From positions 32,001-96,000 of IMG/VR virus record IMGVR_UViG_3300044266_000210: a stretch of 64,000 bases of DNA; one strand, written 5' to 3'. Shown here piece by piece: positions 1 through 64,000 of the stretch. Made by a program: the position numbers and the translations under genes. Position 1 is the stretch's first letter, and the number at the start of each line of letters is the position of its first letter. The notes under the pieces were generated by a model. It worked only from the letters and a program-made list of their open reading frames with translations, searched no databases and was not told the DNA's origin. The DNA comes from a virus. Taxonomy: Duplodnaviria; Caudoviricetes.

Positions 1-37
1 ATTTCGAAGGCTCTTTTGGTGTAATTGAAGTTAAGGT

Positions 38-919
38 TTAAATAGCCATTGGTGCTTTAATAGTATCGTGGCTTTCGTAGTCTTCCAACTCAACATCTTC
101 CATTGTAAATTTATTGATATCTGTTATTGCAGAGTTCAACTTTAATTTTGGCAATGGTAATGGATTTCTTGATAATTGCTCTCGAACCTGATCAAAATGG
201 TTTTGATAAATGTGTGCATCACCGATGGTAATGATTAAATCACCAACTTCTAATCCACATACCTGGGCAATCATATGTGTGAATAAAGCATAAGATGCAA
301 TGTTAAATGGCACTCCAAGAAACATGTCTGCACTTCGTTGATACATCTGACAACTAAGTTTACCATTGTTTACATAGAATTGACTCATCATATGACATGG
401 TGGCAATGCCATTAACTCTAGTTCTCCGGGGTTCCACGCACTAATGATATGTCTGCGACTATAAGGATCTGTTTTGATACCGTTAATTAAATCAGATAAT
501 TGGTCTAAGTTTTGTAATACAACTTTGTTGATTCGGATAAGCGGCTTGCGCCAACGTCGCCACTGCACTCCGTAGACCCTACCAAGGTCGCCTGGGTGTC
601 GTCTAAGTCGTTTATTAGCCCAATAATCTGCACTAGCGTTGGCCGTCCATATAGTTGTCTTGCTAGTGTTACGATCTCCATGTAGTATCTCAGCGAGGCG
701 TCTTTCATCTCCGCTTCCTTCTATAAACCATAACAGTTCGCTAACAACAGCACGCCATGCTAACTTTTTAGTAGTGAGTGCTGGGAATCCTTGTTGTAGA
801 TTAAACCTAAGTTGCATACCAAAGATACCTCTGGTTCCAACTCCGGTTCGGTCTGGACGATCATCGCCTGATTCTAAAATTTCTTTTAAGGCGCCAAGAT
901 AAACGGTATCTGCTGTCAT
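38..919 (-). CDS. thyA: Thymidylate synthase
   Basis: DRTGVGT, ELLWF, MALPPCH (catalytic Cys), QRSADMFLGVPFNIASY. Start moved to MTADTV (ATG at 919, TAATG-coupled to the upstream ORF). Confidence 0.97.
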   Translation of the reverse strand: MTADTVYLGALKEILESGDDRPDRTGVGTRGIFGMQLRFNLQQGFPALTTKKLAWRAVVSELLWFIEGSGDERRLAEILHGDRNTSKTTIWTANASADYWANKRLRRHPGDLGRVYGVQWRRWRKPLIRINKVVLQNLDQLSDLINGIKTDPYSRRHIISAWNPGELELMALPPCHMMSQFYVNNGKLSCQMYQRSADMFLGVPFNIASYALFTHMIAQVCGLEVGDLIITIGDAHIYQNHFDQVREQLSRNPLPLPKLKLNSAITDINKFTMEDVELEDYESHDTIKAPMAI

Positions 920-1092
920 TAAATTTTTGTTATTTGTTTTTCGTTGTAGATGTGTAACGCACCTGCAACTTCTGGTACAGTACACTCTACGACTACTCGA
1001 CGCTCGCCTGCAAGCGTATCAAATACTGCAACTACAACACCGGGCCATTTATAACCCGATGTTTTTTCTACTTTATCACCGATACTGAACAT
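919..1092 (-). CDS. 57-aa SH3-fold DfrB/R67-type (type II) dihydrofolate reductase homolog; missing from ORF track
   Basis: Manual translation: MFSIGDKVEKTSGYKWPGVVVAVFDTLAGERRVVVECTVPEVAGALHIYNEKQITKI. Aligns by eye to the R67 core (FxxGDRVRKKSGxxWxG...T...VE...GSVQIY). One-nucleotide overlaps with both neighbours (TGATG, TAATG). Confidence 0.75.
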   Translation of the reverse strand: MFSIGDKVEKTSGYKWPGVVVAVFDTLAGERRVVVECTVPEVAGALHIYNEKQITKI

Positions 1093-1751
1093 CAGGCTTC
1101 GGCTCCTTCTTTTTTGGCCTTGGCCTTGGGAGGATCGATAGCATCTGCTTGTTTACGTAATGCTTGTGCCTCTTTAAAGAGCTTATCTGCTTTGCTACGA
1201 AGTTGAGTAGGACTTAGTGTTTCTGTTGACTCAACTGGTGCTTCGTAGTTGACAGAACCGGAAGTTGTACGACCTGGGTCGTCTGCAGGAATTACAGGAG
1301 TATCAAAATTTGTATCTAACTCTGCATTAACTTCTTTGCTAGTCTTTACATTATCTTTGATACTACCGTCTCTGACAGCAAGGTCGTCAACACTTACACC
1401 TCGTTGTTCTGCAATTAGCTGATTTAGTTCGCTTAGAACAACAGTTACATTTGGATTCCCAGTAGGAGTCATTAGAACCATACTGGTAGGAACTTTTTTC
1501 AACATTCCACGAGAATGAAGAGCGTTCAACATTGAACTTCCGTCCTGAAATCTGCGAACAGCTAGGACATCTGCCAGTTCATTTGCTTCTTGGCCGCTAG
1601 GGTCTTGGATGACACTCATTAAAGAGTCGTGCCACGAATCTGGTAAACTGCCTGTGCCTATAACCAGAGCACTACCAGAATCACCTGGCAATGTTCTGTA
1701 GGCTACGGCGACTTTAGCACCGTTGTTTTTCATTTTGCCTACATGCTTCAT
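1092..1751 (-). CDS. Hypothetical phage protein
   Basis: 219-aa ORF, GGAAA upstream, coupled to the next gene. Confidence 0.75.
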   Translation of the reverse strand: MKHVGKMKNNGAKVAVAYRTLPGDSGSALVIGTGSLPDSWHDSLMSVIQDPSGQEANELADVLAVRRFQDGSSMLNALHSRGMLKKVPTSMVLMTPTGNPNVTVVLSELNQLIAEQRGVSVDDLAVRDGSIKDNVKTSKEVNAELDTNFDTPVIPADDPGRTTSGSVNYEAPVESTETLSPTQLRSKADKLFKEAQALRKQADAIDPPKAKAKKEGAEA

Positions 1752-1760
1752 ATATTTTCC

Positions 1761-2024
1761 TTATTCGTGTGTTTGTTCTTGCTGATCAGGAACGGGCGGC
1801 GCTGGAGGTGTTACAGCATTAATAAATGCATTTAACCTGTCAAATACTCCGCCTACTCCTGCAACCTCGGCTGCACCAAATGCACCGCGACGAACTGCGG
1901 TATCGATAATAGAACGAATGTTTTGTAGATCAACAATGTTTAATTCTGGTTGTGGAGCCTGTGGAGCTTCAGGTTGTCCGCCAACGTCTTGGCTAACAGT
2001 CTGGGCTTGTTCTTGGTTTTCCAT
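1761..2024 (-). CDS. Hypothetical protein
   Basis: 87 aa, AAGGAAA RBS, in operon. Confidence 0.7.
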   Translation of the reverse strand: MENQEQAQTVSQDVGGQPEAPQAPQPELNIVDLQNIRSIIDTAVRRGAFGAAEVAGVGGVFDRLNAFINAVTPPAPPVPDQQEQTHE

Positions 2025-2038
2025 TTTAAATTTCCTTT

Positions 2039-2317
2039 TTATTTTTTATGTACATAAGGGCAACCCAATGTAAGCATAGTAATTTCTCTAGGATCTTCTA
2101 CGCCAATTTCTATCATTTCCACAGTTTTATTATTACTGTCTAAAGATAAAGTCTTGCGGATTGCATACCTACTATTTAAGTGGTAGTTAATCCATTGGTC
2201 TAAATTCTTGAGATCACAAATACCAATTTTAATTTTGGTAAAATGATTGGGGATAAAGCTCAGACGCCTTACCCCCAAGACACTCAACGGGTTTACTTCG
2301 TTTCTACTTAGACTCAT
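2039..2317 (-). CDS. Hypothetical protein
   Basis: 92 aa, ATGA overlap with the upstream gene. Confidence 0.7.
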   Translation of the reverse strand: MSLSRNEVNPLSVLGVRRLSFIPNHFTKIKIGICDLKNLDQWINYHLNSRYAIRKTLSLDSNNKTVEMIEIGVEDPREITMLTLGCPYVHKK

Positions 2318-3576
2318 TTTCCTAGTTCGTAGTGTGCGGTCTGTCCAAAGGGTGCAATAATTTCTTTGTTGCCATGTATAATAAACAGCGTATCGCAGTA
2401 GTCCTCATCACCCCAGCTACCACAAGGGTATCCATCTGTGAACATAATGAATTTTTTGGGTTGAATGTCGTTATCTTTCATGAATTGGAAGTTAACATCA
2501 AAGTCAGTACCACCACCCCCTTGGCAACGATAATCATTAATATCTTCTGCGGTATCACCTGTGAATTGTTGATAGCCATAGACATCTGTATCGAAAGTCC
2601 ACAGATCAAGTTTAAAGTCTTTATACTCTTCCATAATGCCTTTAACTTCGCTTAAGAAGTCTTTAGCCATTGCATCACTAATAGATCCGCTCATGTCAAT
2701 ACAGACACTGACATCAATGGTTTCTTCATTCATCATACCAGGTAAAACAGCACCGCAGTGTTGGCTCTTACGATTGGGACGAGTAAAACTGAAGTTGCTC
2801 TTAAAGATACTTTGGATGTTCATACGCAACATTTGTCGCCAGTCCATCTTAGGCTCAGTAAACGCTTGAATCATTCTTGCAACACCTGCAGGAACTTTAC
2901 CAGCACCTGCGGATTGTGCGGCCGCAACCATTGCTTCTTTGATCTCGTCACGGATCTGTTTCTTTTCCTCAGCAGTTAGCTTAGGGCGCTTGCTCTTGCC
3001 ATCACCGTCTTGTTCATCACCGTCGCCGTCACCTTCGCCATCACCGTCAAGGTGTTCATCCAACAGCTCGCCTAGCTGACTAATGTCAATCTTAACGGCA
3101 TTCTTTTCAATGTCTTCGTAAATTTGTTCGTAGCTCCAACCGCGATATTTGTTGTCTTGGAAAATTTTAATAAAATGCGGCACTTCACCGATACGCTCGT
3201 CTTTAAGGATTTGATTAGCGGCATAGTCAGCGGCAATGTTTGACAACTGTGGATCTCGGCTTTCACGGCGTCCCATGTGATCAAATACATTATGTAAAAC
3301 TTCGTGTGCAAATCCAAATTCGCATTCTTTTGGATTAAGTGCGTGAACAAAATCGTTGTTATAATAGAAGTGGCGACCATCTGTGGCCAATGTACCAATC
3401 CAGTCTGTAGCGTCGACTAGTTTAAGACGAGTAGCCAAATTACCAAAAAAAGGATGTCGCAGTAGAAGGCCAATACGGGCAGTGATTAGTTTCTCAACAA
3501 TCTTATTTTTTTGATCTTGAGTAAATTCTTGTTTGGTTATTTGTTTTTGTTTAGTTGCTGTAGTTGTCTTGCTCAC
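2314..3576 (-). CDS. Metallopeptidase-like (HExxH) plus VWA domain protein, DUF2201-like partner of the MoxR-type ATPase
   Basis: AHEVLH motif, acidic linker, DMSGS MIDAS, GGGGTDF, FTDGY. GTG start at 3576 behind AGGAG. Confidence 0.85.
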   Translation of the reverse strand: MSKTTTATKQKQITKQEFTQDQKNKIVEKLITARIGLLLRHPFFGNLATRLKLVDATDWIGTLATDGRHFYYNNDFVHALNPKECEFGFAHEVLHNVFDHMGRRESRDPQLSNIAADYAANQILKDERIGEVPHFIKIFQDNKYRGWSYEQIYEDIEKNAVKIDISQLGELLDEHLDGDGEGDGDGDEQDGDGKSKRPKLTAEEKKQIRDEIKEAMVAAAQSAGAGKVPAGVARMIQAFTEPKMDWRQMLRMNIQSIFKSNFSFTRPNRKSQHCGAVLPGMMNEETIDVSVCIDMSGSISDAMAKDFLSEVKGIMEEYKDFKLDLWTFDTDVYGYQQFTGDTAEDINDYRCQGGGGTDFDVNFQFMKDNDIQPKKFIMFTDGYPCGSWGDEDYCDTLFIIHGNKEIIAPFGQTAHYELGK

Positions 3577-3605
3577 AATAAACTCCTGTTTTGTGTATAT
3601 ATACA

Positions 3606-3634
3606 ATTATACACTCAAAATGTAAAAAATGCAA
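3606..3634 (-). promoter_or_regulatory. Sigma70-type (early) promoter
   Basis: TTGCAT-N17-TATAAT on the minus strand. Confidence 0.75.
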
Positions 3635-3636
3635 GT

Positions 3637-3658
3637 AAAAAGGCCCCGAAGGGCCTTT
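3637..3658 (-). terminator. Intrinsic terminator with cUUCGg tetraloop
   Basis: AAAGGCCC-TTCG-GGGCCTTTTT directly after the ATPase stop codon. Confidence 0.85.
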
Positions 3659-3660
3659 GG

Positions 3661-4743
3661 TTAACCTTCCATGGCAGTAATAATGTACTTGCCGTACTTG
3701 TCGTGGAAACGATCGAAGTTATTCAATTTGGAAGCATCAAACGGAAGCTGATAGTTAGTCAACGCAACCTTAGCGCCCATAACAACCAATTCAGTTGGGA
3801 AATTATCCATCATGAAGCCAAAGAAGTTATCGGCCATACCGTCCCAATCTTTGACCTTCTTTTCGTAGGCACTTTGAAGTTCGTAACACATACTAACAGT
3901 CAAAGAGTACATGGCGGAGATTTCCTTGATGTCACATTTCTTAACATCGCCTTTAAGGATAGCCTCGGGTTTGGGCATTTGCTTGGCAACTTTGCGGTGA
4001 GCCATAAACTTAACTGCAAGACCTTCACCAATAGCACCTGCAACCAAATCAGTCAAAGTGTTTTCGGGCAAGTCGTCGTCTTGCAAAAGTTCGCTAACAA
4101 ACGACCAAGAACGCGGTGTAGCGAATGCACGGCTCGAACTCTTCGGATCAAAGTCATAAAGATCTTGTTTAGCAAAGCCAACATAACCAACAACCTGCTC
4201 GTGGACTTTATTATTAGTAGCCCATTGGAGCCAATCTTCGTAATCAGTTTTCAGTTCAATGTGAACAAACCGGTTTGCCAACGGAGCAGGCATACGATAA
4301 GTAACGCCCTTGTCGGTTTCACGGTTACCTGCGGCAACAATTGAAACACCTTTGGGCAGTTTGTAAGTACCTACACGGCGGTTAAGGATAAGCTGATAAG
4401 CGGCTGCTTGAGTAGCAGGAGCCGCAGAGTTAAGTTCGTCTAAGAACAAAATTGCGGTGCTGTCTTCGTCTTGCGGAAGCTCAGAAGGCGGAGCCCAGGT
4501 CATGGACTTAGCATCGGAATTGTAATAAGGAATACCCTTAATGTCGGTAGGTTCCCAAAGGCTTAGTCGAACATCAATAACCTCGCGGCCTTGTTCGTCA
4601 CCAATTTGTTTAACAATATCGGATTTACCGATACCTGGAGGACCCCACATAAAAACCGGGCGCTGAATTTTAACACATTTACGAATGCTTCGTTTAGCTT
4701 CGTTAGGAGTAACAGTACGATTGGTAGAAATTTGCTCTGCCAT
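3661..4743 (-). CDS. MoxR-like AAA+ ATPase
   Basis: Walker A GPPGIGKS, Walker B LFLDE, AAGN sensor, LANRF arginine finger, TPRSW. Confidence 0.9.
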   Translation of the reverse strand: MAEQISTNRTVTPNEAKRSIRKCVKIQRPVFMWGPPGIGKSDIVKQIGDEQGREVIDVRLSLWEPTDIKGIPYYNSDAKSMTWAPPSELPQDEDSTAILFLDELNSAAPATQAAAYQLILNRRVGTYKLPKGVSIVAAGNRETDKGVTYRMPAPLANRFVHIELKTDYEDWLQWATNNKVHEQVVGYVGFAKQDLYDFDPKSSSRAFATPRSWSFVSELLQDDDLPENTLTDLVAGAIGEGLAVKFMAHRKVAKQMPKPEAILKGDVKKCDIKEISAMYSLTVSMCYELQSAYEKKVKDWDGMADNFFGFMMDNFPTELVVMGAKVALTNYQLPFDASKLNNFDRFHDKYGKYIITAMEG

Positions 4744-4803
4744 TTTTTGCTCTTTCAAAGTTAAGATTGAAATACTAAAACCTTGTTGCTTCAGTATGTT
4801 ATT

Positions 4804-4832
4804 ATTATACAGTCAATCTTGTGTCTTGTCAA
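4804..4832 (-). promoter_or_regulatory. Perfect-consensus sigma70 promoter
   Basis: TTGACA-N17-TATAAT. Confidence 0.85.
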
Positions 4833-5220
4833 GTGCTCTGGCTTTTGCTGTAGTAAATTTTTCAATGTTGCCCGAAAACAACACTAATTGTACAGCCATT
4901 TTGTCGCTAAAAACCCAAACTCCTTTGTGGTTTATATGCCACGGACAATCTATATAATTGTCCAACCGGAGTACTAGTTGATTGGTATATTTAAATCCTT
5001 CTCTGGTCTCTTCAAACCGGACAAAATGAGATTTAAAATATTTGGATAAGGTTTCGAACCCTTGTGGTGTAAGACGCATACCACCCGTTTCTTTGTTTCT
5101 AGGGTTTTGCCAAAAAACAGATTGAAGTTTTTTTAGGTGTGGATCGTCAATGGCAAGACCTTCTTGTTCTGCCAAATATTTTGTGATTTCAATCTTTTGG
5201 TTCTTCAAGGAACTTCTCAC
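4813..5220 (-). CDS. Hypothetical protein (start uncertain)
   Basis: ORF in co-oriented gene run. Confidence 0.65.
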   Translation of the reverse strand: MRSSLKNQKIEITKYLAEQEGLAIDDPHLKKLQSVFWQNPRNKETGGMRLTPQGFETLSKYFKSHFVRFEETREGFKYTNQLVLRLDNYIDCPWHINHKGVWVFSDKMAVQLVLFSGNIEKFTTAKARALDKTQD

Positions 5221-5488
5221 CTGTTGTAAGTTTAAAAACAGAGAAGTCCGCTGTATTGAATTGTTTATTCAATTTTTCAGCAAGATTAAATGCATGGCCG
5301 CTATTTGAAAAACTAACTTTTTTGTATTTTGGCCCAACTTGTTGTGCCACGATACTGTTTGTTTTTAAATTAATGGGCTTGTCTTTATAAAAAACAGCCC
5401 AAATGGCATCCGCATCTAAAACTTGTTCTGTCTTATATGTTTTCTTATTTGTTATTTCTAACAAAACGGTTGGCTTTGGTCTGCTCAT
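5189..5488 (-). CDS. Hypothetical basic protein (MSRPKP...)
   Basis: 99 aa, preceded by TAAATA and a GGAG inside a hairpin loop. Confidence 0.75.
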   Translation of the reverse strand: MSRPKPTVLLEITNKKTYKTEQVLDADAIWAVFYKDKPINLKTNSIVAQQVGPKYKKVSFSNSGHAFNLAEKLNKQFNTADFSVFKLTTGEKFLEEPKD

Positions 5489-5525
5489 AATATATACGCT
5501 ACTCCGATAAGTGCGTATATATTTA
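5489..5525 (-). promoter_or_regulatory. Late-type promoter (TAAATA) overlapping an RBS-enclosing hairpin
   Basis: 11-bp inverted repeat at 5489-5499/5513-5523; TAAATA at 5520-5525. Confidence 0.6.
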
Positions 5526-5536
5526 CCAAAATTAGA

Positions 5537-5749
5537 TCAAAAAGTTCCGCCGTTAAACTTAACTACAATGTCTTCTTGTGGAGCAGTACCTGTTGGTTCC
5601 CCGGCTAGTCGTGTCATGACAACACTAAGACTATTCTGTAGGTCAGTTACTTCTTTAATAGATAAAGTTAGATTCTTTTGACCAGTTTTAATAGCAACTC
5701 TGGCCTTATTTAAAAAATCTTCAATCGGAAGTGTATTAAGATCGCTCAT
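5537..5749 (-). CDS. Hypothetical protein
   Basis: 70 aa, overlapping start/stop. Confidence 0.65.
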   Translation of the reverse strand: MSDLNTLPIEDFLNKARVAIKTGQKNLTLSIKEVTDLQNSLSVVMTRLAGEPTGTAPQEDIVVKFNGGTF

Positions 5750-6222
5750 TCCTTACTCACAATACTTAATTTAACTTTCATTTCGTTTTCTGTTTTAAAC
5801 GGGCCGTAATATGGGTATCTTTGTAGGGTTATTAGTTTAGGGCAAAAACTTGTAGCCCACCCCTTTTTTCTATAGATAATATAATAGCCTGCACAGTATT
5901 GACTTTTACTTTTTGGGCTTTTTGCAAATAAAGGTAGTCGTTCTTTTACACTATACACAGGATCATAAGGTTTGTAACTGCAAGGAAAATCGTAGATCAC
6001 ATAATTTTTATCGCCAGCGTCTTGCGTTTTTTTGCGTACACTTTCTTCGAATAGCTCGATGCCAAGTTGTGTTTTTAATTCAGACAGAGTTTTAAACCCT
6101 ACTGCCTTGCCCTTGTGTATAAAATGATAGCCCTTTTTATCTTTTGTAATCGCACCTATTTTTCTTTGATTTTCAGTTACGACCCATTCTTTATTAGGAA
6201 TTAATACCTTTGCTGTATTCAC
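5746..6222 (-). CDS. Hypothetical protein
   Basis: 158 aa, GTG start with GAGG RBS. Confidence 0.7.
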   Translation of the reverse strand: MNTAKVLIPNKEWVVTENQRKIGAITKDKKGYHFIHKGKAVGFKTLSELKTQLGIELFEESVRKKTQDAGDKNYVIYDFPCSYKPYDPVYSVKERLPLFAKSPKSKSQYCAGYYIIYRKKGWATSFCPKLITLQRYPYYGPFKTENEMKVKLSIVSKE

Positions 6223-7211
6223 TGTGTGTACCTCGCATTAAGTGGTTCGGCGTAGCTCTGTACCTGTTCACTGACTTTTTGCAAATCATATTCGGCACAG
6301 AATTTCATTAACCTAATTCCAACCTGTGGAATATTTTTATCTGCTTTCGTAGCAGTTTCGATTGTTTCTTTGATAATGTATTTAATCTCTTCGGGCTGTG
6401 CAGTTAGGTCACATAGCACAACATTTCGATTATAATCATCCAACACACGATGCTCTGTGCCCTCGTGGTCGGTCCAACGCTGAAGCATTAGGTTGTTCCA
6501 TGCCCATCCTTTACTATCTCGGTCGGCATAGGCTTCACGGAGACCAACTTTATTCTTTGTGCCTTTCTCGCGTACTCCCGGATAAGCACTAAAGATGTTG
6601 TCGGAGGTGTCGCCACGCATACACTTCTCAAAGAGTAGCCATTTAGGGTCCGGTGCGCCTTTTGCTTCACCAGTTTTCTTATCAATGACAGGTTTACCTT
6701 TGGCATCAAAATATCCTTCATGTGTCGTTGTAATTTCCATTACGCCATTATATTGTCGAACATTTGGAGCAATGAGCTGTGCGAAGTCGCCGTCTGTTGA
6801 AATGATAACATGGTTGTCATTAGGGTGTGTTTGGATAAACCCAGCAATGAGATCATCTGCTTCTAGTTGTGGATTGTGCAGAACAGTGCAATTAGTTTTA
6901 TTGATAATGAAATCTTTAAACTGATCAAATGTTTCCCAAAACACACGATCTTCTTCGGCCTCGCGAGGGCTCTGCGCGGCCCGAGCGTCGGAGCGGTTCC
7001 TCTTGTAAGGAGCATAATGATCTTTGCGCCAGCTACGACCTTCGAGACAAAATACAATATGGTCTCCGTTAAAGTCTCGCCATGCCTTGCGAATACTACC
7101 AAGTGTTGTATGAATACTCATACCAACCTTGTCTTCTAGACTACCGCGAATAACATGTCGGGCACGGAAAAAGGTGTTTGCAGTATCTACAAGAATATAA
7201 GTTTTAGCCAT
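6219..7211 (-). CDS. 5'-3' exonuclease (T4 RNase H / FEN-like)
   Basis: ILVD, YKRNR, EADDLIA, STDGDFAQL, GDTSDNI motifs. Confidence 0.92.
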   Translation of the reverse strand: MAKTYILVDTANTFFRARHVIRGSLEDKVGMSIHTTLGSIRKAWRDFNGDHIVFCLEGRSWRKDHYAPYKRNRSDARAAQSPREAEEDRVFWETFDQFKDFIINKTNCTVLHNPQLEADDLIAGFIQTHPNDNHVIISTDGDFAQLIAPNVRQYNGVMEITTTHEGYFDAKGKPVIDKKTGEAKGAPDPKWLLFEKCMRGDTSDNIFSAYPGVREKGTKNKVGLREAYADRDSKGWAWNNLMLQRWTDHEGTEHRVLDDYNRNVVLCDLTAQPEEIKYIIKETIETATKADKNIPQVGIRLMKFCAEYDLQKVSEQVQSYAEPLNARYTQ

Positions 7212-7669
7212 TAGCTGACCTCAGTTCTACCATCATCTCTCAAAGCGCGATTTACATAGCCTGCGCCTCTACGGCTCATGTCAACACCTTCGTCGGCGCC
7301 AACATTACGACAAAGTTCGTTAAACCATTGATCCACAATTTCTTCGTCTGTAGCACCAGTATAACCGGCACCTCTTAATTGTACTACAAAATACTCATTC
7401 CAGTCAAGTTCGAAAAAACCATTTCTTACATTTTCTTTGTTTACATGAGTTTCCAAAACAGCTACCCAGGGTTCTTTCTTTTCTGTGGCCAATTCTTTTG
7501 GACTTAGTTTAGCCAATCGTTCTTGTTCTTTAGCTCTTTCGGCTGCTTCCGTTGCGGCAGTAGCAGTTTGTTTGGCTTCTTCTGCAATTTGTAATGCTTT
7601 TTCGGCATCTGCCTTTGCCTGTGCTTCTACCTTATCTATACCTAATATTTTTTTAAATAGATTTTTCAT
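7211..7669 (-). CDS. Hypothetical protein
   Basis: Start at MKNLFKK behind GAGGG; coupled to the exonuclease gene. Confidence 0.7.
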   Translation of the reverse strand: MKNLFKKILGIDKVEAQAKADAEKALQIAEEAKQTATAATEAAERAKEQERLAKLSPKELATEKKEPWVAVLETHVNKENVRNGFFELDWNEYFVVQLRGAGYTGATDEEIVDQWFNELCRNVGADEGVDMSRRGAGYVNRALRDDGRTEVS

Positions 7670-7947
7670 TGTTTCCCTCGTAAATTCCAAAAGATAAACT
7701 CGTTCCGTTCAATCCAGTATTCATCTAGAACAGGATCACCGGGTCCAGAAATCCATCTTTCCCCGTGGTATGCTCTCCTACCCCACAGTCGTTTACCTGT
7801 TAGAAAACATTTTTTTGGAGCCCAACACATTTTAAGAGTCCATCCTGAAGCTCTGCGTAGTCCCCAATCTTCTGAGGGCGGACTTTGTTGCACTTCGTCA
7901 CTCATTCTGCTTAGGCTCATCTTTCTCTTTGACGCAAACCCCGTCAT
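7666..7947 (-). CDS. Hypothetical protein (start uncertain)
   Basis: TAATG coupling with the queE stop codon. Confidence 0.55.
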   Translation of the reverse strand: MTGFASKRKMSLSRMSDEVQQSPPSEDWGLRRASGWTLKMCWAPKKCFLTGKRLWGRRAYHGERWISGPGDPVLDEYWIERNEFIFWNLRGKQ

Positions 7948-8801
7948 TAGGTTCCCCATTCGTTTTTAAACAGTGGCACCTGAAGTCGATCACTGTACCG
8001 CCATCCTTTTCGCATTGCCATTTCTGCCACTGCACGATTATTAAGGGTGTACACCCGCTCAACACCACCAACAGGCATAATATAAACAGGACCCGTAAAG
8101 CCTGCCGCCCTATATTCCTCAACAGCTCGTTCAGCATCTGCAAGATCCTCCTCTGTGCTAATAACAAACTTCAAATAAACATAAGCACCGATATCTTGAT
8201 ATGCTTTAACTACTGCTGGTTTGATAGCATCCTTCCACGGCTCGCCACTACAAGGAAGTTTGGCACTAACGCTGAATGTAATTTCTCTGCTATAATTTTT
8301 CTCGTGATCCCATTGCCAGTCTTTTAGGAATTGAGCGAAGTCTGCAGTCAGTCGCATGGTGCCATTTGTCTCAAATGTAAGTTCACGCAGACTACGCATC
8401 TTAGGATGATTGAGCAGGTCTGGATATTGCTTCTGCCATCCTAGTAATGGTTCGCCTCCTGTGATTACGAGATGTTCGTACCGCCATTCTTTGTAAGGTA
8501 ACGTATCCACAATAGCATCGGCAATCGCATCAGTAGAAAGAAGGGGAGATAGATGCTTAAAGCGAGGATCCCAACTAGCGTAACTATCACAACCTGTACT
8601 AACCAAAGGAAGCGATTTGTACTCGGTGTACTGAGCCGGGTCAATATTGTTTGCTTCATTGCTAAGTTCTCCTCGTGGCATGCCAAACCCTTGGCACTTA
8701 AAGTTACACCCGAAGGTGCGTAAAAAGACAGAAGGAACACCCATATAGCGTCCTTCGCCTTGTACTGAATAAAAAAGTTCTGCGATTTTAATCTTGCTCA
8801 T
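7947..8801 (-). CDS. queE: 7-carboxy-7-deazaguanine synthase (radical SAM)
   Basis: ELFYSVQGEG, VFLRTFGCNFKC...CDS, TGGEPLL, ETNGT, SAK, RLQV. Confidence 0.88.
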   Translation of the reverse strand: MSKIKIAELFYSVQGEGRYMGVPSVFLRTFGCNFKCQGFGMPRGELSNEANNIDPAQYTEYKSLPLVSTGCDSYASWDPRFKHLSPLLSTDAIADAIVDTLPYKEWRYEHLVITGGEPLLGWQKQYPDLLNHPKMRSLRELTFETNGTMRLTADFAQFLKDWQWDHEKNYSREITFSVSAKLPCSGEPWKDAIKPAVVKAYQDIGAYVYLKFVISTEEDLADAERAVEEYRAAGFTGPVYIMPVGGVERVYTLNNRAVAEMAMRKGWRYSDRLQVPLFKNEWGT

Positions 8802-9075
8802 ATATTTTTGACCATTGCTGTAATTTTAATTTTTTGTTTTCTGTTGCAACTTCTATTCCGTCTCTGTCGATAATACCTTGTTCAACTAGAATATCAACCA
8901 TAGCTAACACATCACCTATTTCAATTTCGAGCATTGTGCTATGTTTTACACCTGATTTGTAGTGAATACTATTTAGACCAAATCTTCGGCACTTGCTAAT
9001 TTCTACAATAACTTCGCCGCACTCTTCTTGGAGTATATCAAGGGCTTCTTGAAAACGAGATGGGTTAGGGTTCAT
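8788..9075 (-). CDS. MazG-like NTP pyrophosphohydrolase
   Basis: EECGE...EIGD all-alpha NTP-PPase acidic motif. Confidence 0.75.
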   Translation of the reverse strand: MNPNPSRFQEALDILQEECGEVIVEISKCRRFGLNSIHYKSGVKHSTMLEIEIGDVLAMVDILVEQGIIDRDGIEVATENKKLKLQQWSKIYEQD

Positions 9076-9098
9076 AGATGCTTTCGTACGATAAGTAC

Positions 9099-9127
9099 AT
9101 TATACATATTTTATTTAGACTTGTCAA
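9099..9127 (-). promoter_or_regulatory. Composite sigma70 plus late-type promoter for mazG-queE
   Basis: TTGACA-N17-TATAAT with TAAATA (9112-9117) inside the spacer. Confidence 0.75.
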
Positions 9128-9134
9128 GGACATT

Positions 9135-10172
9135 ATGGAAAAAACAATTATATCTTGGACTTTAAACGATTATTGTAAAGCACAATGTGAATATTGTCCT
9201 ACCCATTCTAAAGGGGGCGGACAACCACCAGAGATAAGTGAATATATCCGAATTGCAAATCTTCTTATAGATTCTTATAAAGTAAAGCAAGGAAGAAATA
9301 TAGAATGGATATTTAATGGTGGAGAACCATTTGATATGGATTATATGCCTTCGTTTCTTAAATTATGTAAGGAGCACGGGGATAGTGTAACGCTACATAC
9401 TAGCGGCGGAAGATTATGGATCGATTGGTGGGCAGTTGAGCCTCATGTAGATAATCTTGTATTAACATTTCACCATTGGCAAAATCCGGCTCTTATAAAA
9501 TACATTGTAGATACCTTTAAAAGCAAAGGCAAAGGATTTAGTTTAAGTGCCCCTATTAGACACACAAATGTTCAAGAAGATATTGATCGCGTACTAGAAC
9601 TTGAGGATCAACTTGGAATGTTAATTACAAAAACTCAATTATATTTCAACGCAGATCCTAGTGCAGGAATGTTAAAATACAGTTGGGAAGATCTACAGAA
9701 AATAGATTTTTTTAATTTAACCAAAGAAGGCAGAGTTCGAGCACTTGAAGAAAAAGCAAGAAGGATAGAAGAACAAAAAAAGCGAGAGGAAGAAAGATTA
9801 CGCCGTCTTGCTGAGCAACCACCACAGCCTGTGCCGGCACCACCTCCGCCACCTCCGCCACCTCCACCGGTAGAAAAAAGTCCTTTAGTTGAGGAAGTTA
9901 TATACTTCCAAGAAACTACCTGGGATCAGAGATACGAGGATTCTTACAATCAACATCCTAGCTATGCAGGACAGATGTGTAATGCCGGTGTAGAGAAATT
10001 AGTTATCGGGGCGCAAGGATGGGTAGCAGGTAGTAATTGCAATAATATTCCCTTAGGCAATATTTGGCATCCTGGATGGATGCCGCCCCAGGGTCCTCAA
10101 AAATGTGGAATGAAAGCCTGTGTAGATGCAAGCGATCAACTGATTACAAAGTTCCCTCTGAACGACCTTTAA
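9135..10172 (+). CDS. Radical SAM protein with twitch/SPASM-like C-terminus
   Basis: CKAQCEYC, GGEP, C-terminal CNAG...C...C...C; AAGGA RBS. Confidence 0.85.
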   Translation: MEKTIISWTLNDYCKAQCEYCPTHSKGGGQPPEISEYIRIANLLIDSYKVKQGRNIEWIFNGGEPFDMDYMPSFLKLCKEHGDSVTLHTSGGRLWIDWWAVEPHVDNLVLTFHHWQNPALIKYIVDTFKSKGKGFSLSAPIRHTNVQEDIDRVLELEDQLGMLITKTQLYFNADPSAGMLKYSWEDLQKIDFFNLTKEGRVRALEEKARRIEEQKKREEERLRRLAEQPPQPVPAPPPPPPPPPPVEKSPLVEEVIYFQETTWDQRYEDSYNQHPSYAGQMCNAGVEKLVIGAQGWVAGSNCNNIPLGNIWHPGWMPPQGPQKCGMKACVDASDQLITKFPLNDL

Positions 10173-10608
10173 GGTATTTGTCGTTGTGCATCCATGCACC
10201 TTTGTACCAGAATCCCCATTCTCGCTTTTGAGGTCCGGGCATGAATAGCGTCCAGCAGTCTACACCTTCGCATAGTTCAATACGATGATAACTAGTGGCA
10301 CTACAAACACGGAAGTGACCAGGACCGCGCCACATTCTTTCTTCACCGATCTTTTCTCCATTGGAGTTAAACTTTCCTACCCATTCGTAGTAGCCGCCCT
10401 TTAGGATAATCGTAGCATAACCCCATGGGTGATCATGCACATCATCGGGATCTGACTTAAGGAAACGGTGAAGAAACACATTGAAGGGGAAATGCTTTCT
10501 ATCTTTAAGAAAAAGGTAATAGCGTTCGAGATAAGGTTCATCGTTAATCCTGTCCATTACAATTCGTTTACGACCAAGTTTTTCTAACAAGTTAAGCAAT
10601 AGCTTCAT
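10144..10608 (-). CDS. Cupin-fold protein
   Basis: HDHPW...GGYYE...HRI metal-binding pattern. Confidence 0.7.
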   Translation of the reverse strand: MKLLLNLLEKLGRKRIVMDRINDEPYLERYYLFLKDRKHFPFNVFLHRFLKSDPDDVHDHPWGYATIILKGGYYEWVGKFNSNGEKIGEERMWRGPGHFRVCSATSYHRIELCEGVDCWTLFMPGPQKREWGFWYKGAWMHNDKYLKGRSEGTL

Positions 10609-11584
10609 TTTGGCTCATCCAATTATATGTGGTTTCTACAATGTTTAACAAGGTACTATTCAACGGAGCCCAGTTTGTGTCTTGAATGAAAGCGGAAGGA
10701 TCTGCAATAAGTTCTGCAGGATCTCCATCGCGAACCGGGCCAAAATTATAACGAAGCGATTTTTGAGTAACTTTCTTAACAGCTTCGGTAATTTCTAAGT
10801 TAGAATAACCATGTCCTGTGCCTAGATTATATGCTCTGAATTCTCCTTTGTCAAGAGAGTCACAAAGAGTTACAGCCTTAACATGTGCATCAGCAATATC
10901 ACTGACATGTAGATAATCTCTTATACAGGTACCGTCTTTTGTAGGAAAATCTGATCCGAAAATTGTAAATGGAGTATCCTCGAGTATTGCTTGAACTACT
11001 CGGGGAATTAAGTGACTATCATTCCATACATTACCTAATTCGCCGTCTTTATCACAACCACAGGCATTAAAATATCGTAAAGCAATGCTACGATGACCAA
11101 ATGCACGACTGTGATCTGAAATAACATACTCACACATTTTTTTACTATGACCGTATGGACTAACAGGAATTCCTTCGGCAGATTCTAAAATAGGAACTGT
11201 ACAGTTATTACCATATGTTGCCGCACTACTACTGAATATAATTTTACCTTGCCAGCCCAACGATTGTAGATCGTTTAAGAATGTATTAGTCTTGGCAACA
11301 TTGTTATTATAGTATTCTCCAGGATCTTTAATGCTAGGTCCAACTAGACTTGTTCCTGCAATGTGTATAACAGCATCGGCTTCTTCGCGGTGTACAATCT
11401 CAGCACCAAGATTTACAAAGTCGTCAATAAACAATTGATCAACAAAGGAAGCTCCTTGGGGGATTGTATAGTTTCTATCTATACCTACGACCCGATATCC
11501 TGCTTTCTTAAAAGCCTTAGCGGTGTGCCCGCCAATAAAGCCAAGCACACCGGTTATAACAACAGTTTTAGTATTTTGATTCAC
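10592..11584 (-). CDS. galE: UDP-glucose 4-epimerase-like extended SDR
   Basis: TGxxGFIG, FSSSAATYG, YGHSK, LRYFNACG, DGTCIRDYLHV. Probable GTG start at 11584. Confidence 0.88.
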   Translation of the reverse strand: MNQNTKTVVITGVLGFIGGHTAKAFKKAGYRVVGIDRNYTIPQGASFVDQLFIDDFVNLGAEIVHREEADAVIHIAGTSLVGPSIKDPGEYYNNNVAKTNTFLNDLQSLGWQGKIIFSSSAATYGNNCTVPILESAEGIPVSPYGHSKKMCEYVISDHSRAFGHRSIALRYFNACGCDKDGELGNVWNDSHLIPRVVQAILEDTPFTIFGSDFPTKDGTCIRDYLHVSDIADAHVKAVTLCDSLDKGEFRAYNLGTGHGYSNLEITEAVKKVTQKSLRYNFGPVRDGDPAELIADPSAFIQDTNWAPLNSTLLNIVETTYNWMSQNEAIA

Positions 11585-12743
11585 GAGTATGACTACGGTA
11601 ATCTGTGGACATACGCAACCATTTCTCACCCCGCCCGTCCATAATATCGCAGATGCGATCAATGGTACCATTGTTCCAGTTGCTAATATCTCCTGTATTG
11701 TGTTCCCACTTAAGAAGGTCTTTTAACTTATTCATAGCATCGTATATACTCCATGGAATATAAAGTCTGCTATGATCGTTAGCAAAAGTTTCTGGGAAAC
11801 TACGATAGGCAGGATAAAGTACATTACAACCAAGAGTGTCTGCTTCGGAAACAGTATTACTAACCCAATCTTGTAATGCACAATTAAACAAAACACGAGT
11901 ATCGTTAAGGAGGTTATAATAATCGTTTTTGCTTAGATCTTCAAAAACAGTTAACAGGCCCCGATTCTGTAGATCTCGTGTGCGTTGCATATAGCTATCA
12001 TTATTTGATCTCAGCTTGGCACCGCTGAATATACAAAACTCTACAGGAATGCTATTTCCGTATTGCTTGTTCCATTCTTCGATTAGATCCATGTAGAAGT
12101 CGGGCTGTTTCTCTTGATCCCAACGAGCTGCAAAACCTACACGCATTTTGCGTTGATTAAAAGGAATTAGATCTCCAACACGACTACGAACTTCATCTTT
12201 ACCAAATGCTAATCCTGAAATATTGTAGATTGGCGCCTTCCAGCCTGCAATCTTCATATGCATTACCATTTCTTCGTTAGTTGCAAGTACTCCGTCTACA
12301 AATGAATCAACCATTTTTTCGTAATGTCCCATGAAATCTTGCATACCCCATACATGAACAAAGTCATCAGGATCAATGGACTGAGCAAGACAACGAACAT
12401 AAATCCTAGGCCTGAGACTAGCATCGATCTGCTTAAGAATATATGGGAGGCTTTCGATTCCAGGCTGAAACATATCCTCAAAGTAAATAACATCTTCATT
12501 GTTAAGTTCACCAGCCTTCATCATACGCACAAGATTCATAAGTTGGCTCATACCAAAATATGTGCGTCCGTGTGCATCTAATACTTGCCCTGTTACAATT
12601 GCTTGATCGTTACTAAGTGTATCGCCGGGCACTAACACATAGTCAATGCCTCGGCGCTTAAACACAGCTTCGTTCCAGTCTTGTAACTGTAGAGTATAAC
12701 GGGCCTTGTAGGGCTCAAGACCCATGTAATACAGTTTTCTCAT
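11568..12743 (-). CDS. GT-B fold glycosyltransferase (GT4-like)
   Basis: ARWDQEKQP, QDWVSNTVSEA (D-x7-E), YPAYRSFPE. Confidence 0.75.
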   Translation of the reverse strand: MRKLYYMGLEPYKARYTLQLQDWNEAVFKRRGIDYVLVPGDTLSNDQAIVTGQVLDAHGRTYFGMSQLMNLVRMMKAGELNNEDVIYFEDMFQPGIESLPYILKQIDASLRPRIYVRCLAQSIDPDDFVHVWGMQDFMGHYEKMVDSFVDGVLATNEEMVMHMKIAGWKAPIYNISGLAFGKDEVRSRVGDLIPFNQRKMRVGFAARWDQEKQPDFYMDLIEEWNKQYGNSIPVEFCIFSGAKLRSNNDSYMQRTRDLQNRGLLTVFEDLSKNDYYNLLNDTRVLFNCALQDWVSNTVSEADTLGCNVLYPAYRSFPETFANDHSRLYIPWSIYDAMNKLKDLLKWEHNTGDISNWNNGTIDRICDIMDGRGEKWLRMSTDYRSHTRESKY

Positions 12744-12952
12744 GTGCGTTGTTTATAATCTTTTTTAAACTTTCTGTCATTATAATAAGGACGAGAAAAG
12801 TCTCGATATTCTTTACTCTTGTAAAGATCCGCAGGGTTAAAAGGTAGCAGATTAAATCTGCAATGATCCAACCATTTATCAAGATCGTCAAAGATCTTTG
12901 TAACTTCGGGTTTCATAACAAGAGTTTTCTGAATGTATGCAGGAACTGACAT
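12740..12952 (-). CDS. Hypothetical protein
   Basis: 70 aa, within the modification operon. Confidence 0.65.
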   Translation of the reverse strand: MSVPAYIQKTLVMKPEVTKIFDDLDKWLDHCRFNLLPFNPADLYKSKEYRDFSRPYYNDRKFKKDYKQRT

Positions 12953-12957
12953 TTTAT

Positions 12958-13365
12958 TTAGATGTGATTAAAAATTGATGATGGAAATTTAATGAAGCAA
13001 CCATTTTCGTTGTCTTCACTTACCTCAATCCAAACCTCGCGGCCTGGATATCTTGCGACGATTGTCTTGAATAAATCACGAGCAATCATTTCGCAGGATT
13101 TGTAGTCAAGGCTTAGAGTGGCACCTTGACCATTATACAACGACTCGAGCCATCGTTTGAATTGGATGAATTCGATGTCCCGGTCATCGTGGAACACATT
13201 GATCCACACCCTGAAATGAAAGATGTGGCGATGAGGATAGCCCAAAAACGATACATCATATTCATCACCTGTAGCTAGATTAGGATCTTCCAAAGCAGCC
13301 GGATATTTGTGAATACCTTCTTTTTGGAATTTAACCCAAATCATAGAAGTTTCTTTTTCACTCAT
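12958..13365 (-). CDS. QueD-paralog T-fold protein, DpdL-like (candidate CDG decarboxylase)
   Basis: EGIH, LGYPHRHIF (LxxxHRHxF), DRDIEF, SCEMIA, VSEDNENG. DpdL assignment is from recalled motif only. Confidence 0.7.
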   Translation of the reverse strand: MSEKETSMIWVKFQKEGIHKYPAALEDPNLATGDEYDVSFLGYPHRHIFHFRVWINVFHDDRDIEFIQFKRWLESLYNGQGATLSLDYKSCEMIARDLFKTIVARYPGREVWIEVSEDNENGCFIKFPSSIFNHI

Positions 13366-13540
13366 TGGTATCTTTCTTTGCTTTTGTAGTTGGCTTTTTT
13401 ACATCAGACTTCTGTGGGATATTGTCTTTCATCATGTTATACATCTCCCAGAGTTTCCAATCGATGCTTTCAAGCAACTTAAACAGTTTTTCTTGTGGGT
13501 CCTCTTTAGGACTTCCTTTTGTAATTTTTGAAGTAATCAT
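13358..13540 (-). CDS. Hypothetical protein
   Basis: 60 aa with overlapping ends. Confidence 0.6.
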   Translation of the reverse strand: MITSKITKGSPKEDPQEKLFKLLESIDWKLWEMYNMMKDNIPQKSDVKKPTTKAKKDTNE

Positions 13541-14079
13541 TTTAATACCTTATCGTTTTTATATTTAGACCAGTCTGTAAATTTGCTACGATCCATTAGG
13601 GATTGTAGACTGTGTGTCCACACACCGGGGTTTGTTGCGTTAAAATCTTTGTCATCGATTTTAACCATAGTGTTATAATTCCACAATTTTATATAGGGAA
13701 TTCGTACACTAATTTGGGGAATAAAGTTATTGTAATCGCAGAGTCCACCTTCGTGGAATTCTTCAACGGCACTGGTCGGAATGTCAAGGCTACAAAGATA
13801 TCCGCGATCAAGAAAATATGTAATCATTGATTCCCAACGTTGCCATTCTAGATTATCTTTAGGATTAAAACTTTGATTGGCACCAAAGAAAATATGTCTA
13901 ATATGCTTGGTGGTATCTGTATAAGAATTTTGATCTGTAAGAAAACTTTCAATAACTTCTATTGATTGAATATCTGTTACGAACAGTGTTTCTAGGCCAA
14001 ATGCAGGAGTATGCTCAACTTCGGTTCCAATAAAGAACATAACATCTTCACTTGAACCAGACTCGTAATCACGCTTCAT
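13537..14079 (-). CDS. Hypothetical protein in the modification cluster
   Basis: 180 aa with enzyme-like segments (GTEVEHTP, HIFFGANQS, ATNPGVW). Confidence 0.7.
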   Translation of the reverse strand: MKRDYESGSSEDVMFFIGTEVEHTPAFGLETLFVTDIQSIEVIESFLTDQNSYTDTTKHIRHIFFGANQSFNPKDNLEWQRWESMITYFLDRGYLCSLDIPTSAVEEFHEGGLCDYNNFIPQISVRIPYIKLWNYNTMVKIDDKDFNATNPGVWTHSLQSLMDRSKFTDWSKYKNDKVLK

Positions 14080-14320
14080 TTTTCTTTTTGCGCTTAGTTG
14101 TTTTAACAGTATTAACTTTAACAGAGTTTTCGTACTCTGTCAACGCATTTTGGACATCTCTGGTTAATGCCTCATCATCCCAAATTAATTCGGTTTTACC
14201 ATCTGCGTAGGTCTTAACAGTTAAATGACTACCCTGATTAATCTTAGGCCATCCATCACTAGGAACATTTACCATTTCTGCTATATCTGCAGATTCGATT
14301 ACTTTTTTCTTGCGTGGCAT
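14069..14320 (-). CDS. Hypothetical protein
   Basis: Start at MPRKKK. Confidence 0.6.
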   Translation of the reverse strand: MPRKKKVIESADIAEMVNVPSDGWPKINQGSHLTVKTYADGKTELIWDDEALTRDVQNALTEYENSVKVNTVKTTKRKKKNEA

Positions 14321-14321
14321 T

Positions 14322-14828
14322 TTATTCATCCTTAAAATCTGTAACATTGCCCTCGGCATCGGCAATAATAATGCGGGATACCGAACCGTCTTCGTTGGTA
14401 ACTTCTAACGGTCCCCATACCCAGCATTGAGTTTCGTCAAGGAACCAATCACCGTCCCCATCTTCTTCTAGTGCGTAAGACCCTTCTTCGTTAATTAATT
14501 CCTCTAGGCGTTCTGCTTCATCGGAATCTTCGATACCTTCAATATCGATATCTCCCCAGCAGCCGCCATCGAACATTTCAACCATTTCTGAATTTTCAAT
14601 ATTACTACCGCTTACTGAGAATAGATCTAAACTATCTTTAGCACCATTGCCGCCAGGTACTTCAGTAAATTCAAAGTCTGGAAATTCATCATCACTAGTT
14701 TCAATCGTGAATTCTGCGAATCTAAATCCGTCTATAACTTTAATATGTCCGTTACCGCCTCTCTGGAGGAAGTGTTCATGTTGCTCAACATTTTTTTTAT
14801 GATAAGTTTTAACTGTCCAAATTGCCAT
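14322..14828 (-). CDS. Acidic hypothetical protein
   Basis: 168 aa, AGGAG RBS. Confidence 0.7.
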   Translation of the reverse strand: MAIWTVKTYHKKNVEQHEHFLQRGGNGHIKVIDGFRFAEFTIETSDDEFPDFEFTEVPGGNGAKDSLDLFSVSGSNIENSEMVEMFDGGCWGDIDIEGIEDSDEAERLEELINEEGSYALEEDGDGDWFLDETQCWVWGPLEVTNEDGSVSRIIIADAEGNVTDFKDE

Positions 14829-14829
14829 T

Positions 14830-16383
14830 TTATTCTCCTGTTACACTTTCTTCAAGTGCTCTTAGATCGTCATCGTCGGGGTTTTCTGTATCAATTTCGT
14901 CTGAATTGGTAACTTCTTCTACTTCAAACAAACTGTGAAACTTATTTCTTGCGGGACCGCCTTGTAAGCGAGCACCGTCGAGACTTTGTAAAAAGCCGGC
15001 AGCACTATCTATTAGTGAAAATGCTTCTGCTTTATTTTTTGTTTCAAACAATTCTTTTACAAATGTTTCGAAGTAAAGTATATTACGAGGAACGAATGGA
15101 CTAGGCTCGTCCTGATTAATGTTTTTACTGTTTAACTTAGTCCATTGACGCCATGTTTTGTTAAATTTTGCATGTTCAACATCGGATAAGTGATTAGCCT
15201 TTTGTACAGCATCAATGTGTTGATAAACATTATGGCCCATCATTAATGCATAGGCAAAGCTATCCCAAGATGTCTTACCTTCTTTTCCTACTTTGTTTAG
15301 CATACCCGGAGCATACCAACAAATATCGCCCATTGTTAATCTGCGGCCAATTTCGCTTTCAAAAGGGAAGGGGATTGTGCTTCCTGAAAGTGCTTTGTTA
15401 TCTGGGGCTTTGTCCATAACAGTACTCCACTTTTTGGGCGTGTGTACTGGGTCTGTGTAGCAGAGTCCGTGTGCTGTTGCGACGAACGGTGAGGCGCAGT
15501 CAAAAGAGATGGTAATTTCTTCATTAATGTGTTTCCTAAGTTGTCGTTGAATTGAAGTTAGATAGCAAGACCAGTCTAACTGAGCTGTACCCAAAAAGTG
15601 GATCCAGTTTTTGCCTTTTAGCAAACCATCCTCTCTCATGGTCATTAGACGCTTGAGAGTAATATCCATTTTACACATGTTAACACCACCAAAGGCCCAA
15701 CCTTCTGCGGCTTTGTCACCCCATACATTGTTATCACTAAATTCTTTTACACCCTGATACCATTCTTCGGCAGTATCCCAGTCGCTTCCTTGCAATACAT
15801 TTAGGAATTTTGTATGACCTAGTCTACGACTTAACCAATATTCGTTATTGAATTTAGTCTTATCTAAACAATCTTGAAAACTAGTAAGTCCTGTGCGTTC
15901 TCTGTTTTCGGGCAAACATGCCCAGCTAGGAACATCTAGTAACATTGACCAGTCTGCTGTAAATTCTAACCAGGCAAGAATATCATCACGAATCTTATTT
16001 GCCGCAGGACCGTCAAAGTTTTTCCAATCAAATTGAATAACGCCCTTACCTATCTGATAGCCTCCTGAGTCTCCTAAGATCATTGTGTTGTTTTTATCGC
16101 GTCCGTGAATCATACTATCTTGTGTGATAGCTTTGTTTAGATCTAGTTGTGCATGGCCTGCGGAATATAAGGCATACTTATAATAAAAGTATCCTTGTTC
16201 AGGATTAAGAAAGTTCATACCTTCAATACCACGATCAAACCCCTTAGGAATACGATCGTTAGGTACAAATTCTCCTAATCGCTGTTTAGCAACATAGGTA
16301 CTATAAAAAGAACTAATTGCTGGCAAGTAGACAGCATAGTCTCTTTGTAATGGTGTTAGGTCAACTGGTGGTCTGTTCTTCAT
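14830..16383 (-). CDS. dpdA: tRNA-guanine transglycosylase-like protein (DpdA family, 7-deazaguanine insertion)
   Basis: TGT-barrel motifs DSGGYQ, LDVP, VLQG, FGG, HFLG, SFDCAS, HN; sits with queD, queE and the DpdL-like gene. Confidence 0.75.
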   Translation of the reverse strand: MKNRPPVDLTPLQRDYAVYLPAISSFYSTYVAKQRLGEFVPNDRIPKGFDRGIEGMNFLNPEQGYFYYKYALYSAGHAQLDLNKAITQDSMIHGRDKNNTMILGDSGGYQIGKGVIQFDWKNFDGPAANKIRDDILAWLEFTADWSMLLDVPSWACLPENRERTGLTSFQDCLDKTKFNNEYWLSRRLGHTKFLNVLQGSDWDTAEEWYQGVKEFSDNNVWGDKAAEGWAFGGVNMCKMDITLKRLMTMREDGLLKGKNWIHFLGTAQLDWSCYLTSIQRQLRKHINEEITISFDCASPFVATAHGLCYTDPVHTPKKWSTVMDKAPDNKALSGSTIPFPFESEIGRRLTMGDICWYAPGMLNKVGKEGKTSWDSFAYALMMGHNVYQHIDAVQKANHLSDVEHAKFNKTWRQWTKLNSKNINQDEPSPFVPRNILYFETFVKELFETKNKAEAFSLIDSAAGFLQSLDGARLQGGPARNKFHSLFEVEEVTNSDEIDTENPDDDDLRALEESVTGE

Positions 16384-16738
16384 CTTTACTCAATATTACT
16401 GTTACTTCTAGTTGTTCTTCTGCTCTTTTAACTGCTTCAACTGCGGCAGCAATAGCAGGATGCTTCTTTGCTAGTGCCTCACGCTCCCATTGTTTGTTAC
16501 GCTGATCTCTTGCCCAATCTAGTAATGCCTCTGCTTCACCTGTTAAACTTATAGTTGAGTAGGTGCTGGGCATTGTTAACCAGGTGTTACCATCATAGAC
16601 TTCTACATTTTGGCTACTAGGATTATACCTCATATTACCGACCATAGACTGACCGCTGAAGCTGTTCATGTACAATGAACTAGTTCCACCACCACTAACC
16701 TGCAGGTACTTGCCAGCGTTTGAAATGCCTTTAATCAT
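16361..16738 (-). CDS. Hypothetical protein
   Basis: 125 aa between the clamp and dpdA. Confidence 0.7.
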   Translation of the reverse strand: MIKGISNAGKYLQVSGGGTSSLYMNSFSGQSMVGNMRYNPSSQNVEVYDGNTWLTMPSTYSTISLTGEAEALLDWARDQRNKQWEREALAKKHPAIAAAVEAVKRAEEQLEVTVILSKDEEQTTS

Positions 16739-17469
16739 GCCTGTGCAGGAATAATATATTTGTAGGTAGCAATACCGCTATCTAACTCAATCTGCATTGC
16801 ACCGTCGTTACTAAAACTCATTTTAGTATTATTGCCGTCTGCAATCTTAAGAATGCTTAGTACAGCACCAACTGGCCATGTCCATGCTTTGTTTAGTTTA
16901 CCTGTTACGCCCGATGCAAAAGTAAATTCTCCACCGTGTGTACTCTGATCGCCAAATACAAACACCAGTTTGTCACCGTCTGTTTTAGCAAGGAATGTTG
17001 TATGTTCTGTGTTTGCACCTGCTTGAAATTGAAATCTTTGGATAGAACTTACAGTAGGCTCAACTTCAACATGCCAGTTAACTCCGCGGAACTTAACAGT
17101 CTTGAGTTTCTCGTTAATGATTTCTGTATTCATAAAACGATAGTCGTTCTTAAAGTCACCATCTTTATTTTCAAAATGTAACCCAACCGGCAAGTCTTCA
17201 CCATTTCGGGTCGCAGTAACAACTTCAATCTTAGCACCTTCTTGATATTCCTTGCCCTCAACTAGATAGCGCAGTTTTTCTAACTGAGGCATACCAAATA
17301 CTCCCTTCATGTTAGCCTGCGGATCCTTTGTTTCGGCATACATAATGACGCTACGGTCATCTGCCATACTATCAACTTGTGTTTTTTTATCGTCGCCTGT
17401 AACCTTAACAATGTTAAGAAATCCTAGTTTGTTTGTGTGGTTAACGATGTCTTGTAAAATGTCTCGCAT
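16735..17469 (-). CDS. Probable DNA sliding clamp
   Basis: 244 aa beta-rich, directly downstream of polB, C-terminal YIIPA resembling PCNA/gp45 clamps. Confidence 0.6.
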   Translation of the reverse strand: MRDILQDIVNHTNKLGFLNIVKVTGDDKKTQVDSMADDRSVIMYAETKDPQANMKGVFGMPQLEKLRYLVEGKEYQEGAKIEVVTATRNGEDLPVGLHFENKDGDFKNDYRFMNTEIINEKLKTVKFRGVNWHVEVEPTVSSIQRFQFQAGANTEHTTFLAKTDGDKLVFVFGDQSTHGGEFTFASGVTGKLNKAWTWPVGAVLSILKIADGNNTKMSFSNDGAMQIELDSGIATYKYIIPAQA

Positions 17470-17488
17470 AATAATAATCCTTTGTTAA

Positions 17489-17517
17489 ATTTTATTTAGA
17501 TAATATGAAAAAGTCAA
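17489..17517 (-). promoter_or_regulatory. Composite sigma70 plus late-type promoter
   Basis: TTGACT-N17-TAAAAT with overlapping TAAATA (17493-17498). Confidence 0.7.
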
Positions 17518-17524
17518 GAGTTTT

Positions 17525-20197
17525 TTATTCAAAATCAAATAGACTTCCAAATGTATTCGTTTCAGTGGTACTATTTAGGTCCCACTCAAGTACCCCGATT
17601 AGGTTTTCAATTTTGTTATTGATAATAACACTTTCCATTTCTGCATGATCAAATGGTAATTCCTGAAACCATTTAGGCAAACGAAGTTCATCAACTGGAT
17701 AGGCTACCGATGTATATCCAAGCGGGTTAGATTTAAGTTTACAAACAATGACTTTCATACCGTCTACAATTTGCTGACTATATTTGTCGCTGTTCATTCT
17801 TTTAAGTGTATTCCAATTAATGCTTGCTCGAACATGACCTGGCATATTTGCCTTACCCTGTTTCTTTTCTTTTGCTTCGTACTCTGTTATGTTGTTTGCT
17901 CGTTTGGGAGAACCTTTCTCCCAACCAGGTCGTGCTTTGAACTCTGTCCTAAATTCCATAATTCTATCTAGTACTTCTCTTTCGTTACTACCATTAAGTA
18001 CTTTGGTTAGAATTTCTTCTAAGAACTTTTGCATAAATTCCGGAGTATCACTACGCTTAAGGTCTAGACCCATGGCCTTGATCTTACCTGGCTTGCCTTC
18101 TACATCTTGACGCTTGCCTTCTTTATCGTAATACAGAACAGCATAACGCTTCTTGGTAATGAACAGGCCTTTGATAGCAACAATTTCTCGACCTGCTTTA
18201 ATAACTTCGCCACGACTCTTAGGACAGTGGAATCCATCAAGCATAAACTGTGGAAAGGTACCGTTAACTTCTGCGGCAATAGAATCATATAGTTGAATTA
18301 CTGTATCTTTATCCCACGGAATTTCTTTTTTAGCAATTTCGTTCTTAAGACTAGTATACGCACTAAAATAGGCAGAGTCTGTATCTCCATAGATAATTGC
18401 TTTGCCTACATGATCATATTCACCGGTTACAACTTCATTTATTTTTGCGGCCATATGGCGAGCAATTTGTCGTCCGGTAAGAGTTGTGGATTGGCCAATA
18501 CGATCATCAAAGAACCTGCAACCAACGTTAAGAATAGCACCGTATAGGCTATTGAGGTTAATCTTTTTAACCAACTGTCTTTTATCCCAATATTCTTCTT
18601 CAATTTTATTCTCCGCCTTAATGGCATCTTTTAGTTTAGCCTGCATTTCCTTGCGTTCTGCATACCAGCGTTTCAACAGACCCGGGATAACGCCTTCGTG
18701 TTCGTGTGTAAAAATTGTGCCGTTGGCGCTGAGCATCCACGGCTTACCACTGTTAAAAATTAATTCATAGATTTGAGCACCGCTAGCAACATCTGTAGTA
18801 CCATCCTCCCAATCGATAATAATATCATTAGTACGGTCTTGGTTCATTACAAACTCATATTCGTTGGTAGCAAACTTACCTTCCCATGAACCAGCAAAGC
18901 TCAATCCTTTGGCTGTGGTCTTTTCTTCGATTTCAGCCTTGGTGTAATCTGGGCGTAGCTGACCCACGATTGTTTCTGGACCCATGTTGAGCGCACGAAT
19001 AACTGAAGGATACAGACTGTTAATGTCCATAGATCCGATCCAATCATGTAAGCCTTTCTTAGGATAGGCAACATAAGCGCCTGCGGCCTGACTATTTACG
19101 GTATCATCTCTACGAGGTCGACTAGGAACAATCATTCCTCTATGATGTGCTTCATTTACAATAGCCTGCTCTGTAACTGCTACAGCACCCATAGTGGTTT
19201 GTAGCAACACTGTGTTTTCGTGTGCAATTGTATTGGCTAGATCGATGAATTTTAGTTTTTTATCAAGTTTATCTAATAGCGCACAGTCTTGTCTGTTGTA
19301 TTCGATAAATTTACGGAAGTCGTTGTTGTAAAGCTGATCAAGTGTACCTTCGTAGACTGTTTTACTTTCTCCTACTTCCATTTCTCCAATGGCATCGAGC
19401 CTGTAGGAATGGCGTTCTTCATAAGTGTATTTGCGGTACAGCTCGAGACTGTCCAAATGAACGCGACCAACCAAGTCATAAGTAACAGCCGTTTTTCCAT
19501 ATTTTTCGTACTCTCGTTTTTTAGGGAATTGATTCCACAGACAGAATCTGCGTGTGTCCTCTTTGCTAAGAACTTTAGTAACTCTATTTACCGTGTATGG
19601 AATATCAAAGCCTTCGCTGTTCCAACCACTGAGTACATCTGCTTCACTAATAAGTTCTAAGAACATATCTAACATTTCATACTCTGTTTCAAACAGATAT
19701 GTGTTAGGAAAATCTTTAACCTGTATCTTTGCTTGTTCTAATGTAAGAGTCTTTGGTGGTACTGCAAGACAAACAAGTGTATCCATCCACTGTAGGTGAA
19801 CAGCAATCGCAGTAATTGGCATAAACGCATCGTCGGGACTTGCGTAACCTCGTTCTGGATCAAAGTCCACCTCAATATCGAAAAATGCTACATTTAGTTT
19901 TGGTGCTTCTCGACCTAGGTAATTTTCTTCTAGACATCGGAATACCGGATTTATATCGCTTTCGAAGAGTTTATAGCTAGAGTGTACCTTTTGCTCTTTA
20001 ATAAATTCTTTGAATGTTTTTGTAGTAACCCTTGATAGGCTATCGCCATAAATTGATTTGTACTTACCCCGTTGATCAGGATAGTAAAATAGATAACGAG
20101 CAGGATATGTCTGATACACTCTGCCCTGTTTAGGATCTCGTTCAACGACATGGATAATGTCCTTTTCGCGATCCCAAATCGCGTCAGTATAACTCAT
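17525..20197 (-). CDS. Family B DNA polymerase
   Basis: ExoI FDIE, ExoII NSEGFDIPY, ExoIII YNRQD, DINSLYPS, KINLNSLYG, YGDTDS, KKRY; C-terminal clamp-binding-like SLFDF. Confidence 0.97.
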   Translation of the reverse strand: MSYTDAIWDREKDIIHVVERDPKQGRVYQTYPARYLFYYPDQRGKYKSIYGDSLSRVTTKTFKEFIKEQKVHSSYKLFESDINPVFRCLEENYLGREAPKLNVAFFDIEVDFDPERGYASPDDAFMPITAIAVHLQWMDTLVCLAVPPKTLTLEQAKIQVKDFPNTYLFETEYEMLDMFLELISEADVLSGWNSEGFDIPYTVNRVTKVLSKEDTRRFCLWNQFPKKREYEKYGKTAVTYDLVGRVHLDSLELYRKYTYEERHSYRLDAIGEMEVGESKTVYEGTLDQLYNNDFRKFIEYNRQDCALLDKLDKKLKFIDLANTIAHENTVLLQTTMGAVAVTEQAIVNEAHHRGMIVPSRPRRDDTVNSQAAGAYVAYPKKGLHDWIGSMDINSLYPSVIRALNMGPETIVGQLRPDYTKAEIEEKTTAKGLSFAGSWEGKFATNEYEFVMNQDRTNDIIIDWEDGTTDVASGAQIYELIFNSGKPWMLSANGTIFTHEHEGVIPGLLKRWYAERKEMQAKLKDAIKAENKIEEEYWDKRQLVKKINLNSLYGAILNVGCRFFDDRIGQSTTLTGRQIARHMAAKINEVVTGEYDHVGKAIIYGDTDSAYFSAYTSLKNEIAKKEIPWDKDTVIQLYDSIAAEVNGTFPQFMLDGFHCPKSRGEVIKAGREIVAIKGLFITKKRYAVLYYDKEGKRQDVEGKPGKIKAMGLDLKRSDTPEFMQKFLEEILTKVLNGSNEREVLDRIMEFRTEFKARPGWEKGSPKRANNITEYEAKEKKQGKANMPGHVRASINWNTLKRMNSDKYSQQIVDGMKVIVCKLKSNPLGYTSVAYPVDELRLPKWFQELPFDHAEMESVIINNKIENLIGVLEWDLNSTTETNTFGSLFDFE

Positions 20198-20209
20198 TAA
20201 TTTCTCCTA

Positions 20210-20257
20210 TGTCATTTGCGGCTGACACATACCAAACTGATCATTTGTGGCTGATCA
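20210..20257 (-). promoter_or_regulatory. Tandem 8-nt-loop hairpins; candidate translational operator of the polymerase
   Basis: UGAUCA-GCCACAAA-UGAUCA and UGUCA-GCCGCAAA-UGACA, abutting AGGAGA; TAAATA at 20273-20278. Confidence 0.65.
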
Positions 20258-20281
20258 AACCTTTCATATGTTTATTTAATG

Positions 20282-20572
20282 TTAGTTAACTAACATTCTA
20301 ATTAAACCCACGGTGTCGATGGTGGTAAGTAGAATATAATTAGCGAGCATTCCGAAGGATCTACGAGTGAAAGCAGCCCAAGCATACATAGCACACCCAC
20401 TAATCCAAACAGGATACAATAACAAAAGCGGCGGATTAGGGACTGTGATTGCCATTGTGATCGAGCAGCCAATACTAACAGCCCAGGCAAGCAACTCGAC
20501 AACAAAGCGAAAAGGATGAGAGCGCCAATCATCTTTGATCCAGCCAAATATTCCTGTTAACAGGTCGTTCAT
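20282..20572 (-). CDS. Small multi-pass membrane protein
   Basis: About three hydrophobic segments. Confidence 0.7.
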   Translation of the reverse strand: MNDLLTGIFGWIKDDWRSHPFRFVVELLAWAVSIGCSITMAITVPNPPLLLLYPVWISGCAMYAWAAFTRRSFGMLANYILLTTIDTVGLIRMLVN

Positions 20573-20841
20573 ACATCTTCACGGCGATTGGCGTGTCCAC
20601 TAATATCAACGATAGTTTCAAGATCGTCAAACTCGCGGAACACTTGATCCCATTGATCTTTTTGTGCAATCTTAATTGCCTTGCGAATTACACTCGGTTT
20701 AACTTCTAGTTCCTCTGCTACAGCTTTGATAGTTTCGTTAAGACCTTCGGTTAAGTCTTGAATTTCTTGCATGACAGTCATTCCTTCTGCCACGATTTGT
20801 TTGATTTTTGCTTGTTCTGGCGCACCAAATGCTTTACCCAT
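20569..20841 (-). CDS. Small DNA-binding protein (T4 DsbA / GapR-like)
   Basis: Helical, IKAVAEELEVKPSVIRKAIK pattern; own promoter and AAGGAG. Confidence 0.55.
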   Translation of the reverse strand: MGKAFGAPEQAKIKQIVAEGMTVMQEIQDLTEGLNETIKAVAEELEVKPSVIRKAIKIAQKDQWDQVFREFDDLETIVDISGHANRREDV

Positions 20842-20861
20842 TATAATTCTCCTTGTGTGTT

Positions 20862-20890
20862 AGTATATAGCACTAGACTGGCAAGGTCAA
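20862..20890 (-). promoter_or_regulatory. Sigma70 promoter
   Basis: TTGACC-N17-TATACT. Confidence 0.75.
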
Positions 20891-20891
20891 A

Positions 20892-21386
20892 TTATTTTTT
20901 GTTCAGAAATGTTGCGGCAAATCTTTTACAGATGTCTTTAAGTTTACCAGTTTGTGTTTCTTCTAGGCTAAACTTTACCTTCTCGTTGTCCTGTGTTGGA
21001 TCTATATACCCACAATAGACTTTGCGACATTTTGAATTGTTTACCAAATCGGTACAACTTTCTCCATAGCGTTCGTCCATATCCTCGTTGCAAGGACTTA
21101 GTGTGGTAATAATAATACTACCCTGTGGTATTGGACCGTAGTGTTCTTCATAACGATCCATAGCAACTCTTTCTGCGTGGCGTCTAGTTCCGTCCCCGGC
21201 CGCCTCGTTTACACCGAAGACTTTGCGGTTTTTGGGGTCTAAGACACAGGCCGCAACCATTCCGTATTTTTCTGAATCAATATTCTGACCCTTTATTACA
21301 TGGTAGCAGAGTTCAGCCAGAATCTTGTCCAGCTTAGGACGATTGTGAATTTCATAATCACTTTCATCAAACTCTCTTAGTCTCAT
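20892..21386 (-). CDS. Zn-dependent cytidine-deaminase-fold protein (RibD-like spacing)
   Basis: HAE, TTLSPC-x11-C, VYCGYIDP. Confidence 0.8.
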   Translation of the reverse strand: MRLREFDESDYEIHNRPKLDKILAELCYHVIKGQNIDSEKYGMVAACVLDPKNRKVFGVNEAAGDGTRRHAERVAMDRYEEHYGPIPQGSIIITTLSPCNEDMDERYGESCTDLVNNSKCRKVYCGYIDPTQDNEKVKFSLEETQTGKLKDICKRFAATFLNKK

Positions 21387-23341
21387 TTTTTCTTGCTTGG
21401 TTCGTTGGCAGCATAATGTGCCGCTACAGCCATTTGTGCTTTCTTTTGTGGTGTTTTATTTTTAAACTGATGGTATTTGTTTGGATCGGCTTTTTGAAAA
21501 TCCTGTACCCATACATCTACATCAGCTTGTGGATTTAATTTTTCTGATACTTGTTGTGCCACACTTAGTACATAAGCATCTTCGTGGCAGTTCCATTTAC
21601 GCAGAGCCAATGCCTTGCGTGTAGGTTTGCCGTTAGGCTTCTTCATTGGACCCTTTACACCTGACATACGAGCACAGAAAGATTTGCGGCGTTTAGCGGC
21701 CTTACTACCTTTCTTTAACTTGCTAGGCTTGGTAGTAACTGCTGTTTGTAGTTTGCTACCAGGATGACTACGACGATAACTAGCTACACCCTTCTTATTC
21801 AACCCGCCTGATTTGCTCTTGCCTTTACTTGTTTGCCATGCTTCGGCTTCTGCTAGTAATTCTTGATCGTCGATATTTTCAACATCTTCCCAGACTTGAT
21901 CAACATCTACACCGTTCTGAGCGGCAATGTCTTCAATCATAGATTCGATAATATCAAATTTCTGATTAAGTTCGGCATCTTCGCTTAGACCTTTTTTCTT
22001 CTTAGCGATAGCAATAGCGGCCTGTTGTGCAGGATTAGCTGCCTCGGTAGCTTCAATGTCTTCTTTAGGCACACAGTTATTAACTCTAACACCGCCCTTC
22101 ATTTTAGTACCCTGCTTTTTATAGCCTTTCCAGCAACTAGGATCTAGTCGTTGTTTTTCTTCGTTAAGTACTGTTTCTAAATGGCTCATGAATTCATCTT
22201 CCATGACTCCGCGGCCGTGATGTGTTCCTGAGTATGTATCGTAGGATCCTTTACCCCAACCACCTACTGTACTATGATCTTCGCTGACCTGTTTGATTGC
22301 TTGGATAGCTGGTTTAACTTGATCTTGTTTTAATTTAACAGGAAATTCTTTTCCTGCATAATTAAAACTATCTTCGCCTCTACTGGCCGCTACAGCGTGA
22401 GCCTTAGCAAATTGTTCTGCCTTATCTTGACCGCCAAGTTTTCTAGCGGCTAAATCCCATAGCTTGTCTACTGCCCACATACCACCTTTAGCACTATTAT
22501 AAGCACCGTAGGCTGCAAGAGCAGTTCCGATAACAGGACCCAACAGCCCGACAATAGCAGGAGCACCGGCAGCACCAAGTGCGCCTAATGCCAGACCGCC
22601 TGCTGCTTTTGCTAGGAAAGGTGCATCTTCGTCGACTTCTTCTGCACGAGCAATTGTTTGCTTTAGACTATGAATACGACTTTGAATATCTTTTTGTTGA
22701 CGCCAGAAGCTATGATCATCACTGTATTCAAAGTTAGGATCAAACTGTCCCTGTAATTTTTCTAATTCAGCCTTCATCTGTGGAAGGTTTGCTTTATCAC
22801 GAGCTAGACTATCTGCACGGTTTTTTTCGTCCGATGCTGCCCTTATTTTATCATATCGTGCCTGTGCGCGACCGATCCCTGCATCTCTTCTACGAGCAAT
22901 ATCTAGTTCTTTTTCTCGACTTGCTGGATCATTGCCAAACGCCGCGCCCATTTTTGCCAGAGCTGATGCCATTTTAGCCTTGCGCTGATAATCCCCTAGA
23001 CTAACTTCATCTAGTTTTGCTTTTAATACTTCAATGCGTGTTGCAATATCTTCCATGTAAGGTTTCTTGTGTTTTTCCTTACCTTGTTTTTGTTCTTTTT
23101 TCTTGTCTCGATGGGCGCCTGCACCTGTCTGAGTTTTTAACGCACCTTGTCTAGGCTTTTGTTTAACTGGAACAGTAACACTATCGCCTTCTTGTGTAAT
23201 TAGCCCGCCTCGTTTAATAACATTGCCCATAGGCTTTGATATGCTAGCTACAGCACCTGCACTAGTACCGCCGCCTGTTGCACTTTCCAAAGTATAGACA
23301 GTGGCATCTTTATATTGTTTTACTTTAAATTCGTGTTTCAT
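21383..23341 (-). CDS. Modular probable internal head polyprotein (includes a DUF6321-like module)
   Basis: Short modules separated by hydrophobic-x-E sites; modules CWKGYK...NNCVP and AWQ...GGLN...RRKSFCARM...WNC. Confidence 0.65.
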   Translation of the reverse strand: MKHEFKVKQYKDATVYTLESATGGGTSAGAVASISKPMGNVIKRGGLITQEGDSVTVPVKQKPRQGALKTQTGAGAHRDKKKEQKQGKEKHKKPYMEDIATRIEVLKAKLDEVSLGDYQRKAKMASALAKMGAAFGNDPASREKELDIARRRDAGIGRAQARYDKIRAASDEKNRADSLARDKANLPQMKAELEKLQGQFDPNFEYSDDHSFWRQQKDIQSRIHSLKQTIARAEEVDEDAPFLAKAAGGLALGALGAAGAPAIVGLLGPVIGTALAAYGAYNSAKGGMWAVDKLWDLAARKLGGQDKAEQFAKAHAVAASRGEDSFNYAGKEFPVKLKQDQVKPAIQAIKQVSEDHSTVGGWGKGSYDTYSGTHHGRGVMEDEFMSHLETVLNEEKQRLDPSCWKGYKKQGTKMKGGVRVNNCVPKEDIEATEAANPAQQAAIAIAKKKKGLSEDAELNQKFDIIESMIEDIAAQNGVDVDQVWEDVENIDDQELLAEAEAWQTSKGKSKSGGLNKKGVASYRRSHPGSKLQTAVTTKPSKLKKGSKAAKRRKSFCARMSGVKGPMKKPNGKPTRKALALRKWNCHEDAYVLSVAQQVSEKLNPQADVDVWVQDFQKADPNKYHQFKNKTPQKKAQMAVAAHYAANEPSKKK

Positions 23342-23706
23342 TTTTTACTCATCCAATTACTGGTAGGGCTTACCTTGTGTGTATCTTCGGGTTCTGCACT
23401 TTTAGACCATGGAGTTACCTGTTTGCTGTCTGTAGGAACAGTTGCTTCGGCCTGGCGGAACATATTATATTCTTCTTCTGTGTAGGGATGCTGTGTGTTA
23501 TACTTTTCTACCCAACTTGCTTCATCCATATCAACTGGTTTTTTACTCTTACCGTCGGCCATAGCAGTGGCCATCCATAAACGATTCATGTGATAAGTTC
23601 TATCGTAGCCACCATCGTCACGAGAAACATAAACACCTTGCTGTACCGCGGCATGGCGCTTCTTCATTTTTCCCTTTCGCTCTACAATAAAATCTCTTGC
23701 TCTCAT
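23338..23706 (-). CDS. Hypothetical, probable internal head protein
   Basis: N-terminus MRARDFIVE resembles a capsid-targeting sequence. Confidence 0.6.
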   Translation of the reverse strand: MRARDFIVERKGKMKKRHAAVQQGVYVSRDDGGYDRTYHMNRLWMATAMADGKSKKPVDMDEASWVEKYNTQHPYTEEEYNMFRQAEATVPTDSKQVTPWSKSAEPEDTHKVSPTSNWMSKK

Positions 23707-24149
23707 TGCGGGCCGCCCTTGCTACTTGCTCGTAACATCCATCCGTGCTTTTCGTGTGCGTCCATACGCTCTGCCAGGAAGTTGCTGAATCCGTGCTTGC
23801 CTTCTGCTTCGGCAGCATCGTATGTTTTCTTTAGGATCATGATCATCCGTTCATTGTCAATTAATAATTCTCGTACCATCGCTTCTAGAGGAATGATTTC
23901 AGTTTCATCTTTAACTTGAGTAAGCATACTGAAGCGAGCTAGGCTTGCTGGAGTGTAGGTCTTTAATTTGCGAATATTTTCGGCAAAATCGTCAACAACT
24001 CCATACACTTCGTCGTAAATCTTTTCAAAAAGTGCGTGATATTCAAAGAAATCGCTTCCTTCGACGTTCCAATGAAAGTTCTGCGCCTTTAGTGCAAAAC
24101 TATAGGTGCTTGCAAATGCTATTTTGGCTAACTGTTGTAACTGATCCAT
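23703..24149 (-). CDS. dps: Dps / ferritin-like protein
   Basis: HWNVEG, HALFEKIY, DDFAENIR, EKHGWML. Confidence 0.92.
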   Translation of the reverse strand: MDQLQQLAKIAFASTYSFALKAQNFHWNVEGSDFFEYHALFEKIYDEVYGVVDDFAENIRKLKTYTPASLARFSMLTQVKDETEIIPLEAMVRELLIDNERMIMILKKTYDAAEAEGKHGFSNFLAERMDAHEKHGWMLRASSKGGPQ

Positions 24150-24155
24150 GATATG

Positions 24156-24419
24156 TTATTTATTATTTTTTCCAAACCAAAGTTTAAACCACTCTTCGGT
24201 TCCAGGACGTATTCCCTGTTCACGCTGTATTTGTCCTTTATTACTACCTACTACAGCAGGTTTTAACAGACTATTATATTGGGCCAGTGCCTCCATTGAT
24301 CCTAGTCCGCCCATCATGCTTGCAGGCATTAGGTTGTGTATAGGATCATCGGGTGCTAGATAGCAATCGTTATCCTCTTTAGGATTAAGATCTGCGCTGG
24401 TTATTTTGTATTGCTTCAT
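24156..24419 (-). CDS. Hypothetical protein
   Basis: 87 aa ending PGTEEWFKLWF. Confidence 0.65.
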   Translation of the reverse strand: MKQYKITSADLNPKEDNDCYLAPDDPIHNLMPASMMGGLGSMEALAQYNSLLKPAVVGSNKGQIQREQGIRPGTEEWFKLWFGKNNK

Positions 24420-27400
24420 TCATTATAATCTTATCAATAAGAGAGGCAAAAATACGATCTAGATCTTCGTTAACACTTTCAGCAGCCCCGCCTACTAAGT
24501 CGCCTGCTCTTGCTGGGCGATTCTTACTTGGTCCAGTATTTTTCCACTGCCCTGCTGGTCCTAATTTGTTTCTGTCACTGCCAGCAAACGTACTCTTAGG
24601 CAACATAGCTTCATTCTTCTTAGCAATGTCTCTACCTTTTAGATGTTCTTCGCGGCGTTTATCGCCAGCGGCACGTAGTTTAGCTGTAGCACCATCCTTG
24701 GGATCTGTTAAGCGTTTAGCTGTTTGTGCCATTGCTTTACTTTCACCTTCCGCCACACCTTCGTTCTTTGGCATTAGGTGATAGTTTTTTCGTGCTTCGA
24801 TATCAACTAAGTCAGCATTTAGTTGACCCATTGTTAGTCCGTGTGGTCCGCGTCTTAAATCATCCATAACATCTGGATGTGCGTTTAACCACTTACGCAT
24901 ATCAGGAGTCATCTTACCAGCACGAATAGCATCAGCATAACTTGTTAGGAACTTGATGTATTCTTGTCTGTCAATCTCATTTCCTGCGGCACCGCCGCGG
25001 GCGCCTGCAACTGCTGGATAATAAGGACTTCCAGGATGGAATGGGTTACTTGCTACTTCAGAACCGTGACCACTTACACTTCCACCCTTACCGCCACTAC
25101 TTCCACCTTTACCACCACTAGCGTGTCCACCGCCTGAGCTAGCATGTCCACCACTTCCACCGTGTCCACCACCGCCTCCGCCACCTTTGGCCATAGCGTT
25201 GACACCTGTTGCTCCTAATGTGGCAGCACCCAGACCTTTTAAGAATCCTCTACGGTCTATACCTGCTTCCGCCACACCTTGCTCCACATCAACTATCTCA
25301 CCACGAGGAAAAGAATCTACAACTTTTTCTGCTGTAGTACGGGGCATGGGTTTTGTTTTGACCCATCTACCTGACTCCATTGTGTCCTGTTGCCAGTATT
25401 TAATCTGAACCAACTCTGCCAAGCCTTCCGCCACACCTTGCTGTTGTTTCTTCTCAGCATCCTTTTTAGCCTGTGCCATTACTTCTTCACCACGGCGACG
25501 ACTAGCATCACTCTTGGCACGCTCACGATCAAAGGCACGCTGTAGTTTAACGGCAGCACTCATTCGTGCTTCGTCTACGCTACTCTTTAAGTGACGGATA
25601 ACTGCACTTGCACTCTGCGTAACAGATGCCTGTGGATTCTTACGGCATACTTGTTGTATAACATTCATTAAGTACTCGTCACCGTATCGTGAGAATAGTT
25701 CAGGTTGCATCTCGTGTAAAAACTCTGCTACCTGTGCAGATTTATCTTCTTCGTATTCTTCCCAACCGTGATATTGCTTTTCATCTGTTTCGTTGATGTG
25801 TGTGCAGTTGCAAGGAGTTTGTCCACATACTGTACACATATCTTTGCCGCTTCTAATAAGAGCATTAAACAATCTTGTTTCAGATAGCGGTGCAGGTTGT
25901 GGTTCAACCTTAGGTGCCGGTTGTTTTGTAGGTTGTTGTGTGATGCCCATACCTTTTCTCGCAATATCCATTAAGTGTTTGATCCATGCCGGATCTAATT
26001 TTTGTGCTCCGTAGTTTCCGCTGTTGTATGCCGTATTCCACATAGCAAATTGTTGTTCGGGTGTCTTGTTAGGATCCTTTAAGACATTTCTTAGCTGTGT
26101 TCCGCTTACTCCAGTACCACCTTCTTCTGCGCCACGGCCGGTCACATTTGGTTCCACCTTGACATGTTCATAGCCGGCAAACTTGTTAACTGCCTTCATT
26201 AAAGCCTTACTCATACTATCGGCCATACTAGCACGATCGGTCCCTACAGTAATGATAATGTTATCATAGCGAGGTGCCTTACCCGGTAAAGGATTGATCA
26301 GTTCGTGTTTAATTTTTTGTATAAGTGTACCACCTTCGTGTGATACGGTGCTAATATTATCTGCATACTGTGGATACAGTTTACGCCATGTTTCTACTTT
26401 GACTGCGGGAGGAATAGGATCGTCTTTGCCTTCAGCAGTACCAATAAACATATATGGATCACCACCTACCTGTTTGGCTTTTTGTACAGCATAGTTGAAT
26501 AGCTGTTGATGCCCTACATGTCCGATAGCACTACCTATAGCAACAACTGCGGTCTTATTTGAATTAGCTCTTGGTTGTTCTGCACGAGCAGCCGCACGAG
26601 CTGCATTTTTTTGTGCTATAAGATCTTTTTGTTTTTCACTAGTTACCTTAACAGGTCCTAGTCGTGTGTTGATAACAATACCTTCGTAGTCCTGTCCTAA
26701 CTTATCTTTGCCAATAATATTTGGATCTTCATCAATTGCTTTTTCTAGAGCAATCTGTACAGGCTTTAATTTAGCTTCTACCTCTCTGCGTAGCTCTAGA
26801 CTTGCACGATCACGCTTGCCTGCTGTGTCACTAACAATACGCTTTAGTTCTTCTAAGTTTTCTAACGGATTGATAATTTCTGTAACATCTAGTCCTTCTT
26901 CTTGAACCAGTCTATTACTCATAAACATCACGCTTCCGCTCTGACCTAGATTAGCTAGTTGCTGAGCAGCCTCGTCGGGTAAATCATTACCTGTGCTTGC
27001 TTCTACAATACGATATGGTACTAGTACTAGTTCTACACCTTGTGGCAGTTGATCATATTCGATTCCAACAAACTTTAGTTTGCCTTCCTCAGTTTGTGTG
27101 GCAAATGGTAAAAATAATACTTCACAGGTTACCTGTTTGTCTACTAGAAATTCTGGTCCTAACTTGCTGTCAACAACCTTGATAGCCTTCATCATTTCGC
27201 CAAATAGCTTATCAAAATTTGCGGCACGCCCTAGAATCTCAGGATCAGTTGTACCTTTTTGTTTGTGATAGTCTACAAAGCCTGCTGAATATTTTGGTTC
27301 AGTGCGGCTGGTACCCATAAAAGGTTTACCGTCGCTGTTCTTACCAAAGCGGCCACCAAATCCGTCGATCTTGACATTTAGAGGAATATTCTGTAGTTTG

Positions 27401-28704
27401 AAACGACCGCCTTCTGATCTAAGTTCGTCTACCAAATCTAAAAAGTCTGCTGGCTTCAAATCACGAAGGTGTGGCATACCTTTGCGTAACTGTGCCTGTA
27501 CTTTAGGTTCTTCTGCTTCTTCAACAGGGCGATCTAATCCCACAGGTCCTTCTGAAGTTACTCTATAGTTCTTTACATAGTCTTGACGCATCTGTTCAAG
27601 ATTTTTTGGAGGAGTTATCTTTAAAGTTTTGAGTGCGTAGTTAAGTGCGGCATTCTTTTCGGCCATATCGCGCTGTGCATCACCTTTGTATAATCCTTGC
27701 GCTCCGGGAGCAAACAGTTTATCGACTAGCGCATCTAGTACCTGTTCTTTTTCTTCTGGTGTTAATACCAAATTCATGATCTCTAGTAGACCTGTAAAGC
27801 TCCAAGTCTTAGGAAGCAACTTTTTAAGTGCGCCAGTATCTATTCTTTTACCAAAGATAGTTTGAAATATAACGCCGAGGTCTTTCTCGTAACCGGCTGC
27901 AGGCAATGCTCGCATAACAGGTAACCCGTCATTTACTACCGGGCGTCCCTTTTCATCTGTAACGGGTTCATATTTTGCTCGCAGACCTCCACCTTCTTTA
28001 CTGCTGACAGCAAAACTGATCATATTATCTGTTGTAGGAACATCTTGTTCTGCACGAGCTTTACCGCGACCTACCATTTTGCGTAGTAAAAAGTCTTGTT
28101 TGGTTAATCTAGTAAACGCACCAATCAGATATTTGTGGAATACACCTTTAATACCTTGGCTTAGATCTTCCCAACTTGAACTGTGACTGAATCCTGCCCA
28201 GTCTGTAGGTTCATCTTTATCGTTGTAATCAACAAATTCAAAGTCAATCTGTACCTTTATTGGGGGATCGGTTAGTTCCCATAGACTGCTATATTGTTCA
28301 TTACCTCTGCTGTATCCTAAAAACTTAGCATTACCTACCACTTGTCCTTTTACACCATTCAACCACTGTGCTAGGTGAGGTTCGGAGTCTTTGTTAATCT
28401 GTGTATCTATGTCACCTACCTTAGGTTTGATACGCTCAAACTCATCGTCGGGTATGTCTGTATTGAAAAAATGTAGACTACTACCGCTTAGATACTTTCT
28501 ACTTTTAAGTACTTTTGGGCTCCATAGGTCATTGCCCTGGCTAGCCTTAAATCCTGCATTTATACTGTTTAATAATTGACTAAGGATAGGTACAATATAG
28601 GCACGATTGTGTACCTTAAGTTCTATCTGTTGTGCTTGGGCGCCATCTATCTCTAAATTACCGCCTTCTAAAAGTGTTCGCTTAAAAAATTCTCTTAAGA
28701 TCAT
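24385..28704 (-). CDS. Large multidomain protein: Pol-beta-type NTase + ligase-type (KxDG) NTase + HIGH-type nucleotidyltransferase + GVAE-delimited modules
   Basis: SGSS...GDID...QIDF; KIDG...EVLF...EGIVI...VKV; HVGH...VGTDR...SGTQLR; three GVAE sites. Confidence 0.75.
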   Translation of the reverse strand: MILREFFKRTLLEGGNLEIDGAQAQQIELKVHNRAYIVPILSQLLNSINAGFKASQGNDLWSPKVLKSRKYLSGSSLHFFNTDIPDDEFERIKPKVGDIDTQINKDSEPHLAQWLNGVKGQVVGNAKFLGYSRGNEQYSSLWELTDPPIKVQIDFEFVDYNDKDEPTDWAGFSHSSSWEDLSQGIKGVFHKYLIGAFTRLTKQDFLLRKMVGRGKARAEQDVPTTDNMISFAVSSKEGGGLRAKYEPVTDEKGRPVVNDGLPVMRALPAAGYEKDLGVIFQTIFGKRIDTGALKKLLPKTWSFTGLLEIMNLVLTPEEKEQVLDALVDKLFAPGAQGLYKGDAQRDMAEKNAALNYALKTLKITPPKNLEQMRQDYVKNYRVTSEGPVGLDRPVEEAEEPKVQAQLRKGMPHLRDLKPADFLDLVDELRSEGGRFKLQNIPLNVKIDGFGGRFGKNSDGKPFMGTSRTEPKYSAGFVDYHKQKGTTDPEILGRAANFDKLFGEMMKAIKVVDSKLGPEFLVDKQVTCEVLFLPFATQTEEGKLKFVGIEYDQLPQGVELVLVPYRIVEASTGNDLPDEAAQQLANLGQSGSVMFMSNRLVQEEGLDVTEIINPLENLEELKRIVSDTAGKRDRASLELRREVEAKLKPVQIALEKAIDEDPNIIGKDKLGQDYEGIVINTRLGPVKVTSEKQKDLIAQKNAARAAARAEQPRANSNKTAVVAIGSAIGHVGHQQLFNYAVQKAKQVGGDPYMFIGTAEGKDDPIPPAVKVETWRKLYPQYADNISTVSHEGGTLIQKIKHELINPLPGKAPRYDNIIITVGTDRASMADSMSKALMKAVNKFAGYEHVKVEPNVTGRGAEEGGTGVSGTQLRNVLKDPNKTPEQQFAMWNTAYNSGNYGAQKLDPAWIKHLMDIARKGMGITQQPTKQPAPKVEPQPAPLSETRLFNALIRSGKDMCTVCGQTPCNCTHINETDEKQYHGWEEYEEDKSAQVAEFLHEMQPELFSRYGDEYLMNVIQQVCRKNPQASVTQSASAVIRHLKSSVDEARMSAAVKLQRAFDRERAKSDASRRRGEEVMAQAKKDAEKKQQQGVAEGLAELVQIKYWQQDTMESGRWVKTKPMPRTTAEKVVDSFPRGEIVDVEQGVAEAGIDRRGFLKGLGAATLGATGVNAMAKGGGGGGGHGGSGGHASSGGGHASGGKGGSSGGKGGSVSGHGSEVASNPFHPGSPYYPAVAGARGGAAGNEIDRQEYIKFLTSYADAIRAGKMTPDMRKWLNAHPDVMDDLRRGPHGLTMGQLNADLVDIEARKNYHLMPKNEGVAEGESKAMAQTAKRLTDPKDGATAKLRAAGDKRREEHLKGRDIAKKNEAMLPKSTFAGSDRNKLGPAGQWKNTGPSKNRPARAGDLVGGAAESVNEDLDRIFASLIDKIIMNEAIQNNQRRS
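24747..25439 (-). repeat. Three exact in-frame 15-bp direct repeats AAGGTGTGGCGGAAG
   Basis: Plus-strand CTTCCGCCACACCTT at 24747-24761, 25266-25280 and 25425-25439; spacings 519 and 159 nt. Confidence 0.9.
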
Positions 28705-28705
28705 G

Positions 28706-29074
28706 TTACATTCCTATTTTATATTTGCCTTTGACAACATCTTCTTTGTAATGATCTAATAAGCGCTCACACATATCCTTTCTTAGTTCTTCGGAAAACA
28801 CTTTACCTAATTTTCCTTTTAATTTTTTATGTTCGTAGTATTCTTTGCAACCTTTTAGAACCATTGGCATGAATTCTTTAATTGCTTCGTCCTTACTATA
28901 ATTGCCTTTTTTAGAGGCTAACTTTCTAGCAATAGGAAAGAAATAATCTTTATGCAGTTTGTCGTGGTCAACGATGTACCAGAACAGATCGTCGCTGATG
29001 TTTTTATCATCGCGGCCCTTCTGAAGGTCTTTTACAGGGTCTAGGTTTTTGCCAAAGAATTCGTTAAGTAGCAT
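28706..29074 (-). CDS. Hypothetical, probable internal head protein
   Basis: Start MLLNEFF; TAAATA at 29115-29120. Confidence 0.65.
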   Translation of the reverse strand: MLLNEFFGKNLDPVKDLQKGRDDKNISDDLFWYIVDHDKLHKDYFFPIARKLASKKGNYSKDEAIKEFMPMVLKGCKEYYEHKKLKGKLGKVFSEELRKDMCERLLDHYKEDVVKGKYKIGM

Positions 29075-29143
29075 AATTGTTCCAAAAGTATACACAGATA
29101 CTCTAAGTATAGAGTATTTATTATATTTTATTCTTTTGGAAAA

Positions 29144-29560
29144 TTAGTGATTGTAGTAGATACTGTCTACTTGACCTGCTTCGATAACAACAACTCCACG
29201 GACCCACACAAAATTACCTGTGAAATTATGATAAGATGAATGTGCTGATACAGTATTTCCGCTGTAAGAGCTACTATATTCAGTTTGTTGTTCTTCTGTG
29301 TCTGTAATATTAAACCAGTCTGCTTCCGTTGGGCTAGTAGCCAAGCTAGCCTGCATGGTTATAGTACCTATGAAATTGCTATCGTAAGTATACATAACAG
29401 TATGTAAACCATCACTAGAACCAAAGTAACCGTCGCCCTTAGCAGGAATACTTTTATAGACTAGAGTCTGGTTACTAGCAGTAAACAATGGATATGTAAC
29501 CTGTACACTGGCTGTATTTGTATAGGTAATGAATTCTAAACCTTGGGCTAAACTGGACAT
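29144..29560 (-). CDS. Hypothetical beta-rich virion protein
   Basis: 138 aa, TAAATA plus GAGG upstream. Confidence 0.6.
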   Translation of the reverse strand: MSSLAQGLEFITYTNTASVQVTYPLFTASNQTLVYKSIPAKGDGYFGSSDGLHTVMYTYDSNFIGTITMQASLATSPTEADWFNITDTEEQQTEYSSSYSGNTVSAHSSYHNFTGNFVWVRGVVVIEAGQVDSIYYNH

Positions 29561-30258
29561 GTTGATTCCTCTGACTGGGTATTTATCAAAGATCTTGGAA
29601 CAAATTCTTCGATCTTTGATGCCCTGTCGCCTAAAAACAGCAACAACATGCTTAGAGTAGGGCCGTCTTCAACATATATACTTGGATTGGTTACCCATCG
29701 TTTTCTATTTGTTAACCAGTTTGCTACACTTACAGGAACACGCATTTTTCCGTTGTATTTGGCCATCCAAGACCAGAGGTTATCTTTGAGAGTTTGATTA
29801 ATGTTTTCTTTAATATGTAATTTGTACTGGTATTGTTTGAAGGGTAAATGATTGCAGAGCACTTTTTTATGTCCGTTGTCTAACATATATTGATACTCTG
29901 CATCATTAGCAGGCTCGTACACCGCTTGAATCCAGTTACTCATTTTTTTACATATTTGTTTGAACAGTTTGGTATCGTTGCAGTATATACTAAAGATACT
30001 GCCCTCAGTTCTTACAAATATATCTTTATCTAAAAATACATCAATATCTTTAATAAACTCTAATAGTTTAATAGGATCAAATTCTTGTTCTCTTCTAGCA
30101 AAGAATCCTGAGGCATGTATTTGTTTAGTCAAGCATTGTGCAACGGCATACTGAATACCGTTTCGTTTTATCATATAAGATCCTTTGCAATAGCATTTGA
30201 TCTTATATGAATATTTGTGGTAGAACAGCTTATGCGTTGTCAGTTTCTGGTAGCTCAT
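29548..30258 (-). CDS. Hypothetical protein
   Basis: ORF directly downstream of clpA; start uncertain. Confidence 0.65.
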   Translation of the reverse strand: MSYQKLTTHKLFYHKYSYKIKCYCKGSYMIKRNGIQYAVAQCLTKQIHASGFFARREQEFDPIKLLEFIKDIDVFLDKDIFVRTEGSIFSIYCNDTKLFKQICKKMSNWIQAVYEPANDAEYQYMLDNGHKKVLCNHLPFKQYQYKLHIKENINQTLKDNLWSWMAKYNGKMRVPVSVANWLTNRKRWVTNPSIYVEDGPTLSMLLLFLGDRASKIEEFVPRSLINTQSEESTCPV

Positions 30259-32500
30259 CTTTGGCCTTTTCAATAGGCATTATGTCTATAACGTTGATTT
30301 TTAGCTCACTGTTTTCAACTATAATTTCAACAACCCCGCCATTTACTAACTTACCAAAAAGTATTTCTTTGCTTAAAGGTCGTTTAATATAGTCATCGAT
30401 ACAGCGTTGTAGAGGACGAGCACCCATTTTGCTATTAAATCCTTTGGTAATCAGCCACTCAACTGCTTCCGATGTAGGCTTAACATGAATATTTTTATCT
30501 TTAATTTGAGCATTAAGTTCATCAATGAACTTCTTAACAACTCGAATCATGGTCTGTTGATCTAGCTTACCAAACTTAATAACACCATCTAAACGATTTC
30601 GGAATTCGGGTGCAAAGAATCGGTTAACAGCATCTTTCGGATCGCTATCTCGCTCTAAACTACCAAAGCCTACACTATTCTTTTCAGCATCAGCGGCACC
30701 TAGGTTACTAGTCATAATAAGAATAGCATTTCTTGCATCTGCTTTCTTGCCATTACTACCTGTAACAAACCCGTTATCCATTACCTGTAGCAGAACTGTA
30801 AGAACACTAGGGTGTGCTTTTTCAACTTCGTCTAACAACAGTACACAGTTAGGTGTTTCTTGTAGGCTTGTGATTAACAATCCTGCATTGTCTTCGTAGC
30901 CTACATAACCCGGAGGAGCACCGATGAACTTGGCTACACTGTGTTGTTCTTGATATTCACTCATATCAAAGCGCACTAGTTTAATACCAAGATTTTGTGC
31001 CAACTGTTTAGCAGCCTCAGTCTTACCCACACCGGTTGGTCCTACAAATAAGAAGTTACCGATAGGACGGGTAGGTGATTTCAATCCTGCCTGTGCGATA
31101 AAGACCTTATCTAGTAGGCTTTCGATAGCTTGTTCCTGCCCAAAGACCTTAGACTTCATATTCTTTTCTAGGTTAGGTAAGTTGCTGGTCTCTTTACTGT
31201 TAATACTTTCAATAGGAATATTAGCAATACGACTAATTTCAAACAAGATTTCATCATGGTCAACAATACCGCCCTCTTCGTCTCGTAGTTTGAAACGAGC
31301 ACTAGCACAGTCAATTAGGTCAATAGCCTTATCTGGTAGTTTCTTATCGCTAAGATACTTAACGCTATATTTCACGCTGTCAATGACAGCCTGGTTAGTA
31401 ATCTTAACACCGTGATGTTTTTCGTAATACTTCTTAAGACCTTTGATAATCTTAACAGCAGTTGCCTCATCTGGCTCATCAATTACTACACGTTGGAATC
31501 GACGCATCAGAGCACGATCCTTTTCAAAGTGCTTACGGTATTCTTCCCATGTAGTACTGGCGATAACTTTAATTGTACCCTTACCTAATGTGCTTTTAAG
31601 CATATTGGCCATATCATTACTGTTATTACCTGCGGCACCAGCACCATTCATCATGTGTGCTTCGTCAATGAATAGGATACACTTACCTTTCTTTTCGAGA
31701 CCATGAATAACAGCCTTGAGTCGTTCTTCAAAGTCTCCACGGTATTTGCTGCCAGCTAGCATGGCGCTGATGTCCAGGCTATAGACAGTATGATCCTGCA
31801 CAAACTTAGGAACATTACCTTCGTAGATTTTACGAGCAAGTCCTTCTGCAATAGCAGTCTTACCTACACCTGGATCGCCTATCATAATAGCATTGGACTT
31901 AGTGCGGCGTGCTAACACCAGTTGAATTTCTTCAATTTCTTTTTCACGACCAATGACAGGATCAATTTTCTTACTCTTGGCTCTTGCACTAAGGTTTAGG
32001 CAAAATTGACTGATAAATTTTTCAAGTTGAGGATTTATTCCTTTGCCTTCATCTTCTTCGCCTTCTTGTACAACTTCTTTTTTAACAAAATTAATAAAGT
32101 TGTCCTTATCGATATTGGCCTTACGCATGAGATAGTTTGCGTGGCTTTTCTTTTCACCAAACATACTAATAAAACAATCTATTGGGCTAATAATTTGTCG
32201 GCCACTAAACAGTACTTGTGTAAAAGCACGATTCAACATACGGTCAACGCTAACCGTTTTCTTTGGCTTGCCAACTGTTTCGCTAACAATATCTTTCAGC
32301 TCGTTGCTGATAAAATTTTCAAGATCTTCTCTGAAAGTTTTAACATCTGCACCAAATGCTTCTAAAATTTTTGCAAACGATTCATGACTTACCATGCTAT
32401 ACAAAAAGTGCTCGAGTGTTACGTATTCGTGTTTGTTAACACTGGCAACTTGAACAGCATGTTCAAAAATCTTCTCTAGATCCTTATCGGGTTCCAACAT
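30230..32500 (-). CDS. clpA: ATP-dependent Clp protease ATPase subunit
   Basis: Clp N-domain, GDPGVGKT, GPTGVGKTE, DKAIDLID, VGF ClpP-docking loop; no long M-domain. Confidence 0.93.
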   Translation of the reverse strand: MLEPDKDLEKIFEHAVQVASVNKHEYVTLEHFLYSMVSHESFAKILEAFGADVKTFREDLENFISNELKDIVSETVGKPKKTVSVDRMLNRAFTQVLFSGRQIISPIDCFISMFGEKKSHANYLMRKANIDKDNFINFVKKEVVQEGEEDEGKGINPQLEKFISQFCLNLSARAKSKKIDPVIGREKEIEEIQLVLARRTKSNAIMIGDPGVGKTAIAEGLARKIYEGNVPKFVQDHTVYSLDISAMLAGSKYRGDFEERLKAVIHGLEKKGKCILFIDEAHMMNGAGAAGNNSNDMANMLKSTLGKGTIKVIASTTWEEYRKHFEKDRALMRRFQRVVIDEPDEATAVKIIKGLKKYYEKHHGVKITNQAVIDSVKYSVKYLSDKKLPDKAIDLIDCASARFKLRDEEGGIVDHDEILFEISRIANIPIESINSKETSNLPNLEKNMKSKVFGQEQAIESLLDKVFIAQAGLKSPTRPIGNFLFVGPTGVGKTEAAKQLAQNLGIKLVRFDMSEYQEQHSVAKFIGAPPGYVGYEDNAGLLITSLQETPNCVLLLDEVEKAHPSVLTVLLQVMDNGFVTGSNGKKADARNAILIMTSNLGAADAEKNSVGFGSLERDSDPKDAVNRFFAPEFRNRLDGVIKFGKLDQQTMIRVVKKFIDELNAQIKDKNIHVKPTSEAVEWLITKGFNSKMGARPLQRCIDDYIKRPLSKEILFGKLVNGGVVEIIVENSELKINVIDIMPIEKAKDELPETDNA

Positions 32501-32505
32501 TTAGT

Positions 32506-33000
32506 TTATTTCCTTTTCTTACTCTTTTTCACAGCCATTGCCCATTTAAGGGTACTGACGCGATCTTGAAAAACAATACCTTCCAAATGATCTAGTTCAT
32601 GTAGGAAGCATTTGCAACTATAACCTTCGAATTCGGACTCTTGCCATTCGCCTTTTGAATTTTGCCAACGAGCAAGAATTTTCTTAGGTCTCTTAATATT
32701 AACATAAATTCCTGGAAAACTCAAGCATCCTTCTTCCAAGTCTTCAACCTCATCAACTGTAGCAACAACTACAGGATTAAAAAATGCCTGTGCATCTTCT
32801 GGAGCGCCATTCCATCCCATGGCAAACACACGGTATGGAAGACCGACCTGTGTTGCAGCCAATCCAATACCATCGGCAGTTAGCATTGTTTCTACTAGTT
32901 CTTTTTCTAACTGTTCAGGATCAACGGGAGGATTTTCAAAATCCCAGACAGGGGTTTGTATTCTTAAAATTGAATTTGGAAATTTTACAATTTGCTTCAT
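32506..33000 (-). CDS. def: Peptide deformylase
   Basis: GIGLAATQ, EGCLS, HELDHL. Confidence 0.95.
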   Translation of the reverse strand: MKQIVKFPNSILRIQTPVWDFENPPVDPEQLEKELVETMLTADGIGLAATQVGLPYRVFAMGWNGAPEDAQAFFNPVVVATVDEVEDLEEGCLSFPGIYVNIKRPKKILARWQNSKGEWQESEFEGYSCKCFLHELDHLEGIVFQDRVSTLKWAMAVKKSKKRK

Positions 33001-33008
33001 AAAAGTAT

Positions 33009-33851
33009 TTACTGAAAATGTTCTTTGAGTATTTGTTTCTGTGCATCTGTAAGATTATCTGGAATAATAATATTGATGTGTATTAGTAATCTACCCTGAT
33101 ATCGATTGTCGCTCATTTTTGGCATGCCATAACCTGCCGCCGCCATAACCTGGCCGTGTTGTGTTCCAGGTTTAATTGTAAGTTCTAATGTTTTTTCGTC
33201 AATGGTCTGTATGTTAATTTTTTTACCAACCATTGCATCGATACAGCTTAAATTCAATGTGCAATTTAAATCATCTCCGGTCCTTTGGAAAATTTTATTA
33301 GGCTGTACATTAACAGTGAGATGTATATCACCGCGAGGCATATTAGGGATACTATCGTCGCCCATTCCGGACAGTCTCAATGTAGTTCCGTCCTGGACAC
33401 CTGCAGGAATTTTAATCTGAAGTATTTGATCTCGACCAGTTGGCAGTGTTATATTGGCAACTAAGTCTTTACCATAGAACGCATCTTCTAGTGTTATGGT
33501 TGTCTGAATGTTTAAAGTTCTGTTGCGTTGAGGTTGCGCGGCATTCCTGAAATTAAACCCATTTCCAAAAGGATTAAATCCTCCACCGAACATTTGATTT
33601 ATTACATCCTCGAATCCCGGCGGCATTCCGCTCTGGTTAAATTCGTTGCCAAACTGAGGTGCAGGATTATCGTATGCTGCCTTTTTCTGGGGATCACTAA
33701 GTGTATCGTATGCTACCTGTATCTCTTGAAACTTTTGTGTGTCACCGCCCTTATCCGGATGGTGCTGACTGGCTAACCTACGAAAGGCCTTTTTAATTTC
33801 ATCTGGGGAAGCGTCTTTATTAACGCCCAAAGTTTCGTAATGGGTTGCCAT
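33009..33851 (-). CDS. DnaJ/CbpA-type co-chaperone without zinc finger
   Basis: J domain with HPD, G/F-rich linker, C-terminal DnaJ domain. Confidence 0.92.
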   Translation of the reverse strand: MATHYETLGVNKDASPDEIKKAFRRLASQHHPDKGGDTQKFQEIQVAYDTLSDPQKKAAYDNPAPQFGNEFNQSGMPPGFEDVINQMFGGGFNPFGNGFNFRNAAQPQRNRTLNIQTTITLEDAFYGKDLVANITLPTGRDQILQIKIPAGVQDGTTLRLSGMGDDSIPNMPRGDIHLTVNVQPNKIFQRTGDDLNCTLNLSCIDAMVGKKINIQTIDEKTLELTIKPGTQHGQVMAAAGYGMPKMSDNRYQGRLLIHINIIIPDNLTDAQKQILKEHFQ

Positions 33852-33854
33852 AAT

Positions 33855-33901
33855 AGAAAAAGGTATAGTAAATTATACTATACCCTTTCTGGATTTGTCA
33901 A
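33855..33901 (-). promoter_or_regulatory. Sigma70 promoter overlapping a terminator-like inverted repeat
   Basis: TTGACA-N18-TATAAT; GGTATAGTA-TAATT-TACTATACC-TTTTT spans the -10. Confidence 0.65.
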
Positions 33902-33905
33902 GCTA

Positions 33906-34118
33906 TTATTTTTTCTTAGCGTCTGGTACTTTGTCGCCTTCGACTTTTTTATGAACTTTGATAGTCTTGCAGACTTCTTTTTCCTTTTTAGTCTTTGGAT
34001 CTACTTTAGTTTCGCAGACTTTCTTTTCTTCACCGCCTGCCCACGCTGTCATAGGTTTGAACATTATGGCCACGCAGGCAATTAATATCCATGCAAACAT
34101 TTTAATTTTTTCTCTCAT
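33906..34118 (-). CDS. Small secreted protein
   Basis: Signal peptide ending AWA, two Cys, Lys-rich. Confidence 0.65.
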   Translation of the reverse strand: MREKIKMFAWILIACVAIMFKPMTAWAGGEEKKVCETKVDPKTKKEKEVCKTIKVHKKVEGDKVPDAKKK

Positions 34119-34128
34119 AATATTCTCC

Positions 34129-34716
34129 TTATAGAACTGGGTCGCTACCCTGAGGTACTATTTTTTTTCCGCCGGCTGTTGTGGCAACTGCGGAGCCATT
34201 CGATTGCGCTCCAAATCCTGTACCGCCGCCAAAGCCTGCTGTGCTCGGAGTTGCTGTAGGTGCGCCTCCAAACCCGCCTGCGCCAGGTGCGGCGCTACCG
34301 AATCCACTCGGAGCGGCTCCAAACCCTCCTGTTGAAGGTGCGCCAAATGCTGGCGACCCGCCGAATCCATTGGTGTTTTGTTGTCCACTTCCAAATCCTC
34401 CTGAGACATTACCTGTCATGTTTTGCGTATTGATTGTTTGTGTCGCTGTAGGATTAGCGGCTGTGCCTGCTAATTTTTCTTGTGTACGACCAAATGCAGC
34501 AATACCAAGAACTGCACCCATTGCAATATGGAACAATCCAGCACCTTGTAGTGTTAGTGGATTCCATTGAGTAATTTGTTGATGCTGAAAGGCCTGTAGT
34601 AAAGACCACAATACAGGAAATACTGCCATATCTAATAAACAGATTAGCATGTACATCCATCCCATGGCCGGACGCCATAATGTCTGCATCCAGTTATCGT
34701 TTTTTTCTTTTGACAT
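34129..34716 (-). CDS. Holin-like membrane protein (GTA 3TM-type) with Gly/Phe-rich tail
   Basis: WRPAMGW, GAVLGIAAFGRTQEK; located in the lysis cluster. Confidence 0.7.
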   Translation of the reverse strand: MSKEKNDNWMQTLWRPAMGWMYMLICLLDMAVFPVLWSLLQAFQHQQITQWNPLTLQGAGLFHIAMGAVLGIAAFGRTQEKLAGTAANPTATQTINTQNMTGNVSGGFGSGQQNTNGFGGSPAFGAPSTGGFGAAPSGFGSAAPGAGGFGGAPTATPSTAGFGGGTGFGAQSNGSAVATTAGGKKIVPQGSDPVL

Positions 34717-34725
34717 ATCTGCTCC

Positions 34726-35289
34726 TTAGAACCAAAGGAATAATCCGTTGGCTGATAATAATAATCCAATTCCTGCTACTACAAAGCTAGACCAAAACAT
34801 TGGCATACTAACTGCTAGAATACTAGCAGAAAGAATAACAATGGCTAATTGATATGCTGTTGAGGCATAACCAATCCATGGACTACCTTTCTTAGCTTCT
34901 TCTCGTGTTGTTTCCATTGCACGAGCTTTTTCTGCAATTTCTTTCTTGTCAGCGTCCATGCGCTCTTTTTCAGCTGCAAATTTTTCTTTTAGTGCTTTAT
35001 CGCTTGTAGTTAAACTAGCAATCTCATAACTTACACCACGCCCATTCTTTGCTTGATACTGTGCCCAAGCATTGTTTGCGCCTAATGTATTGTTTAATAC
35101 CGTGCTAGATAGTTTACCAGCGTACCACGAGTTTACTGCTAAGAATAAAGCAAATACTGAAATAACCATGCCTGCTTTGTCTTTGATCTTTGCTTCGCGT
35201 TCTGATCGTGATCCAACTGGTGCTTTTGGTGCATCTGGATCTTTAGGTTGTTTGTTAATTAGATTTAGTACCGAATCTACTAATGCCAT
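34726..35289 (-). CDS. Membrane protein (DUF4337-like)
   Basis: TM helix, WAQYQAK, coiled region, two C-terminal TM helices. Confidence 0.65.
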   Translation of the reverse strand: MALVDSVLNLINKQPKDPDAPKAPVGSRSEREAKIKDKAGMVISVFALFLAVNSWYAGKLSSTVLNNTLGANNAWAQYQAKNGRGVSYEIASLTTSDKALKEKFAAEKERMDADKKEIAEKARAMETTREEAKKGSPWIGYASTAYQLAIVILSASILAVSMPMFWSSFVVAGIGLLLSANGLFLWF

Positions 35290-35318
35290 CTCTCGCTCCT
35301 ATTAAGTGTTAGTATTAT

Positions 35319-35573
35319 TTACACAAATTTGGCAATTGTTATCAATCCGTTAATTGCAGTGTTTAATCGCTCCATTGACTGCAATTCTGCCATATTTGCC
35401 TGTATGTTTACCTGTCGTTGTACATCTTCTACAAGTTCTATATATTCTTCTCGGCTAATCTGTCCTGCTTTACACATTTCTGTTAGCTCGTTTACCTGTT
35501 GTGCCGCTGCCTGTATGTTAGGATTTACACTGCTGATACTGGCCAGTAAGCTCTGATTATGCTCTATGCTCAT
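35319..35573 (-). CDS. Hypothetical protein
   Basis: 84 aa. Confidence 0.65.
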   Translation of the reverse strand: MSIEHNQSLLASISSVNPNIQAAAQQVNELTEMCKAGQISREEYIELVEDVQRQVNIQANMAELQSMERLNTAINGLITIAKFV

Positions 35574-35971
35574 TTAGGTTTATCTCCTATAATTTTCTGC
35601 ATACTTTCAGCAGATGTTTCTACACTTTGAAATTTTATTTTACAAAATGCAGGACTAACTTTATCTGATTTAGTGTATTGATCTTTTAGTCCCTGTGCTA
35701 TTTTATCTAAGTCCACGCTGGCCGCAATAACTTTATCGTTGCGAGGCAGGTATTGGACAAATTGCTTAAATGTTAGTGTCTTATTTGCCAGCGTTTCTGC
35801 TTGCAGTTTAGCCTGTGCCGGGCTGTCACAACTGCCTTTACTTAGATAGGCGGTTGTTCTAATGTCTGCAATCTGCTGATATTCGTTTGGATCATACTTC
35901 ATTAAAAATGCATCAACTGCGGCACACCCTGATAGTAATATTAAAACTGCGGTGGTGGCAACTAATTTCAT
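35570..35971 (-). CDS. Lipoprotein
   Basis: Lipobox LSGC after a hydrophobic signal. Confidence 0.75.
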   Translation of the reverse strand: MKLVATTAVLILLSGCAAVDAFLMKYDPNEYQQIADIRTTAYLSKGSCDSPAQAKLQAETLANKTLTFKQFVQYLPRNDKVIAASVDLDKIAQGLKDQYTKSDKVSPAFCKIKFQSVETSAESMQKIIGDKPK

Positions 35972-35973
35972 TT

Positions 35974-36243
35974 TTATCTCCTGGCAAATTCTCGAGCTCT
36001 TTGTTCTGCAGCCATAGCTTCCACTGCTAATTGTTCTGCAACTTCTCGAGCTTTCTGTGCGGCTTCTACTGCGGCTTCATGTTGCCTTTGTGTAGCTTCG
36101 GCGGCACGATTTCTTGCATCTTCCAATGCCCTTTCTGCCTTGTCAATATCTTCAACAGCATGGTCCGCATACTTTTTTGCGTCCATAAAAAGACGCATGA
36201 GTTTTTTGGCAGCAGCCTGTTCAATTTTTCTTAATAATCCCAT
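35974..36243 (-). CDS. Coiled-coil hypothetical protein
   Basis: Ala/Glu-rich, 89 aa. Confidence 0.65.
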   Translation of the reverse strand: MGLLRKIEQAAAKKLMRLFMDAKKYADHAVEDIDKAERALEDARNRAAEATQRQHEAAVEAAQKAREVAEQLAVEAMAAEQRAREFARR

Positions 36244-36245
36244 GA

Positions 36246-36515
36246 TTACTTTCCGTTGTAAATTTCTTTCTGACCTTTATACCAAGTGATCCAATCATCT
36301 ACCTTGGATTTACAATCATAATATGTAGCATAGTTATCGGCAACAACTTCTACGATTTCACTTAGCTTGGTTACATTAGGATCTACTTGTTTAAGATCGG
36401 GACAGGCCTCTAATAATTCTTTAGGAACATCAGGCCACACTTGTTTAACTGGTACAGGATCTTTGAATAAGCAACCTGCTAGGAATAAGGGAGCAAGCAA
36501 TAATAGGTATTTCAT
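36246..36515 (-). CDS. o-spanin (Rz1-like lipoprotein)
   Basis: LAGC lipobox, Pro-rich segment, C...C; follows the i-spanin. Confidence 0.8.
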   Translation of the reverse strand: MKYLLLLAPLFLAGCLFKDPVPVKQVWPDVPKELLEACPDLKQVDPNVTKLSEIVEVVADNYATYYDCKSKVDDWITWYKGQKEIYNGK

Positions 36516-36967
36516 TTTGCTTTCTCCGGATTTCGAGCTGCCTTGTTTAGCAGTTCTGGGACCTTTGGGTCAATTTCACACTTAGCATCGATTAATTTTT
36601 CTACTTCTTTAATCTCTGTCTTAACGGTAGCGTAATATTCAACTCGAACTTTTTGCTTTTTCTTACGCTCAACATCTAGGTCTTTATTAAGCTGTAGAGC
36701 CATTGCGGCCTTACGATCGGCTTCTTCTTGTGCTAGTCGAACTTTTTCTTCCCACATGGCTTGCACACCTGCACCGCCGTACATGAATACACAAACAAGT
36801 GTTACAATTCCTGAAACAGGTTTAATTAATTTGGCATAGATACCTAATGAAGGTACATGGCTAAGTATGCCAGAAAGTAAAAATATAACTAATGCGGCTA
36901 CACCGCTGGCTAACCAAGCCCAGGATGGAATGCTACTTAGAAATAATTCTAGTAACCATGTTAGCAT
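36512..36967 (-). CDS. i-spanin (Rz-like)
   Basis: N-terminal TM segments plus coiled coil; between endolysin and o-spanin. Confidence 0.75.
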   Translation of the reverse strand: MLTWLLELFLSSIPSWAWLASGVAALVIFLLSGILSHVPSLGIYAKLIKPVSGIVTLVCVFMYGGAGVQAMWEEKVRLAQEEADRKAAMALQLNKDLDVERKKKQKVRVEYYATVKTEIKEVEKLIDAKCEIDPKVPELLNKAARNPEKAK

Positions 36968-37597
36968 TTAGCCCCCTAAAACCTGTATAGCGTGGTTATA
37001 GTGTTTAATGCGATCATCCAGGCCTAGTGTACCGCCATTAATCTTTTTAGTCATTGTTACCATGTCGCCCTTGTCTGCCAGAGCATTTAGGTTAGTTGAT
37101 TCCCAGAACCATGCGGCACTTTGTACACAACCTTCAAATGTTGTTAAGTGTTCGCTAGCTTCGTCTAGGCTAATTTCTAAACTTTGTGCGTATCGTGTGT
37201 AGTTGTCTTTACCAGTTAACTGAATTAGTCCACGACCGCAAAACTTCCAACCGTCACCGCTTTCTTCGGGACCATTACCCATACGGTTTGCATACGCACG
37301 ATTGGCAATACGCTCTTGATTATGAGCATATTGATTGGCAATATCTAGATTAGGAAAATACTTAGGCCATACACGCATTAGACTTGCAGCCTGATAATTT
37401 AAATTTTCCTTGATTGCACGATACCCGCCGGATTCGTGCGCTGTTTGTGCTAAGAATGCCGCAACACGTGGTACAGTATTAATATCATAGTCTGGTAGAA
37501 TTTCACATAATGCTTCAAACCAATGTTCAGCATACGGAGGATTTCCTACACACACTTTAAATTTATCTAATGTAAAATCAAAATCAAAATTAGCCAT
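36968..37597 (-). CDS. GH19 endolysin
   Basis: FLAQTAHESG, ENLNY, GRGLIQLTGKDNY, SAAWFW, INGGTLGLDDR. Confidence 0.92.
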   Translation of the reverse strand: MANFDFDFTLDKFKVCVGNPPYAEHWFEALCEILPDYDINTVPRVAAFLAQTAHESGGYRAIKENLNYQAASLMRVWPKYFPNLDIANQYAHNQERIANRAYANRMGNGPEESGDGWKFCGRGLIQLTGKDNYTRYAQSLEISLDEASEHLTTFEGCVQSAAWFWESTNLNALADKGDMVTMTKKINGGTLGLDDRIKHYNHAIQVLGG

Positions 37598-37606
37598 TGT
37601 TTACCT

Positions 37607-38353
37607 TTATAATTTAATTACTACTGCTTTATTTTTATTACGAATTAAAAACTTATCACCAATTTTATTAATTTCGTAATTACCTAAATACTTTTCTAAA
37701 AAGACAGTCTGACCCTGGCTTGCTTCATCTAAACTTAGTGCCCCGGGTACTGTATCTTTAACAAGATCGTATTCGCCAATAGAAATAAATTTTGCCTTAA
37801 CATCACCACTGTAGGGCTTGCTAAATGTTAGGTTATTATTTTCATCGAGCTCAACCTCTGCGCTACCTTGATCAAAGAATTCTTTAACATCAGTAGATTT
37901 AAATTCCATTACTTTTTGTTCATACTCGCCAGGGGTTAACGGAACATGTTCTCGTATCATATCCTTTGTGTATTCAACACTTTTAGGGCTTTTTTGATAA
38001 CGGAATCTCCACTCTCGAATATCAGTTAATTGGCTTACACCGCGAAGCAAATCTTCAAGTTGTCCTGGCAAATTTTCAGTTCTTTCAATTTCAACGAATA
38101 CTTGATATCGACCATCATGTTCTTCTCCTGAGCTCATATCAGCGTCTAGAATAAACTGATATCCTCGTTCTAAGAACTCCATTAGATCAGCCGCAGGATT
38201 TTTTTCTGTAACTGAAAATCCAAGCACTACTACATCTTTATCCTCGCCCATTTTACTACGATATTGATCGACTGTAAAAAGTTCATCAACAAGGTCTTTG
38301 AGATCTTGTGATCTTAGACCTTCGTTAAGCTGCTGGGGTTTCTGATTCTGCAT
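37607..38353 (-). CDS. Hypothetical late/structural protein
   Basis: 248 aa, N-terminal LNE site. Confidence 0.7.
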   Translation of the reverse strand: MQNQKPQQLNEGLRSQDLKDLVDELFTVDQYRSKMGEDKDVVVLGFSVTEKNPAADLMEFLERGYQFILDADMSSGEEHDGRYQVFVEIERTENLPGQLEDLLRGVSQLTDIREWRFRYQKSPKSVEYTKDMIREHVPLTPGEYEQKVMEFKSTDVKEFFDQGSAEVELDENNNLTFSKPYSGDVKAKFISIGEYDLVKDTVPGALSLDEASQGQTVFLEKYLGNYEINKIGDKFLIRNKNKAVVIKL

Positions 38354-38864
38354 TTTCTGGACTCTCCTGTGCTACTTCACTTGCCTCGGCTGTAGCACTA
38401 GCATCGGTACGATACTTCATAAATTCTGCCATCTTGTTATGTTCTTGATTTTCTTTACCAATATACACATCCTGCATTAGTTTTTTAGGCATAGTAATTT
38501 CTACGACCCAAACAGGATGTGCATCAATTTTACCTTTCTTAGTTCCTGGTCTAAAGTCTCCTGGACTTTTAATTTTTCTAGGAATAAGAATATGTGTCTT
38601 TTTATAAACAACCTTGCACCCGTAATCATTTAATCGTTGTCCACCTTCGGGGTCTGGCATTTCATCTGCAGACCACATAAATGCACAAGTTACACTATAT
38701 CTACTAACCTCAGGGCCGGACAATAATTCACCTTCTTCCCAATTTTTAAATACATAGATATCAAGTTCGTCGATTACTCTTTCAAAGTCTTTTAGTACTT
38801 TAAACGCATCGTTATTCTCGCTAAGAGTTTGTACATTTTTAATTACATCAATAATGTCGTGCAT
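38325..38864 (-). CDS. Hypothetical late protein
   Basis: 179 aa; exact TATAAATA about 20 nt upstream. Confidence 0.7.
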   Translation of the reverse strand: MHDIIDVIKNVQTLSENNDAFKVLKDFERVIDELDIYVFKNWEEGELLSGPEVSRYSVTCAFMWSADEMPDPEGGQRLNDYGCKVVYKKTHILIPRKIKSPGDFRPGTKKGKIDAHPVWVVEITMPKKLMQDVYIGKENQEHNKMAEFMKYRTDASATAEASEVAQESPENAESETPAA

Positions 38865-38992
38865 GAGGGCTCTCTTTATTGTTTTATTTATACCAAATGC
38901 TTGCAGACAAAAAATAGGCCATTAGAGCAATTTTTTTTGTCAAGAGTGTAAATATCTATGCAGGTCGAGTCGATATTACCAAGGAGGTAAAA

Positions 38993-39751
38993 TTGCCTAG
39001 AACTAAACGACGTAACATAAAAGAGCAGGTTCATCATGATCCACGCTCTTTGCAACAGGTGGATAACTTGATCGCTATCAAGCCCTATCTAAAAAGAAAG
39101 CAACAGGTCTTAATCGTACCACGCAATGTGGCGCAAGAACATTATCTAGAACTGTTAAAAAATCCCCGCAAATTTATTACTTTTGCCATAGGCCCGGCAG
39201 GAACGGGTAAGACAATGTTAGCTGTACAGATGGCTATTAAATTGTTTAAAGAAGGTGCGATAAGTAAGATTATTGTTACAAGACCTGCCGTAAGTGTAGA
39301 TGAAGAACATGGATTTCTGCCGGGAACACTGAATCAAAAAATGGAGCCGTGGACACGCCCTATATTTGATGTGTTTGAAGAGTACTATCACCCGAGAGAA
39401 ATTGCAGATATGTTAGAAGATGGTGTAATTGAAATATCACCACTTGCATACATGCGAGGAAGGACTTTTAAAAATGCTTTCATCATTGCGGACGAGATGC
39501 AGAATGCAACTCCGTCGCAAATGAAAATGTTACTGACCCGTCTAGGAGAAAATTCTAGAATGGTAGTAACAGGTGACTTGAACCAGGCTGATCGGCCACG
39601 GGAAAACGGTCTGCTAGAATTTTGCACATTATACGGCCAAGGAGGTGATTATCGTATGATTGCTATGGCAAGGTTTGAGTCTAGGGATGTTGAACGCCAT
39701 CCTGTGGTAAAAGAAGTTTTGAGTATCTATAAGGAGATGAGTATCGAGTAA
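38993..39751 (+). CDS. phoH: PhoH-family ATPase
   Basis: GPAGTGKT, TRPAV, GFLPG, YMRGRTF, DEMQN, GDLNQAD; TTG start after AAGGAGGT. Confidence 0.95.
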   Translation: MPRTKRRNIKEQVHHDPRSLQQVDNLIAIKPYLKRKQQVLIVPRNVAQEHYLELLKNPRKFITFAIGPAGTGKTMLAVQMAIKLFKEGAISKIIVTRPAVSVDEEHGFLPGTLNQKMEPWTRPIFDVFEEYYHPREIADMLEDGVIEISPLAYMRGRTFKNAFIIADEMQNATPSQMKMLLTRLGENSRMVVTGDLNQADRPRENGLLEFCTLYGQGGDYRMIAMARFESRDVERHPVVKEVLSIYKEMSIE

Positions 39752-39772
39752 GGCCTTTTCAAAACCCAAGAG

Positions 39773-39818
39773 AAAACCGCATAGCCCTCGACCTGCAAAA
39801 CAGCTATGCGGTTTTTTT
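39773..39818. terminator. Bidirectional intrinsic terminator with a 17-nt loop
   Basis: AAAACCGCATAGC-N17-GCTATGCGGTTTTTTT between the convergent phoH and clamp loader genes. Confidence 0.85.
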
Positions 39819-40737
39819 ATTGTAGGCGTGCTAGTTTGATTAGCGTAGCACTGAGATTAATTTCATGATCAGCACATAGTGAGTTATCAACTAAACCTTG
39901 TTTAAGAATAAGAATGGCACTGTCTTTCTTTTCTTCAGTATCGCCGAATAAATCTAAATTGTCATAGCACCATCTAAAAATACTTTCCATATCTTCTGCT
40001 GGCGCACGAGCACATAGTAATTGTCGAGCTTCTTTGATTTTGCCTTTCTTAAAAAGCTCTACCATTTCTACTTTATAATCGCTTACTCCTGCGTCTTCAT
40101 CTCTGGGATTTAGTAATTTTCCATCGACACTATTTGTTTGTAATAGTTTGATACAACTACGCAGATCAGGATAGGTAACCTTAACATAAGTGTCTAGTAT
40201 ATCGAGATCAAAGTCTATTCCTTCGTTAACTAAAATTGTAGCTGCTCTTGCGGTAAATTCAGTTTGATCGGTGCTGGTAAAATGCATTGGGTTACAACGA
40301 CTCTTAATTGGTTGTTGCACACGATTAGGATTGTTACATGTTAGGATAAATCTAGCATGACTGCTGTATTCTTCGATGATACCTTTTAAACTATCCTGCG
40401 CCTGCTGACTTAGTCGATCTGCCTCGTCAAGAATAACAACTTTAAACGGACCAAACGGAATCATTGAGATAAATGGCACAATTTTATCACGGATAAAATC
40501 GATACCTGTTTCTCGGCTAGCGTTAACTTCTAACACATCATAATCCTCAATGTGAAGTTCATTTAACAAAACTTTTGCTAAAGTAGTTTTTCCAATGCCC
40601 GGGCTACCGCTCATTAACAAGTGCGGAATACTTCCTTCTTTAATCCATGCCTGAATTTGACGACGATGTGCGTCATCTTTGAATACATAATCTTTAATCG
40701 TCTTAGGACGATATTTTTCAGTCCATAATTCTTTCAA
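39817..40737 (-). CDS. Clamp loader ATPase (RFC / T4 gp44-like)
   Basis: WTEKYRP, GSPGIGKTT, NAS, LDEAD, SRC. Confidence 0.93.
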   Translation of the reverse strand: MKELWTEKYRPKTIKDYVFKDDAHRRQIQAWIKEGSIPHLLMSGSPGIGKTTLAKVLLNELHIEDYDVLEVNASRETGIDFIRDKIVPFISMIPFGPFKVVILDEADRLSQQAQDSLKGIIEEYSSHARFILTCNNPNRVQQPIKSRCNPMHFTSTDQTEFTARAATILVNEGIDFDLDILDTYVKVTYPDLRSCIKLLQTNSVDGKLLNPRDEDAGVSDYKVEMVELFKKGKIKEARQLLCARAPAEDMESIFRWCYDNLDLFGDTEEKKDSAILILKQGLVDNSLCADHEINLSATLIKLARLQ

Positions 40738-40988
40738 AATATTTCCTCTGCGATACCAAGCACTTCTGCTAGAATAAGAAAAACACCGGCGCCAATCAAA
40801 TCACCCTGGATAAGTCTAAAACCAGCCGCAAAACGCATGCCACTCTTAACAATGCTAATCCTAAAATGCCATTTGCTGGTGTCCTTGGGTTGAATATTAA
40901 TCATAGGAGGATGATGTGGACAGCGGCCTTGATTATAGTCGCAGTCTGGACTGTATTCTTTGCCGCACGTTGAACATTTTTGATTCAT
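40734..40988 (-). CDS. Hypothetical protein (Cys-rich N-terminus, hydrophobic C-terminus)
   Basis: 84 aa. Confidence 0.6.
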   Translation of the reverse strand: MNQKCSTCGKEYSPDCDYNQGRCPHHPPMINIQPKDTSKWHFRISIVKSGMRFAAGFRLIQGDLIGAGVFLILAEVLGIAEEIF

Positions 40989-41368
40989 TATCGCAATGCT
41001 TCCTGGGTGATAATTTTATCAATTTCTCGACCAAAGTCTTGGTCATTAGTAATAACATAAAGACCATTTGAATGACGATCTGTCTTACGCTCGTATCGAC
41101 GAGTTTCAACAACTCGACCGCCGTTAGCTGTATAAACTGTAAAATGAATTGCTCTCTCAGGCTGATCAATGGTTGACTCACTTCTACCAATTCTAAGTGA
41201 TTTGGTAGAAACGATATCCTGACTACCAACGAGATTTACTGCTTGCCCTCGTTCTGCATCAACTGCCTCTTTAACGGATTTAAGCATCCATCTTTTAAAA
41301 AACCCAATTTTCTTTTTTGGAACCGACATTTGTTTTTGGTCCGACTCTACTGCGTATCCTGTTTCCAT
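40988..41368 (-). CDS. Hypothetical protein
   Basis: 126 aa, coupled at both ends. Confidence 0.7.
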   Translation of the reverse strand: METGYAVESDQKQMSVPKKKIGFFKRWMLKSVKEAVDAERGQAVNLVGSQDIVSTKSLRIGRSESTIDQPERAIHFTVYTANGGRVVETRRYERKTDRHSNGLYVITNDQDFGREIDKIITQEALR

Positions 41369-41829
41369 TATTTGTTCCTTTCTGCTTCTGCTACACGTTT
41401 ACGAAGACTCGAAGAACTGAAACTATGATCTCGTCCGTTGTAGACAATTTCAATTCCTCGCTTTTCACAAATATTTCTACCTGTAAAATCTTTATCTTTG
41501 TATTCTACACCTAATATTCTAACATCAATAGGCAGCGTGAGCAAGATGTCTTCGAGATCTTTTTCTGTTTGGTAAACAACTATTTCGTCCACAAATCTAC
41601 AGGCACTGAGAGTAATCTGTCTTTCTACGATGCTTTGGATGGGTTTGTTTTTTGTTTCTGGACGATCAATAGTAGGATCTGTTTGCAGTCCACAGATTAG
41701 ATAATCGCAGTGATTTTTAACTTCGGCTAACATAGCAACATGACCTGCGTGGAGCAGGTCAAATGTACTAAATGTTATTCCAATTTTTAGGCCTTTGGCC
41801 TTAAGTTCTTTAACTTTGTTGAATATCAT
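41368..41829 (-). CDS. Glycerol-3-phosphate cytidylyltransferase-like (TagD family)
   Basis: FDLLHAGH, ER, VDE, SSSSLR. Confidence 0.88.
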   Translation of the reverse strand: MIFNKVKELKAKGLKIGITFSTFDLLHAGHVAMLAEVKNHCDYLICGLQTDPTIDRPETKNKPIQSIVERQITLSACRFVDEIVVYQTEKDLEDILLTLPIDVRILGVEYKDKDFTGRNICEKRGIEIVYNGRDHSFSSSSLRKRVAEAERNK

Positions 41830-41977
41830 TTTTATTTTTACAAAGGATATTGATCATTCGTGTTCGCCATAACATGGCATCTTCTTCATAATCAAATTCT
41901 GGGCTGAGTGCGGTATCGTGATCGTTGTCTTCAACCCATACCCACACCTCGGCAAATTCGTCGTGAATTAATTTCAT
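41810..41977 (-). CDS. 55-aa hypothetical protein (not in ORF track)
   Basis: MKLIHDEFAEVWVWVEDNDH...; ATGA overlap with the upstream gene and fills the gap. Confidence 0.55.
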   Translation of the reverse strand: MKLIHDEFAEVWVWVEDNDHDTALSPEFDYEEDAMLWRTRMINILCKNKNDIQQS

Positions 41978-42213
41978 TTTTCAGAAAGTATGTTAATTAC
42001 TTTTTTCTTGTCATGCTCTCGAAGCCAGTCGTCCTCGCCTACAAATGTAGGGCATCTTTTTAGAGCATCTTCTAAAATCCATTTTATTCTGTAAAGATCT
42101 TGTTTAGTATAAAATCCTGTGAATCCATCATTGTAAGGACTCATACATTCGTAGGCAGCAGAGTTGATTTGTTGTGCGATGTTAGCAACATCCCAGGATT
42201 TTTTAAAGCCCAT
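41974..42213 (-). CDS. Hypothetical protein
   Basis: 79 aa. Confidence 0.65.
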   Translation of the reverse strand: MGFKKSWDVANIAQQINSAAYECMSPYNDGFTGFYTKQDLYRIKWILEDALKRCPTFVGEDDWLREHDKKKVINILSEK

Positions 42214-42215
42214 GA

Positions 42216-42557
42216 TCAGCCCAACGAACGATAGTAATCAACAGCAGGTGCTTCGTCTGAGGCTAGCATAATTGCAGATGATTCCACCATCCTAACTTCT
42301 AGAATAGAACCATCTTCTTGTTCGACTTCAACAGTTCGAGTCCATCGTCCGTGTTCTATAAGGATCCATTGACCAACTTCAACATCTTCCTGTTCTGGAC
42401 CAATTGCCCATACCTTGCCCCATCGTGGAGTAATGCCTTCTGGTTTACCGTTAGCACTGGGAATAAAAATTCCTCCCGAAGTTTGCTGTTCTCCAAATTC
42501 CATGTCGCTGACAAATACCTTGTCGTGTAACGGTTTAATAGTTCCTTTTACTTTCAT
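42216..42557 (-). CDS. groES: Co-chaperonin GroES-like
   Basis: IKPLHDKVFV, TSGGIFIP mobile loop, GKVWAIGP. Confidence 0.85.
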   Translation of the reverse strand: MKVKGTIKPLHDKVFVSDMEFGEQQTSGGIFIPSANGKPEGITPRWGKVWAIGPEQEDVEVGQWILIEHGRWTRTVEVEQEDGSILEVRMVESSAIMLASDEAPAVDYYRSLG

Positions 42558-42848
42558 TTATTCCTCTGATTGAGCTTTCTTTGTTTTAGGGGCAGCAGTT
42601 GCAGTCGGGACCGGTTGCGGAGTATTTGTTTCTACTACTCTAGTACCAGCAGCCTTAACTTTAGCCTTGGGATTATTTTCGTAATACTCTGCCACTACCT
42701 GCTCTCGCGTTTTTTCAATTTTACCACCGGGCCCTAACTTGTCGCCTCTAGCGTTCATTTTAGCATTTCCTACAGCAGGTGTCAACTCATGCTTCTGCAT
42801 AAGTTTGTCCATATCAATAACTTGTCCTTGCATAGTTCTGTAAACCAT
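42558..42848 (-). CDS. Hypothetical protein
   Basis: 96 aa, AAGGAG RBS. Confidence 0.7.
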   Translation of the reverse strand: MVYRTMQGQVIDMDKLMQKHELTPAVGNAKMNARGDKLGPGGKIEKTREQVVAEYYENNPKAKVKAAGTRVVETNTPQPVPTATAAPKTKKAQSEE

Positions 42849-42849
42849 T

Positions 42850-43374
42850 TTATTTCTCCTTAAGAAACTCGTGTATATCGAGTTCGTATTTAATACTATC
42901 TATTTTATGAACACCTAAAAGATATAGTATATAGCTGGCAACACTTGATCCTCGACCTACTCCCCACACTATATTATTGGCTTTCATTGTATCTACCAAA
43001 TATTTAAGATAGTAAAGTAGGTTAAGCATATCGTGATTGATAAAAAGTATAAGCTCTTGATCTACTCTTGCTCTTTGCTCATCAGTAGTACATTTGCTAT
43101 GCAAAAAATCCACAATAGGAAATTCGTAACATTCTGTGGGCATATACCATTTGTGTTGATTTATTTCATCGAACTCGTTGACACTTATATCAGATATGTC
43201 TTGTACGGGCTCCAGTAATGGAATAGGATCTGCGTTTTTCTTCTGAGCAGAATTGTATGCATCTATGCCACTGGCAATGGTAACACCTGATAAGTTTTTG
43301 AGTTTACCTGTGTACAGTGCTTCGAACGCTTCTTCTGGGGATATTGTTACTCTACCGTAACTATCAACTTTCAC
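42850..43374 (-). CDS. DNA polymerase III alpha (DnaE)-like fragment
   Basis: RVDQEL...WGVGRGSSVASYILYLLGVHKIDSIKYEL; ends before the PDID motif; GTG start. Confidence 0.8.
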   Translation of the reverse strand: MKVDSYGRVTISPEEAFEALYTGKLKNLSGVTIASGIDAYNSAQKKNADPIPLLEPVQDISDISVNEFDEINQHKWYMPTECYEFPIVDFLHSKCTTDEQRARVDQELILFINHDMLNLLYYLKYLVDTMKANNIVWGVGRGSSVASYILYLLGVHKIDSIKYELDIHEFLKEK

Positions 43375-43921
43375 TCTTCTTTCCGCCTTTGATAATTTTA
43401 GGCTCAAATCGCGGACTTTCTTCGTTGGCTAGATCTCCCCAACTTTCTATAATACCATGTCCTGTATAAGGAGAATCCATATTCCACCAATGGTTACCAA
43501 CAATTTCTAATCCGCAGGTATCTGAGTCTGATATATTATAGCATATATTATCTCCTACGGCGCTGTCAATACTGATCATGTCAATATGGAAATATTTTTC
43601 AGAAATGGAAAGAAATTTGGAGTAGAGAACATGACCTACAAACAGATCATATGGTTCGGTTGGAAAGAGTACAATATTGTTACTTGATTTAACAAATGTC
43701 TCTAATAGAGGATTTTCTTTGTTTATAAAGATACTGTTATGTAGATATTGATCAATGAAATATCTAATTTTTTTATAACCAGTTGATATTCCACCGGGTG
43801 CTGTTTCGATGGGTAATATGCTTATGTTGAACGTATATGAGTTTGGTAAAATTCTATCTTCAGTTGCCAGGGTACATACAAAGCTAACCGGCCAAACAAT
43901 TTGACTGCTTTCAATCGACAT
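43364..43921 (-). CDS. Hypothetical protein
   Basis: 185 aa, overlaps neighbours. Confidence 0.65.
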   Translation of the reverse strand: MSIESSQIVWPVSFVCTLATEDRILPNSYTFNISILPIETAPGGISTGYKKIRYFIDQYLHNSIFINKENPLLETFVKSSNNIVLFPTEPYDLFVGHVLYSKFLSISEKYFHIDMISIDSAVGDNICYNISDSDTCGLEIVGNHWWNMDSPYTGHGIIESWGDLANEESPRFEPKIIKGGKKSES

Positions 43922-44156
43922 TTATTAAATCATCAAGCCCTTGTTCTTTTTGTTTTTCGTCTAACTTCTTCATTGCTGCTCTTTGACGGACTTGGTATTC
44001 GTATTTGTATTGTTCAAGAGTTACAACAATTTGATGTGCTAGTCCTCCTTGACCGAGTCTAAGAGCAAGACTATATTTTTGACTTAGATCTAGAATTTTC
44101 TTTTCTAAATCCAAGTCTTTAAGTTTAGTTACATCTTCAATGAGAGGATTAAACAT
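43911..44156 (-). CDS. Hypothetical protein
   Basis: 81 aa. Confidence 0.65.
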   Translation of the reverse strand: MFNPLIEDVTKLKDLDLEKKILDLSQKYSLALRLGQGGLAHQIVVTLEQYKYEYQVRQRAAMKKLDEKQKEQGLDDLINVD

Positions 44157-45111
44157 TAGTGGAAGTTGTTAGCGCATTAACCTGTGCTTGTAATGTATCT
44201 ACTTTACTGCTTAGTTCTTTAATTGCTTCAATTAGCAGACCGGTAAATTTTTCATACTTAACACTCAAGTCGCCGTTTGCTTTCATGAATACAACTCGTG
44301 GAAATACTTCTTGTACTTCTTGAGCAATAACACCAGTGTCATTTTTATTCAACAAAGGACTGAAGTTTAAGTTTTGCATATATGCATCTGACCAATCATA
44401 GTAAACACCACGAAGTTGGTTAACCATGTCAAGCGCCTGTGTAATAGTTGCTACATTTTCTTTTAGACGGGCATCCGATGGGCTACCTGCAAAAGCTGTA
44501 ACATTACCTGTGACGACAATATCGCCGTCGATATATAAATTACCCGTTGGGGTTTGGTGGGGGTTTCTGAATGTCAAAGTATCACCTACTGAAAAAGAAC
44601 CTACAGGAAACGGAGAGCTTACTGTAACATAATTAGTCGCAGCATCTATGTTAGTTACGGTATATGGTTGAGAACCAATTGTTACAGTTGCACCTACTGC
44701 AATTTCCTTTACTGAAGTTACCGCAAATACGGTAGCTGTTGTATCTGTTACTGAATCTGTTAAGGCATACGCTGCCTGTGTTGTAACGGTGTGTGTTACA
44801 CCAATAAGTTGAATACTGTTATCTTGACTTTGTGCTATAATCCCGCCAGCTCCGTTGGAAACAAGTACAACTGAACCTGTAGTTCCAACAGTTAGATCCT
44901 GCAGGGCATGAATATGCGTAGCTGTAGAAAATTCAGTGCCTCCAAAGGTACTGATAACACCGCTGATATTATCAATTTCTCCCTGTGTAGCCAATAGACT
45001 TTGTTGAATAATTGAAAAATTATTCCTAAATCCTTGACTATCGTTGTCCTGTCCTGCTACAGGAAATCCCGTATCAATGGTATTAATAAGATTTGTTATG
45101 GTAGATGCCAT
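44149..45111 (-). CDS. Fiber protein with C-terminal intramolecular chaperone (peptidase S74)
   Basis: SDARLKENV, GVIAQEV, LLIEAIKEL coiled end. Confidence 0.85.
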   Translation of the reverse strand: MASTITNLINTIDTGFPVAGQDNDSQGFRNNFSIIQQSLLATQGEIDNISGVISTFGGTEFSTATHIHALQDLTVGTTGSVVLVSNGAGGIIAQSQDNSIQLIGVTHTVTTQAAYALTDSVTDTTATVFAVTSVKEIAVGATVTIGSQPYTVTNIDAATNYVTVSSPFPVGSFSVGDTLTFRNPHQTPTGNLYIDGDIVVTGNVTAFAGSPSDARLKENVATITQALDMVNQLRGVYYDWSDAYMQNLNFSPLLNKNDTGVIAQEVQEVFPRVVFMKANGDLSVKYEKFTGLLIEAIKELSSKVDTLQAQVNALTTSTNV

Positions 45112-45169
45112 TTAGTAAACTCCGCAAATAACTTGTATTATTTATTATCAAAATATGTAACCTATTTTT

Positions 45170-47155
45170 TTATCCGATAGGTTGTGTGTTAAACGCTATG
45201 TATGCTGTTCCTGAATTATCTAGACTATTTTGTACCACTAATCTATCGATAAAAAAGTCTAAATTATCAAAATTGAACTTAGATGCCTTAATTCTGCTTA
45301 CAATTTTATGGGATTCTCCGGGTAGCGTATAGCATAAAACCGCTGCCTTAAAGTAACCATAGGGCTGATTCGAGTCAACAGTTGTCATAAATTTAGGTAA
45401 ATGATGTCCGTCAACAGAAATATTTGTGTTATCTGTTAGAGTTACAGATTCGAGACTGTTTCTTATATTATCTATACTACCGGGATAATAGGTGGTACCG
45501 TTTATTGAGATGCTAGATTTTGATCCATCAAGAGAATCTACAATGTCAACGTAGACTGCATCATAGATATGATTTCCTTTGCTGTCCTTTGCTATAGCCG
45601 ATTTAACAGATCCAAAAGTTAGTCTTCTTAGATATAGATTTTGGTAAAGTGACTGTGCATAATCACTAATATTAATTTTTTCTATTCCAAATTCTAAAAA
45701 TACTCTAAGATCTTTCTGTATTCCAAATGACGGATCGTCGCCTCTGTAGATTGTATCTGGTAAAAATATACTGTCATTGTTAATGAAACTTTCCCAGAAA
45801 TTTCTCTGTGTTGGTGTAAGGAAGGGTTTAATCCAGATGCTGGTATAGTCTTTACTAACAGGCTTAACAGTTAAATTAAATGTGTTAAAAGACACAGGAT
45901 GAGATAATACTGGCCATATTAGTTGAGATTCGACTCCGACATAACTAGCAGTACTGGCAGCAATTGTAAAGGAAAAATTTCCGCTGGTTGTTGCATTTCC
46001 GATCAGATGTCCTGTGCTGGTAGATAGATGTAATCCTTCTGGCAAATTTGCATCTGGCACTACAAAATAGTTTAATGGATATGTGTCATCATACTGCTTG
46101 GCAGTAACAGATAATTCACTGGGTAGACCTTCGGTAAGCACTCCTAGAGAAGACAATGGCCATTTTACATTATTATACCATTGATTAACCACAGTTAGAT
46201 AAAAAGTTCCAGTTTGCGATACAGTATTCTTTAAGGAAATATCTGTCTTAGTTGCCTTAACTCTAAAATTATATCTATGAGAATAATCTGCCTGTGGACT
46301 TAGTTGTCCGTAGAGATAACCAAGTGTAGGATCTAGGGATAATCCTGCTGGGGGTGTGTCTAATAGTGTGTAGACAACTGGACCTTTTCCGGGATTAGGA
46401 TCAAATGCACTGACATTTATATATTGTTTTTCGTTGGCTAGTGCTATACCTAAATCGGGGCTTCTAATAAATTCCGGCGCCTGTAGAGACGAGTATGAAA
46501 CTGTTCCTGTGTTGCCTAGATCAATAATACCTACAGTCTGATCGCCTAAAATAAAATTTGTGTTATCAACTGTAAAACTAACACTATCAATAATATCAAA
46601 AATAAATGTCTGACGGTGATCTTTTACCCCGTCAGTGGCTACAATATCAACTCTATATGCTTCCGCTTGGTTTGGAGACAAAATAAGGTTTGGCATTCCA
46701 TATATTTTTCCTTCTTTTGTCATAGAAAGACCGAATGGTAATCGACCTGTTGTTTTGTCTACATAGTAGGTAACAGGATGGTCAACATTAGCATTTAAAT
46801 TAATTTCAATGTAATCTTTATTAATTAATAATTTTTTAAGAACGGATCCGCTTAGAGAAAATCCATCTGCGCCCCAAAGAGGTACATCTGGTTTTATAAC
46901 TTCTATGTGAAAAGTTCTATCTCTTAGAGATGCTGTATTTGCTGCTCGTACAACAAATGTTGATGTAGTACTGTTTTCGACGTAGTCAATAGTTCCATAG
47001 ATGGTTCCCGTTGACGAAAAGTCAAGACCATCGGGCAGTTTGCCACTAATGATACTGTATAAAGAAGCATCCTCTGCAACAACGGTCGTAGATGTACTCA
47101 ACCCAATTGTGGTTGTGAATAGTAAACCCGTGGGTGTTGTCCATCTTAAAGCCAT
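45170..47155 (-). CDS. Baseplate/virion protein with Ig-like (He_PIG-type) repeats
   Basis: Repeated LPxGL...G.I.G units. Confidence 0.7.
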   Translation of the reverse strand: MALRWTTPTGLLFTTTIGLSTSTTVVAEDASLYSIISGKLPDGLDFSSTGTIYGTIDYVENSTTSTFVVRAANTASLRDRTFHIEVIKPDVPLWGADGFSLSGSVLKKLLINKDYIEINLNANVDHPVTYYVDKTTGRLPFGLSMTKEGKIYGMPNLILSPNQAEAYRVDIVATDGVKDHRQTFIFDIIDSVSFTVDNTNFILGDQTVGIIDLGNTGTVSYSSLQAPEFIRSPDLGIALANEKQYINVSAFDPNPGKGPVVYTLLDTPPAGLSLDPTLGYLYGQLSPQADYSHRYNFRVKATKTDISLKNTVSQTGTFYLTVVNQWYNNVKWPLSSLGVLTEGLPSELSVTAKQYDDTYPLNYFVVPDANLPEGLHLSTSTGHLIGNATTSGNFSFTIAASTASYVGVESQLIWPVLSHPVSFNTFNLTVKPVSKDYTSIWIKPFLTPTQRNFWESFINNDSIFLPDTIYRGDDPSFGIQKDLRVFLEFGIEKINISDYAQSLYQNLYLRRLTFGSVKSAIAKDSKGNHIYDAVYVDIVDSLDGSKSSISINGTTYYPGSIDNIRNSLESVTLTDNTNISVDGHHLPKFMTTVDSNQPYGYFKAAVLCYTLPGESHKIVSRIKASKFNFDNLDFFIDRLVVQNSLDNSGTAYIAFNTQPIG

Positions 47156-47169
47156 AGTATACTATTTAA

Positions 47170-47424
47170 TCAACCGCCAGAAGGTTGAGCACCGACACCG
47201 TCGCCGGGAATTCCTGCCTGTACATCGTATCCGGCGTTATTCAATTCTGTTAGTACGATGTTATAAAGTTCTGAATTTAGCGTTTGATAAATTCCAGGAA
47301 CATCGATGTGAAGGTGATCTAGCACCTTGGTAATAGAGCCAGTTTTTTCTACAATATGTAGACTTACCCGAGTTGTTTGGTTTGGAAACTCAACCGCCAC
47401 TGTAAAAATATTAATTGTTCTCAT
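47170..47424 (-). CDS. Hypothetical tail-region protein
   Basis: 84 aa. Confidence 0.6.
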   Translation of the reverse strand: MRTINIFTVAVEFPNQTTRVSLHIVEKTGSITKVLDHLHIDVPGIYQTLNSELYNIVLTELNNAGYDVQAGIPGDGVGAQPSGG

Positions 47425-47945
47425 ATAAATCTTCCATAATAAAGTGTGTAAGCATAGGTTAATCCCATGTTACCGTTAGTATTTGTGCTATCTGTGGGCC
47501 ATAGTCCGCCTGGCACAACATTGTTTGTGTTATCAGCATATTGCCATTCTTCTCTAAATCCTATGCCACCTGCGTACATCATTGGAGTCACAATATACGA
47601 CCCTCGTAGAGAGTTGTTATTGATATAGAATCTTAAAAGAATAGATCCTGTTAAAAATACAGGACTATTTATTTGTAAGTCTGTTCTAGTAGGATTACCT
47701 GTTATTTTAAACCAAGCCCAAACAAAAGAATTGGCAGACTGATAATAGCTTTTTGAATCTACAATATTATCAGTTACAGTGTTAACATATACACCACCGT
47801 TGGCAGTTATAGCGGCATTTGTGCTGTTAAACGATCCAGAAACGCTACTCAGGATGTGAGGCATCCTGTAAGAGGTGTCAAAAATAGTTTGACTGCCGTT
47901 ACTTATTTTTATAGAGTTTGCACTGGCGTTAAATCTATCTACCAT
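47421..47945 (-). CDS. Hypothetical tail-associated protein
   Basis: Beta-rich; shares an IFxTxY segment with the next gene. Confidence 0.65.
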   Translation of the reverse strand: MVDRFNASANSIKISNGSQTIFDTSYRMPHILSSVSGSFNSTNAAITANGGVYVNTVTDNIVDSKSYYQSANSFVWAWFKITGNPTRTDLQINSPVFLTGSILLRFYINNNSLRGSYIVTPMMYAGGIGFREEWQYADNTNNVVPGGLWPTDSTNTNGNMGLTYAYTLYYGRFI

Positions 47946-47947
47946 GA

Positions 47948-48292
47948 TTAAACTGAACTTGCTGGGTTCTCCGTGTTGGATTGTAAGTAGTCAACAAAGC
48001 TATCGCTGGTGATACTTGGATTTAATGCCCGCATAGGCATAATATAGGTATCAAAGGTAACAGGAACTCCTGCTACGTAATATAGGTTATGTATAATTAT
48101 CTGTTGCCCGTTGAGTTGCCACGTTAGGTTACCGCCTGAGCTACGCATGGTAGGTGATACAGGCCATATAATTGTTCCTGCAGGGTCGTAGGTTAGATAG
48201 TTGTAGTCTGTACTAAAAATTGTACTACCATCCGCGGCACGAGTGATAGTTACCGCAGATGGTGTAATGTTAATTGAGTATGTATCTGGCAT
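47948..48292 (-). CDS. Hypothetical tail-associated protein
   Basis: 114 aa. Confidence 0.65.
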   Translation of the reverse strand: MPDTYSINITPSAVTITRAADGSTIFSTDYNYLTYDPAGTIIWPVSPTMRSSGGNLTWQLNGQQIIIHNLYYVAGVPVTFDTYIMPMRALNPSITSDSFVDYLQSNTENPASSV

Positions 48293-48298
48293 AATTTA

Positions 48299-49351
48299 TT
48301 AAGGTGCAATGTAAAAACTTACCACCCCTCCCCATTGATCTCCAAAAGTTTGTCCTGTGACTGTATTGGTAAACCTTACAGCATATCTTGGAGTATAATA
48401 TACATATTTGTTTTTACCAATAGCATCTGTTTTTGCTATATCTGTGACCTGCACGCTCATTGTCCATGTTGTTTGTTGAGTTGGATAGGTATAAGTCTGA
48501 CCGGCTGCATATGATGTACCATATGGGTCGTAAGGAGTTACAGCTTGGTTATTGATATATATTATTTTATAAGGATTTCCGTAAGAAGTAGGAGCACCTC
48601 CGCCAAATCTATATACCTCAACTTTGTCAAAAGTTTGCCCTTGCTGTGCTGTAAATGTAACTGTATTATTTGAAGCTCTTCCCCGTGCTGGTGCCGCATA
48701 AGCACTTACGTCATTAAAGGTTGTTGGACTATGTAGAATGGCCAACGCACTTGATGCATTAATGCTGGTAGGGTTATTATAGAAATATGCTGTACAGTTT
48801 AAAGTTGTAGCAGGAAGGCTATTTTGATATACCTGATATCTTTCTCTTAATATCAAGTATTGGTCAGTAGAATATACTACTCCTAGCCTAAAGCTGTTGT
48901 TACTTTGATACTGTAGAGGAACACTGCCTGCAATAGGAGCACCGTTACCTAATAATGTTCCTCCTGTACTAGATGCACTATTCAGATACATGCTAAATGC
49001 CGGAGGTGGACTTCCGTAACTATGTTGGTAAATGACCCAGTCGGCGTATCCGTTATAGCTGGTTAGTTTACTACCGCCCTTTTTTCCTCCCCCGCTGGCT
49101 CTTGTATTTCTATCTGGCAGGTTAACAGTGAAATTAACCGCAGACCTAACACGCATATAGTCGAAGCTAGAATGGAAGAATATCTTATCTAGATTCCCTA
49201 AAGGGTTTGAAAGTATTGTTGCATCTCCCCCTCCAAAAATTGATATAGTAGGAGACCCACCGTAGTTGCCTATGTATAAACTTTTAGAAGTAGTTGCCGT
49301 TGAATTGTTCGCCAGCGTAGTTGCATCAATATTGAGTAAATTACTGGCCAT
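48299..49351 (-). CDS. Hypothetical tail-associated protein
   Basis: 350 aa, S/T/N/Y-rich beta protein. Confidence 0.7.
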   Translation of the reverse strand: MASNLLNIDATTLANNSTATTSKSLYIGNYGGSPTISIFGGGDATILSNPLGNLDKIFFHSSFDYMRVRSAVNFTVNLPDRNTRASGGGKKGGSKLTSYNGYADWVIYQHSYGSPPPAFSMYLNSASSTGGTLLGNGAPIAGSVPLQYQSNNSFRLGVVYSTDQYLILRERYQVYQNSLPATTLNCTAYFYNNPTSINASSALAILHSPTTFNDVSAYAAPARGRASNNTVTFTAQQGQTFDKVEVYRFGGGAPTSYGNPYKIIYINNQAVTPYDPYGTSYAAGQTYTYPTQQTTWTMSVQVTDIAKTDAIGKNKYVYYTPRYAVRFTNTVTGQTFGDQWGGVVSFYIAP

Positions 49352-49979
49352 ATCTTAGAACACCTACTAAATTTATTTTATATGCTCCGTCATATGGTTC
49401 TATACAGCTGATTCTTCCTAGCATATGGTGTAGCATCATTCCGTCACCCATATAGATGGCACTATGACTAGGTGCTCCTGTGTCAAATCTAAATAGAAGG
49501 ACATCGTCCTTTTTAATGTAATCCCGTGTTTCAAAAAATCCATAATTAGAAAAATTATCTGTGTACAGGTCCCTGCCCATAAACCACCAACCGAATGATC
49601 TGTCAATGTTTGATGGAAGATAGACATTATAATTATCTCTGAAATAATCTCGTATCAGAGTAAAGCAGTCTGTTAACCCATAGATATAAATTCTATCTTC
49701 ATACCCAATTTTTTCTAGGTATCTATCCGGTAAAAAACTTTTACTATTGTTTGGATTGTCTGCAGAGATAGCTGTATATACATAGTTATTTGCGTTCATC
49801 TCTTCGCGAATATCATCTGGTACAGACATGTCAGTTACATTGGTCTGCATAATAGCAACTGTTTTATCTACTGCCGTAGGAGAAAACGCAAGTTTTCCTT
49901 GATAGTTGTACAGATAGCCTCGATTACCTGCTGCCGTGCAAGCATCGGTTATAATAGTAGGGATTTCGATTCCGAACAT
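49341..49979 (-). CDS. NlpC/P60 tail-tip assembly protein (lambda gpK-like)
   Basis: YGLTDCFTLIRDYF, HSAIYMGDGMMLHH. Confidence 0.85.
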   Translation of the reverse strand: MFGIEIPTIITDACTAAGNRGYLYNYQGKLAFSPTAVDKTVAIMQTNVTDMSVPDDIREEMNANNYVYTAISADNPNNSKSFLPDRYLEKIGYEDRIYIYGLTDCFTLIRDYFRDNYNVYLPSNIDRSFGWWFMGRDLYTDNFSNYGFFETRDYIKKDDVLLFRFDTGAPSHSAIYMGDGMMLHHMLGRISCIEPYDGAYKINLVGVLRYGQ

Positions 49980-49991
49980 TTTATTCCTTTT

Positions 49992-52900
49992 TTATATAGT
50001 TATCTGTATAAATTTGTTGGCAAAGTCAATCACGAATTTACCGTCTGTAGATTGAATCTTAACCCCTACACTGATTGTACCTGCTAGAATACTACCAGCA
50101 GCCACGGTTCCGATTTGAGCACTGCCAATGGCCGCACTAGCAATATATGTACTTGCGTTTGCAGAAGTGATACCGTCAATTAACCCCATTGCTTTACCAC
50201 CAACACCTGCATAGGTAACTTGACCGCCACCTGCACCACTCAGAGCACCGTTGCTTCCGATGCTGATAGCCATGTTAGAAACAGTGCTTCCTGCGCCAGT
50301 TCCAATACCCTGTAGTCTTCCGTTTACATCGACATTGATTGTTGAATTCAATACAGAACTAGGTGCGTTACTAGCGTCAGTTTTAATAGCACCAACACCT
50401 ACGGCTGTAACCTGCCCGCCACCACCACCGCTCAATGTTCCATCACTACTAATGCTAATACCTCCGTTAGCAACTGCGGTACCGTTACCTGTACCAATAC
50501 CACTAATTGCATTTCCACTAATTGTAATTTGAGTGTTTTGAATTGCTTCGGTTCCAGCTAGAGAACTTAGGTTAGCAGGTCTACTACCTATGTTTGTACC
50601 CCATGTAGCACCGTAGGTAGCATTGGTATCTCCAGTAAATCCAACACCTGATAATGTAACCTGGCCACCTCCACCTCCGCTTAATGCACCGTTACTTGCA
50701 ATGCTAATATTACCGTTAGCTACCGCTGTGTTAGTTCCAGTTGCTACACCCTGGATCTTACCAGTACCGTCGACCCAAGATCTGTTAGCACCTAGATCTC
50801 CTGTATATCCTAGACCACCGATTGTAACACTACCACCGCCTGCACCACTTAGAGCACCGTTTGATCCGATGCTAATGCTACTATTCAACACACTAGAAGG
50901 TGCATTAGTTGCATCTGTTTTAATAGCGCCAATACCTACAGGAGTAACTGTACCGCCACCTGCACCGCTAAGGACACCTCCTGCACTAATACTGATACTG
51001 CTGTTAAGGATGCTAGAAGGTGCATTAGATAAGCTAGTTGCAATAGCACCAATACCGGATGGAGTAACGTTGCTGTTCAACCAACCTGGGTCGGCACTAA
51101 TATTTGAGTAGTTTAGCGCGGTGCCTGCGGCAAAGATAACATTACCTGCGGCGTCTTTAATACTTAGGCCTCTACTATCGATCTGAGTAGGTGTAACACT
51201 ATTTGGAGCAATTAAGCTACCAGTAATAACCACATTGGCCATTGTTACAGTATTGCCGTTTACAACGAACGGAGTATAGGCACCACCATTGGTGTACAAC
51301 TTAAAGCTATCGGCCATTACAGTAAATGTACTGGTACCACCACTGCTGTTTAACTTGTATCCGCTGATAGCACCGTTTGTATTAACAGTTAGGCTATAGG
51401 TAGCGGTTAGTCCGTTAATAGTGCTGGCCTGTGTTTGTACACTAGCGTTCAATCCATTGTAACTACTCTGTAGTGTGTTGATACTGGTCGCTAAACTTCC
51501 AGTACTGTTACTTACGGCTGTATCAACATAGCTGATGTTAGCCTTGCTGCCTATTGCAGAGTATGCATTAGTTAAGCTGTTGTTGATATTTCCAATAGCA
51601 TTGTTCTGGTTAGTTAGGCTGCTAGCCACATTGGTGTAACTTGTTTCTAAACTACTAGTTCTAGTTGCTAAACTTGCTGTACTATTACTGATAGCAGTTT
51701 GAAGGTTGCTAATGGCTGCATTGTTAGAAATATTAATCCAGCTACCAGCATTGGTTAAGCTGTTGTTGATATTTCCAATAGTATTGTTCTGGTTAGTTAA
51801 ACTATTAGCAACATTGGTATAGCTAGTCTGTAGACCACTTACGCTAGTAGCTAAACTACCTGTACTATTACTGATAGCGGTATTCATTGCTGTAATGGTT
51901 GCATAGTTACTTGCAACATTATTCACAATGTTAGTTAAACTATTGTTAATGTTAGTTAAACTACTATTAATACCTGTAATTTGTCCCTGCTGAGCACTGT
52001 AATTTGTCTGTAGAGTATTAACACTACTTGCTAGAGAACCGGTACTTGCGCTGATACTGTTCTGAAGATTTGTAATAGCCGCGTTACTATTAATATTAAT
52101 CCAACTACCGGCATTGGTCAAGCTGTTGTTAATATTACCTAGTGTGTTGTTTTGGTTAGTTAGACTGTTAGCAACATTGGTCAGTGTGCTATTGATATTG
52201 TTAATAGCAGTTTGCTGACTCGAGTAATTTGTCTGTAGCGTACCAACTGTACTGGCCAAGCTACCTGTGCTATTACTGATAGCATTTTGTGTAAAGGAAA
52301 TTGTAGCAAAGCTGGTATTAAACACAGTTAACGAATTTAACACATTGGTCATTGAGTTGTTAAGTTGATTGATCTGTGTTTGTTGTGTCGAATAGTTTGT
52401 CTGTAGGCCACTTACACTACTTGCCAAACTGGCTGTGCTGTTACTGATAGCAGTCTGTAGGCTAGTAATACTAGCGTTATTGCTCAAGTTGGCCCAGTTA
52501 CCTACATTGGTTACACTATTGTTGATATTGGTTAGGCTATTATTAATACCTGTAATCTGACCTTGTTGACTGCTGTAGTTTGTCTGTAGAGTACTGACAC
52601 TACTTGCCAAACTTCCGGTACTTGCACTAATACTATTTTGTAGATTTGTAATGGCCGCATTACTACTTAGGTTAGCCCAATTACCCACATTGGTTAAGCT
52701 ATTATTAATGTTGGTTAATGTATTAAGAACATTGGTTAACGACCCTTGTAGACCTGTAATAGTTCCTTGCTGAGTACTGTAGTTTGTCTGTAGGCCACTT
52801 ACACTACTTGCCAAACTGGCTGTGCTGTTACTGATAGCAGTCTGTAGGTTTGTAATAGCCGCATTGTTGGTTAGGTTAACCCAGTTGGCCACATTGGTTA

Positions 52901-55352
52901 GACTGCTGTTGACATTTGATAATGTACTGTTAATACCATTAATCTGTGTCTGCTGATTAGTATAGTTTGTTTGTAGACCTGCAACACTAGTTGCTAGCGA
53001 TCCTGTGCTGTTTGTTATAGCGGTCTTGAGATCTGTAATAGCCGCATTACTACTTAGATTGACCCATGTAGCCACATTGGTCAAACTGTTATTCAATGTA
53101 CCTAGAGTATTGTTCTGATTGGTTAAACTATTAGCAACATTGGTTAGCGTGTTATTGATGTTGTTGATAGTTGCCTGTTGACTACTATAATTTGTTTGTA
53201 GACTGTTAACCTGCGTAGCAATGCTGGCTGTAGAATTACTGATAGCACTTTGTAGGCTGGTAATACTAGCGTTGTTACTTAGGTTAGCCCATGAGCCTAC
53301 ATTGGTTAAACTATTATTGATGCCAAGTATGGCCAAGTTATTTTGTAGGTTAGCCCACGAACCTGCATTGGTTAAGCTATTATTAATTGAAGTGACACTT
53401 GGATTGCTTGCTAGGTTAGCCCAGTATCCAACATTAGTCAAACTGCTGAATGCATTGGTTAGACTATTGTTAATGTTGGTTAGTGTGTTTTCAATACTGG
53501 TATAGTTTGTCTGTAGTGTACCTACAGTCGTTGCCAAACTTTGTGTACTGTTTGCTACGGCCTGTTGAACATAATCAACAGTTGCTCCTGTGCCTGTTGA
53601 TAGTGTATTGAATTGTGCCTTCAAGCTGTCAATGGCGCTAATAACATTGGTGAAGCTGTTACTGATTGCAACAACCTGATTTGTATAGGTAGCAACAGTT
53701 GTTACACTATTGGCAAGATCAACGAAGTTAGTTGCTAGTGTGTTTACTGCACTGGCTAAACTTCCTGTGCTGTTACTGATAGCATTTTGTGTATAAGAAA
53801 TTGTAGCATAGGTTGTAACAAGGGTAGTTAGAGTATTGTTAATACCATCAATCTGTCCCTGTTGCACACTGAAATTGGTCTGTAATCCATTTATACTACT
53901 TGCCAGGCTTGCTGTACTGTTACTGATAGCATTTTGCAGACTGGTTATAGAACTGTTACCACTTAGGTTGACCCATGTAGCCACATTGGTTAGACTACCT
54001 GTTAGTCCGGTTAGGCTATTATTAATACCTGTAATCTGACCTTGCTGACTAGAGAAGTTTGTCTGAAGACTATTAACTTGAGAAGCGATACTGGCGGTGC
54101 TGTTACTGATACTATTTTGCAAATTAGTAATAGCCGCATTACTAGCAATATTAATCCAACTGCCGGCGTTGGTTAGACTGCTGTTTATTCCTAAGATAGC
54201 AGGGTTACTGTGAATATCTACCCATCCGCTAACGTTGGTTAGACTATTGTTTATGGTATTGAAATTAGTTTCTAGACCGCTGACCTTTAGGGCAATACTT
54301 GCGGTGGCATTGCTGATAGCACTACTAACATCTGTAATATTAGCTTTAGAATTTACTGCCGATGTTAGATTTGTTAGGCTACCTTGTAAACTGGTAAATT
54401 GTGTATCAAGACCTGCAACGTGTGTAGCAATACTGGCAGTGGCATTGCTGATAGCAAATTGAACATCCGTGATATTTGCCTTGGCGTTGATTACAGAATT
54501 AAGCTGTGTAAGTGTACCTTGTAGTTGAGTAAACTGAGTGTCTAATCCAGAAACTTTTAATGCCAGACTGGAAGTACTGTTGCTAATTGCAAGCTGAACA
54601 TCAGTAATATTTGCCTTGGAATTTACAACAGAAATTAATCCGGTTAAACTGCCTTGAATCTTTGTAAAGTTTGTATCTAGTCCCGATACTCTGGTTGCCA
54701 AACTTGCTGTACTGTTACTAACTGCAAATTGTACATCGGATATACTGGCCTTACTGTCAACAACAGAAATTAAGCCGGTTAAACTGTTATTAATATTTGT
54801 ATACCCAGTTTGTAGCCCAGAAACACTCAGTGCTAAACTTTGTGTACTATCATGAACAACCTGTTGTAACTGTAGAATACTGGCTTTGCTTGAAACAGTA
54901 TTCTGTAAACTGGTTAAAGAGTTTGTTAAATTTGTATAGCCAGAATTTATTGTGTTAAATTGGCTTTGAAAACTTGCGGTGCTATTTGTTACTAACCCAA
55001 CAACTTGTTGTAATTGCTGAGGTGTTAATGTTGTGTTTGTGCTAACACTGGTTCCTGTGATACCTAGACCGGAAAGGAAAGAACTAAAAGTAGACGAATT
55101 TTCTGCTAGAATACCTAAAAGAGTATCATATCCAATGGATCCTGCGGTGATTCCAAGGTTACCTAGTAAACTTGAAAAGCTCGCAGTATTCTCTGCCAAT
55201 ATTGCAGCCAGTGAGTCATAGCTTAATCCTGTGGGATTAACTGTTCCGTATATCTCTGAAAAGTTATTGTTGACCTTCTCGAACGCCGATAATATGCTAT
55301 CGCCTGTTCCGCTATTTGGTCCTTGGCCAAGATTAATTAACTGTAAACTCAT
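49992..55352 (-). CDS. Long repetitive tail fiber with gpJ/DUF1983-like segment
   Basis: N-terminal INLG..PN.GTGD anchor motif, N/S/T-rich coiled-coil repeats, VNTNGAISG...FTVMADSF, Gly-rich C-terminal repeats. Confidence 0.85.
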   Translation of the reverse strand: MSLQLINLGQGPNSGTGDSILSAFEKVNNNFSEIYGTVNPTGLSYDSLAAILAENTASFSSLLGNLGITAGSIGYDTLLGILAENSSTFSSFLSGLGITGTSVSTNTTLTPQQLQQVVGLVTNSTASFQSQFNTINSGYTNLTNSLTSLQNTVSSKASILQLQQVVHDSTQSLALSVSGLQTGYTNINNSLTGLISVVDSKASISDVQFAVSNSTASLATRVSGLDTNFTKIQGSLTGLISVVNSKANITDVQLAISNSTSSLALKVSGLDTQFTQLQGTLTQLNSVINAKANITDVQFAISNATASIATHVAGLDTQFTSLQGSLTNLTSAVNSKANITDVSSAISNATASIALKVSGLETNFNTINNSLTNVSGWVDIHSNPAILGINSSLTNAGSWINIASNAAITNLQNSISNSTASIASQVNSLQTNFSSQQGQITGINNSLTGLTGSLTNVATWVNLSGNSSITSLQNAISNSTASLASSINGLQTNFSVQQGQIDGINNTLTTLVTTYATISYTQNAISNSTGSLASAVNTLATNFVDLANSVTTVATYTNQVVAISNSFTNVISAIDSLKAQFNTLSTGTGATVDYVQQAVANSTQSLATTVGTLQTNYTSIENTLTNINNSLTNAFSSLTNVGYWANLASNPSVTSINNSLTNAGSWANLQNNLAILGINNSLTNVGSWANLSNNASITSLQSAISNSTASIATQVNSLQTNYSSQQATINNINNTLTNVANSLTNQNNTLGTLNNSLTNVATWVNLSSNAAITDLKTAITNSTGSLATSVAGLQTNYTNQQTQINGINSTLSNVNSSLTNVANWVNLTNNAAITNLQTAISNSTASLASSVSGLQTNYSTQQGTITGLQGSLTNVLNTLTNINNSLTNVGNWANLSSNAAITNLQNSISASTGSLASSVSTLQTNYSSQQGQITGINNSLTNINNSVTNVGNWANLSNNASITSLQTAISNSTASLASSVSGLQTNYSTQQTQINQLNNSMTNVLNSLTVFNTSFATISFTQNAISNSTGSLASTVGTLQTNYSSQQTAINNINSTLTNVANSLTNQNNTLGNINNSLTNAGSWININSNAAITNLQNSISASTGSLASSVNTLQTNYSAQQGQITGINSSLTNINNSLTNIVNNVASNYATITAMNTAISNSTGSLATSVSGLQTSYTNVANSLTNQNNTIGNINNSLTNAGSWINISNNAAISNLQTAISNSTASLATRTSSLETSYTNVASSLTNQNNAIGNINNSLTNAYSAIGSKANISYVDTAVSNSTGSLATSINTLQSSYNGLNASVQTQASTINGLTATYSLTVNTNGAISGYKLNSSGGTSTFTVMADSFKLYTNGGAYTPFVVNGNTVTMANVVITGSLIAPNSVTPTQIDSRGLSIKDAAGNVIFAAGTALNYSNISADPGWLNSNVTPSGIGAIATSLSNAPSSILNSSISISAGGVLSGAGGGTVTPVGIGAIKTDATNAPSSVLNSSISIGSNGALSGAGGGSVTIGGLGYTGDLGANRSWVDGTGKIQGVATGTNTAVANGNISIASNGALSGGGGGQVTLSGVGFTGDTNATYGATWGTNIGSRPANLSSLAGTEAIQNTQITISGNAISGIGTGNGTAVANGGISISSDGTLSGGGGGQVTAVGVGAIKTDASNAPSSVLNSTINVDVNGRLQGIGTGAGSTVSNMAISIGSNGALSGAGGGQVTYAGVGGKAMGLIDGITSANASTYIASAAIGSAQIGTVAAGSILAGTISVGVKIQSTDGKFVIDFANKFIQITI
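50200..54900 (-). repeat. Intragenic degenerate tandem repeats of the fiber gene
   Basis: Recurring AISNSTASLAxxVxxLQTNY and NNSLTNVxxWxNL units; C-terminal ISIxSNGALSGxGGGxVT units. Confidence 0.85.
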
Positions 55353-55365
55353 TGATTTTCCTCAA

Positions 55366-55404
55366 TAAAACCGCTTTTTGTTATTTACCAAAAACACGGT
55401 TTTA
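55366..55404 (-). promoter_or_regulatory. Hairpin with a late-type TAAATA in its loop, upstream of the fiber gene
   Basis: TAAAACCG-TG-TTTTTG-GTAAATAA-CAAAAA-G-CGGTTTTA followed by GAGG. Confidence 0.6.
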
Positions 55405-55409
55405 CCAAA

Positions 55410-55634
55410 TCAGTGAATTGTTTTATTGTGCAATTCGTGTATGTCGTCGATCCCGAACAGCTCAAGAATCATTTGAACTTCGTCGGGCATGTTGTCCATG
55501 AAATGTTGTGGAATAGAAAAAGATTTTAATCTACCATCTGAGCCGAGCGTGAAAGTAAAATCATCGGCTGCGTCTTCGTTAGTTTCTTCGTACTCGTCGA
55601 TGAGTACGTCTGTGGATTGTATGCTATTGGGCAT
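55410..55634 (-). CDS. Acidic hypothetical protein
   Basis: GGAG RBS; TATAAATA near 55715-55722. Confidence 0.65.
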   Translation of the reverse strand: MPNSIQSTDVLIDEYEETNEDAADDFTFTLGSDGRLKSFSIPQHFMDNMPDEVQMILELFGIDDIHELHNKTIH

Positions 55635-55764
55635 TATAGAACTCCAAAAAGATTATTTGGTAGATAACTACCTAGTTAATATGGTTGTGTTGCCCTCCAC
55701 TTTTTGTACACAGGTATTTATAGCCTGTTAAATATATTCACATTTTATGTAAAGGAATCCATAT

Positions 55765-56094
55765 ATGGAACTCATTATTGGTGTTATCGCTATTGCGGTA
55801 GTTGGTTATTTTGTATTCTTCCGTAAGAAAGAGGAGATTGCTTCTCCTGCTCCGTACAAGGTAGAAACTCCTCAGCAAGATATTATGACAGGTATTATAG
55901 TTTCTCCTAAAGAAGCTCCTGCACCCGTCGTAGAAGAAGTCAAAGCTGAAGCTCCTGCACCTGTTGTAGAAGCCGCACCTGCTAAGAAGCCACGCAAACC
56001 ACGTGCTCCTAAAGCAGAAAAACCAGCCGCAAAAAAAGCCGCTCCTAAAAAGGTAGCGGCTATTAAAGTAACTAAGAAATCAAAGAAGGCTTAA
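55765..56094 (+). CDS. Membrane-anchored Pro/Ala/Lys-rich protein
   Basis: N-terminal TM helix; histone-H1-like KKAAPKK tail; AAGGA RBS. Confidence 0.75.
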   Translation: MELIIGVIAIAVVGYFVFFRKKEEIASPAPYKVETPQQDIMTGIIVSPKEAPAPVVEEVKAEAPAPVVEAAPAKKPRKPRAPKAEKPAAKKAAPKKVAAIKVTKKSKKA

Positions 56095-57108
56095 TTTACG
56101 AGCCTGCTCGGCAAGTGCAAAACTTGCCAAGTTCTTAGCCTTGGACTCGCACATAATGTCGAAGTCGTGAAGGAAACTGAGGGCCCATTCGTTCACTGCT
56201 GTATTCCAGTAGAAGTCCGAGTGGGCCCTTAGCTTTTGAACCTTGTGCCCTGCCTCTAATAGAATCTGCTTGTTGGGCGGAACTAGAGAGTCGTGACCAG
56301 CCAGTAGATCTTCGCGGCTGACAGAGTAATGGCAAGTAGGCCGAACACCACGCCAGCTATCAACGACCCTTTTAACGCGGGGGTCCATAGCAGAGACATA
56401 TTCGCCCGTCTTACACCAATGGTGATGAATATCCAATACGATAGGAACGAGATCAGCCAACTCAAGGCAATCATCCAACCCATAACTTATTTCCTCGTTT
56501 TCGATAGTAATACAATTGCGGGCTTCGGGGGATAGTCTTTTGTACGCGGCGCGGATACCTTCTGGACCGGCTCGACCCGCAATGTGGACGTTGATCTTAA
56601 AGTCTTGGAAGGTCTGACCATATCCCATCCAGCGTACCATGTCCGTATGGTATTCAAATTCATCGATACTCCGATCTACAATATCTGGGTTATCACTGGC
56701 CAGAACAGTAAACTGGCCAGGATGCATACTGAGCTTAACATTGTTCTTGCGAGCCAAATCTCCGATTTGCTTAAAGCCTCTTTCGCAATAGGCTCTGACA
56801 TCGGAAAGCCGCCAAAACCGGCTCCAAACTGGCTCAGTGTAAACAGGCAGTATATCGCTACTGAGTCGAACCATTCTAAGATTTTCATCAAGTTCTCCTA
56901 CTCGTTGTACCAGTAGCCGAGTAGATTCAATGTTACCTTTCATAAGGTCCCACAGTTTTTCTTCAGCTACCGCGGTAGTTTGTCTATTTAGCCAAGCTAC
57001 AGTTGTAGCGCCAGTGTTGTATTTCTTAGCATCATCTTTGGGTTTGATGCCATCGACTTGCCCTGCGTGATCAATCCACTTACAGGCAAAGCCTAGTTTC
57101 TTAGTCAT
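56080..57108 (-). CDS. uvsE: UV damage endonuclease (UvdE/UvsE family)
   Basis: LGFAC, RLSSD, SMHPGQF, IENEE, LDIHHH, HSD, ESKAK. Confidence 0.92.
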   Translation of the reverse strand: MTKKLGFACKWIDHAGQVDGIKPKDDAKKYNTGATTVAWLNRQTTAVAEEKLWDLMKGNIESTRLLVQRVGELDENLRMVRLSSDILPVYTEPVWSRFWRLSDVRAYCERGFKQIGDLARKNNVKLSMHPGQFTVLASDNPDIVDRSIDEFEYHTDMVRWMGYGQTFQDFKINVHIAGRAGPEGIRAAYKRLSPEARNCITIENEEISYGLDDCLELADLVPIVLDIHHHWCKTGEYVSAMDPRVKRVVDSWRGVRPTCHYSVSREDLLAGHDSLVPPNKQILLEAGHKVQKLRAHSDFYWNTAVNEWALSFLHDFDIMCESKAKNLASFALAEQARKLSLL

Positions 57109-57716
57109 AGTGTCTTTCTGTATTGATACATCCAATCGAGCCCATCACGATCTAATCCTCGTCCTATAAACTCAAAGTTATAGTTTTCAAGGTGTTGTTT
57201 TACAGAATCTGTCTGTCCACCTAAATTAGTATATTCGAAACTTAACTGATCAATGTTAAACATATTCCAATTTGTATCAATGATAACATCACCATCGATG
57301 CCCTCAATATCTAATGATAACACATCTATATAGGTTTTGTCAACTGTTCTGGTTAAAAACTCAGTAAGAGTTTCACAGGGTGCAATAAATTCACCCAAAT
57401 TGCTTTGCCTAGTATGTTCTTTTTTAATACTAGTACATTGAAAATGCGGACCGTCTGATAATGCGTAGTAAAAAGTAATAGACCGTTCTGAGTAAGAACT
57501 TGGAACTATTCCGATATTATAAATTTCGGCCTGGGGATAATCTTTCCAACATTCTTGCAAAAATGGAATATTAATAGGATTTGGTTCTACCAGGAGTACT
57601 CGTCCTACAGTTTCTTTATCTAGAGACTTAACCATTCCGGTAAAGCCGTCGACAAAGTTTGCACTTGGATCTCTATCTCCTGCACCTGCACCTATCTGTA
57701 CAAAAGTTTTTTTCAT
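57105..57716 (-). CDS. FkbM-family methyltransferase-like
   Basis: FVQIGA, LVEPNP, DVLSLDIEG. Confidence 0.75.
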   Translation of the reverse strand: MKKTFVQIGAGAGDRDPSANFVDGFTGMVKSLDKETVGRVLLVEPNPINIPFLQECWKDYPQAEIYNIGIVPSSYSERSITFYYALSDGPHFQCTSIKKEHTRQSNLGEFIAPCETLTEFLTRTVDKTYIDVLSLDIEGIDGDVIIDTNWNMFNIDQLSFEYTNLGGQTDSVKQHLENYNFEFIGRGLDRDGLDWMYQYRKTL

Positions 57717-57880
57717 TTTACCTTTTGTAAGGACCAGCTACCGTCTTTGTTGTCAATCCACTCAAGTGTGTCACCTTCGACCCACCCTTGTAATTGTAGC
57801 ATATCTTCAGGCAATGGCAAAATTAATTCACCTGTTTCGGGATCTTCCTCTATAGTGATAGTCCACTGTTGAGTACTCAT
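57713..57880 (-). CDS. 55-aa AbrB/MazE/SpoVT-like DNA-binding protein (not in ORF track)
   Basis: MSTQQWTITIEEDPETGELILPLPEDMLQLQGWVEGDTLEWIDNKDGSWSLQKVK. Confidence 0.7.
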   Translation of the reverse strand: MSTQQWTITIEEDPETGELILPLPEDMLQLQGWVEGDTLEWIDNKDGSWSLQKVK

Positions 57881-58044
57881 AGTCTGGCCATTTTGATATT
57901 AGCATAGGATAGGAAGGCGTTAAATGCCGCCCAACCATAATTGCCTCTTGCTAAATTATCTAGGAACGCATAGGCGCACCAACCTGCGACAAAAAAACTA
58001 ATTGCATAACCGTTTTCTCTGAACCAATTTAACACAGTATCCAT
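57877..58044 (-). CDS. 55-aa membrane protein (not in ORF track)
   Basis: MDTVLNWFRENGYAISFFVAGWCAYAFLDNL...; AAGGAG RBS, ATGA overlap. Confidence 0.65.
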   Translation of the reverse strand: MDTVLNWFRENGYAISFFVAGWCAYAFLDNLARGNYGWAAFNAFLSYANIKMARL

Positions 58045-58047
58045 TTG

Positions 58048-58281
58048 TTACTCCTTTGTTAGAGCCGCCCAAATTAAAAATTGCCGCATTGCTCTGTAAA
58101 CATGCTCGGCTTCGTTATCATCTATGTCAAGTTTCTTACCTCGAACATAGAACCCGTCACTGGCCACTTTGAGCATTTCACTCTGACCCGTATAGAAAGT
58201 TATATTGGCACCGTCGCCATTCTCTGGCGGAGAGCTTATACTCAGTGCCGGGGTAGGCACAGGAATATCCTCTTCAAACAT
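58048..58281 (-). CDS. Hypothetical protein
   Basis: Start MFEEDIP (alternative start 58302). Confidence 0.6.
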   Translation of the reverse strand: MFEEDIPVPTPALSISSPPENGDGANITFYTGQSEMLKVASDGFYVRGKKLDIDDNEAEHVYRAMRQFLIWAALTKE

Positions 58282-58308
58282 AAATCCACAAGCATCACAC
58301 ATAGTATT

Positions 58309-58337
58309 ATTTTAAATGATATTACGGAAATAGTCAA
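58309..58337 (-). promoter_or_regulatory. Sigma70 promoter
   Basis: TTGACT-N17-TAAAAT. Confidence 0.65.
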
Positions 58338-59250
58338 TGGTTTTTTTGAGTCCTTCTTCCAAAGAAATTTTTGGTTCCCATCCCAAAATTCTCTTGGCTT
58401 TCTCAATATTTGGTTTACGCTGTTTTGGATCATCCTGCGGCAATGGAGGATGTAAAATTGTATTAGAAGTACCCGTTAGCGCAATAACTTTTTCTGCCAA
58501 TTCGTTCATGGTAAACTCTCCAGGATTGCCTAAATTAATCGGACCCGGAAGACCGTCTGGAGCATCTAACGACATATACTTTGTCATTCCGTCAATTAGG
58601 TCATCTACATAGCAAAAACTGCGAGTTTGTTCGCCGCTACCATAGACCGTGATATCTTTGCCTTGTAAGGCCTGAACAACAAAATTACTGACTACACGAC
58701 CATCATTTTGCGCCATTCTAGGACCGTAAGTATTAAAGATACGAATAATGCGTACATCTACATTATGCATACGGAAGTAGTCCATGCATAAAGTTTCTGC
58801 GGCTCTTTTGCCTTCGTCGTAACAACTGCGAATGCCGATTGGATTTACATTACCCCAATAGTCTTCGGTTTGTGGATGAACTGCAGGATCACCGTAGACT
58901 TCAGATGTGCTAGCCTGTAGAATCTTAGCGCCTGTTCTTTTGGCAAGACCTAGCATATTGTAAGTACCAATTACACTGGTCTTCATTGTTTGTATAGGAT
59001 CCCATTGATAATAAAATGGACTTGCAGGACAGGCAAGGTTGTAAATTTCATCTACCTCAACATACAGAGGAATACAGATATCTTGACGAATAACTTCAAA
59101 ATTTTTGTAGTCTAGTAGATGTTCAATATTCTTTTTGCTACCTGTAAAATAGTTGTCAACACAAAGAACATGATGTCCTTCCTTTACTAGGCGTTCACAG
59201 AGGTGGCTACCTAAAAAGCCGGCACCCCCGGTTACTAAAATCTTTTTCAT
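58312..59250 (-). CDS. UDP-glucuronate decarboxylase (UDP-xylose synthase) family SDR
   Basis: [48 protein letters not shown]. Confidence 0.92.
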
Positions 59251-59579
59251 TAATGATTCCTTATTCCGTCAAACACACAGACAAAATATAAATCTGTATC
59301 GCCTGTATTATGTACTCTATGAAAAGCACCATCGGCAATTAAAACAACATCTCCGGGATTTACTACAAACTTATCGTTGTCGATTTCCATCATGCCGCTG
59401 CCGTGTACAAATTGGTACACTTCTTCTTGCCCGGCATGACTATGGCCGCTGGTGCTTTTACCAGGATGTAGAGTTGTTGAACTTACAACTAAATTTTTTA
59501 ATGTCTTATTATCTTTTACAATATAGCGGTCGTCATTTTTTACAACTTCGCCGCCTATATCAAAACCGCCTAGTTTCAT
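59250..59579 (-). CDS. Cupin domain protein
   Basis: HSHAGQEE...GD...HRVHN. Confidence 0.85.
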
Positions 59580-59710
59580 TTACTTCCTTTCTTTTCAACG
59601 ATACCGTATTGATTATACAACCAAGAAATAAATCTTTCAATATCTTTGTTAGGAAAAGGGTAAACTCTATAGGCTATTTCAATTTTTTCTAACCAATCTT
59701 TATCTATCAT
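59576..59710 (-). CDS. 44-aa hypothetical protein
   Basis: MIDKDWLEK... fits the gap. Confidence 0.5.
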   Translation of the reverse strand: MIDKDWLEKIEIAYRVYPFPNKDIERFISWLYNQYGIVEKKGSK

Positions 59711-59711
59711 T

Positions 59712-60464
59712 TTAAAATACTTGACTAAAACTGTTAATGTCTCTAGTAATTTTTTCGCCTTCCGGTAAGCCCAATCTAGTCCTTGGAACATCAATGGCTG
59801 CAAATACTAGCCAACTATCCGAATCGTTATATATTTCTGTAAACTTATGTACATCGTGTACAAACAGTTCTTTAAATTCCGAAATACGATTTTTATCAAC
59901 TCTAGGGAGTTCTCCCCCTGGTAGCATATGAAATGCTGCACCCGATTCTGGTGCAAACAATGGAATAATAATTCTAACTAGGTGGTTGTCTGTGTGTGCG
60001 TATTCTCGTACGATTGTTCTAAATTTAATTGTGCGAGGTGCAACTGCGGTGTAGTGTAAATTTACACAATCACTATCTAACAGTTGTGCTAAATTATAAG
60101 CTGAAGAATATTGAGCGGCATTAAATGTTCCGTAGACATCTGGGTTACTGATGCTTCTATGAATATTGTGTAATTCGTCTTCAAATGTATAAACTAAAGA
60201 TCTGAATCTAATGCCGTCAGGATTTACCTCAAATTTATTTTGTTCAGCGTTAAAAGTTTGTACTTTGTGCTCGTACAGTGCGCTTACTTCTGGCCCCAAT
60301 ACATTGTTAATGTCTTCGTGATTATCCCACCAGGTTACTGCACTTTCAATGTCAGAAAAGTTTTTCATAACATCGTCCTTCAACCCTTGTATATAAGGTT
60401 GAAGTAAAGTATAAAAATCAGGAATATCTTCCTTTGTCCAGGTTTGTTTTGGTGGTTGATACAT
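59712..60464 (-). CDS. Aspartyl/asparaginyl beta-hydroxylase-like fold, apparently lacking metal ligands
   Basis: APRTI...VRIIIPL...YNDSDSWLVFAAIDVPR resembles the family layout; the His positions are replaced. Confidence 0.5.
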   Translation of the reverse strand: MYQPPKQTWTKEDIPDFYTLLQPYIQGLKDDVMKNFSDIESAVTWWDNHEDINNVLGPEVSALYEHKVQTFNAEQNKFEVNPDGIRFRSLVYTFEDELHNIHRSISNPDVYGTFNAAQYSSAYNLAQLLDSDCVNLHYTAVAPRTIKFRTIVREYAHTDNHLVRIIIPLFAPESGAAFHMLPGGELPRVDKNRISEFKELFVHDVHKFTEIYNDSDSWLVFAAIDVPRTRLGLPEGEKITRDINSFSQVF

Positions 60465-60498
60465 TAAGTTTCTCCAATTATTCTACTATTTAACTTAA

Positions 60499-60690
60499 TC
60501 ACCAATGTCTTATAGTGTTTGCAATAATAAAAAAACAGGTAATAATATGAATAATTACCCAAAATGTTTTTAAAAAAAGCGCTATCCTGGCCTCTTTTAG
60601 TGTTAAAATAGGAACATCGGGCCGGTCATCATCTGTATTACCCATTAGATGACCTGTGGCCCTTGCCCAAATACGCTCTAGGCTATTCAT
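60499..60690 (-). CDS. Small membrane protein
   Basis: 63 aa, C-terminal TM helix. Confidence 0.65.
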   Translation of the reverse strand: MNSLERIWARATGHLMGNTDDDRPDVPILTLKEARIALFLKTFWVIIHIITCFFIIANTIRHW

Positions 60691-60702
60691 AGTTTTCTTA
60701 TA

Positions 60703-61206
60703 TTATGCAAACAAGTCCTCGCCCCATTCGCGGTGTCCTTCGCGGAAAGCCATATTACTTTGTGTTTCACGCACTTCGACACGATAACACCACAGTCTTT
60801 CCGATTCAGCAGGTCCCCAATAGTCAGGAACATAAACCCCGTTTACGAACTTATATAGCATATCTGCTAATCCTTCACAGCCAAGGCGTGGAAGAATAGT
60901 TAATTTTGCCATCTTCTTGCTTTCTAGTAACTTGTATGTTTCCAGTTCTGGATCATCTTGTGCTACAAGCAAGGTATGATCAAATTGATCCTCGAGGATT
61001 TTTTTGAGCTCTTTAAGACCGCCGTAATCTGCACACCAGTTACGAACATCAAGGTCGTCGGTTCCAAAATAGAACTTCATACTAAATGAGTAGCCGTGAA
61101 TTAGATTACAATGGCTGTCAGCCCTCCATTGTCGGTAGGCACAAGGGAACGCATCGTGGTATTCCTTAGTACTTACAAATTTATAGTCAATATGTTGTTT
61201 TGCCAT
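60703..61206 (-). CDS. queD: 6-carboxytetrahydropterin synthase (QueD/PTPS family)
   Basis: CNLIHGY, DYGGLK, FDHTLL, GCE, VEVRET. Confidence 0.88.
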   Translation of the reverse strand: MAKQHIDYKFVSTKEYHDAFPCAYRQWRADSHCNLIHGYSFSMKFYFGTDDLDVRNWCADYGGLKELKKILEDQFDHTLLVAQDDPELETYKLLESKKMAKLTILPRLGCEGLADMLYKFVNGVYVPDYWGPAESERLWCYRVEVRETQSNMAFREGHREWGEDLFA

Positions 61207-61290
61207 CTCTTCTCTCCTTTATAAAAGTAGCAAGTTTGATGACATGCAGAATTTATAAAGCGGGATGAATGTCTTAGAGCCGCTGTATGT
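61207..61290 (-). ncRNA. Structured 5' leader of queD (candidate pseudoknot cis-regulator)
   Basis: P1 AGCGG/CCGCU, P2 GACAU/AUGUC, alternative CUUUAUAAA/UUUAUAAAG stem reaching into the SD. Confidence 0.5.
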
Positions 61291-61292
61291 TT

Positions 61293-61321
61293 ATGTTACT
61301 ATTTAAGTATGTAGATGTCAA
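61293..61321 (-). promoter_or_regulatory. Composite sigma70 plus late-type promoter for queD
   Basis: TTGACA-N17-TAACAT with TAAATA (61300-61305) in the spacer. Confidence 0.65.
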
Positions 61322-61324
61322 GCA

Positions 61325-61492
61325 TTATTTTTTCAAATCGTCAACATCGTTGCGTAGGCTTTTAATTTCGTCTGCTAGAAATTTCACAAGTCCGCGCTCC
61401 TTGTTTCTACCGTCACACTCTTTTTTGAGAAGTGATAAGATCCAGATAATTCCGATGCCTGTGATGCCTAATATTGTTATTCCATATGCCAT
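61325..61492 (-). CDS. 55-aa single-TM plus coiled-coil protein (not in ORF track)
   Basis: MAYGITILGITGIGIIWILSLLKKECDGRNKERGLVKFLADEIKSLRNDVDDLKK; GGGAG RBS. Confidence 0.7.
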   Translation of the reverse strand: MAYGITILGITGIGIIWILSLLKKECDGRNKERGLVKFLADEIKSLRNDVDDLKK

Positions 61493-61495
61493 AAT

Positions 61496-61541
61496 AAATC
61501 TCCCATGAGCAGTATTATTTACACCACTTGATGGGAGATTT
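61496..61541 (-). promoter_or_regulatory. SD-sequestering hairpin with a late promoter between its arms
   Basis: AAATCTCCCAT-N24-ATGGGAGATTT, with TAAATA at 61516-61521. Confidence 0.7.
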
Positions 61542-61555
61542 TAGTCTGTAGTTTA

Positions 61556-62140
61556 TTATCGACTCTCTACAATACGATCACATAGTCCGTATGCAAGTGC
61601 TTCACTGGCGCTCATAAATGTATCTCGATCCATGTCGCGCTCAAATTCTTCATAGGTTTTGCCTGCGGTATTATGCTTAACATATAGTTTAGTCAGCATT
61701 TCTTTCATATATGTAATCTCTTTATATTGAATTTCAATGTCGCTTTGCATACCACGGGCGCCGCCACTGGGTTGATGGATCATATGACGCGAATGCGGTA
61801 ACATAAATCTTTTTCCTGGAGTGCCAGACTGCGCCAAGAAACTACCCATACTACAGGCTTGACCGAGTACATAGGTAGCAACATCGGGTTTAACAAACTG
61901 CATCACATCATAGATAGCCATACCACTGGTAATAACACCACCGGGGCTGTTGATGTAGAAGTTTATATCCTTCTCACTGTCTTGACTCTCTAGGTGAAGC
62001 ATCTGTGCTACGATCAGATTGCTACTGGCATCATCAACTGGCCCGTTGAGGAACACAATACGCTCATTGAGCAAGCGACTGTAAATATCAAAGGCTCGTT
62101 CGCCTTGACCAGTCTTTTCGATTACCATCGGTACTAACAT
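61556..62140 (-). CDS. clpP: ATP-dependent Clp protease proteolytic subunit
   Basis: DIYSRLL, YINSPGG, ACSMGS, MIHQP, DRD. Confidence 0.96.
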
Positions 62141-62589
62141 TAAAATTCATCCTTTAAAATTGGTGTAGATTTACTCAGACCTGCTACAATCTGAAATTGT
62201 TCCCAAGCCTTTTTAACAGCAGGGTTTGATTCTAGTTCTTCTGTTGGCAGACTTGCTTCTAGCCAGTAGTAAGGCAACCGGCTAGGATGTGCGCCAAATT
62301 GTCGAGGCTGGTGCAGTTTGCCCGACTCCATTAGTTCAATGCTTACGCTACGGAAACGATCTTCGTCTTCGTCTGAAAATCCTGCCCATTCGGGATTAGC
62401 GCCGCTGAACATTCCGCGGAAAGGATTTCCGTCAGTGCCCCCGCCGTATCCTTCCCAAATACCCTGCCATTGTTCGTCGTTGTGCGGATCAAAATCGGTG
62501 CGGGCAATAACAACTAACACATCTGAAATATCTACCTTGCCTTCGACAATATCACGAATACAACGGCTATAACTTAGTCCAATTTTCAT
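62140..62589 (-). CDS. Hypothetical protein
   Basis: 149 aa. Confidence 0.7.
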
Positions 62590-63011
62590 TTTGCAACCCT
62601 TTCTTTATAACGAGCCTGTCGCTCTTCATTGTGTTCGTCACATAGGACCTTAATCCAACCTTCATTGCGGCTTTCGCCCGGCTTACCACAAACCTCGCAG
62701 GTAACTCCGCTCATACTTTCGGCCATAGCACACAATCCGTTAATATAATCATCGCCGCCGCTGTAATAGAAGCGCAAGGTTCCAAATTTTTCTTTAATTT
62801 GCATGGCAACAACCTGCGGAACAACTTCGCTATCTTTATTCTTCCAATCAATATGATGTTGGATGTTGTTGCAAAGTTGATTGATAATTTGAAACCAACC
62901 ATCGCCGCATTCAAAACCCCAGCACATTAAAGTTTCTTTCATGTTGCCGTGTCTATCCTTAAAGATTTTAGGATAGACCTTACATAGATATTCGTCAAGT
63001 TCCTGTTTCAT
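62586..63011 (-). CDS. Hypothetical phage protein (GW...QIKEKFGTLRFY...CEVCG)
   Basis: 141 aa with a zinc-ribbon-like end. Confidence 0.7.
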   Translation of the reverse strand: MKQELDEYLCKVYPKIFKDRHGNMKETLMCWGFECGDGWFQIINQLCNNIQHHIDWKNKDSEVVPQVVAMQIKEKFGTLRFYYSGGDDYINGLCAMAESMSGVTCEVCGKPGESRNEGWIKVLCDEHNEERQARYKERVAK

Positions 63012-63258
63012 TTTGTTTATCCAGTTCGTGTTGTTTAACCATTCTATACAAAGGCTCCATTCGTTCTTGGAAAACTTCTGGAGCCTTGTCTGCAGCCTGT
63101 TTTAGATCAGAAGCAAACGGATAGTGCCGCAAAATACTATATGCCTCCTGCCTAACAGCCTTGGGTATTCGAGGATACTTCTTTCTATCGTGAGCAATTT
63201 CTTGTAGGAAACGACTTGCCCACATTACAGCACGGTATCGTTCGTCAGGCAATGTCAT
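62995..63258 (-). CDS. Hypothetical protein (MTLPDER, BPSL0761-like)
   Basis: 87 aa, LRHYP motif. Confidence 0.6.
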   Translation of the reverse strand: MTLPDERYRAVMWASRFLQEIAHDRKKYPRIPKAVRQEAYSILRHYPFASDLKQAADKAPEVFQERMEPLYRMVKQHELDKQNETGT

Positions 63259-63886
63259 TTTTCTTTTGCTTCTTTAAGTTTTTCATAGACTTTTCCCACA
63301 TTCTTTCGTCAAAAGTTTTCTCTTTTTTGAGTTCTTCAAAATATTTTTTATTCTTTTCTTCAAAAGAAACAGGATCACGCTGGTGTTCTTCAATGGCAGC
63401 TCGTAATGCTTCCTCAATAAAATCGTTAAATTTCATATCGCGTTCGTGTGCTATAACCATATACTTGAGTAGTTCTTCATCGGTAAAATCCACCGGAATG
63501 CTAATTCGAGTATCATATTCTTCCCCGGCAACAATAGCCAGGGCTTTTTGAATCCAATCGTCGTTGACTTCAAGATCAGTGTAGTCTACATCATCCCAGG
63601 CTTGGTTAGCATAAGAATCATTCTTAGATTGCTTTTCTACAGCCTCTTTATAAAGAGGGTTGATCAACCTATAGGCACGATCGTTGGTGTAGTCACAGGC
63701 TTCTACCTGGTAGACAAGTTGAGTTTTTGTGTCAAACACAATATTGAAACTCCAGCCACCGTGGCCGTGAACACCATTCCAGGCACTTAGGCAATGAGCA
63801 TCATATCCAAATGCTTCTGAATACCATGCATCGCCCTCGGTGATACGATAGCCAACTACTTCCATCCATTCTTTTAAGGTAATCAT
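63245..63886 (-). CDS. Hypothetical protein
   Basis: 213 aa, AAGGAAG RBS. Confidence 0.7.
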   Translation of the reverse strand: MITLKEWMEVVGYRITEGDAWYSEAFGYDAHCLSAWNGVHGHGGWSFNIVFDTKTQLVYQVEACDYTNDRAYRLINPLYKEAVEKQSKNDSYANQAWDDVDYTDLEVNDDWIQKALAIVAGEEYDTRISIPVDFTDEELLKYMVIAHERDMKFNDFIEEALRAAIEEHQRDPVSFEEKNKKYFEELKKEKTFDERMWEKSMKNLKKQKKNDIA

Positions 63887-63999
63887 GTTATCTTCCTTGA
63901 GTTAAGTTTACGACATTCTTGCTTGACAGATTCGGGATAATCCGGACTGATTTCAGCAATACTGCAATCATAGCGTATAACACCATGCCTAGGATAATA
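63883..63999 (-). CDS. Partial ORF (3' end only)
   Basis: ...YDCSIAEISPDYPESVKQECRKLNSRKIT*, with an ATGA overlap into the next gene. Confidence 0.55.
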   Translation of the reverse strand, partial: YYPRHGVIRYDCSIAEISPDYPESVKQECRKLNSRKIT

Positions 64000-64000
64000 G

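What the first reader, a model, noticed from the sequence alone, without database searches (positions are those of the whole stretch)
919..1092. Unannotated DfrB/R67-type DHFR homolog in the slot directly before thyA
Seen: a 57-aa ORF below the track cutoff, translationally coupled on both sides. It matches the R67 SH3 core at G-D-x-V-x-K-x-S-G, W38, G40, T48, V-E58 and G64, with LHIY in place of the VQIY active-site motif. W45 and H62 equivalents are absent. Established: ThyA generates dihydrofolate and needs a DHFR; T4-like phages place frd beside td; DfrB enzymes are unrelated to FolA and intrinsically trimethoprim resistant, and their native role is unclear. Inference: this phage uses a DfrB-fold enzyme as the DHFR partner of thyA, which would give a native context and reservoir for a resistance family. 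No FolA is visible in the window.
Basis: partly seen in the sequence, partly recalled or inferred. Interest (0 to 1): 0.78.

Follow-up and report, generated by a model that had tools for sequence, protein, structure and literature searches.

The report
Phage R67-type DHFR coupled to thyA
A 57-residue gene just upstream of this large phage's thymidylate synthase gene is a real relative of the tiny trimethoprim-insensitive R67/DfrB dihydrofolate reductase and probably recycles the folate that thymidylate synthase uses up, but this phage arrangement was already published in 2025.

Summary
Window 919-1092 (-) encodes a 57-aa protein. Its start overlaps the stop of the upstream gene (TGATG), and its stop overlaps the ATG of a canonical thyA (TAATG).

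- **Homology to R67/DfrB:** Pfam DHFR_2 gives E=1.7e-3, below the curated cut-off. A profile of 69 relatives hits R67 DHFR over the whole domain (E=2e-6). The AF2 model (pLDDT 97.7) has R67 DHFR as its seven best PDB matches (TM 0.81, Z 9.7).
- **Key residues:** the K32 and W38 equivalents are kept, and the pore motif reads LHIY.
- **Selection:** dN/dS is 0.03-0.13.
- **Functional link to thyA:** the overlap is conserved in the lineage. Pelagiphage Kolga shows the same adjacency independently. Rhizobium phages RHEph10 and RHph_N1_10 carry an unannotated in-frame DfrB-ThyA fusion.
- **No rival enzyme seen:** no FolA, ThyX or RibD_C lies in the 131.5-kb record, which is only about 37% complete.
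- **Prior publication:** PMC12486381 (2025) assayed viral "cluster II" DfrB homologs next to ThyA and an LHIY DfrB-TS fusion.
- **Caveat:** 41 of 48 related viral contigs lack ThyA.
- **Earlier sightings:** the scan noted this family on three other genomes.

The tetramer and the enzyme activity are untested. Verdict: new member of a known kind.

The parts
919..1092 (-). 57-aa DfrB/R67-like SH3 protein (P0001). K10 = K32, W16 = W38, and pore motif L46-H47-I48-Y49 = V66-Y69.
   Evidence: ORF and translation. Pfam DHFR_2 E=0.0017. Family profile vs R67 E=2e-6. AF2 pLDDT 97.7. Foldseek top 7 hits are R67 DHFR, TM 0.81. VIA Z 9.7. dN/dS 0.03-0.13.
38..919 (-). thyA, canonical thymidylate synthase of 293 aa. 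Its ATG (919-917) overlaps the TAA of the DfrB-like ORF by one base, and it has no Shine-Dalgarno of its own.
   Evidence: Pfam Thymidylat_synt 358.6 bits, E=2e-107. PPCH, RRHIISAWNP, YQRSAD and PFNIASYAL motifs visible. It is the only ThyA in the record. Sequence of the junction.
1103..1109 (-). GAAGGAG Shine-Dalgarno, 10 nt upstream of the DfrB-like ATG and inside the end of the upstream ORF.
   Evidence: Read directly from the sequence.
1092..1751 (-). Upstream 219-aa ORF of unknown function (phrog_15894). Its TGA overlaps the DfrB-like ATG. It is conserved directly upstream in all ThyA-linked relatives (cluster c6).
4804..4832 (-). Candidate promoter (perfect TTGACA-17-TATAAT). It heads the co-directional run AAA ATPase - DUF2201 - 92 aa - 87 aa - 219 aa - DfrB-like - ThyA. 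This is a consensus match only.
   Evidence: Gene order.

Best explanation
The ORF encodes a stand-alone DfrB-type (R67-like, SH3-fold) dihydrofolate reductase of the divergent phage-borne 'cluster II / LHIY' kind.

The mechanism below is inferred from R67 and from assayed relatives. Four 57-aa protomers would form a D2 tetramer with a single central pore lined by L46-H47-I48-Y49. K10 at the pore mouths would bind the phosphate and glutamate tails of NADPH and dihydrofolate. Hydride transfer would occur by proximity. The enzyme would be intrinsically insensitive to trimethoprim.

The gene is translated from its own strong Shine-Dalgarno. The downstream thyA has none and starts on the last base of the DfrB stop codon (TAATG). 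ThyA is therefore probably made by termination-reinitiation, in step with the reductase. Together the two proteins would close the dTMP cycle during infection: ThyA converts dUMP plus CH2-THF into dTMP plus DHF, and the DfrB-like enzyme returns DHF to THF. This is the same job and the same gene order as T4 frd-td, done with an unrelated fold.

Shown here: homology, fold, conserved residues, purifying selection, coupling geometry, synteny and fusion in other phages, and no FolA, ThyX or RibD_C in the record. Inferred: tetramer, DHFR activity, trimethoprim insensitivity and translational coupling.
For: Homology and fold:
- Pfam DHFR_2 is the best hit for the single protein (E=0.0017). NCBIfam trim_DfrB gives E=4e-4.
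- A 69-sequence family profile hits only R67 DHFR chains in the PDB, across the whole domain (E=2e-6 to 7e-5).
- 25 of 69 relatives hit DHFR_2 on their own, best 1.1e-6.
- The AF2 model has pLDDT 97.7. The seven best Foldseek PDB hits are all R67 DHFR at TM 0.81, 30% identity, 57 of 57 columns. VIA gives Z 9.4-9.7 at rmsd 1.9 A.

Functional residues:
- K10 (=K32), L46, H47 and I48 are at least 90% conserved in the family. Position 49 reads Y, or F in some of the rows shown. W16 (=W38) is W, F or Y.
- PMC12486381 reports K32 as the most conserved residue among active homologs, and the motif rule nonpolar/polar/nonpolar/aromatic, which LHIY fits.
- The same paper measured an LHIY homolog (DfrB-TS): kcat 2.3 per s, Km for DHF 28 uM, trimethoprim resistant, tetramer.

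Real gene: dN/dS is 0.03-0.13 with saturated dS. One relative is 98% identical in protein but 81% in DNA.

Link to ThyA:
- The stop/start overlap occurs here and in 6 of the 7 ThyA-bearing IMG/VR relatives, with gaps of -1, -4 or -8. In the seventh, ThyA lies within 30 nt by coordinates. It also occurs in 10 metagenome contigs.
- Pelagibacter phage Kolga has a DfrB-like domain 4 nt before its ThyA.
- Rhizobium phages RHEph10 and RHph_N1_10 carry the domain, with GALHIY, fused in frame to ThyA.

No alternative enzyme: no FolA, RibD_C or ThyX lies in the own record. No FolA lies in 48 related viral records or in 5 phage genomes.
Against: - The single sequence scores 18.6 bits, below Pfam's gathering score of 25. 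PHROGs gives no hit.
- The W45 and H62 equivalents are absent. A 2-residue insertion sits just before the pore strand, close to where R67's dimer-dimer contact lies.
- One assayed viral cluster II homolog (motif LHIF) is a poor catalyst, 'more of a binder than a catalyst'.
- Most of the family is not tied to a thymidylate synthase. Only 7 of 48 related viral records have ThyA. All 7 records that are at least 90% complete have no ThyA, ThyX or FolA. In close jumbo-phage relatives the gene sits in another slot, near FolE and before a MazG-like gene.
- The record is only about 37% complete, so a FolA elsewhere in this phage is not excluded.
Confidence: 0.78

Rival explanations
1. The protein is chiefly a small NADPH- or nucleotide-binding, or oligomerising, SH3 module, and its DHF reduction is negligible or incidental. 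It sits beside thyA because small genes in these phages move among nucleotide-metabolism and replication clusters, not because it supplies THF.
For: PMC12486381 itself proposes binding or oligomerisation as the principal native role of the domain, and found the viral LHIF homolog to be 'more of a binder than a catalyst'. 41 of 48 related viral records lack ThyA, and complete 35-61 kb phages carry the gene within ligase, nuclease, helicase and primase modules with no thymidylate synthase at all. The gene occupies different slots in related jumbo phages.
Against: The exact LHIY motif belongs to an assayed, efficient enzyme. Whenever ThyA is present in a related record, it lies immediately downstream (7 of 7, plus 10 contigs). 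Adjacency in Kolga and in-frame fusion in Rhizobium phages arose independently. No other DHFR lies in the record.
Confidence: 0.1
2. The protein is a promiscuous NADPH-dependent reductase whose main substrate is another pterin or 7,8-dihydropterin-like compound linked to the phage's FolE and 7-deazaguanine chemistry. DHF is only a side substrate.
For: In about 17 close relatives the gene lies roughly 2.3 kb downstream of GTP cyclohydrolase I, among glycosyltransferase-like, HhH-GPD-like and MazG-like genes. The own genome keeps that FolE-MazG locus. Earlier unchecked notes of this scan report folE or queD near other copies and a deazaguanine cluster in this window.
Against: In this genome the gene is absent from the FolE-MazG slot, where a different 75-aa ORF sits, and is coupled to thyA instead. 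Fusions are to ThyA, not to Que or Fol enzymes. No assay or precedent for such a substrate was found in the papers read.
Confidence: 0.07
3. The ORF is a chance open frame or a leader peptide for thyA with no folded product.
For: It is very short, and it scores below Pfam's gathering threshold.
Against: There are 388 close homologs and 698 clusters at 50% identity. dN/dS is 0.03-0.13. AF2 gives pLDDT 97.7. The ORF has its own strong Shine-Dalgarno.
Confidence: 0.01

Closest known systems
Viral 'cluster II' DfrB homologs and the DfrB-TS fusion of Lemay-St-Denis et al., Mol Biol Evol 2025 (PMC12486381)
   Same: SH3-type DfrB domain at about 30% identity to DfrB1. The B4 motif is LHIY, identical to DfrB-TS. 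The lysine at position 32 is conserved. The genomes are Caudoviricetes with ThyA beside the gene and no FolA. The proposed role is recycling DHF for dTMP synthesis.
   Different: That study found only 20 viral homologs, 4 of them in cluster II. This one belongs to a large uncultured freshwater jumbo-phage subfamily that Pfam and PHROGs do not annotate. It is a bare 57-aa domain with no N-terminal tail, overlapping thyA by one base. A direct sequence comparison with the paper's proteins was not possible because its supplement is not held.
R67 DHFR / DfrB1 (PDB 1VIE, 2RK1) and its Q67H mutant (2P4T)
   Same: The five-stranded SH3-like barrel superposes at TM 0.81, rmsd about 2 A, over all 57 residues. 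K32, W38, G40, V57-E58, G64, I68 and Y69 are kept. The natural His at the Q67 position makes the Q67H mutant the best-scoring PDB sequence.
   Different: Identity is only 30-33%. V66 is L and Q67 is H. W45 and H62 are absent. There is a 2-residue insertion before the pore strand and no disordered N-terminal 20 residues. The gene is phage-borne and operonic with thyA, rather than an integron or plasmid cassette selected by trimethoprim.
T4 frd-td (FolA-type DHFR gene directly upstream of, and overlapping, the thymidylate synthase gene; from my own knowledge of T4, not checked here)
   Same: Same gene order, same overlapping stop/start, and same metabolic logic.
   Different: The reductase is a non-homologous fold (SH3 tetramer against a Rossmann-like monomer). 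This is a non-orthologous displacement.
Vibrio phage R39Z R67-family DHFR plus ThyA (Microb Genom 2026, PMC13749740)
   Same: A phage annotated as carrying an R67-family DHFR and a ThyA as auxiliary metabolic genes, with a modelled homotetramer and pore.
   Different: There the two genes are far apart (ORF7 and ORF57) and the DHFR is recognised by PHROGs. Here the genes are coupled and the protein escapes PHROGs.

Membership tests
DfrB / R67-type (type II) DHFR domain superfamily, Pfam PF06442 in the broad sense of PMC12486381 | Statistically supported sequence homology to the DfrB SH3 domain over its full length | tested here: met
   The family profile (69 sequences) hits R67 chains at E=2e-6 to 7e-5, profile positions 7-63 against chain residues 6-60. 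25 of 69 relatives hit PF06442 at E<0.01, best 1.1e-6. The single sequence gives E=0.0017.
DfrB / R67-type DHFR (Pfam PF06442, strict curated membership) | Score at or above Pfam's gathering cut-off (25 bits) | tested here: not met
   18.6 bits. By Pfam's operational rule it would stay unannotated, so I file it as a divergent homolog and not as a curated PF06442 member.
Clinical DfrB1-DfrB10 alleles (NCBIfam NF000331 trim_DfrB) | Score at or above the curated cut-off (137 bits) and the VQIY motif | tested here: not met
   20.2 bits, and the motif is LHIY. It is not one of the clinical resistance alleles.
DfrB / R67-type DHFR domain superfamily | Five-stranded SH3-like barrel superposable on R67 | tested here: met
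   AF2 pLDDT 97.7. R67 entries rank 1-7, with TM 0.81 and Z 9.4-9.7 at rmsd 1.9 A over 55 residues. The margin over generic KOW and Tudor barrels is only about 1 Z unit.
Catalytically active DfrB homologs (criteria of PMC12486381) | Lys or Arg at position 32 | tested here: met
   K10 aligns with K32 and is at least 90% conserved in the family. The criterion is quoted.
Catalytically active DfrB homologs (criteria of PMC12486381) | B4 pore motif of the form nonpolar/polar/nonpolar/aromatic | tested here: met
   L46-H47-I48-Y49. L, H and I are at least 90% conserved, and the last position is Y or F. LHIY is the motif of the assayed DfrB-TS.
Catalytically active DfrB homologs | DfrB1-like homotetramer with a central pore (W38 at the dimer-dimer interface) | not testable with these tools
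   W16 aligns with W38.
Catalytically active DfrB homologs | NADPH-dependent DHF reduction that is insensitive to trimethoprim | not testable with these tools
   This needs an enzyme assay. It is known only for relatives in PMC12486381.
ThyA (partner gene, PF00303) | Pfam score above the cut-off, and the catalytic Cys and dUMP-binding motifs | tested here: met
   358.6 bits against a cut-off of 24.3. PPCH, RRHIISAWNP, YQRSAD and PFNIASYAL are present.

The most novel reading that the evidence does not exclude
The LHIY-type DfrB domain may be a very abundant small enzyme that is largely native to phages. There are 698 clusters at 50% identity, many in jumbo phages and in complete 35-61 kb phages that encode no thymidylate synthase. 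Its ancestral or principal role would then be broader than serving phage ThyA. One possibility is a promiscuous NADPH-dependent pterin reductase or nucleotide-pool module, tied to FolE/MazG/DNA-modification and replication clusters, that has been repeatedly recruited to ThyA: by adjacency here and in Kolga, and by fusion in Rhizobium phages. Phages would then be the main natural home of the fold from which trimethoprim-insensitive DHFRs arise.
Probability: 0.15. Interest if true: 0.65.

Novelty: new member of a known kind. Interest (0 to 1): 0.36.

Why it matters
The finding adds a clean natural example of non-orthologous displacement. A 57-residue SH3 protein sits in the same upstream position, with the same overlapping stop/start, as T4 frd has before td. 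It also shows that standard annotation (Pfam cut-off, PHROGs, GenBank records) misses a very large phage-borne branch of the DfrB family, including in-frame DfrB-ThyA fusions in cultured Rhizobium phages.

This supports the 2025 proposal that DHF recycling for dTMP synthesis is one genuine native role of the DfrB fold. It also widens the known environmental pool of trimethoprim-insensitive reductases.

It does not open a new question, because the concept and the biochemistry are already published. The one open point it sharpens is what the same protein does in the many phages that carry no thymidylate synthase.

Tried and rejected
- **PHROGs on the protein:** no family at E<=0.01.
- **megablast of the first 4 kb against GenBank phages:** no match.
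- **Search for fused forms among longer proteins:** 29 hits, none with a ThyA or other informative domain.
- **Sequences of the paper's assayed proteins** (to place this protein in its cluster numbering): no supplement is held.
- **FolA in the longer ENA/JGI contigs of the closest relatives:** those records are not held for whole-record search. FolA absence therefore rests on IMG/VR fragments and GenBank phages only.
- **Idea that the conserved 280-aa neighbour 'c3' of the alternative context is a cryptic thymidylate-synthase-like enzyme:** rejected. It has no Pfam, PHROG or PDB hit, only unnamed viral clusters in the Atlas, and a low-confidence all-helical model (pLDDT 59), unlike the alpha/beta ThyA fold. 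No fold search was run on that model because its confidence is too low.
- **Search for the upstream 219-aa gene in five 'alternative context' records** (to see whether they have an empty thyA slot): nothing was found, and those fragments probably do not reach that region.
- **The 462-aa 'representative' of the protein's 90% cluster:** it looks by eye like an unrelated isocitrate-dehydrogenase-type protein, which makes this a clustering artefact and not a fusion.

Full report
**1. The observation**

Window 919-1092 on the minus strand is an ATG-to-TAA ORF of 57 codons. On the minus strand the sequence reads ...GAAGGAGCCGAAGCCTGATGTTC... at its start and ...ACAAAAATTTAATGACAGCA... at its end.

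- The ATG (1092-1090) shares a base with the TGA of the upstream 219-aa ORF.
- The TAA (921-919) shares its last base with the ATG (919-917) of the downstream gene.
- A GAAGGAG Shine-Dalgarno lies 10 nt before the small ORF. Nothing comparable precedes the downstream ATG.
- The downstream gene (38-919) is a canonical ThyA: Pfam Thymidylat_synt at 358.6 bits, with the PPCH nucleophile motif and the dUMP-binding motifs visible.
GDKVEKTSG aligns with GDRVRKKSG. K10 = K32, W16 = W38, G18 = G40, T26 = T48, VE = V57-E58, G44 = G64 and LHIY = V66-Y69. The W45 and H62 equivalents are absent.

**2. Is it really a DfrB relative?**

For the single sequence the evidence is suggestive only. Pfam DHFR_2 gives E=0.0017 and 18.6 bits, below the 25-bit cut-off. 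NCBIfam trim_DfrB gives E=4e-4. phmmer against PDB sequences gives E=0.011, with the R67 Q67H mutant as the best hit.

The family makes it solid:

- A full HMMER scan of 1.84 billion representatives found 698 clusters at E<=1e-3. The word-indexed search found 388 near relatives of 57-62 aa, all 'hypothetical', none with a Pfam call.
- A profile of 69 representatives (alignment A1) hits only R67 DHFR chains in the PDB, end to end. E=2e-6 for Q67H and 6e-5 for wild type. The next hit is at E=0.56.
- 25 of the 69 hit DHFR_2 individually.
- AF2 with this alignment gives pLDDT 97.7.
- The seven best Foldseek PDB matches are all R67 DHFR at TM 0.81, 30% identity, 57 of 57 columns.
- VIA-align gives Z 9.4-9.7 at rmsd 1.9 A. 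That is about one Z unit above generic KOW and Tudor barrels.

The gene is under strong purifying selection. dN/dS is 0.03-0.13 against 48 viral relatives, with saturated synonymous sites. One relative is 98% identical in protein and 81% in DNA.

**3. Functional residues**

In the family, K10 (=K32), L46, H47 and I48 are at least 90% conserved. Position 49 reads Y, or F in some of the rows shown, and W16 is W, F or Y.

PMC12486381 reports that the lysine at position 32 is the most conserved residue of active homologs. It also reports that active pore motifs follow nonpolar/polar/nonpolar/aromatic, and LHIY fits that rule. The paper's Table 1 lists an LHIY protein, the DfrB-TS fusion, with kcat 2.3 per s, Km for DHF 28 uM, trimethoprim resistance and tetramer/octamer states. 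A viral LHIF protein is listed as a weak catalyst.

This is the main untested step, since the same paper finds tetramerisation decisive for activity.

**4. Link to ThyA**

The record that holds the window is a 131.5-kb IMG/VR virus fragment. CheckV rates it 37% complete, which implies a genome of roughly 350 kb. It has one ThyA and no FolA, ThyX or RibD_C.

Evidence from relatives:

- Of 48 related IMG/VR loci, 7 records contain ThyA, and in all 7 it lies immediately downstream of the small gene. By coordinates it is within 30 nt. ORF calling shows overlaps of 1, 4 or 8 nt in six of them.
- Ten metagenome contigs carrying a 95%-identical protein show the same order: AAA ATPase - DUF2201 - 92 - 89 - 217 - DfrB-like - ThyA, with a 4-nt overlap.
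- These loci share flanking genes, so they count as one evolutionary event.

Independent events exist:

- In Pelagibacter phage Kolga a DfrB-like domain forms the C-terminus of gp36, 4 nt before a ThyA.
- In Rhizobium phages RHEph10 and RHph_N1_10 the domain is in frame with the annotated ThyA, with no stop between. It is 42% identical to the window protein at E=4e-10 and carries GALHIY. The real ORFs are 370 and 331 aa, an unannotated DfrB-ThyA fusion.
- None of the five GenBank phage genomes tested has FolA.
- 0 of 48 IMG/VR records have FolA or ThyX.

**5. What cuts the other way**

- 41 of the 48 records have no ThyA. The 7 that are at least 90% complete (35-61 kb phages) have no ThyA, ThyX or FolA at all. 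There the gene sits among ligase, PD-(D/E)XK nuclease, SNF2 helicase and primase genes.
- In about 17 close jumbo-phage relatives (81-91% identical) the gene occupies another slot. It lies roughly 2.3 kb downstream of GTP cyclohydrolase I, after glycosyltransferase-like genes, and before an HhH-GPD-like gene, a MazG-like pyrophosphohydrolase and a conserved Trp-rich 280-aa protein of unknown fold.
- The window's own genome keeps that FolE...MazG locus at 97.6-103.5 kb, but a different 75-aa ORF sits where relatives have the DfrB-like gene.
- The small gene therefore moves between nucleotide-metabolism slots. In the lineage where it sits at thyA it is tightly coupled to it.
- For the family as a whole, a role beyond serving a phage ThyA remains open. 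Possibilities are boosting the host's folate cycle, acting on another pterin substrate, or binding.

**6. Comparison with what is known**

They report that all four viral cluster II DfrB homologs lie near ThyA, one of them 5 bp away, in genomes without FolA, and that three of the four were experimentally active. [quoted passage not shown]

Earlier work had found DfrB homologs in Pseudomonas and Vibrio phages (PMC9835603). A 2026 phage paper annotates an R67-family DHFR and a ThyA as auxiliary genes (PMC13749740). GenBank already names some phage proteins 'R67 dihydrofolate reductase'.

The geometry mirrors T4 frd-td. This is from my own knowledge and was not checked here.

What this window adds:

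- A new, unannotated member from a very large uncultured subfamily.
- The bare 57-aa form, overlapping thyA by one base.
- As by-products, the mis-annotated fusions in cultured Rhizobium phages and the alternative FolE/MazG slot.

The scan's earlier unchecked notes record the same LHIY family on three other genomes, next to folE, a ligase, and folE/queD. This agrees with the contexts I saw.

**7. Verdict**

- Observation: confirmed.
- Interpretation: supported, but already published.
- Membership: a divergent DfrB-superfamily homolog. It is not a curated PF06442 member and not a clinical DfrB allele.
- Function: DHFR partner of ThyA, confidence about 0.78. The tetramer and the activity are inferred.
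- Novelty: new member of a known kind.
- Interest: about 0.36.

Noticed in passing
L070:2387-3499 (Rhizobium phage RHEph10, JX483881) and L069:2495-3490 (RHph_N1_10, MN988505): The annotated thymidylate synthase genes start at an internal Met. The open frame continues upstream, with no stop, through a DfrB-like domain carrying GALHIY. These cultured phages therefore appear to encode an unannotated DfrB-ThyA fusion of 331-370 aa. tblastn hits at nearly the same coordinates suggest the same domain in RHph_N1_15 and N2_6, but their frames were not checked.
   Followed up: partly
L006:1039-5473 and L012-L028; own genome G000:C1:97600-103520 (beyond the window end): An alternative conserved slot for the DfrB-like gene exists in close jumbo-phage relatives. 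The order is GTP cyclohydrolase I - glycosyltransferase-like - small ORFs - DfrB-like - (HhH-GPD-like) - MazG-like - Trp-rich 280-aa unknown. The window's own genome keeps this locus, but a different 75-aa ORF sits in the DfrB position.
   Followed up: partly
L020:6672-7508 (alignment A2); own genome G000:C1:98417-99253: A conserved Trp-rich protein of about 280 aa ('c3') follows the MazG-like gene. It has no Pfam, PHROG or PDB sequence match, only unnamed viral clusters in the ESM Atlas, and a low-confidence all-helical AF2 model (pLDDT 59).
   Followed up: partly
L060:11084-11902 versus L059:11055-11240: A GIY-YIG endonuclease gene lies directly after thyA in most contigs of the closest relatives but is missing in one otherwise syntenic contig. 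This presence/absence pattern suggests a mobile homing endonuclease next to thyA.
   Followed up: no
window 4804-4832 (-): A perfect TTGACA-17-TATAAT promoter consensus lies upstream of the AAA ATPase gene. It heads the tightly packed minus-strand run that ends with DfrB-like and thyA.
   Followed up: no
P0286, P0287, P0289: The 57-aa protein's 90%-identity cluster in the protein collection lists a 462-aa protein as its representative. Read by eye, that protein looks like an unrelated isocitrate-dehydrogenase-type enzyme. This looks like a clustering or indexing artefact, not a fusion.
   Followed up: partly
P0122 (2305 aa), P0125 (7221 aa), P0252 (2833 aa): Giant proteins match the 57-aa query in 10-17 separate stretches, with E down to 5e-30. 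They may be arrays of related SH3-like repeats, or the matches may reflect compositional bias.
   Followed up: no
L003:2713-3165 (Pelagibacter phage Kolga gp36): Here the DfrB-like domain is the C-terminal third of a 150-aa protein. The N-terminal part is unannotated and was not analysed. A ThyA starts 4 nt downstream.
   Followed up: partly

Follow-up and report, generated by a model that had tools for sequence, protein, structure and literature searches.

The C-terminal part of a large phage protein, P0001, carries one short DNA sequence in three identical copies, and the locus raises the question of why segments that share no similarity should be joined by a linker fixed at the level of DNA. 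P0001 is encoded in the window, a stretch of 64,000 nucleotides that forms part of a 131.5-kb IMG/VR record judged ~37% complete, which puts the genome at roughly 350 kb. An earlier note on this DNA had taken the repeat for an element with two codes, a recombination or insertion site in the DNA and a protease site in the protein. From sequence comparison, we think that P0001 is probably a capsid-cargo polyprotein from an uncultured jumbo phage belonging to the T4 superfamily, in which the linker would be both a predicted cut site and a crossover point for modules.

Organization of P0001 and its three linkers

The 1439-residue P0001 (24385..28704, minus strand, as are all features below unless a strand is not given) consists of a conserved core, a variable cassette region and a conserved C-terminal end, with orthologs of 78% identity in the loci L125 and L126. 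Its N-terminal 13 residues (28666..28704), which end in L-L-E, are invariant in the orthologs and partially resemble the capsid-targeting sequence (CTS) of T4; the start reads M-I-L-R-E-F-F, and with L-L-E at residues 11-13 it falls outside the strict CTS pattern. The following core (residues 14-712, 26569..28665) is DUF6267-like, a family label without a function, and corresponds to three separate genes in Xanthomonas phage BUDD. Next to it sits a cytidylyltransferase-like domain (residues 713-881, 26062..26568; PHROG 3041, E 1e-12), which is a separate adenylyl/cytidyltransferase gene in BUDD, so that these parts of P0001 are four ordinary genes in that phage. The variable cassette region (residues 952-1364, 24613..25851) is missing from the closest orthologs, and the conserved C-terminal region (residues 1365-1439, 24388..24612) has a V-N-E site preceding its last 26 residues.

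Within the variable region, the 15-mer AAGGTGTGGCGGAAG occurs in three exact copies on the minus strand (25425-25439, 25266-25280 and 24747-24761), compared to a chance expectation of 0.04 in the window; three or more copies were found in none of 100 shuffles. As the earlier note had described, the copies are spaced by 159 and 519 nt and are all in frame, encoding GVAE at residues 1090-1093, 1143-1146 and 1316-1319, respectively. The two upstream copies are identical over 18 nt (25425..25442 and 25266..25283) and encode QGVAE followed by Gly and Ala, respectively, whereas copy 3 in its 15-nt form (24747..24761) encodes EGVAE followed by Gly. A degenerate joint, S-V-D-E (residues 1042-1045, 25570..25581), has non-canonical DNA and aligns with a canonical QGVAE of the locus L046.

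Copies 1 and 2 enclose module B (residues 1094-1142, 25279..25425), and copies 2 and 3 enclose module C (residues 1147-1315, 24760..25266), which is composed of a putative twin-arginine (Tat) signal, a Gly/His-rich stretch and a small helical domain. They are 49 and 169 residues long, or 53 and 173 residues with the linker, and, together with the tail after copy 3, show no mutual similarity in BLASTP, in agreement with their description as unrelated. The tail begins with the basic module D (residues 1320-1364, 24613..24747), which recurs at other positions in the proteins P0003 and P0004.

Pfam and NCBIfam gave no family for P0001 except a weak TAT_signal match, and no peptidase or head-protein family was reported within it by Pfam, PHROGs or NCBIfam. 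The core had no match among PDB sequences at E values up to 1, and no near-identical DNA of the gene was found in cultured phages. The predicted fold of module C is confident only at its residues 93-160, a small helical bundle with a pLDDT of about 80; its best structural match (Z 4.3) was uninformative, and the ESM Atlas yielded no usable match. A tblastn search for relatives of modules B and C among the loci fetched by the motif returned none, save a short Tat motif in L101.

P0001 is located between a ClpA-like ATPase gene and replication genes, outside the head module. The T4 late promoter TATAAATA was considered for the gene and rejected, as the window has two occurrences and neither is nearby. 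Genes of a putative cargo type are found in the neighbourhood: a 122-aa gene (23338..23706) with the canonical CTS-like start M-R-A-R-D-F-I-V-E and a syntenic 123-aa gene in L126; a second, putative mosaic cargo polyprotein of 652 aa (21383..23341) with a DUF6321 module, whose joints are degenerate hydrophobic-x-Glu (h-x-E) sites where relatives carry canonical GVAE; and a 164-aa gene (20892..21386) that has a CTS-like start and encodes a cytidine/dCMP deaminase domain, a module that L046 and L097 carry fused into polyproteins. The window also has an HNH gene at 2314-3606.

Conservation of the linker DNA

The linker is built with rare codons. In the 131.5-kb record, whose GC content is 40%, GTG makes up 9.2% of Val codons and GCG 7.3% of Ala codons, which bears out the earlier remark that both are disfavoured. 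The probability of the canonical spelling is 0.002 per GVAE (~1 in 500) and 9e-9 for three, and in ORFs of at least 100 aa the record has GVAE only at these three copies.

An exact-match scan of IMG/VR, a search that had been proposed along with the repeat, found the linker sequence in at least 120 contigs, at least 35 of them with two or more copies; judged by sample numbers, they come from many metagenomes. The 12-nt core has 202 copies in the fetched loci, 195 of which are read as GVAE within ORFs of at least 100 aa, indicating that the linker is a coding element rather than a free DNA site. Its consensus peptide reads (Q/E/K)-G-V-A-E, with Gly, Ala, Glu or Asp as the next residue, and neighbouring linkers enclose modules of 39-436 aa, with a median of 83 aa. 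Among cultured phages, the relatives by DNA polymerase are Phosso, Atu_ph07, CBB and GAP32 (43-51% identity); in these and in BUDD, the 12-mer occurs at control level only.

As the loci were mostly found via the motif itself, three checks were chosen to avoid this bias. First, in L133 and L134, which were found by protein homology to module C alone, five of the seven GVAE have the canonical spelling and the remaining two deviate from it by one or two silent changes, whereas the degenerate joints of the same genes (GVTE, GVDE, GVEE) have Val as the common codon GTT. Second, once one ascertaining site per locus is set aside, 75 of 132 GVAE (57%) have the canonical spelling, compared to 0.9% expected over synonymous encodings from the codon usage of the loci; all 12 bases are kept at about 57-71% of the GVAE sites that were not used for finding loci. 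Third, where Gly follows the linker, its codon, of which the final two bases lie outside the search pattern, reads GGC at 95 of 121 sites, compared to an expectation of 29.5% (p 1e-28). The rare codons, the canonical spelling in the first two checks and the fixed GGC thus support the proposal of a constraint at the DNA level.

Could this identity be functionless, a mere trace of linkers recently duplicated or transferred along with their modules? Single silent variants do exist, the commonest in 13, 11 and 10 copies, and the degenerate joints indicate a protein function independent of the canonical DNA, as such hitch-hiking would predict. However, base-identical linkers stand beside flanks that are unrelated or share 55-80% protein identity. 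Module C of P0001 and that of the protein P0005 are only 55% identical, yet the linkers preceding them are the same in every base, so that recent shared ancestry of the flanks does not account for the identity. Given also the rare codons in a 40% GC genome and the spread over at least 120 contigs from many metagenomes, we regard hitch-hiking as very unlikely.

A signal at the RNA level, such as a Shine-Dalgarno-like pause, an internal start or a structured element, is suggested by the AAGG at the start of the linker. A Shine-Dalgarno-like role was rejected, since the ribosome-binding motif AGGAG/AAGGA is enriched 10-14 fold upstream of starts, compared to 0.7 fold for AGGTG, and no start codon lies at a fixed distance downstream. 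A shared RNA structure was rejected as well, for the three copies have no common fold and two of them fold no better than shuffles. An RNA-level signal therefore seems extremely improbable.

Exchange of modules at the linker

Comparison of the 184 canonical sites revealed that residue identity drops from 0.6-1.0 to background exactly at the linker. Only the left flank is in common in 25 pairs of sites, only the right flank in 30, and both in five, which are identical copies; as the sites were mostly ascertained by the motif, exchange may also occur elsewhere in these genes. The repeat is shorter than assembler k-mers, and the exchange pairs are therefore thought not to be assembly chimeras.

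Module C turns up in six different architectures, placed behind a GH19 domain, a cytidylyltransferase, DUF6321-containing proteins or a P0001-core ortholog, so that the same module sits in different host genes, a point that the earlier note had asked to check. Its left boundary is always x-V-x-E, and its end residues are constant among the homologues.

The closest orthologs offer a comparison in syntenic context. In L125 and L126 (78% identity) the genes are ordered as here, but P0001 residues 952-1364 are missing; this region is replaced by a different stretch of ~62 residues, at whose end stands a decayed linker, CAAGGTGTG-AAT-GAA. Both of their canonical linkers sit in the next polyprotein gene instead of the P0001 ortholog. 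Conversely, the 652-aa protein has no canonical linker and resembles its ortholog in L125 and L126 over the first ~95 residues only. That both cargo genes differ in their cassettes despite synteny suggests that cassette content turns over between close relatives. Of the predicted gain, loss and shuffling of modules, turnover is seen in the differing content of syntenic relatives, and exchange in partner swaps at the linker. The further expectation that breakpoints coincide with the repeat holds in part: flank similarity stops at the linker, but the left edge of the P0001 variable region, as compared with the closest orthologs, does not lie at a canonical copy. Triples of the form X-Y versus X-Z-Y with GVAE joints were absent among 251 sites. 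At the level of sequence, these comparisons establish the linker as a point of in-frame module exchange between related phages.

As to the machinery, profile searches with PF00589 (tyrosine recombinases) and PF00239 (serine recombinases) gave no match in the 131.5-kb record, in line with the earlier remark that no recombinase was visible. PF00589 also had no match in five linker-bearing records, one of them 81% complete, while control profiles matched in 12-14 of the 14 genomes. The linker (15-18 nt) has no internal symmetry, inverted repeat or hairpin. RecA/UvsX-like genes are present on two contigs of the lineage, G001 and G009; together with the lack of a recombinase, a hairpin or any likeness to a ribosome-binding site, this favours a crossover guided by homology.

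We propose that the identity of the 12-18 nt is maintained by their use as a crossover point at which co-infecting relatives and paralogous genes exchange modules in frame. Crossover would proceed by ordinary homology-guided recombination without a dedicated enzyme. Modules flanked by intact linkers would stay mobile, and mutated linkers would persist as plain h-x-E protease sites. A length of 15-18 nt is short for efficient homologous recombination, which counts against this proposal.

In the other candidate mechanism, a dedicated enzyme, a homing-type nuclease or a recombinase, would recognise the 15-18-nt linker and move cassettes in frame in an integron-like manner, coupled with release by a protease and re-routing to the periplasm through Tat signals. 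The conservation over ~18 nt, silent positions and neighbouring codons included, and the very sharp breakpoints would suit a sequence-specific enzyme. So would the linker-bearing ORFs that stop 0-3 codons past a linker, where a protease site is pointless and the sequence looks like a remnant or docking point at the DNA level. T4-type phages have many homing nucleases, and the window carries the HNH gene mentioned above. No candidate enzyme was found, however: the record has neither a tyrosine nor a serine recombinase, and the five linker-bearing records have no tyrosine recombinase. The linker itself is without an inverted repeat or hairpin, and no pair of an insertion and its empty site was seen. 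For the same reasons the integron-like, site-specific mechanism of the earlier note found no support; the term is only an analogy here, and a dedicated enzyme is unlikely in our judgement.

Predicted processing of the modules and relation to known systems

In the reading that we favour, modules carrying the linker (Q/E/K)-G-V-A-E would be cut by a T4-type prohead protease (Peptidase S77), which cleaves after hydrophobic-x-Glu. The freed modules, separated inside the prohead, would then be delivered together with the DNA. No T4-type prohead protease or capsid gene was found in the 131.5-kb fragment (~37% complete). Such genes are encoded in the lineage: the contig of the 78%-identical P0001 ortholog, G007, has a Peptidase_S77 (93 bits), a scaffold protein and a gp23-type capsid protein, as do G009 and G001. 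The scaffold proteins contain [LVI]-A-E sites, 5-6 in G007 and G009 and three in G001, among 22 [LVI]-x-E sites in each. At the position aligned with the maturation site of T4 gp23, the capsid protein has L-A-E in G007 and G009, and L-K-E in G001. Scaffold and capsid protein, which gp21 processes in T4, thus resemble substrates in this lineage as well. The T4 prohead protease gp21 cleaves after Glu, and the residue two positions before the Glu also governs processing (PMC9026906).

Joints that align with canonical GVAE of relatives read L-N-E, G-L-S-E, L-A-E, V-D-E and V-E-E, those of the 652-aa protein included. As these degenerate joints keep h-x-E while their DNA drifts, the protein appears to need h-x-E, and the canonical DNA would be an additional feature. 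Against the cut-site reading, h-x-E triplets are common by chance.

CTS-like starts, M-x(4-6)-h-x-E, are found on 36 of the 74 complete linker-bearing ORFs, compared to 53 of 457 other ORFs (p 2e-12), with a consensus near M-R-A-x-E-F-I-T-E; the CTS of T4 is MKTYQEFIAE (PMC8442874).

Another argument for cleavage comes from module C. A predicted Tat-type signal peptide (residues 1147-1172, 25189..25266) starts directly after linker 2, with the twin-arginine motif four residues past the Glu, followed by a hydrophobic stretch and A-x-A, all three of which are kept in seven homologues. The Pfam TAT_signal score is 19 bits in P0001 module C, with a cut-off of 22.7, and reaches 23.1 in the L133 homologue and 23.6 in an L037 protein. 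Several module families, two GH19 wall hydrolases among them, have Tat signals 2-8 residues after a linker or CTS. A signal peptide preceded by 1146 residues would be of use only after cleavage at the linker. Once released, module C would have its Tat signal at the N-terminus and may be exported to the host periplasm.

We infer that the linker is a cut site of a T4-type prohead protease. The protease part of the earlier claim stands insofar as GVAE fits hydrophobic-x-Glu and the lineage encodes an S77 protease; cleavage and injection themselves are predicted from these features.

A different protease might cut the linker, or processing might take place in the cytoplasm without packaging, the modules acting in the producing cell, where for example the Tat module would be exported. 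P0001 adjoins the ClpA-like ATPase and replication genes instead of the head module, and its start matches a CTS imperfectly, the Glu being residue 13. Its core is enzyme-like, and the counterparts in BUDD are ordinary genes with no sign of virion status; these features speak against a cargo role. In stand-alone Tat proteins, the CTS-like peptide could be explained as the signal's n-region. ClpA, for its part, acts as an unfoldase rather than as a site-specific protease, and the surroundings of the cargo genes yielded no other protease gene. The strong enrichment of CTS-like starts on linker-bearing ORFs, and the use of the same [LV]-A-E motif by scaffold and capsid proteins of the lineage, also argue for the head protease. 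Taken together, processing outside the capsid or by another protease appears doubtful.

If the cargo polyprotein reading is true, this lineage of giant phages owns a standard connector for building and reshuffling an arsenal of injected proteins, in which one short sequence both keeps the frame in recombination and marks the cut of the head protease. It would explain the fast diversification of head cargo in the arms race against host defences. It would also open a large searchable pool of candidate anti-defence and host-takeover modules, one unit per linker interval, and supply a rule, taken from nature, for designing T4-type capsids that are loaded with several proteins. If cleavage exposes the Tat signals, the cargo may follow a route of injection into the cytoplasm and then export to the periplasm.

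The closest parallel is the head cargo of T4, whose internal proteins IPI, IPII, IPIII and Alt carry a capsid-targeting sequence that is removed by gp21 (PMC9026906, PMC8442874). This sequence is a short N-terminal peptide ending in h-x-Glu, like the CTS-like starts of linker-bearing ORFs, and the S77 protease, scaffold and gp23-type capsid protein of the T4 head all have counterparts in the lineage of P0001. In T4, as in the predicted cargo here, the proteins are small, often basic or enzymatic, and variable among related phages. Both ends of Alt are trimmed, and the P0001 family may be treated likewise. The T4 proteins differ in being encoded by separate genes, each product cut once or twice, whereas here predicted cargo modules are chained in one ORF by a linker fixed in its DNA.

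PeSL cassettes of T4-type phages (PMC2839356, PMC4122927) also use a short, conserved and repeated DNA motif, at which recombination shuffles modules from phage to phage in hyperplastic regions. They are intergenic, consist of a promoter and a stem-loop, and move whole genes. By contrast, the linker is 12-18 nt long, lies within ORFs (195 of 202 copies), preserves the frame, encodes a peptide motif and lacks both a promoter and a hairpin.

Phages and conjugative elements also encode polyvalent proteins (PMC5512222), large polypeptides in which unrelated effector domains are put together. Such proteins are believed to accompany the DNA into the host, and some of them to be cut up. P0001 has the same multi-domain character, as its DUF6267-like core and cytidylyltransferase-like domain are followed by four or more unrelated modules in the tail; its relatives add GH19 and DUF6321 modules, and the family of the 652-aa gene a fused deaminase module. 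Polyvalent proteins differ in having embedded peptidase domains, and no standard linker, DNA-fixed junction or exchange at defined joints has been reported for them (Iyer et al. 2017; PMC5512222).

Integrons share the array of unrelated cassettes bounded by a recurring site, with gain, loss and reordering. Here, however, there is no integrase and no folded site of the attC type, the cassettes are parts of one ORF instead of promoterless genes, and replacement of partners is seen rather than insertion and excision. Viral polyproteins, such as those of positive-strand RNA viruses, are similarly single translation products divided at a recurring short motif, but they have a fixed domain order and no conservation of the site at the DNA level, compared to the combinatorial content seen here.

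A fixed linker was not described in the literature that we searched on polyproteins, prohead proteases and jumbo phages, nor was any paper found that links GVAE and phages in a relevant sense. The P0001 system would be a variation on known kinds of system: T4 head cargo with its capsid-targeting sequence, polyvalent proteins and modular shuffling mediated by a short motif. New from this window are a host protein of very large size that bears enzyme-like domains and is encoded away from the head genes, the comparison with syntenic orthologs, the test of the GGC codon and the argument from the Tat signal.

Gene neighbourhood of P0001

A second mosaic cargo polyprotein, 652 residues in length, is encoded on the minus strand at 21383-23341 of the window; residues 507-583 make up a DUF6321 module. 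Over the N-terminal 95 residues, it is matched by the linker-rich polyproteins of four loci from other phages, namely L046, L097, L016 and L126. The joints between its modules are degenerate h-x-E sites, whereas the relatives have the canonical GVAE linker at these positions. In three further loci (L057, L072 and L108), a canonical linker is followed by the end of the ORF 0-3 codons later.

The gene at 20892-21386 (minus strand) encodes a 164-residue protein, whose start resembles the capsid-targeting peptide (CTS) and in which Pfam recognises, with 38 bits, a cytidine/dCMP deaminase domain. In both L046 and L097, this deaminase module also occurs within polyproteins, fused in frame ahead of the DUF6321 module; therefore, the product of this gene may be head cargo instead of a metabolic dCMP deaminase.

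Within the cargo gene cluster sits a ferritin/Dps-like gene (23703-24149, minus strand; Pfam, 63 bits), whose position adjoining the cargo polyproteins is conserved in L126 and in L133 and L134, two loci found via homology to P0001 module C. Four genes upstream of P0001, the phage encodes a ClpA-like AAA+ unfoldase (30230-32500, minus strand) that matches TIGR02639 with 885 bits, below the equivalog cut-off; the synteny in L134 is identical. Across the window, the T4 late-promoter octamer TATAAATA is rarer than chance would predict, with two copies observed versus 6.25 expected (38885-38892 and 55715-55722, both on the minus strand), one of which lies about 21 nt upstream of an ORF starting at 38864.

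Stand-alone GH19 proteins

Two loci encode stand-alone proteins of about 210 residues (L037:3861-4493 and L071:6264-6890, both on the minus strand), which consist of a CTS-like peptide, a Tat-type signal and a GH19 domain of the lysozyme/chitinase type, in this order. The signal scores 23.6 bits in L037, and an RRGF motif is seen by eye in L071. These proteins could be capsid-delivered wall hydrolases sent to the periplasm, or else Tat-exported endolysins.

Core and C-terminal tail of P0001

In Xanthomonas phage BUDD (L139, ON758385.1 6048-9913), the equivalent of the P0001 core is encoded by three consecutive hypothetical genes and an adenylyl/cytidyltransferase gene. Given this arrangement, P0001 is a fused form of a four-gene unit conserved in cultured T4-type phages.

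Residues ~400-712 of P0001 (26569-27500, minus strand) contain K-I-D-G, E-G-I-V-I and V-K-V in succession, which by eye look similar to the ligase motifs I, IV and V found in covalent nucleotidyltransferases; this likeness has no support from any database match.

The C-terminal residues 1410-1439 (24388-24477, minus strand) form a conserved amphipathic tail preceded by V-x-E, which is common to the P0001 orthologs, the protein P0003 and one ORF of L046. By analogy with T4 Alt, this tail may represent a C-terminal propeptide.

Follow-up and report, generated by a model that had tools for sequence, protein, structure and literature searches.

[quoted passage not shown] The T4 protease gp21 cuts after Glu, and in the 10-aa T4 capsid-targeting sequence (CTS; MKTYQEFIAE) the determinants of processing lie at residues 8 and 10. 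We know of no T4 internal protein that is re-exported. Addresses read in two steps are familiar from the bipartite transit peptides of the thylakoid lumen (chloroplast Tat/delta-pH pathway), where a processing peptidase removes the first targeting part and so exposes the Tat signal used at the second membrane. Bacterial Tat signals, as modelled in PF10518 and TIGR01409, combine a twin-arginine motif and F-L-K with a moderately hydrophobic, Gly/Ala-rich h-region and an A-x-A signal-peptidase site.

T4-type prohead proteases, which are active within the prohead, are known by a cleavage signature of Glu at P1 and an aliphatic residue at P3 (PMC9026906). In the giant phages phiKZ, 201phi2-1 and SPN3US, head-internal ejection (inner-body) proteins are cut by the prohead protease at several x-E sites, of the form S/A-x-E, and reach the cell together with the DNA (PMC5694885, PMC9026906); these phages belong to a different lineage from the one studied here, and no export signals have been reported on their fragments. 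In the literature that we searched, no paper connects twin-arginine signals to prohead proteases, to ejection proteins or to jumbo phages.

The DNA analysed here, a stretch of 64,000 nucleotides called the window below, is part of a 131.5-kb contig from an uncultured jumbo phage of the T4 superfamily, with a DNA polymerase of the Rak2/Atu_ph07-like type; the contig is a fragment, about 37% complete according to CheckV. It encodes a modular polyprotein with the following features (positions are those of the window; a slash in a motif marks the position after the Glu or, in AMA/K, the signal-peptidase site):

24385..28704, minus strand: whole ORF, 1439 aa plus stop, composed of a leader, fused enzyme domains (about 1080 aa) and a cassette tail
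28666..28704, minus strand: N-terminal leader M1-E13, ending L-L-E before GGN and resembling the T4 capsid-targeting sequence
25426..25437, minus strand: first GVAE junction, aa 1090-1093
25267..25278, minus strand: second GVAE junction, aa 1143-1146, the putative site at which cleavage would uncover the signal
25189..25266, minus strand: Tat-type signal peptide A1147-A1172, with n-region AGID, RRGFLK, a 16-aa h-region and c-region A-M-A
24985..25188, minus strand: Gly/His/Ser-rich linker, K1173 to about G1240, predicted to be disordered
24787..24984, minus strand: small four-helix cargo domain of unknown function, aa ~1241-1306, AF2 pLDDT 75-84
24748..24759, minus strand: third GVAE junction, aa 1316-1319, end of the Tat cassette
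24388..24747, minus strand: C-terminal fragment, aa 1320-1439, with a GGAAE/S junction and a conserved terminal helix

The enzyme part has PHROG matches at aa 42-371, 415-567 and 713-879, the last of these a cytidyltransferase; apart from this cytidyltransferase-type domain, only two PHROGs without assigned function are recognised there. Four separate, adjacent genes of Xanthomonas phage BUDD correspond to the enzyme domains fused in the 1439-aa ORF. Cultured relatives, which are phages of Xanthomonas, Vibrio, Campylobacter and Stenotrophomonas, share only the N-terminal enzyme domain (25-28% identity), the tail module has no match in any cultured phage (50,697 records), and there is no match to cultured phages at the DNA level. 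As a large multi-enzyme fusion the protein is reminiscent of the polyvalent proteins of phages and conjugative elements, which are believed to be injected together with the DNA in order to take over the host (Iyer et al. 2017, cited in PMC7824862); other sets of domains define that class, and its description there mentions neither a cassette tail with Glu junctions nor Tat signals.

As the first-pass annotation had pointed out, a twin-arginine signal directly follows the middle GVAE repeat, some 1150 aa into the protein. Read on the minus strand, aa 1143-1173 run GVAE/AGID-RRGFLK, 16 uncharged residues and AMA/K. The twin-arginine consensus is present as D-R-R-G-F-L-K at aa 1150-1156 (RRGFLK being R1151-K1156, positions 25237-25254), the uncharged h-region has a mean Kyte-Doolittle value of 0.96, and A1170-M-A1172 followed by K forms a -3/-1 small-residue site. 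Unlike ordinary bacterial Tat signals, it stands behind acidic junction residues and, with its twin arginine at residue 1151 of 1439, far from the start of translation, so that it would be N-terminal only after a cut at E1146. It also scores just under both cut-offs on the 1439-aa protein: 17.0 bits with Pfam TAT_signal (PF10518; cut-off 22.7) and 15.7 bits with TIGR01409 (cut-off 16.7). Several relatives pass these curated models at internal positions, with 23.6 bits for P0113 and 22.8-23.8 bits for P0143, P0146, P0148, P0153 and P0158 in the Pfam model and 20.4-22.1 bits in TIGR01409; P0034 and P0102 are also among those above the cut-offs.

Among 68 related metagenomic phage proteins the signal recurs, with its flanks, in 58 distinct contexts, which are not independent trials because they are kin by descent and were retrieved by similarity. 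The consensus RRGFL[KR]G is invariant across these contexts, 43/58 have an A-x-A site 8-24 aa further on, and the twin arginine lies beyond residue 20 in 52/58. The signal is portable, preceding 13 cargo clusters without mutual relation at BLAST 1e-4. The Tat HMM scores, the relatives above the cut-offs and this recurrence rule out a chance match, and the stretch is very probably a real Tat-type signal under selection. A captured bacterial Tat substrate is ruled out as well, since aa 1147-1319 matched only phage-type relatives in an exhaustive phmmer search of 1.84 billion representatives.

That search returned a handful of relatives, always internal: where the match includes the signal the module is internal in 5/5, and two partial matches cover the cargo end only. 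The annotated interval 24762-25266 covers A1147 to E1315, everything between the second and the third GVAE, and the Gly/His/Ser linker and small helical domain described there behind the signal are borne out by the AF2 model, in which a disordered stretch precedes a four-helix domain; mean pLDDT of the model is 54, with confidence only in the four-helix core. For the cargo fold, Foldseek against the PDB gave nothing at E<=0.001 and the ESM Atlas nothing at or above 0.9, and a PDB sequence search matched Gly linkers only. The same contig holds no paralogues of the Tat cassette or the tail elsewhere. The C-terminal fragment is the most widespread module of the family, common to about 108 of 119 relatives.

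The positional association between such signals and x-x-E sites that the first-pass annotation had suggested surveying is found throughout: the last Glu lies 2-4 aa before the twin arginine in 58/58 related contexts. P3 of that Glu is L, I, V or M in 51 of them and G, A, S or T in 6, with P2 and P4-P5 variable. A junction by the strict definition precedes the signal in 5/11 cases against a background of 0.57%, and [LIVM]xE does so in 7/11 against 4.3%. The three GVAE copies of this genome are identical over 14 nt each, and the 14-mer occurs nowhere else in the 131.5-kb contig; this identity may reflect codon preference or recent duplication. Between genomes the QGVAE codons differ synonymously, so that the peptide rather than the DNA is what is conserved, and a function of the 14-nt repeat at the DNA level is ruled out. 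It seems probable that the signal is unmasked by cleavage at a Glu junction. Of the earlier proposal that proteolysis in the head creates a new N-terminus, the location stands up well, as a Glu-P1 junction immediately precedes the signal and a cut there would make the signal N-terminal; for the purposes proposed with it, the one pointer is a single related cargo with a Peptidase_M48 domain.

The start of the polyprotein also recalls the T4 internal proteins. E/GGN occurs at residue 11-17 in 90/120 family proteins, always with L, I or V at P3, and leader-like N-termini are found in 81/120 family members against 4/144 ORFs of the genome. CP220 gp100 carries a leader; the stand-alone homologue of Xanthomonas phage BUDD lacks it and starts directly with MGGN. 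The likeness to the CTS is one of resemblance only, no CTS model existing to score against. In some relatives (P0168, P0135) a leader of 9-13 aa directly abuts the signal, giving a bipartite leader-plus-Tat presequence. A related contig of 206 kb, G001, encodes an orthologue of the 1439-aa protein together with a portal, a Peptidase_S77 prohead protease (92 bits) and a gp23-type capsid protein (269 bits); between its portal and protease genes lies one for an 82-aa protein with the same MILREF start. T4-type protease and capsid genes are thus present in a relative, and these genes, the leader and its absence from the BUDD homologue indirectly support packaging of the polyprotein in the head. 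It differs from the T4 proteins in lacking sequence homology to them, in its many internal junctions, which make it a cassette polyprotein, in that its packaging is deduced from sequence, and in that some of its fragments would begin with an export signal.

We infer a course of packaging, cleavage, ejection and export as follows. The CTS-like leader would take the polyprotein into the prohead core, where a T4-type prohead protease cutting after Glu would remove the leader and cut the GVAE-type junctions. The products would be the enzyme (about 1080 aa), a peptide of 53 aa, a fragment of 173 aa and a basic tail of 120 aa. The new N-terminus of the 173-aa fragment would lie 4 residues before RRGFLK. 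Packaged like Alt and the internal proteins, the fragments would be delivered with the DNA to the next host, where the 173-aa fragment would be recognised by TatBC and moved to the periplasm, and signal peptidase I would trim it after A-M-A to leave the Gly/His-rich linker and the small helical domain there. Export by a signal that proteolysis first brings to light has to be post-translational, which is how the Tat pathway works; burial of the signal would also block export from the producing cell before packaging. The fragment might serve in jamming Tat, in superinfection exclusion or in envelope remodelling, as the first-pass annotation proposed. The scheme parallels the thylakoid peptides in its two-step address unmasking a Tat signal; those belong to a eukaryotic organelle, with a short presequence and no virus or capsid, whereas here a 1146-aa enzyme part comes first. 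Taken whole, a packaged Alt/IP-like polyprotein cut at Glu junctions and exported by Tat in the next host is our best explanation, held with a confidence slightly short of even; its central step, cutting inside the capsid with subsequent delivery by ejection, is a finely balanced proposition that we also place a shade on the doubtful side.

Export could instead take place in the producing cell, during the same infection and with no capsid step, if the cassette were freed by another cytoplasmic protease or if short free-standing forms were used directly, the product acting for instance in periplasmic exclusion, in lysis timing or as an envelope factor. Four free-standing small relatives (P0135, P0154, P0144 and P0168) have the signal 13-16 residues from their start and, judging by this position, could be ordinary Tat precursors, exported directly without cleavage. 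The surroundings of the gene are of the replication or early type (DNA polymerase, a Dps-like protein, a Clp-like ATPase), which also agrees with a role in the producing cell, as does the finding that the 131.5-kb contig, about 37% of a genome, holds no prohead protease, capsid gene or other head genes. The T4 ip and alt genes likewise sit outside the head cluster. The T4 late promoter TATAAATA is uninformative here, as the window has 2 matches where 6 would be expected. What makes a purely cytoplasmic release unlikely is that the Glu-P1/aliphatic-P3 junctions carry the signature of T4-type prohead proteases, enzymes acting in proheads (PMC9026906), that the CTS-like leader of the family is also found on a head-module protein, and that the window offers no other protease candidate, the neighbouring 756-aa Clp-type ATPase having no peptidase domain match.

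Alternatively, the stretch might not be a Tat signal at all but a membrane-insertion element, its Gly/Ala-rich hydrophobic residues, preceded by basic ones, anchoring the ejected fragment in the inner membrane or inserting it there, for example to aid DNA entry. Hydrophobic Gly/Ala-rich stretches without a twin arginine do follow other Glu junctions of the family (E/GWK[ED]K with about 16 uncharged residues, E/GK with 19), and the neighbouring 652-aa mosaic protein has a similar stretch of 40 aa after V-D-E. A plain anchor, however, requires neither a twin-arginine consensus, nor A-x-A, nor a fit to Tat models, and the invariance of the first across the 58 contexts, the frequency of the second and the relatives that pass the curated models render this quite improbable.

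The Tat module is a cassette, to judge from orthologues that share the first junction and then continue with different cassettes. It is thus conceivable that a signal belonging to small phage proteins was shuffled in by recombination at GVAE junctions and that the internal copy is an inert passenger, never exposed. The exchange of whole cassettes among orthologues, the identical codons at the three GVAE sites of this genome and the rarity of the type-a cassette are all compatible with such a history. Against it, the 52 contexts with the twin arginine beyond residue 20 still keep consensus, h-region and A-x-A, the type-a relatives (45-78% identity) vary the sequence of the h-region and keep its character and the -3/-1 small-residue site (6/6), and type-a cargo is found at internal positions only. 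We regard an inert passenger as decidedly improbable.

Internal translation initiation, with the Shine-Dalgarno-like AGGTG within the QGV codons as ribosome-binding site and initiation at the codon for the aliphatic residue at -2 from the twin arginine giving a nested Tat precursor, is scarcely credible: residue -2 or -3 is indeed always M, I, L or V, but an internal start codon finds no support in the -2 codons of the 8 loci with DNA (ATA, ATC, TTA, ATA, ATA, TTA, GTC and ATT, with no ATG, GTG or TTG), and the spacing of AGGTG is 14 nt in the query and the junction codons drift synonymously between genomes.

Returning to delivery of a packaged, cleaved fragment, we suggest tentatively, as a generalisation rather less than evenly probable, that T4-like jumbo phages address their cargo by a code of two steps: a capsid-targeting leader loads a polyprotein into the prohead, and the head protease then unmasks Tat (and Sec-like) signals on the fragments, so that ready-made effectors ejected with the DNA would be re-exported to the periplasm by the translocase of the new host before phage gene expression. 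The reading predicts Tat-dependent and RR-dependent export of the fragment and not of the uncut precursor. If it is true, phage-injected proteins are not limited to the cytoplasm, and pre-made proteins would reach the host periplasm moments after infection by way of the borrowed host Tat system, such payloads including a related M48-type peptidase cargo and many cargo domains of unknown function. Nature would then provide an instance of a bacterial export signal unmasked by proteolysis, on whose principle periplasmic payloads for delivery by phage could be designed, and a new way would be open to these phages to take over the host early or to exclude competing phages.

The elements that the first-pass annotation had read from the DNA (GVAE, RRxFLK, an h-region, an AxA site, a Gly/His/Ser linker and a helical domain) are confirmed in the translation of a single polyprotein ORF:

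24385..28704, minus strand: ORF carrying the signal, 1439 aa
aa 1143-1146, minus strand: second GVAE (candidate cleavage junction), then A-G-I-D (translated sequence)
aa 1151-1156, minus strand: twin-arginine motif R-R-G-F-L-K (translated sequence)
after R-R-G-F-L-K, minus strand: h-region, 16 uncharged residues, Gly/Ala/Thr-rich, mean Kyte-Doolittle 0.96
aa 1170-1172, minus strand: A-M-A, then Lys (translated sequence)
after A-M-A, minus strand: Gly/His/Ser-rich stretch of ~68 residues, disordered in AlphaFold2
aa ~1241-1306, minus strand: compact four-helix domain, AlphaFold2 pLDDT 75-84
aa 1316-1319, minus strand: third GVAE (translated sequence)

All three GVAE sites are encoded by an identical 14 nt, a repeat unique to these sites in the 131.5-kb viral contig.

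The polyprotein scores narrowly under both curated cut-offs: 17.0 bits against Pfam TAT_signal (cut-off 22.7) and 15.7 bits against TIGR01409 (cut-off 16.7). For comparison, 68 metagenomic relatives carrying the motif were retrieved by similarity, giving 58 distinct sequence contexts which, being relatives, are non-independent samples. RRGFL[KR] is invariant in these contexts, and 43 of them have an A-x-A site 8-24 residues further on. Signals at internal positions exceed the Pfam cut-off in P0113, P0143, P0146, P0148, P0153 and P0158, and the TIGR01409 cut-off in P0034, P0102 and P0113. Among the six relatives with the query's cargo the h-region sequence drifts, while all six retain the -3/-1 small-residue site immediately ahead of K-G-G-G-G. 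What follows the signal falls into 13 clusters mutually unrelated at BLAST 1e-4, and a single signal ahead of many unrelated cargoes is the behaviour of a targeting signal. This comparative evidence, which we take to be decisive despite the sub-threshold scores of the query, makes it very likely that the cassette carries a real Tat-type signal under selection.

Only a handful of sequences in 1.84 billion representatives are related to the query's own cargo type, and the module is internal in every relative whose match includes the signal. No fold match (Foldseek against PDB, E<=0.001) or family match (Pfam, TIGR and PHROG profile searches) was found for it. In the relatives P0151 and P0152 the order is leader, QGVAE, Tat signal, Peptidase_M48 domain and DUF6321; in E. 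coli, some members of the Peptidase_M48 family belong to the periplasm or the envelope. Another relative, P0165, has GNAT and ParB_N domains upstream of its internal Tat signal.

The association of RRxFL with preceding x-x-E sites, for which a survey of relatives had been proposed, holds throughout: a Glu stands 2-4 residues ahead of the first Arg in 58/58 contexts. Its P3 residue (two places before the Glu) is L/I/V/M in 51, G/A/S/T in six and another residue in one, with highly variable flanking positions (GVAE, PIAE, DVDE, SLEE, QLDE, FVTE and others). The strict junction motif occurs 2-4 residues upstream in 5 of the first 11 cases (background, 0.57% of positions) and [LIVM]xE in 7 of them (background, 4.3%), nominal P values being too strong because the compared proteins are related. 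The QGVAE codons vary synonymously among genomes (GTG/GTA, GCG/GCA, GAA/GAG, GGT/GGC); the conserved entity is therefore the peptide, as expected of a protease site. The R-R-G of the signal (25246-25254; loci L031 and L034-L039) is CGT AGA GGN in 7/8 loci from different samples and CGT AGG GGA in L039, which may reflect codon preference or recent cassette spread. Orthologues have in common the junction that precedes the cassette region and carry different cassettes beyond it, one going straight into the common C-terminal module. The Tat unit is therefore a cassette delimited by junctions.

Cleavage after Glu, with P3 aliphatic or small, is typical of the T4 prohead protease gp21 and its counterparts in phiKZ-like giant phages, which process proteins inside the head at a single site or at several (PMC9026906; PMC5694885). 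Four observations, all at the sequence level, tie the polyprotein family to what would be a T4-type head-protease system. First, a start of the form M-x(2,3)-[ED]-hydrophobic-hydrophobic is found in 81/120 large and 32/66 shorter relatives, against only 4/144 and 6/245 of the long ORFs of two genomes from the group, and E/GGN (slash, candidate cut) lies at residue 11-17 in 90/120 large relatives, P3 always being L, I or V. The query itself begins M-I-L-R-E-F-F-K-R-T-L-L-E/G-G-N, resembling the T4 capsid-targeting sequence (CTS) MKTYQEFIAE, whose processing determinants are residues 8 and 10 (PMC9026906). Second, the homologous enzyme of the Xanthomonas phage BUDD begins at M-G-G-N without any leader, whereas in CP220, a T4-like phage of Campylobacter, the homologue carries a leader that ends I-L-E/GGN; the leader is therefore an add-on. 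Third, G001, a related 206-kb contig with an orthologue, has a head module in T4 order (portal, 82-aa protein, acidic core protein, Peptidase_S77 at 92 bits, scaffold-like protein, gp23 at 269 bits), of which the 82-aa protein opens with M-I-L-R-E-F, as the polyprotein does. Fourth, in some short relatives a leader of 9-13 residues directly abuts the signal (e.g. M-R-A-T-E-F-V-T-E/D-M-S-RRGFLKG), making a bipartite presequence.

The signal could instead serve export in the producing cell, within one infection. Small free-standing genes with the signal 13-16 residues from the start, such as P0135 (174 aa, encoded by its own gene on a 25-kb contig), could serve directly as Tat precursors of the usual kind, but the window showed no other candidate protease, and we consider this role unlikely. 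It is more doubtful still that the stretch is a membrane element working without Tat: RR-less hydrophobic Gly/Ala stretches likewise come after Glu junctions, but such an element would need neither the invariant Tat consensus nor an A-x-A site. This RR-less class (E/GWK[ED]K plus ~16 uncharged Gly/Ala-rich residues, or E/GK plus 19) occurs in P0121, P0006, P0026, P0087, P0089, P0076, P0125 and P0078, and may represent Sec-type signals or anchors. Beside the portal region of G001 (L017 756-1463), a 235-aa protein has the leader MKINELLVE and then a Gly-rich, h-region-like hydrophobic stretch without RR. That the internal signal is an inert passenger is improbable, being hard to reconcile with conservation across 52 internal contexts. 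Internal translation initiation is highly improbable, as none of 8 loci has ATG, GTG or TTG two codons ahead of RR.

Three neighbours of the polyprotein have similar leaders:

20892-21386, minus strand: deaminase-like protein, leader MRLREFDE
23338-23706, minus strand: 122-aa protein, leader MRARDFIVE
28706-29095, minus strand: 129-aa ORF with internal MLLNEFF, possibly the real start

They suggest a gene cluster whose proteins carry leaders and may be packaged. Adjoining the polyprotein is another mosaic protein (652 aa; 21383-23341, minus strand), which has cassettes in common with the family (a Cys-containing module with RLDPSCWKGY, a DUF6321-like one and an AQQAAIAIAKKKK module), as well as a ~40-aa Gly/Ala-rich hydrophobic stretch straight after a V-D-E site. 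After the polyprotein, at 23703-24419 on the minus strand, come an ORF of 87 aa and a Dps/ferritin-like gene (phrog_3636), a synteny kept in two distant relatives (L035 and L039, PF00210 downstream of P0121 and P0034). The N-terminal ~880 aa of the polyprotein (25950-28665, minus strand) fuse domains encoded in BUDD by four adjacent separate genes (L018 4016-7365), the last an adenylyl/cytidylyltransferase, which suggests a single enzymatic pathway fused into one protein. Upstream in the same gene run (30230-32500, minus strand) lies a ClpA/ClpB-like protein of 756 aa, which has two AAA+ modules and scores 827 bits against the PHROG 'ATP-dependent protease'; no peptidase domain was seen in it. 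Outside the window, the same genome has a 3930-aa ORF (G000:C1:16403-28195, plus strand), with a 3953-aa counterpart in G001 (99491-111352).

The contig is an IMG/VR record whose completeness CheckV puts at 37%, corresponding to a genome of ~350 kb, and no head genes were found on its 131.5 kb. The DNA polymerase it encodes has its nearest counterparts in Sinorhizobium phage Phosso (51%), Agrobacterium phage Atu_ph07 (46%) and the CBB/GAP32/XbC2 group (43%), all T4-superfamily jumbo myoviruses infecting Proteobacteria. The tail module of the polyprotein is absent from cultured phages (50,697 records).

We infer packaging, cutting, ejection and export steps as follows. The leader would carry the polyprotein into the prohead, where the prohead protease would strip the leader and cut the junctions, releasing a 173-aa fragment with the new start A-G-I-D-R-R; short n-regions of this kind occur in some E. 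coli Tat substrates. The fragments would exit with the phage DNA, and the Tat system of the new host would export the 173-aa fragment, signal peptidase I trimming it after A1172. Tat would be favoured because a signal created by proteolysis can act only post-translationally, and because a precursor whose signal is buried cannot be diverted into export by the producing cell ahead of packaging. The components (CTS, Glu-specific head proteases, ejection proteins and Tat signals) are already known; no description of them combined was found in the literature searched. Functionally, the closest parallel is found in thylakoid-lumen proteins, in whose bipartite transit peptide a Tat signal is exposed by a processing peptidase.
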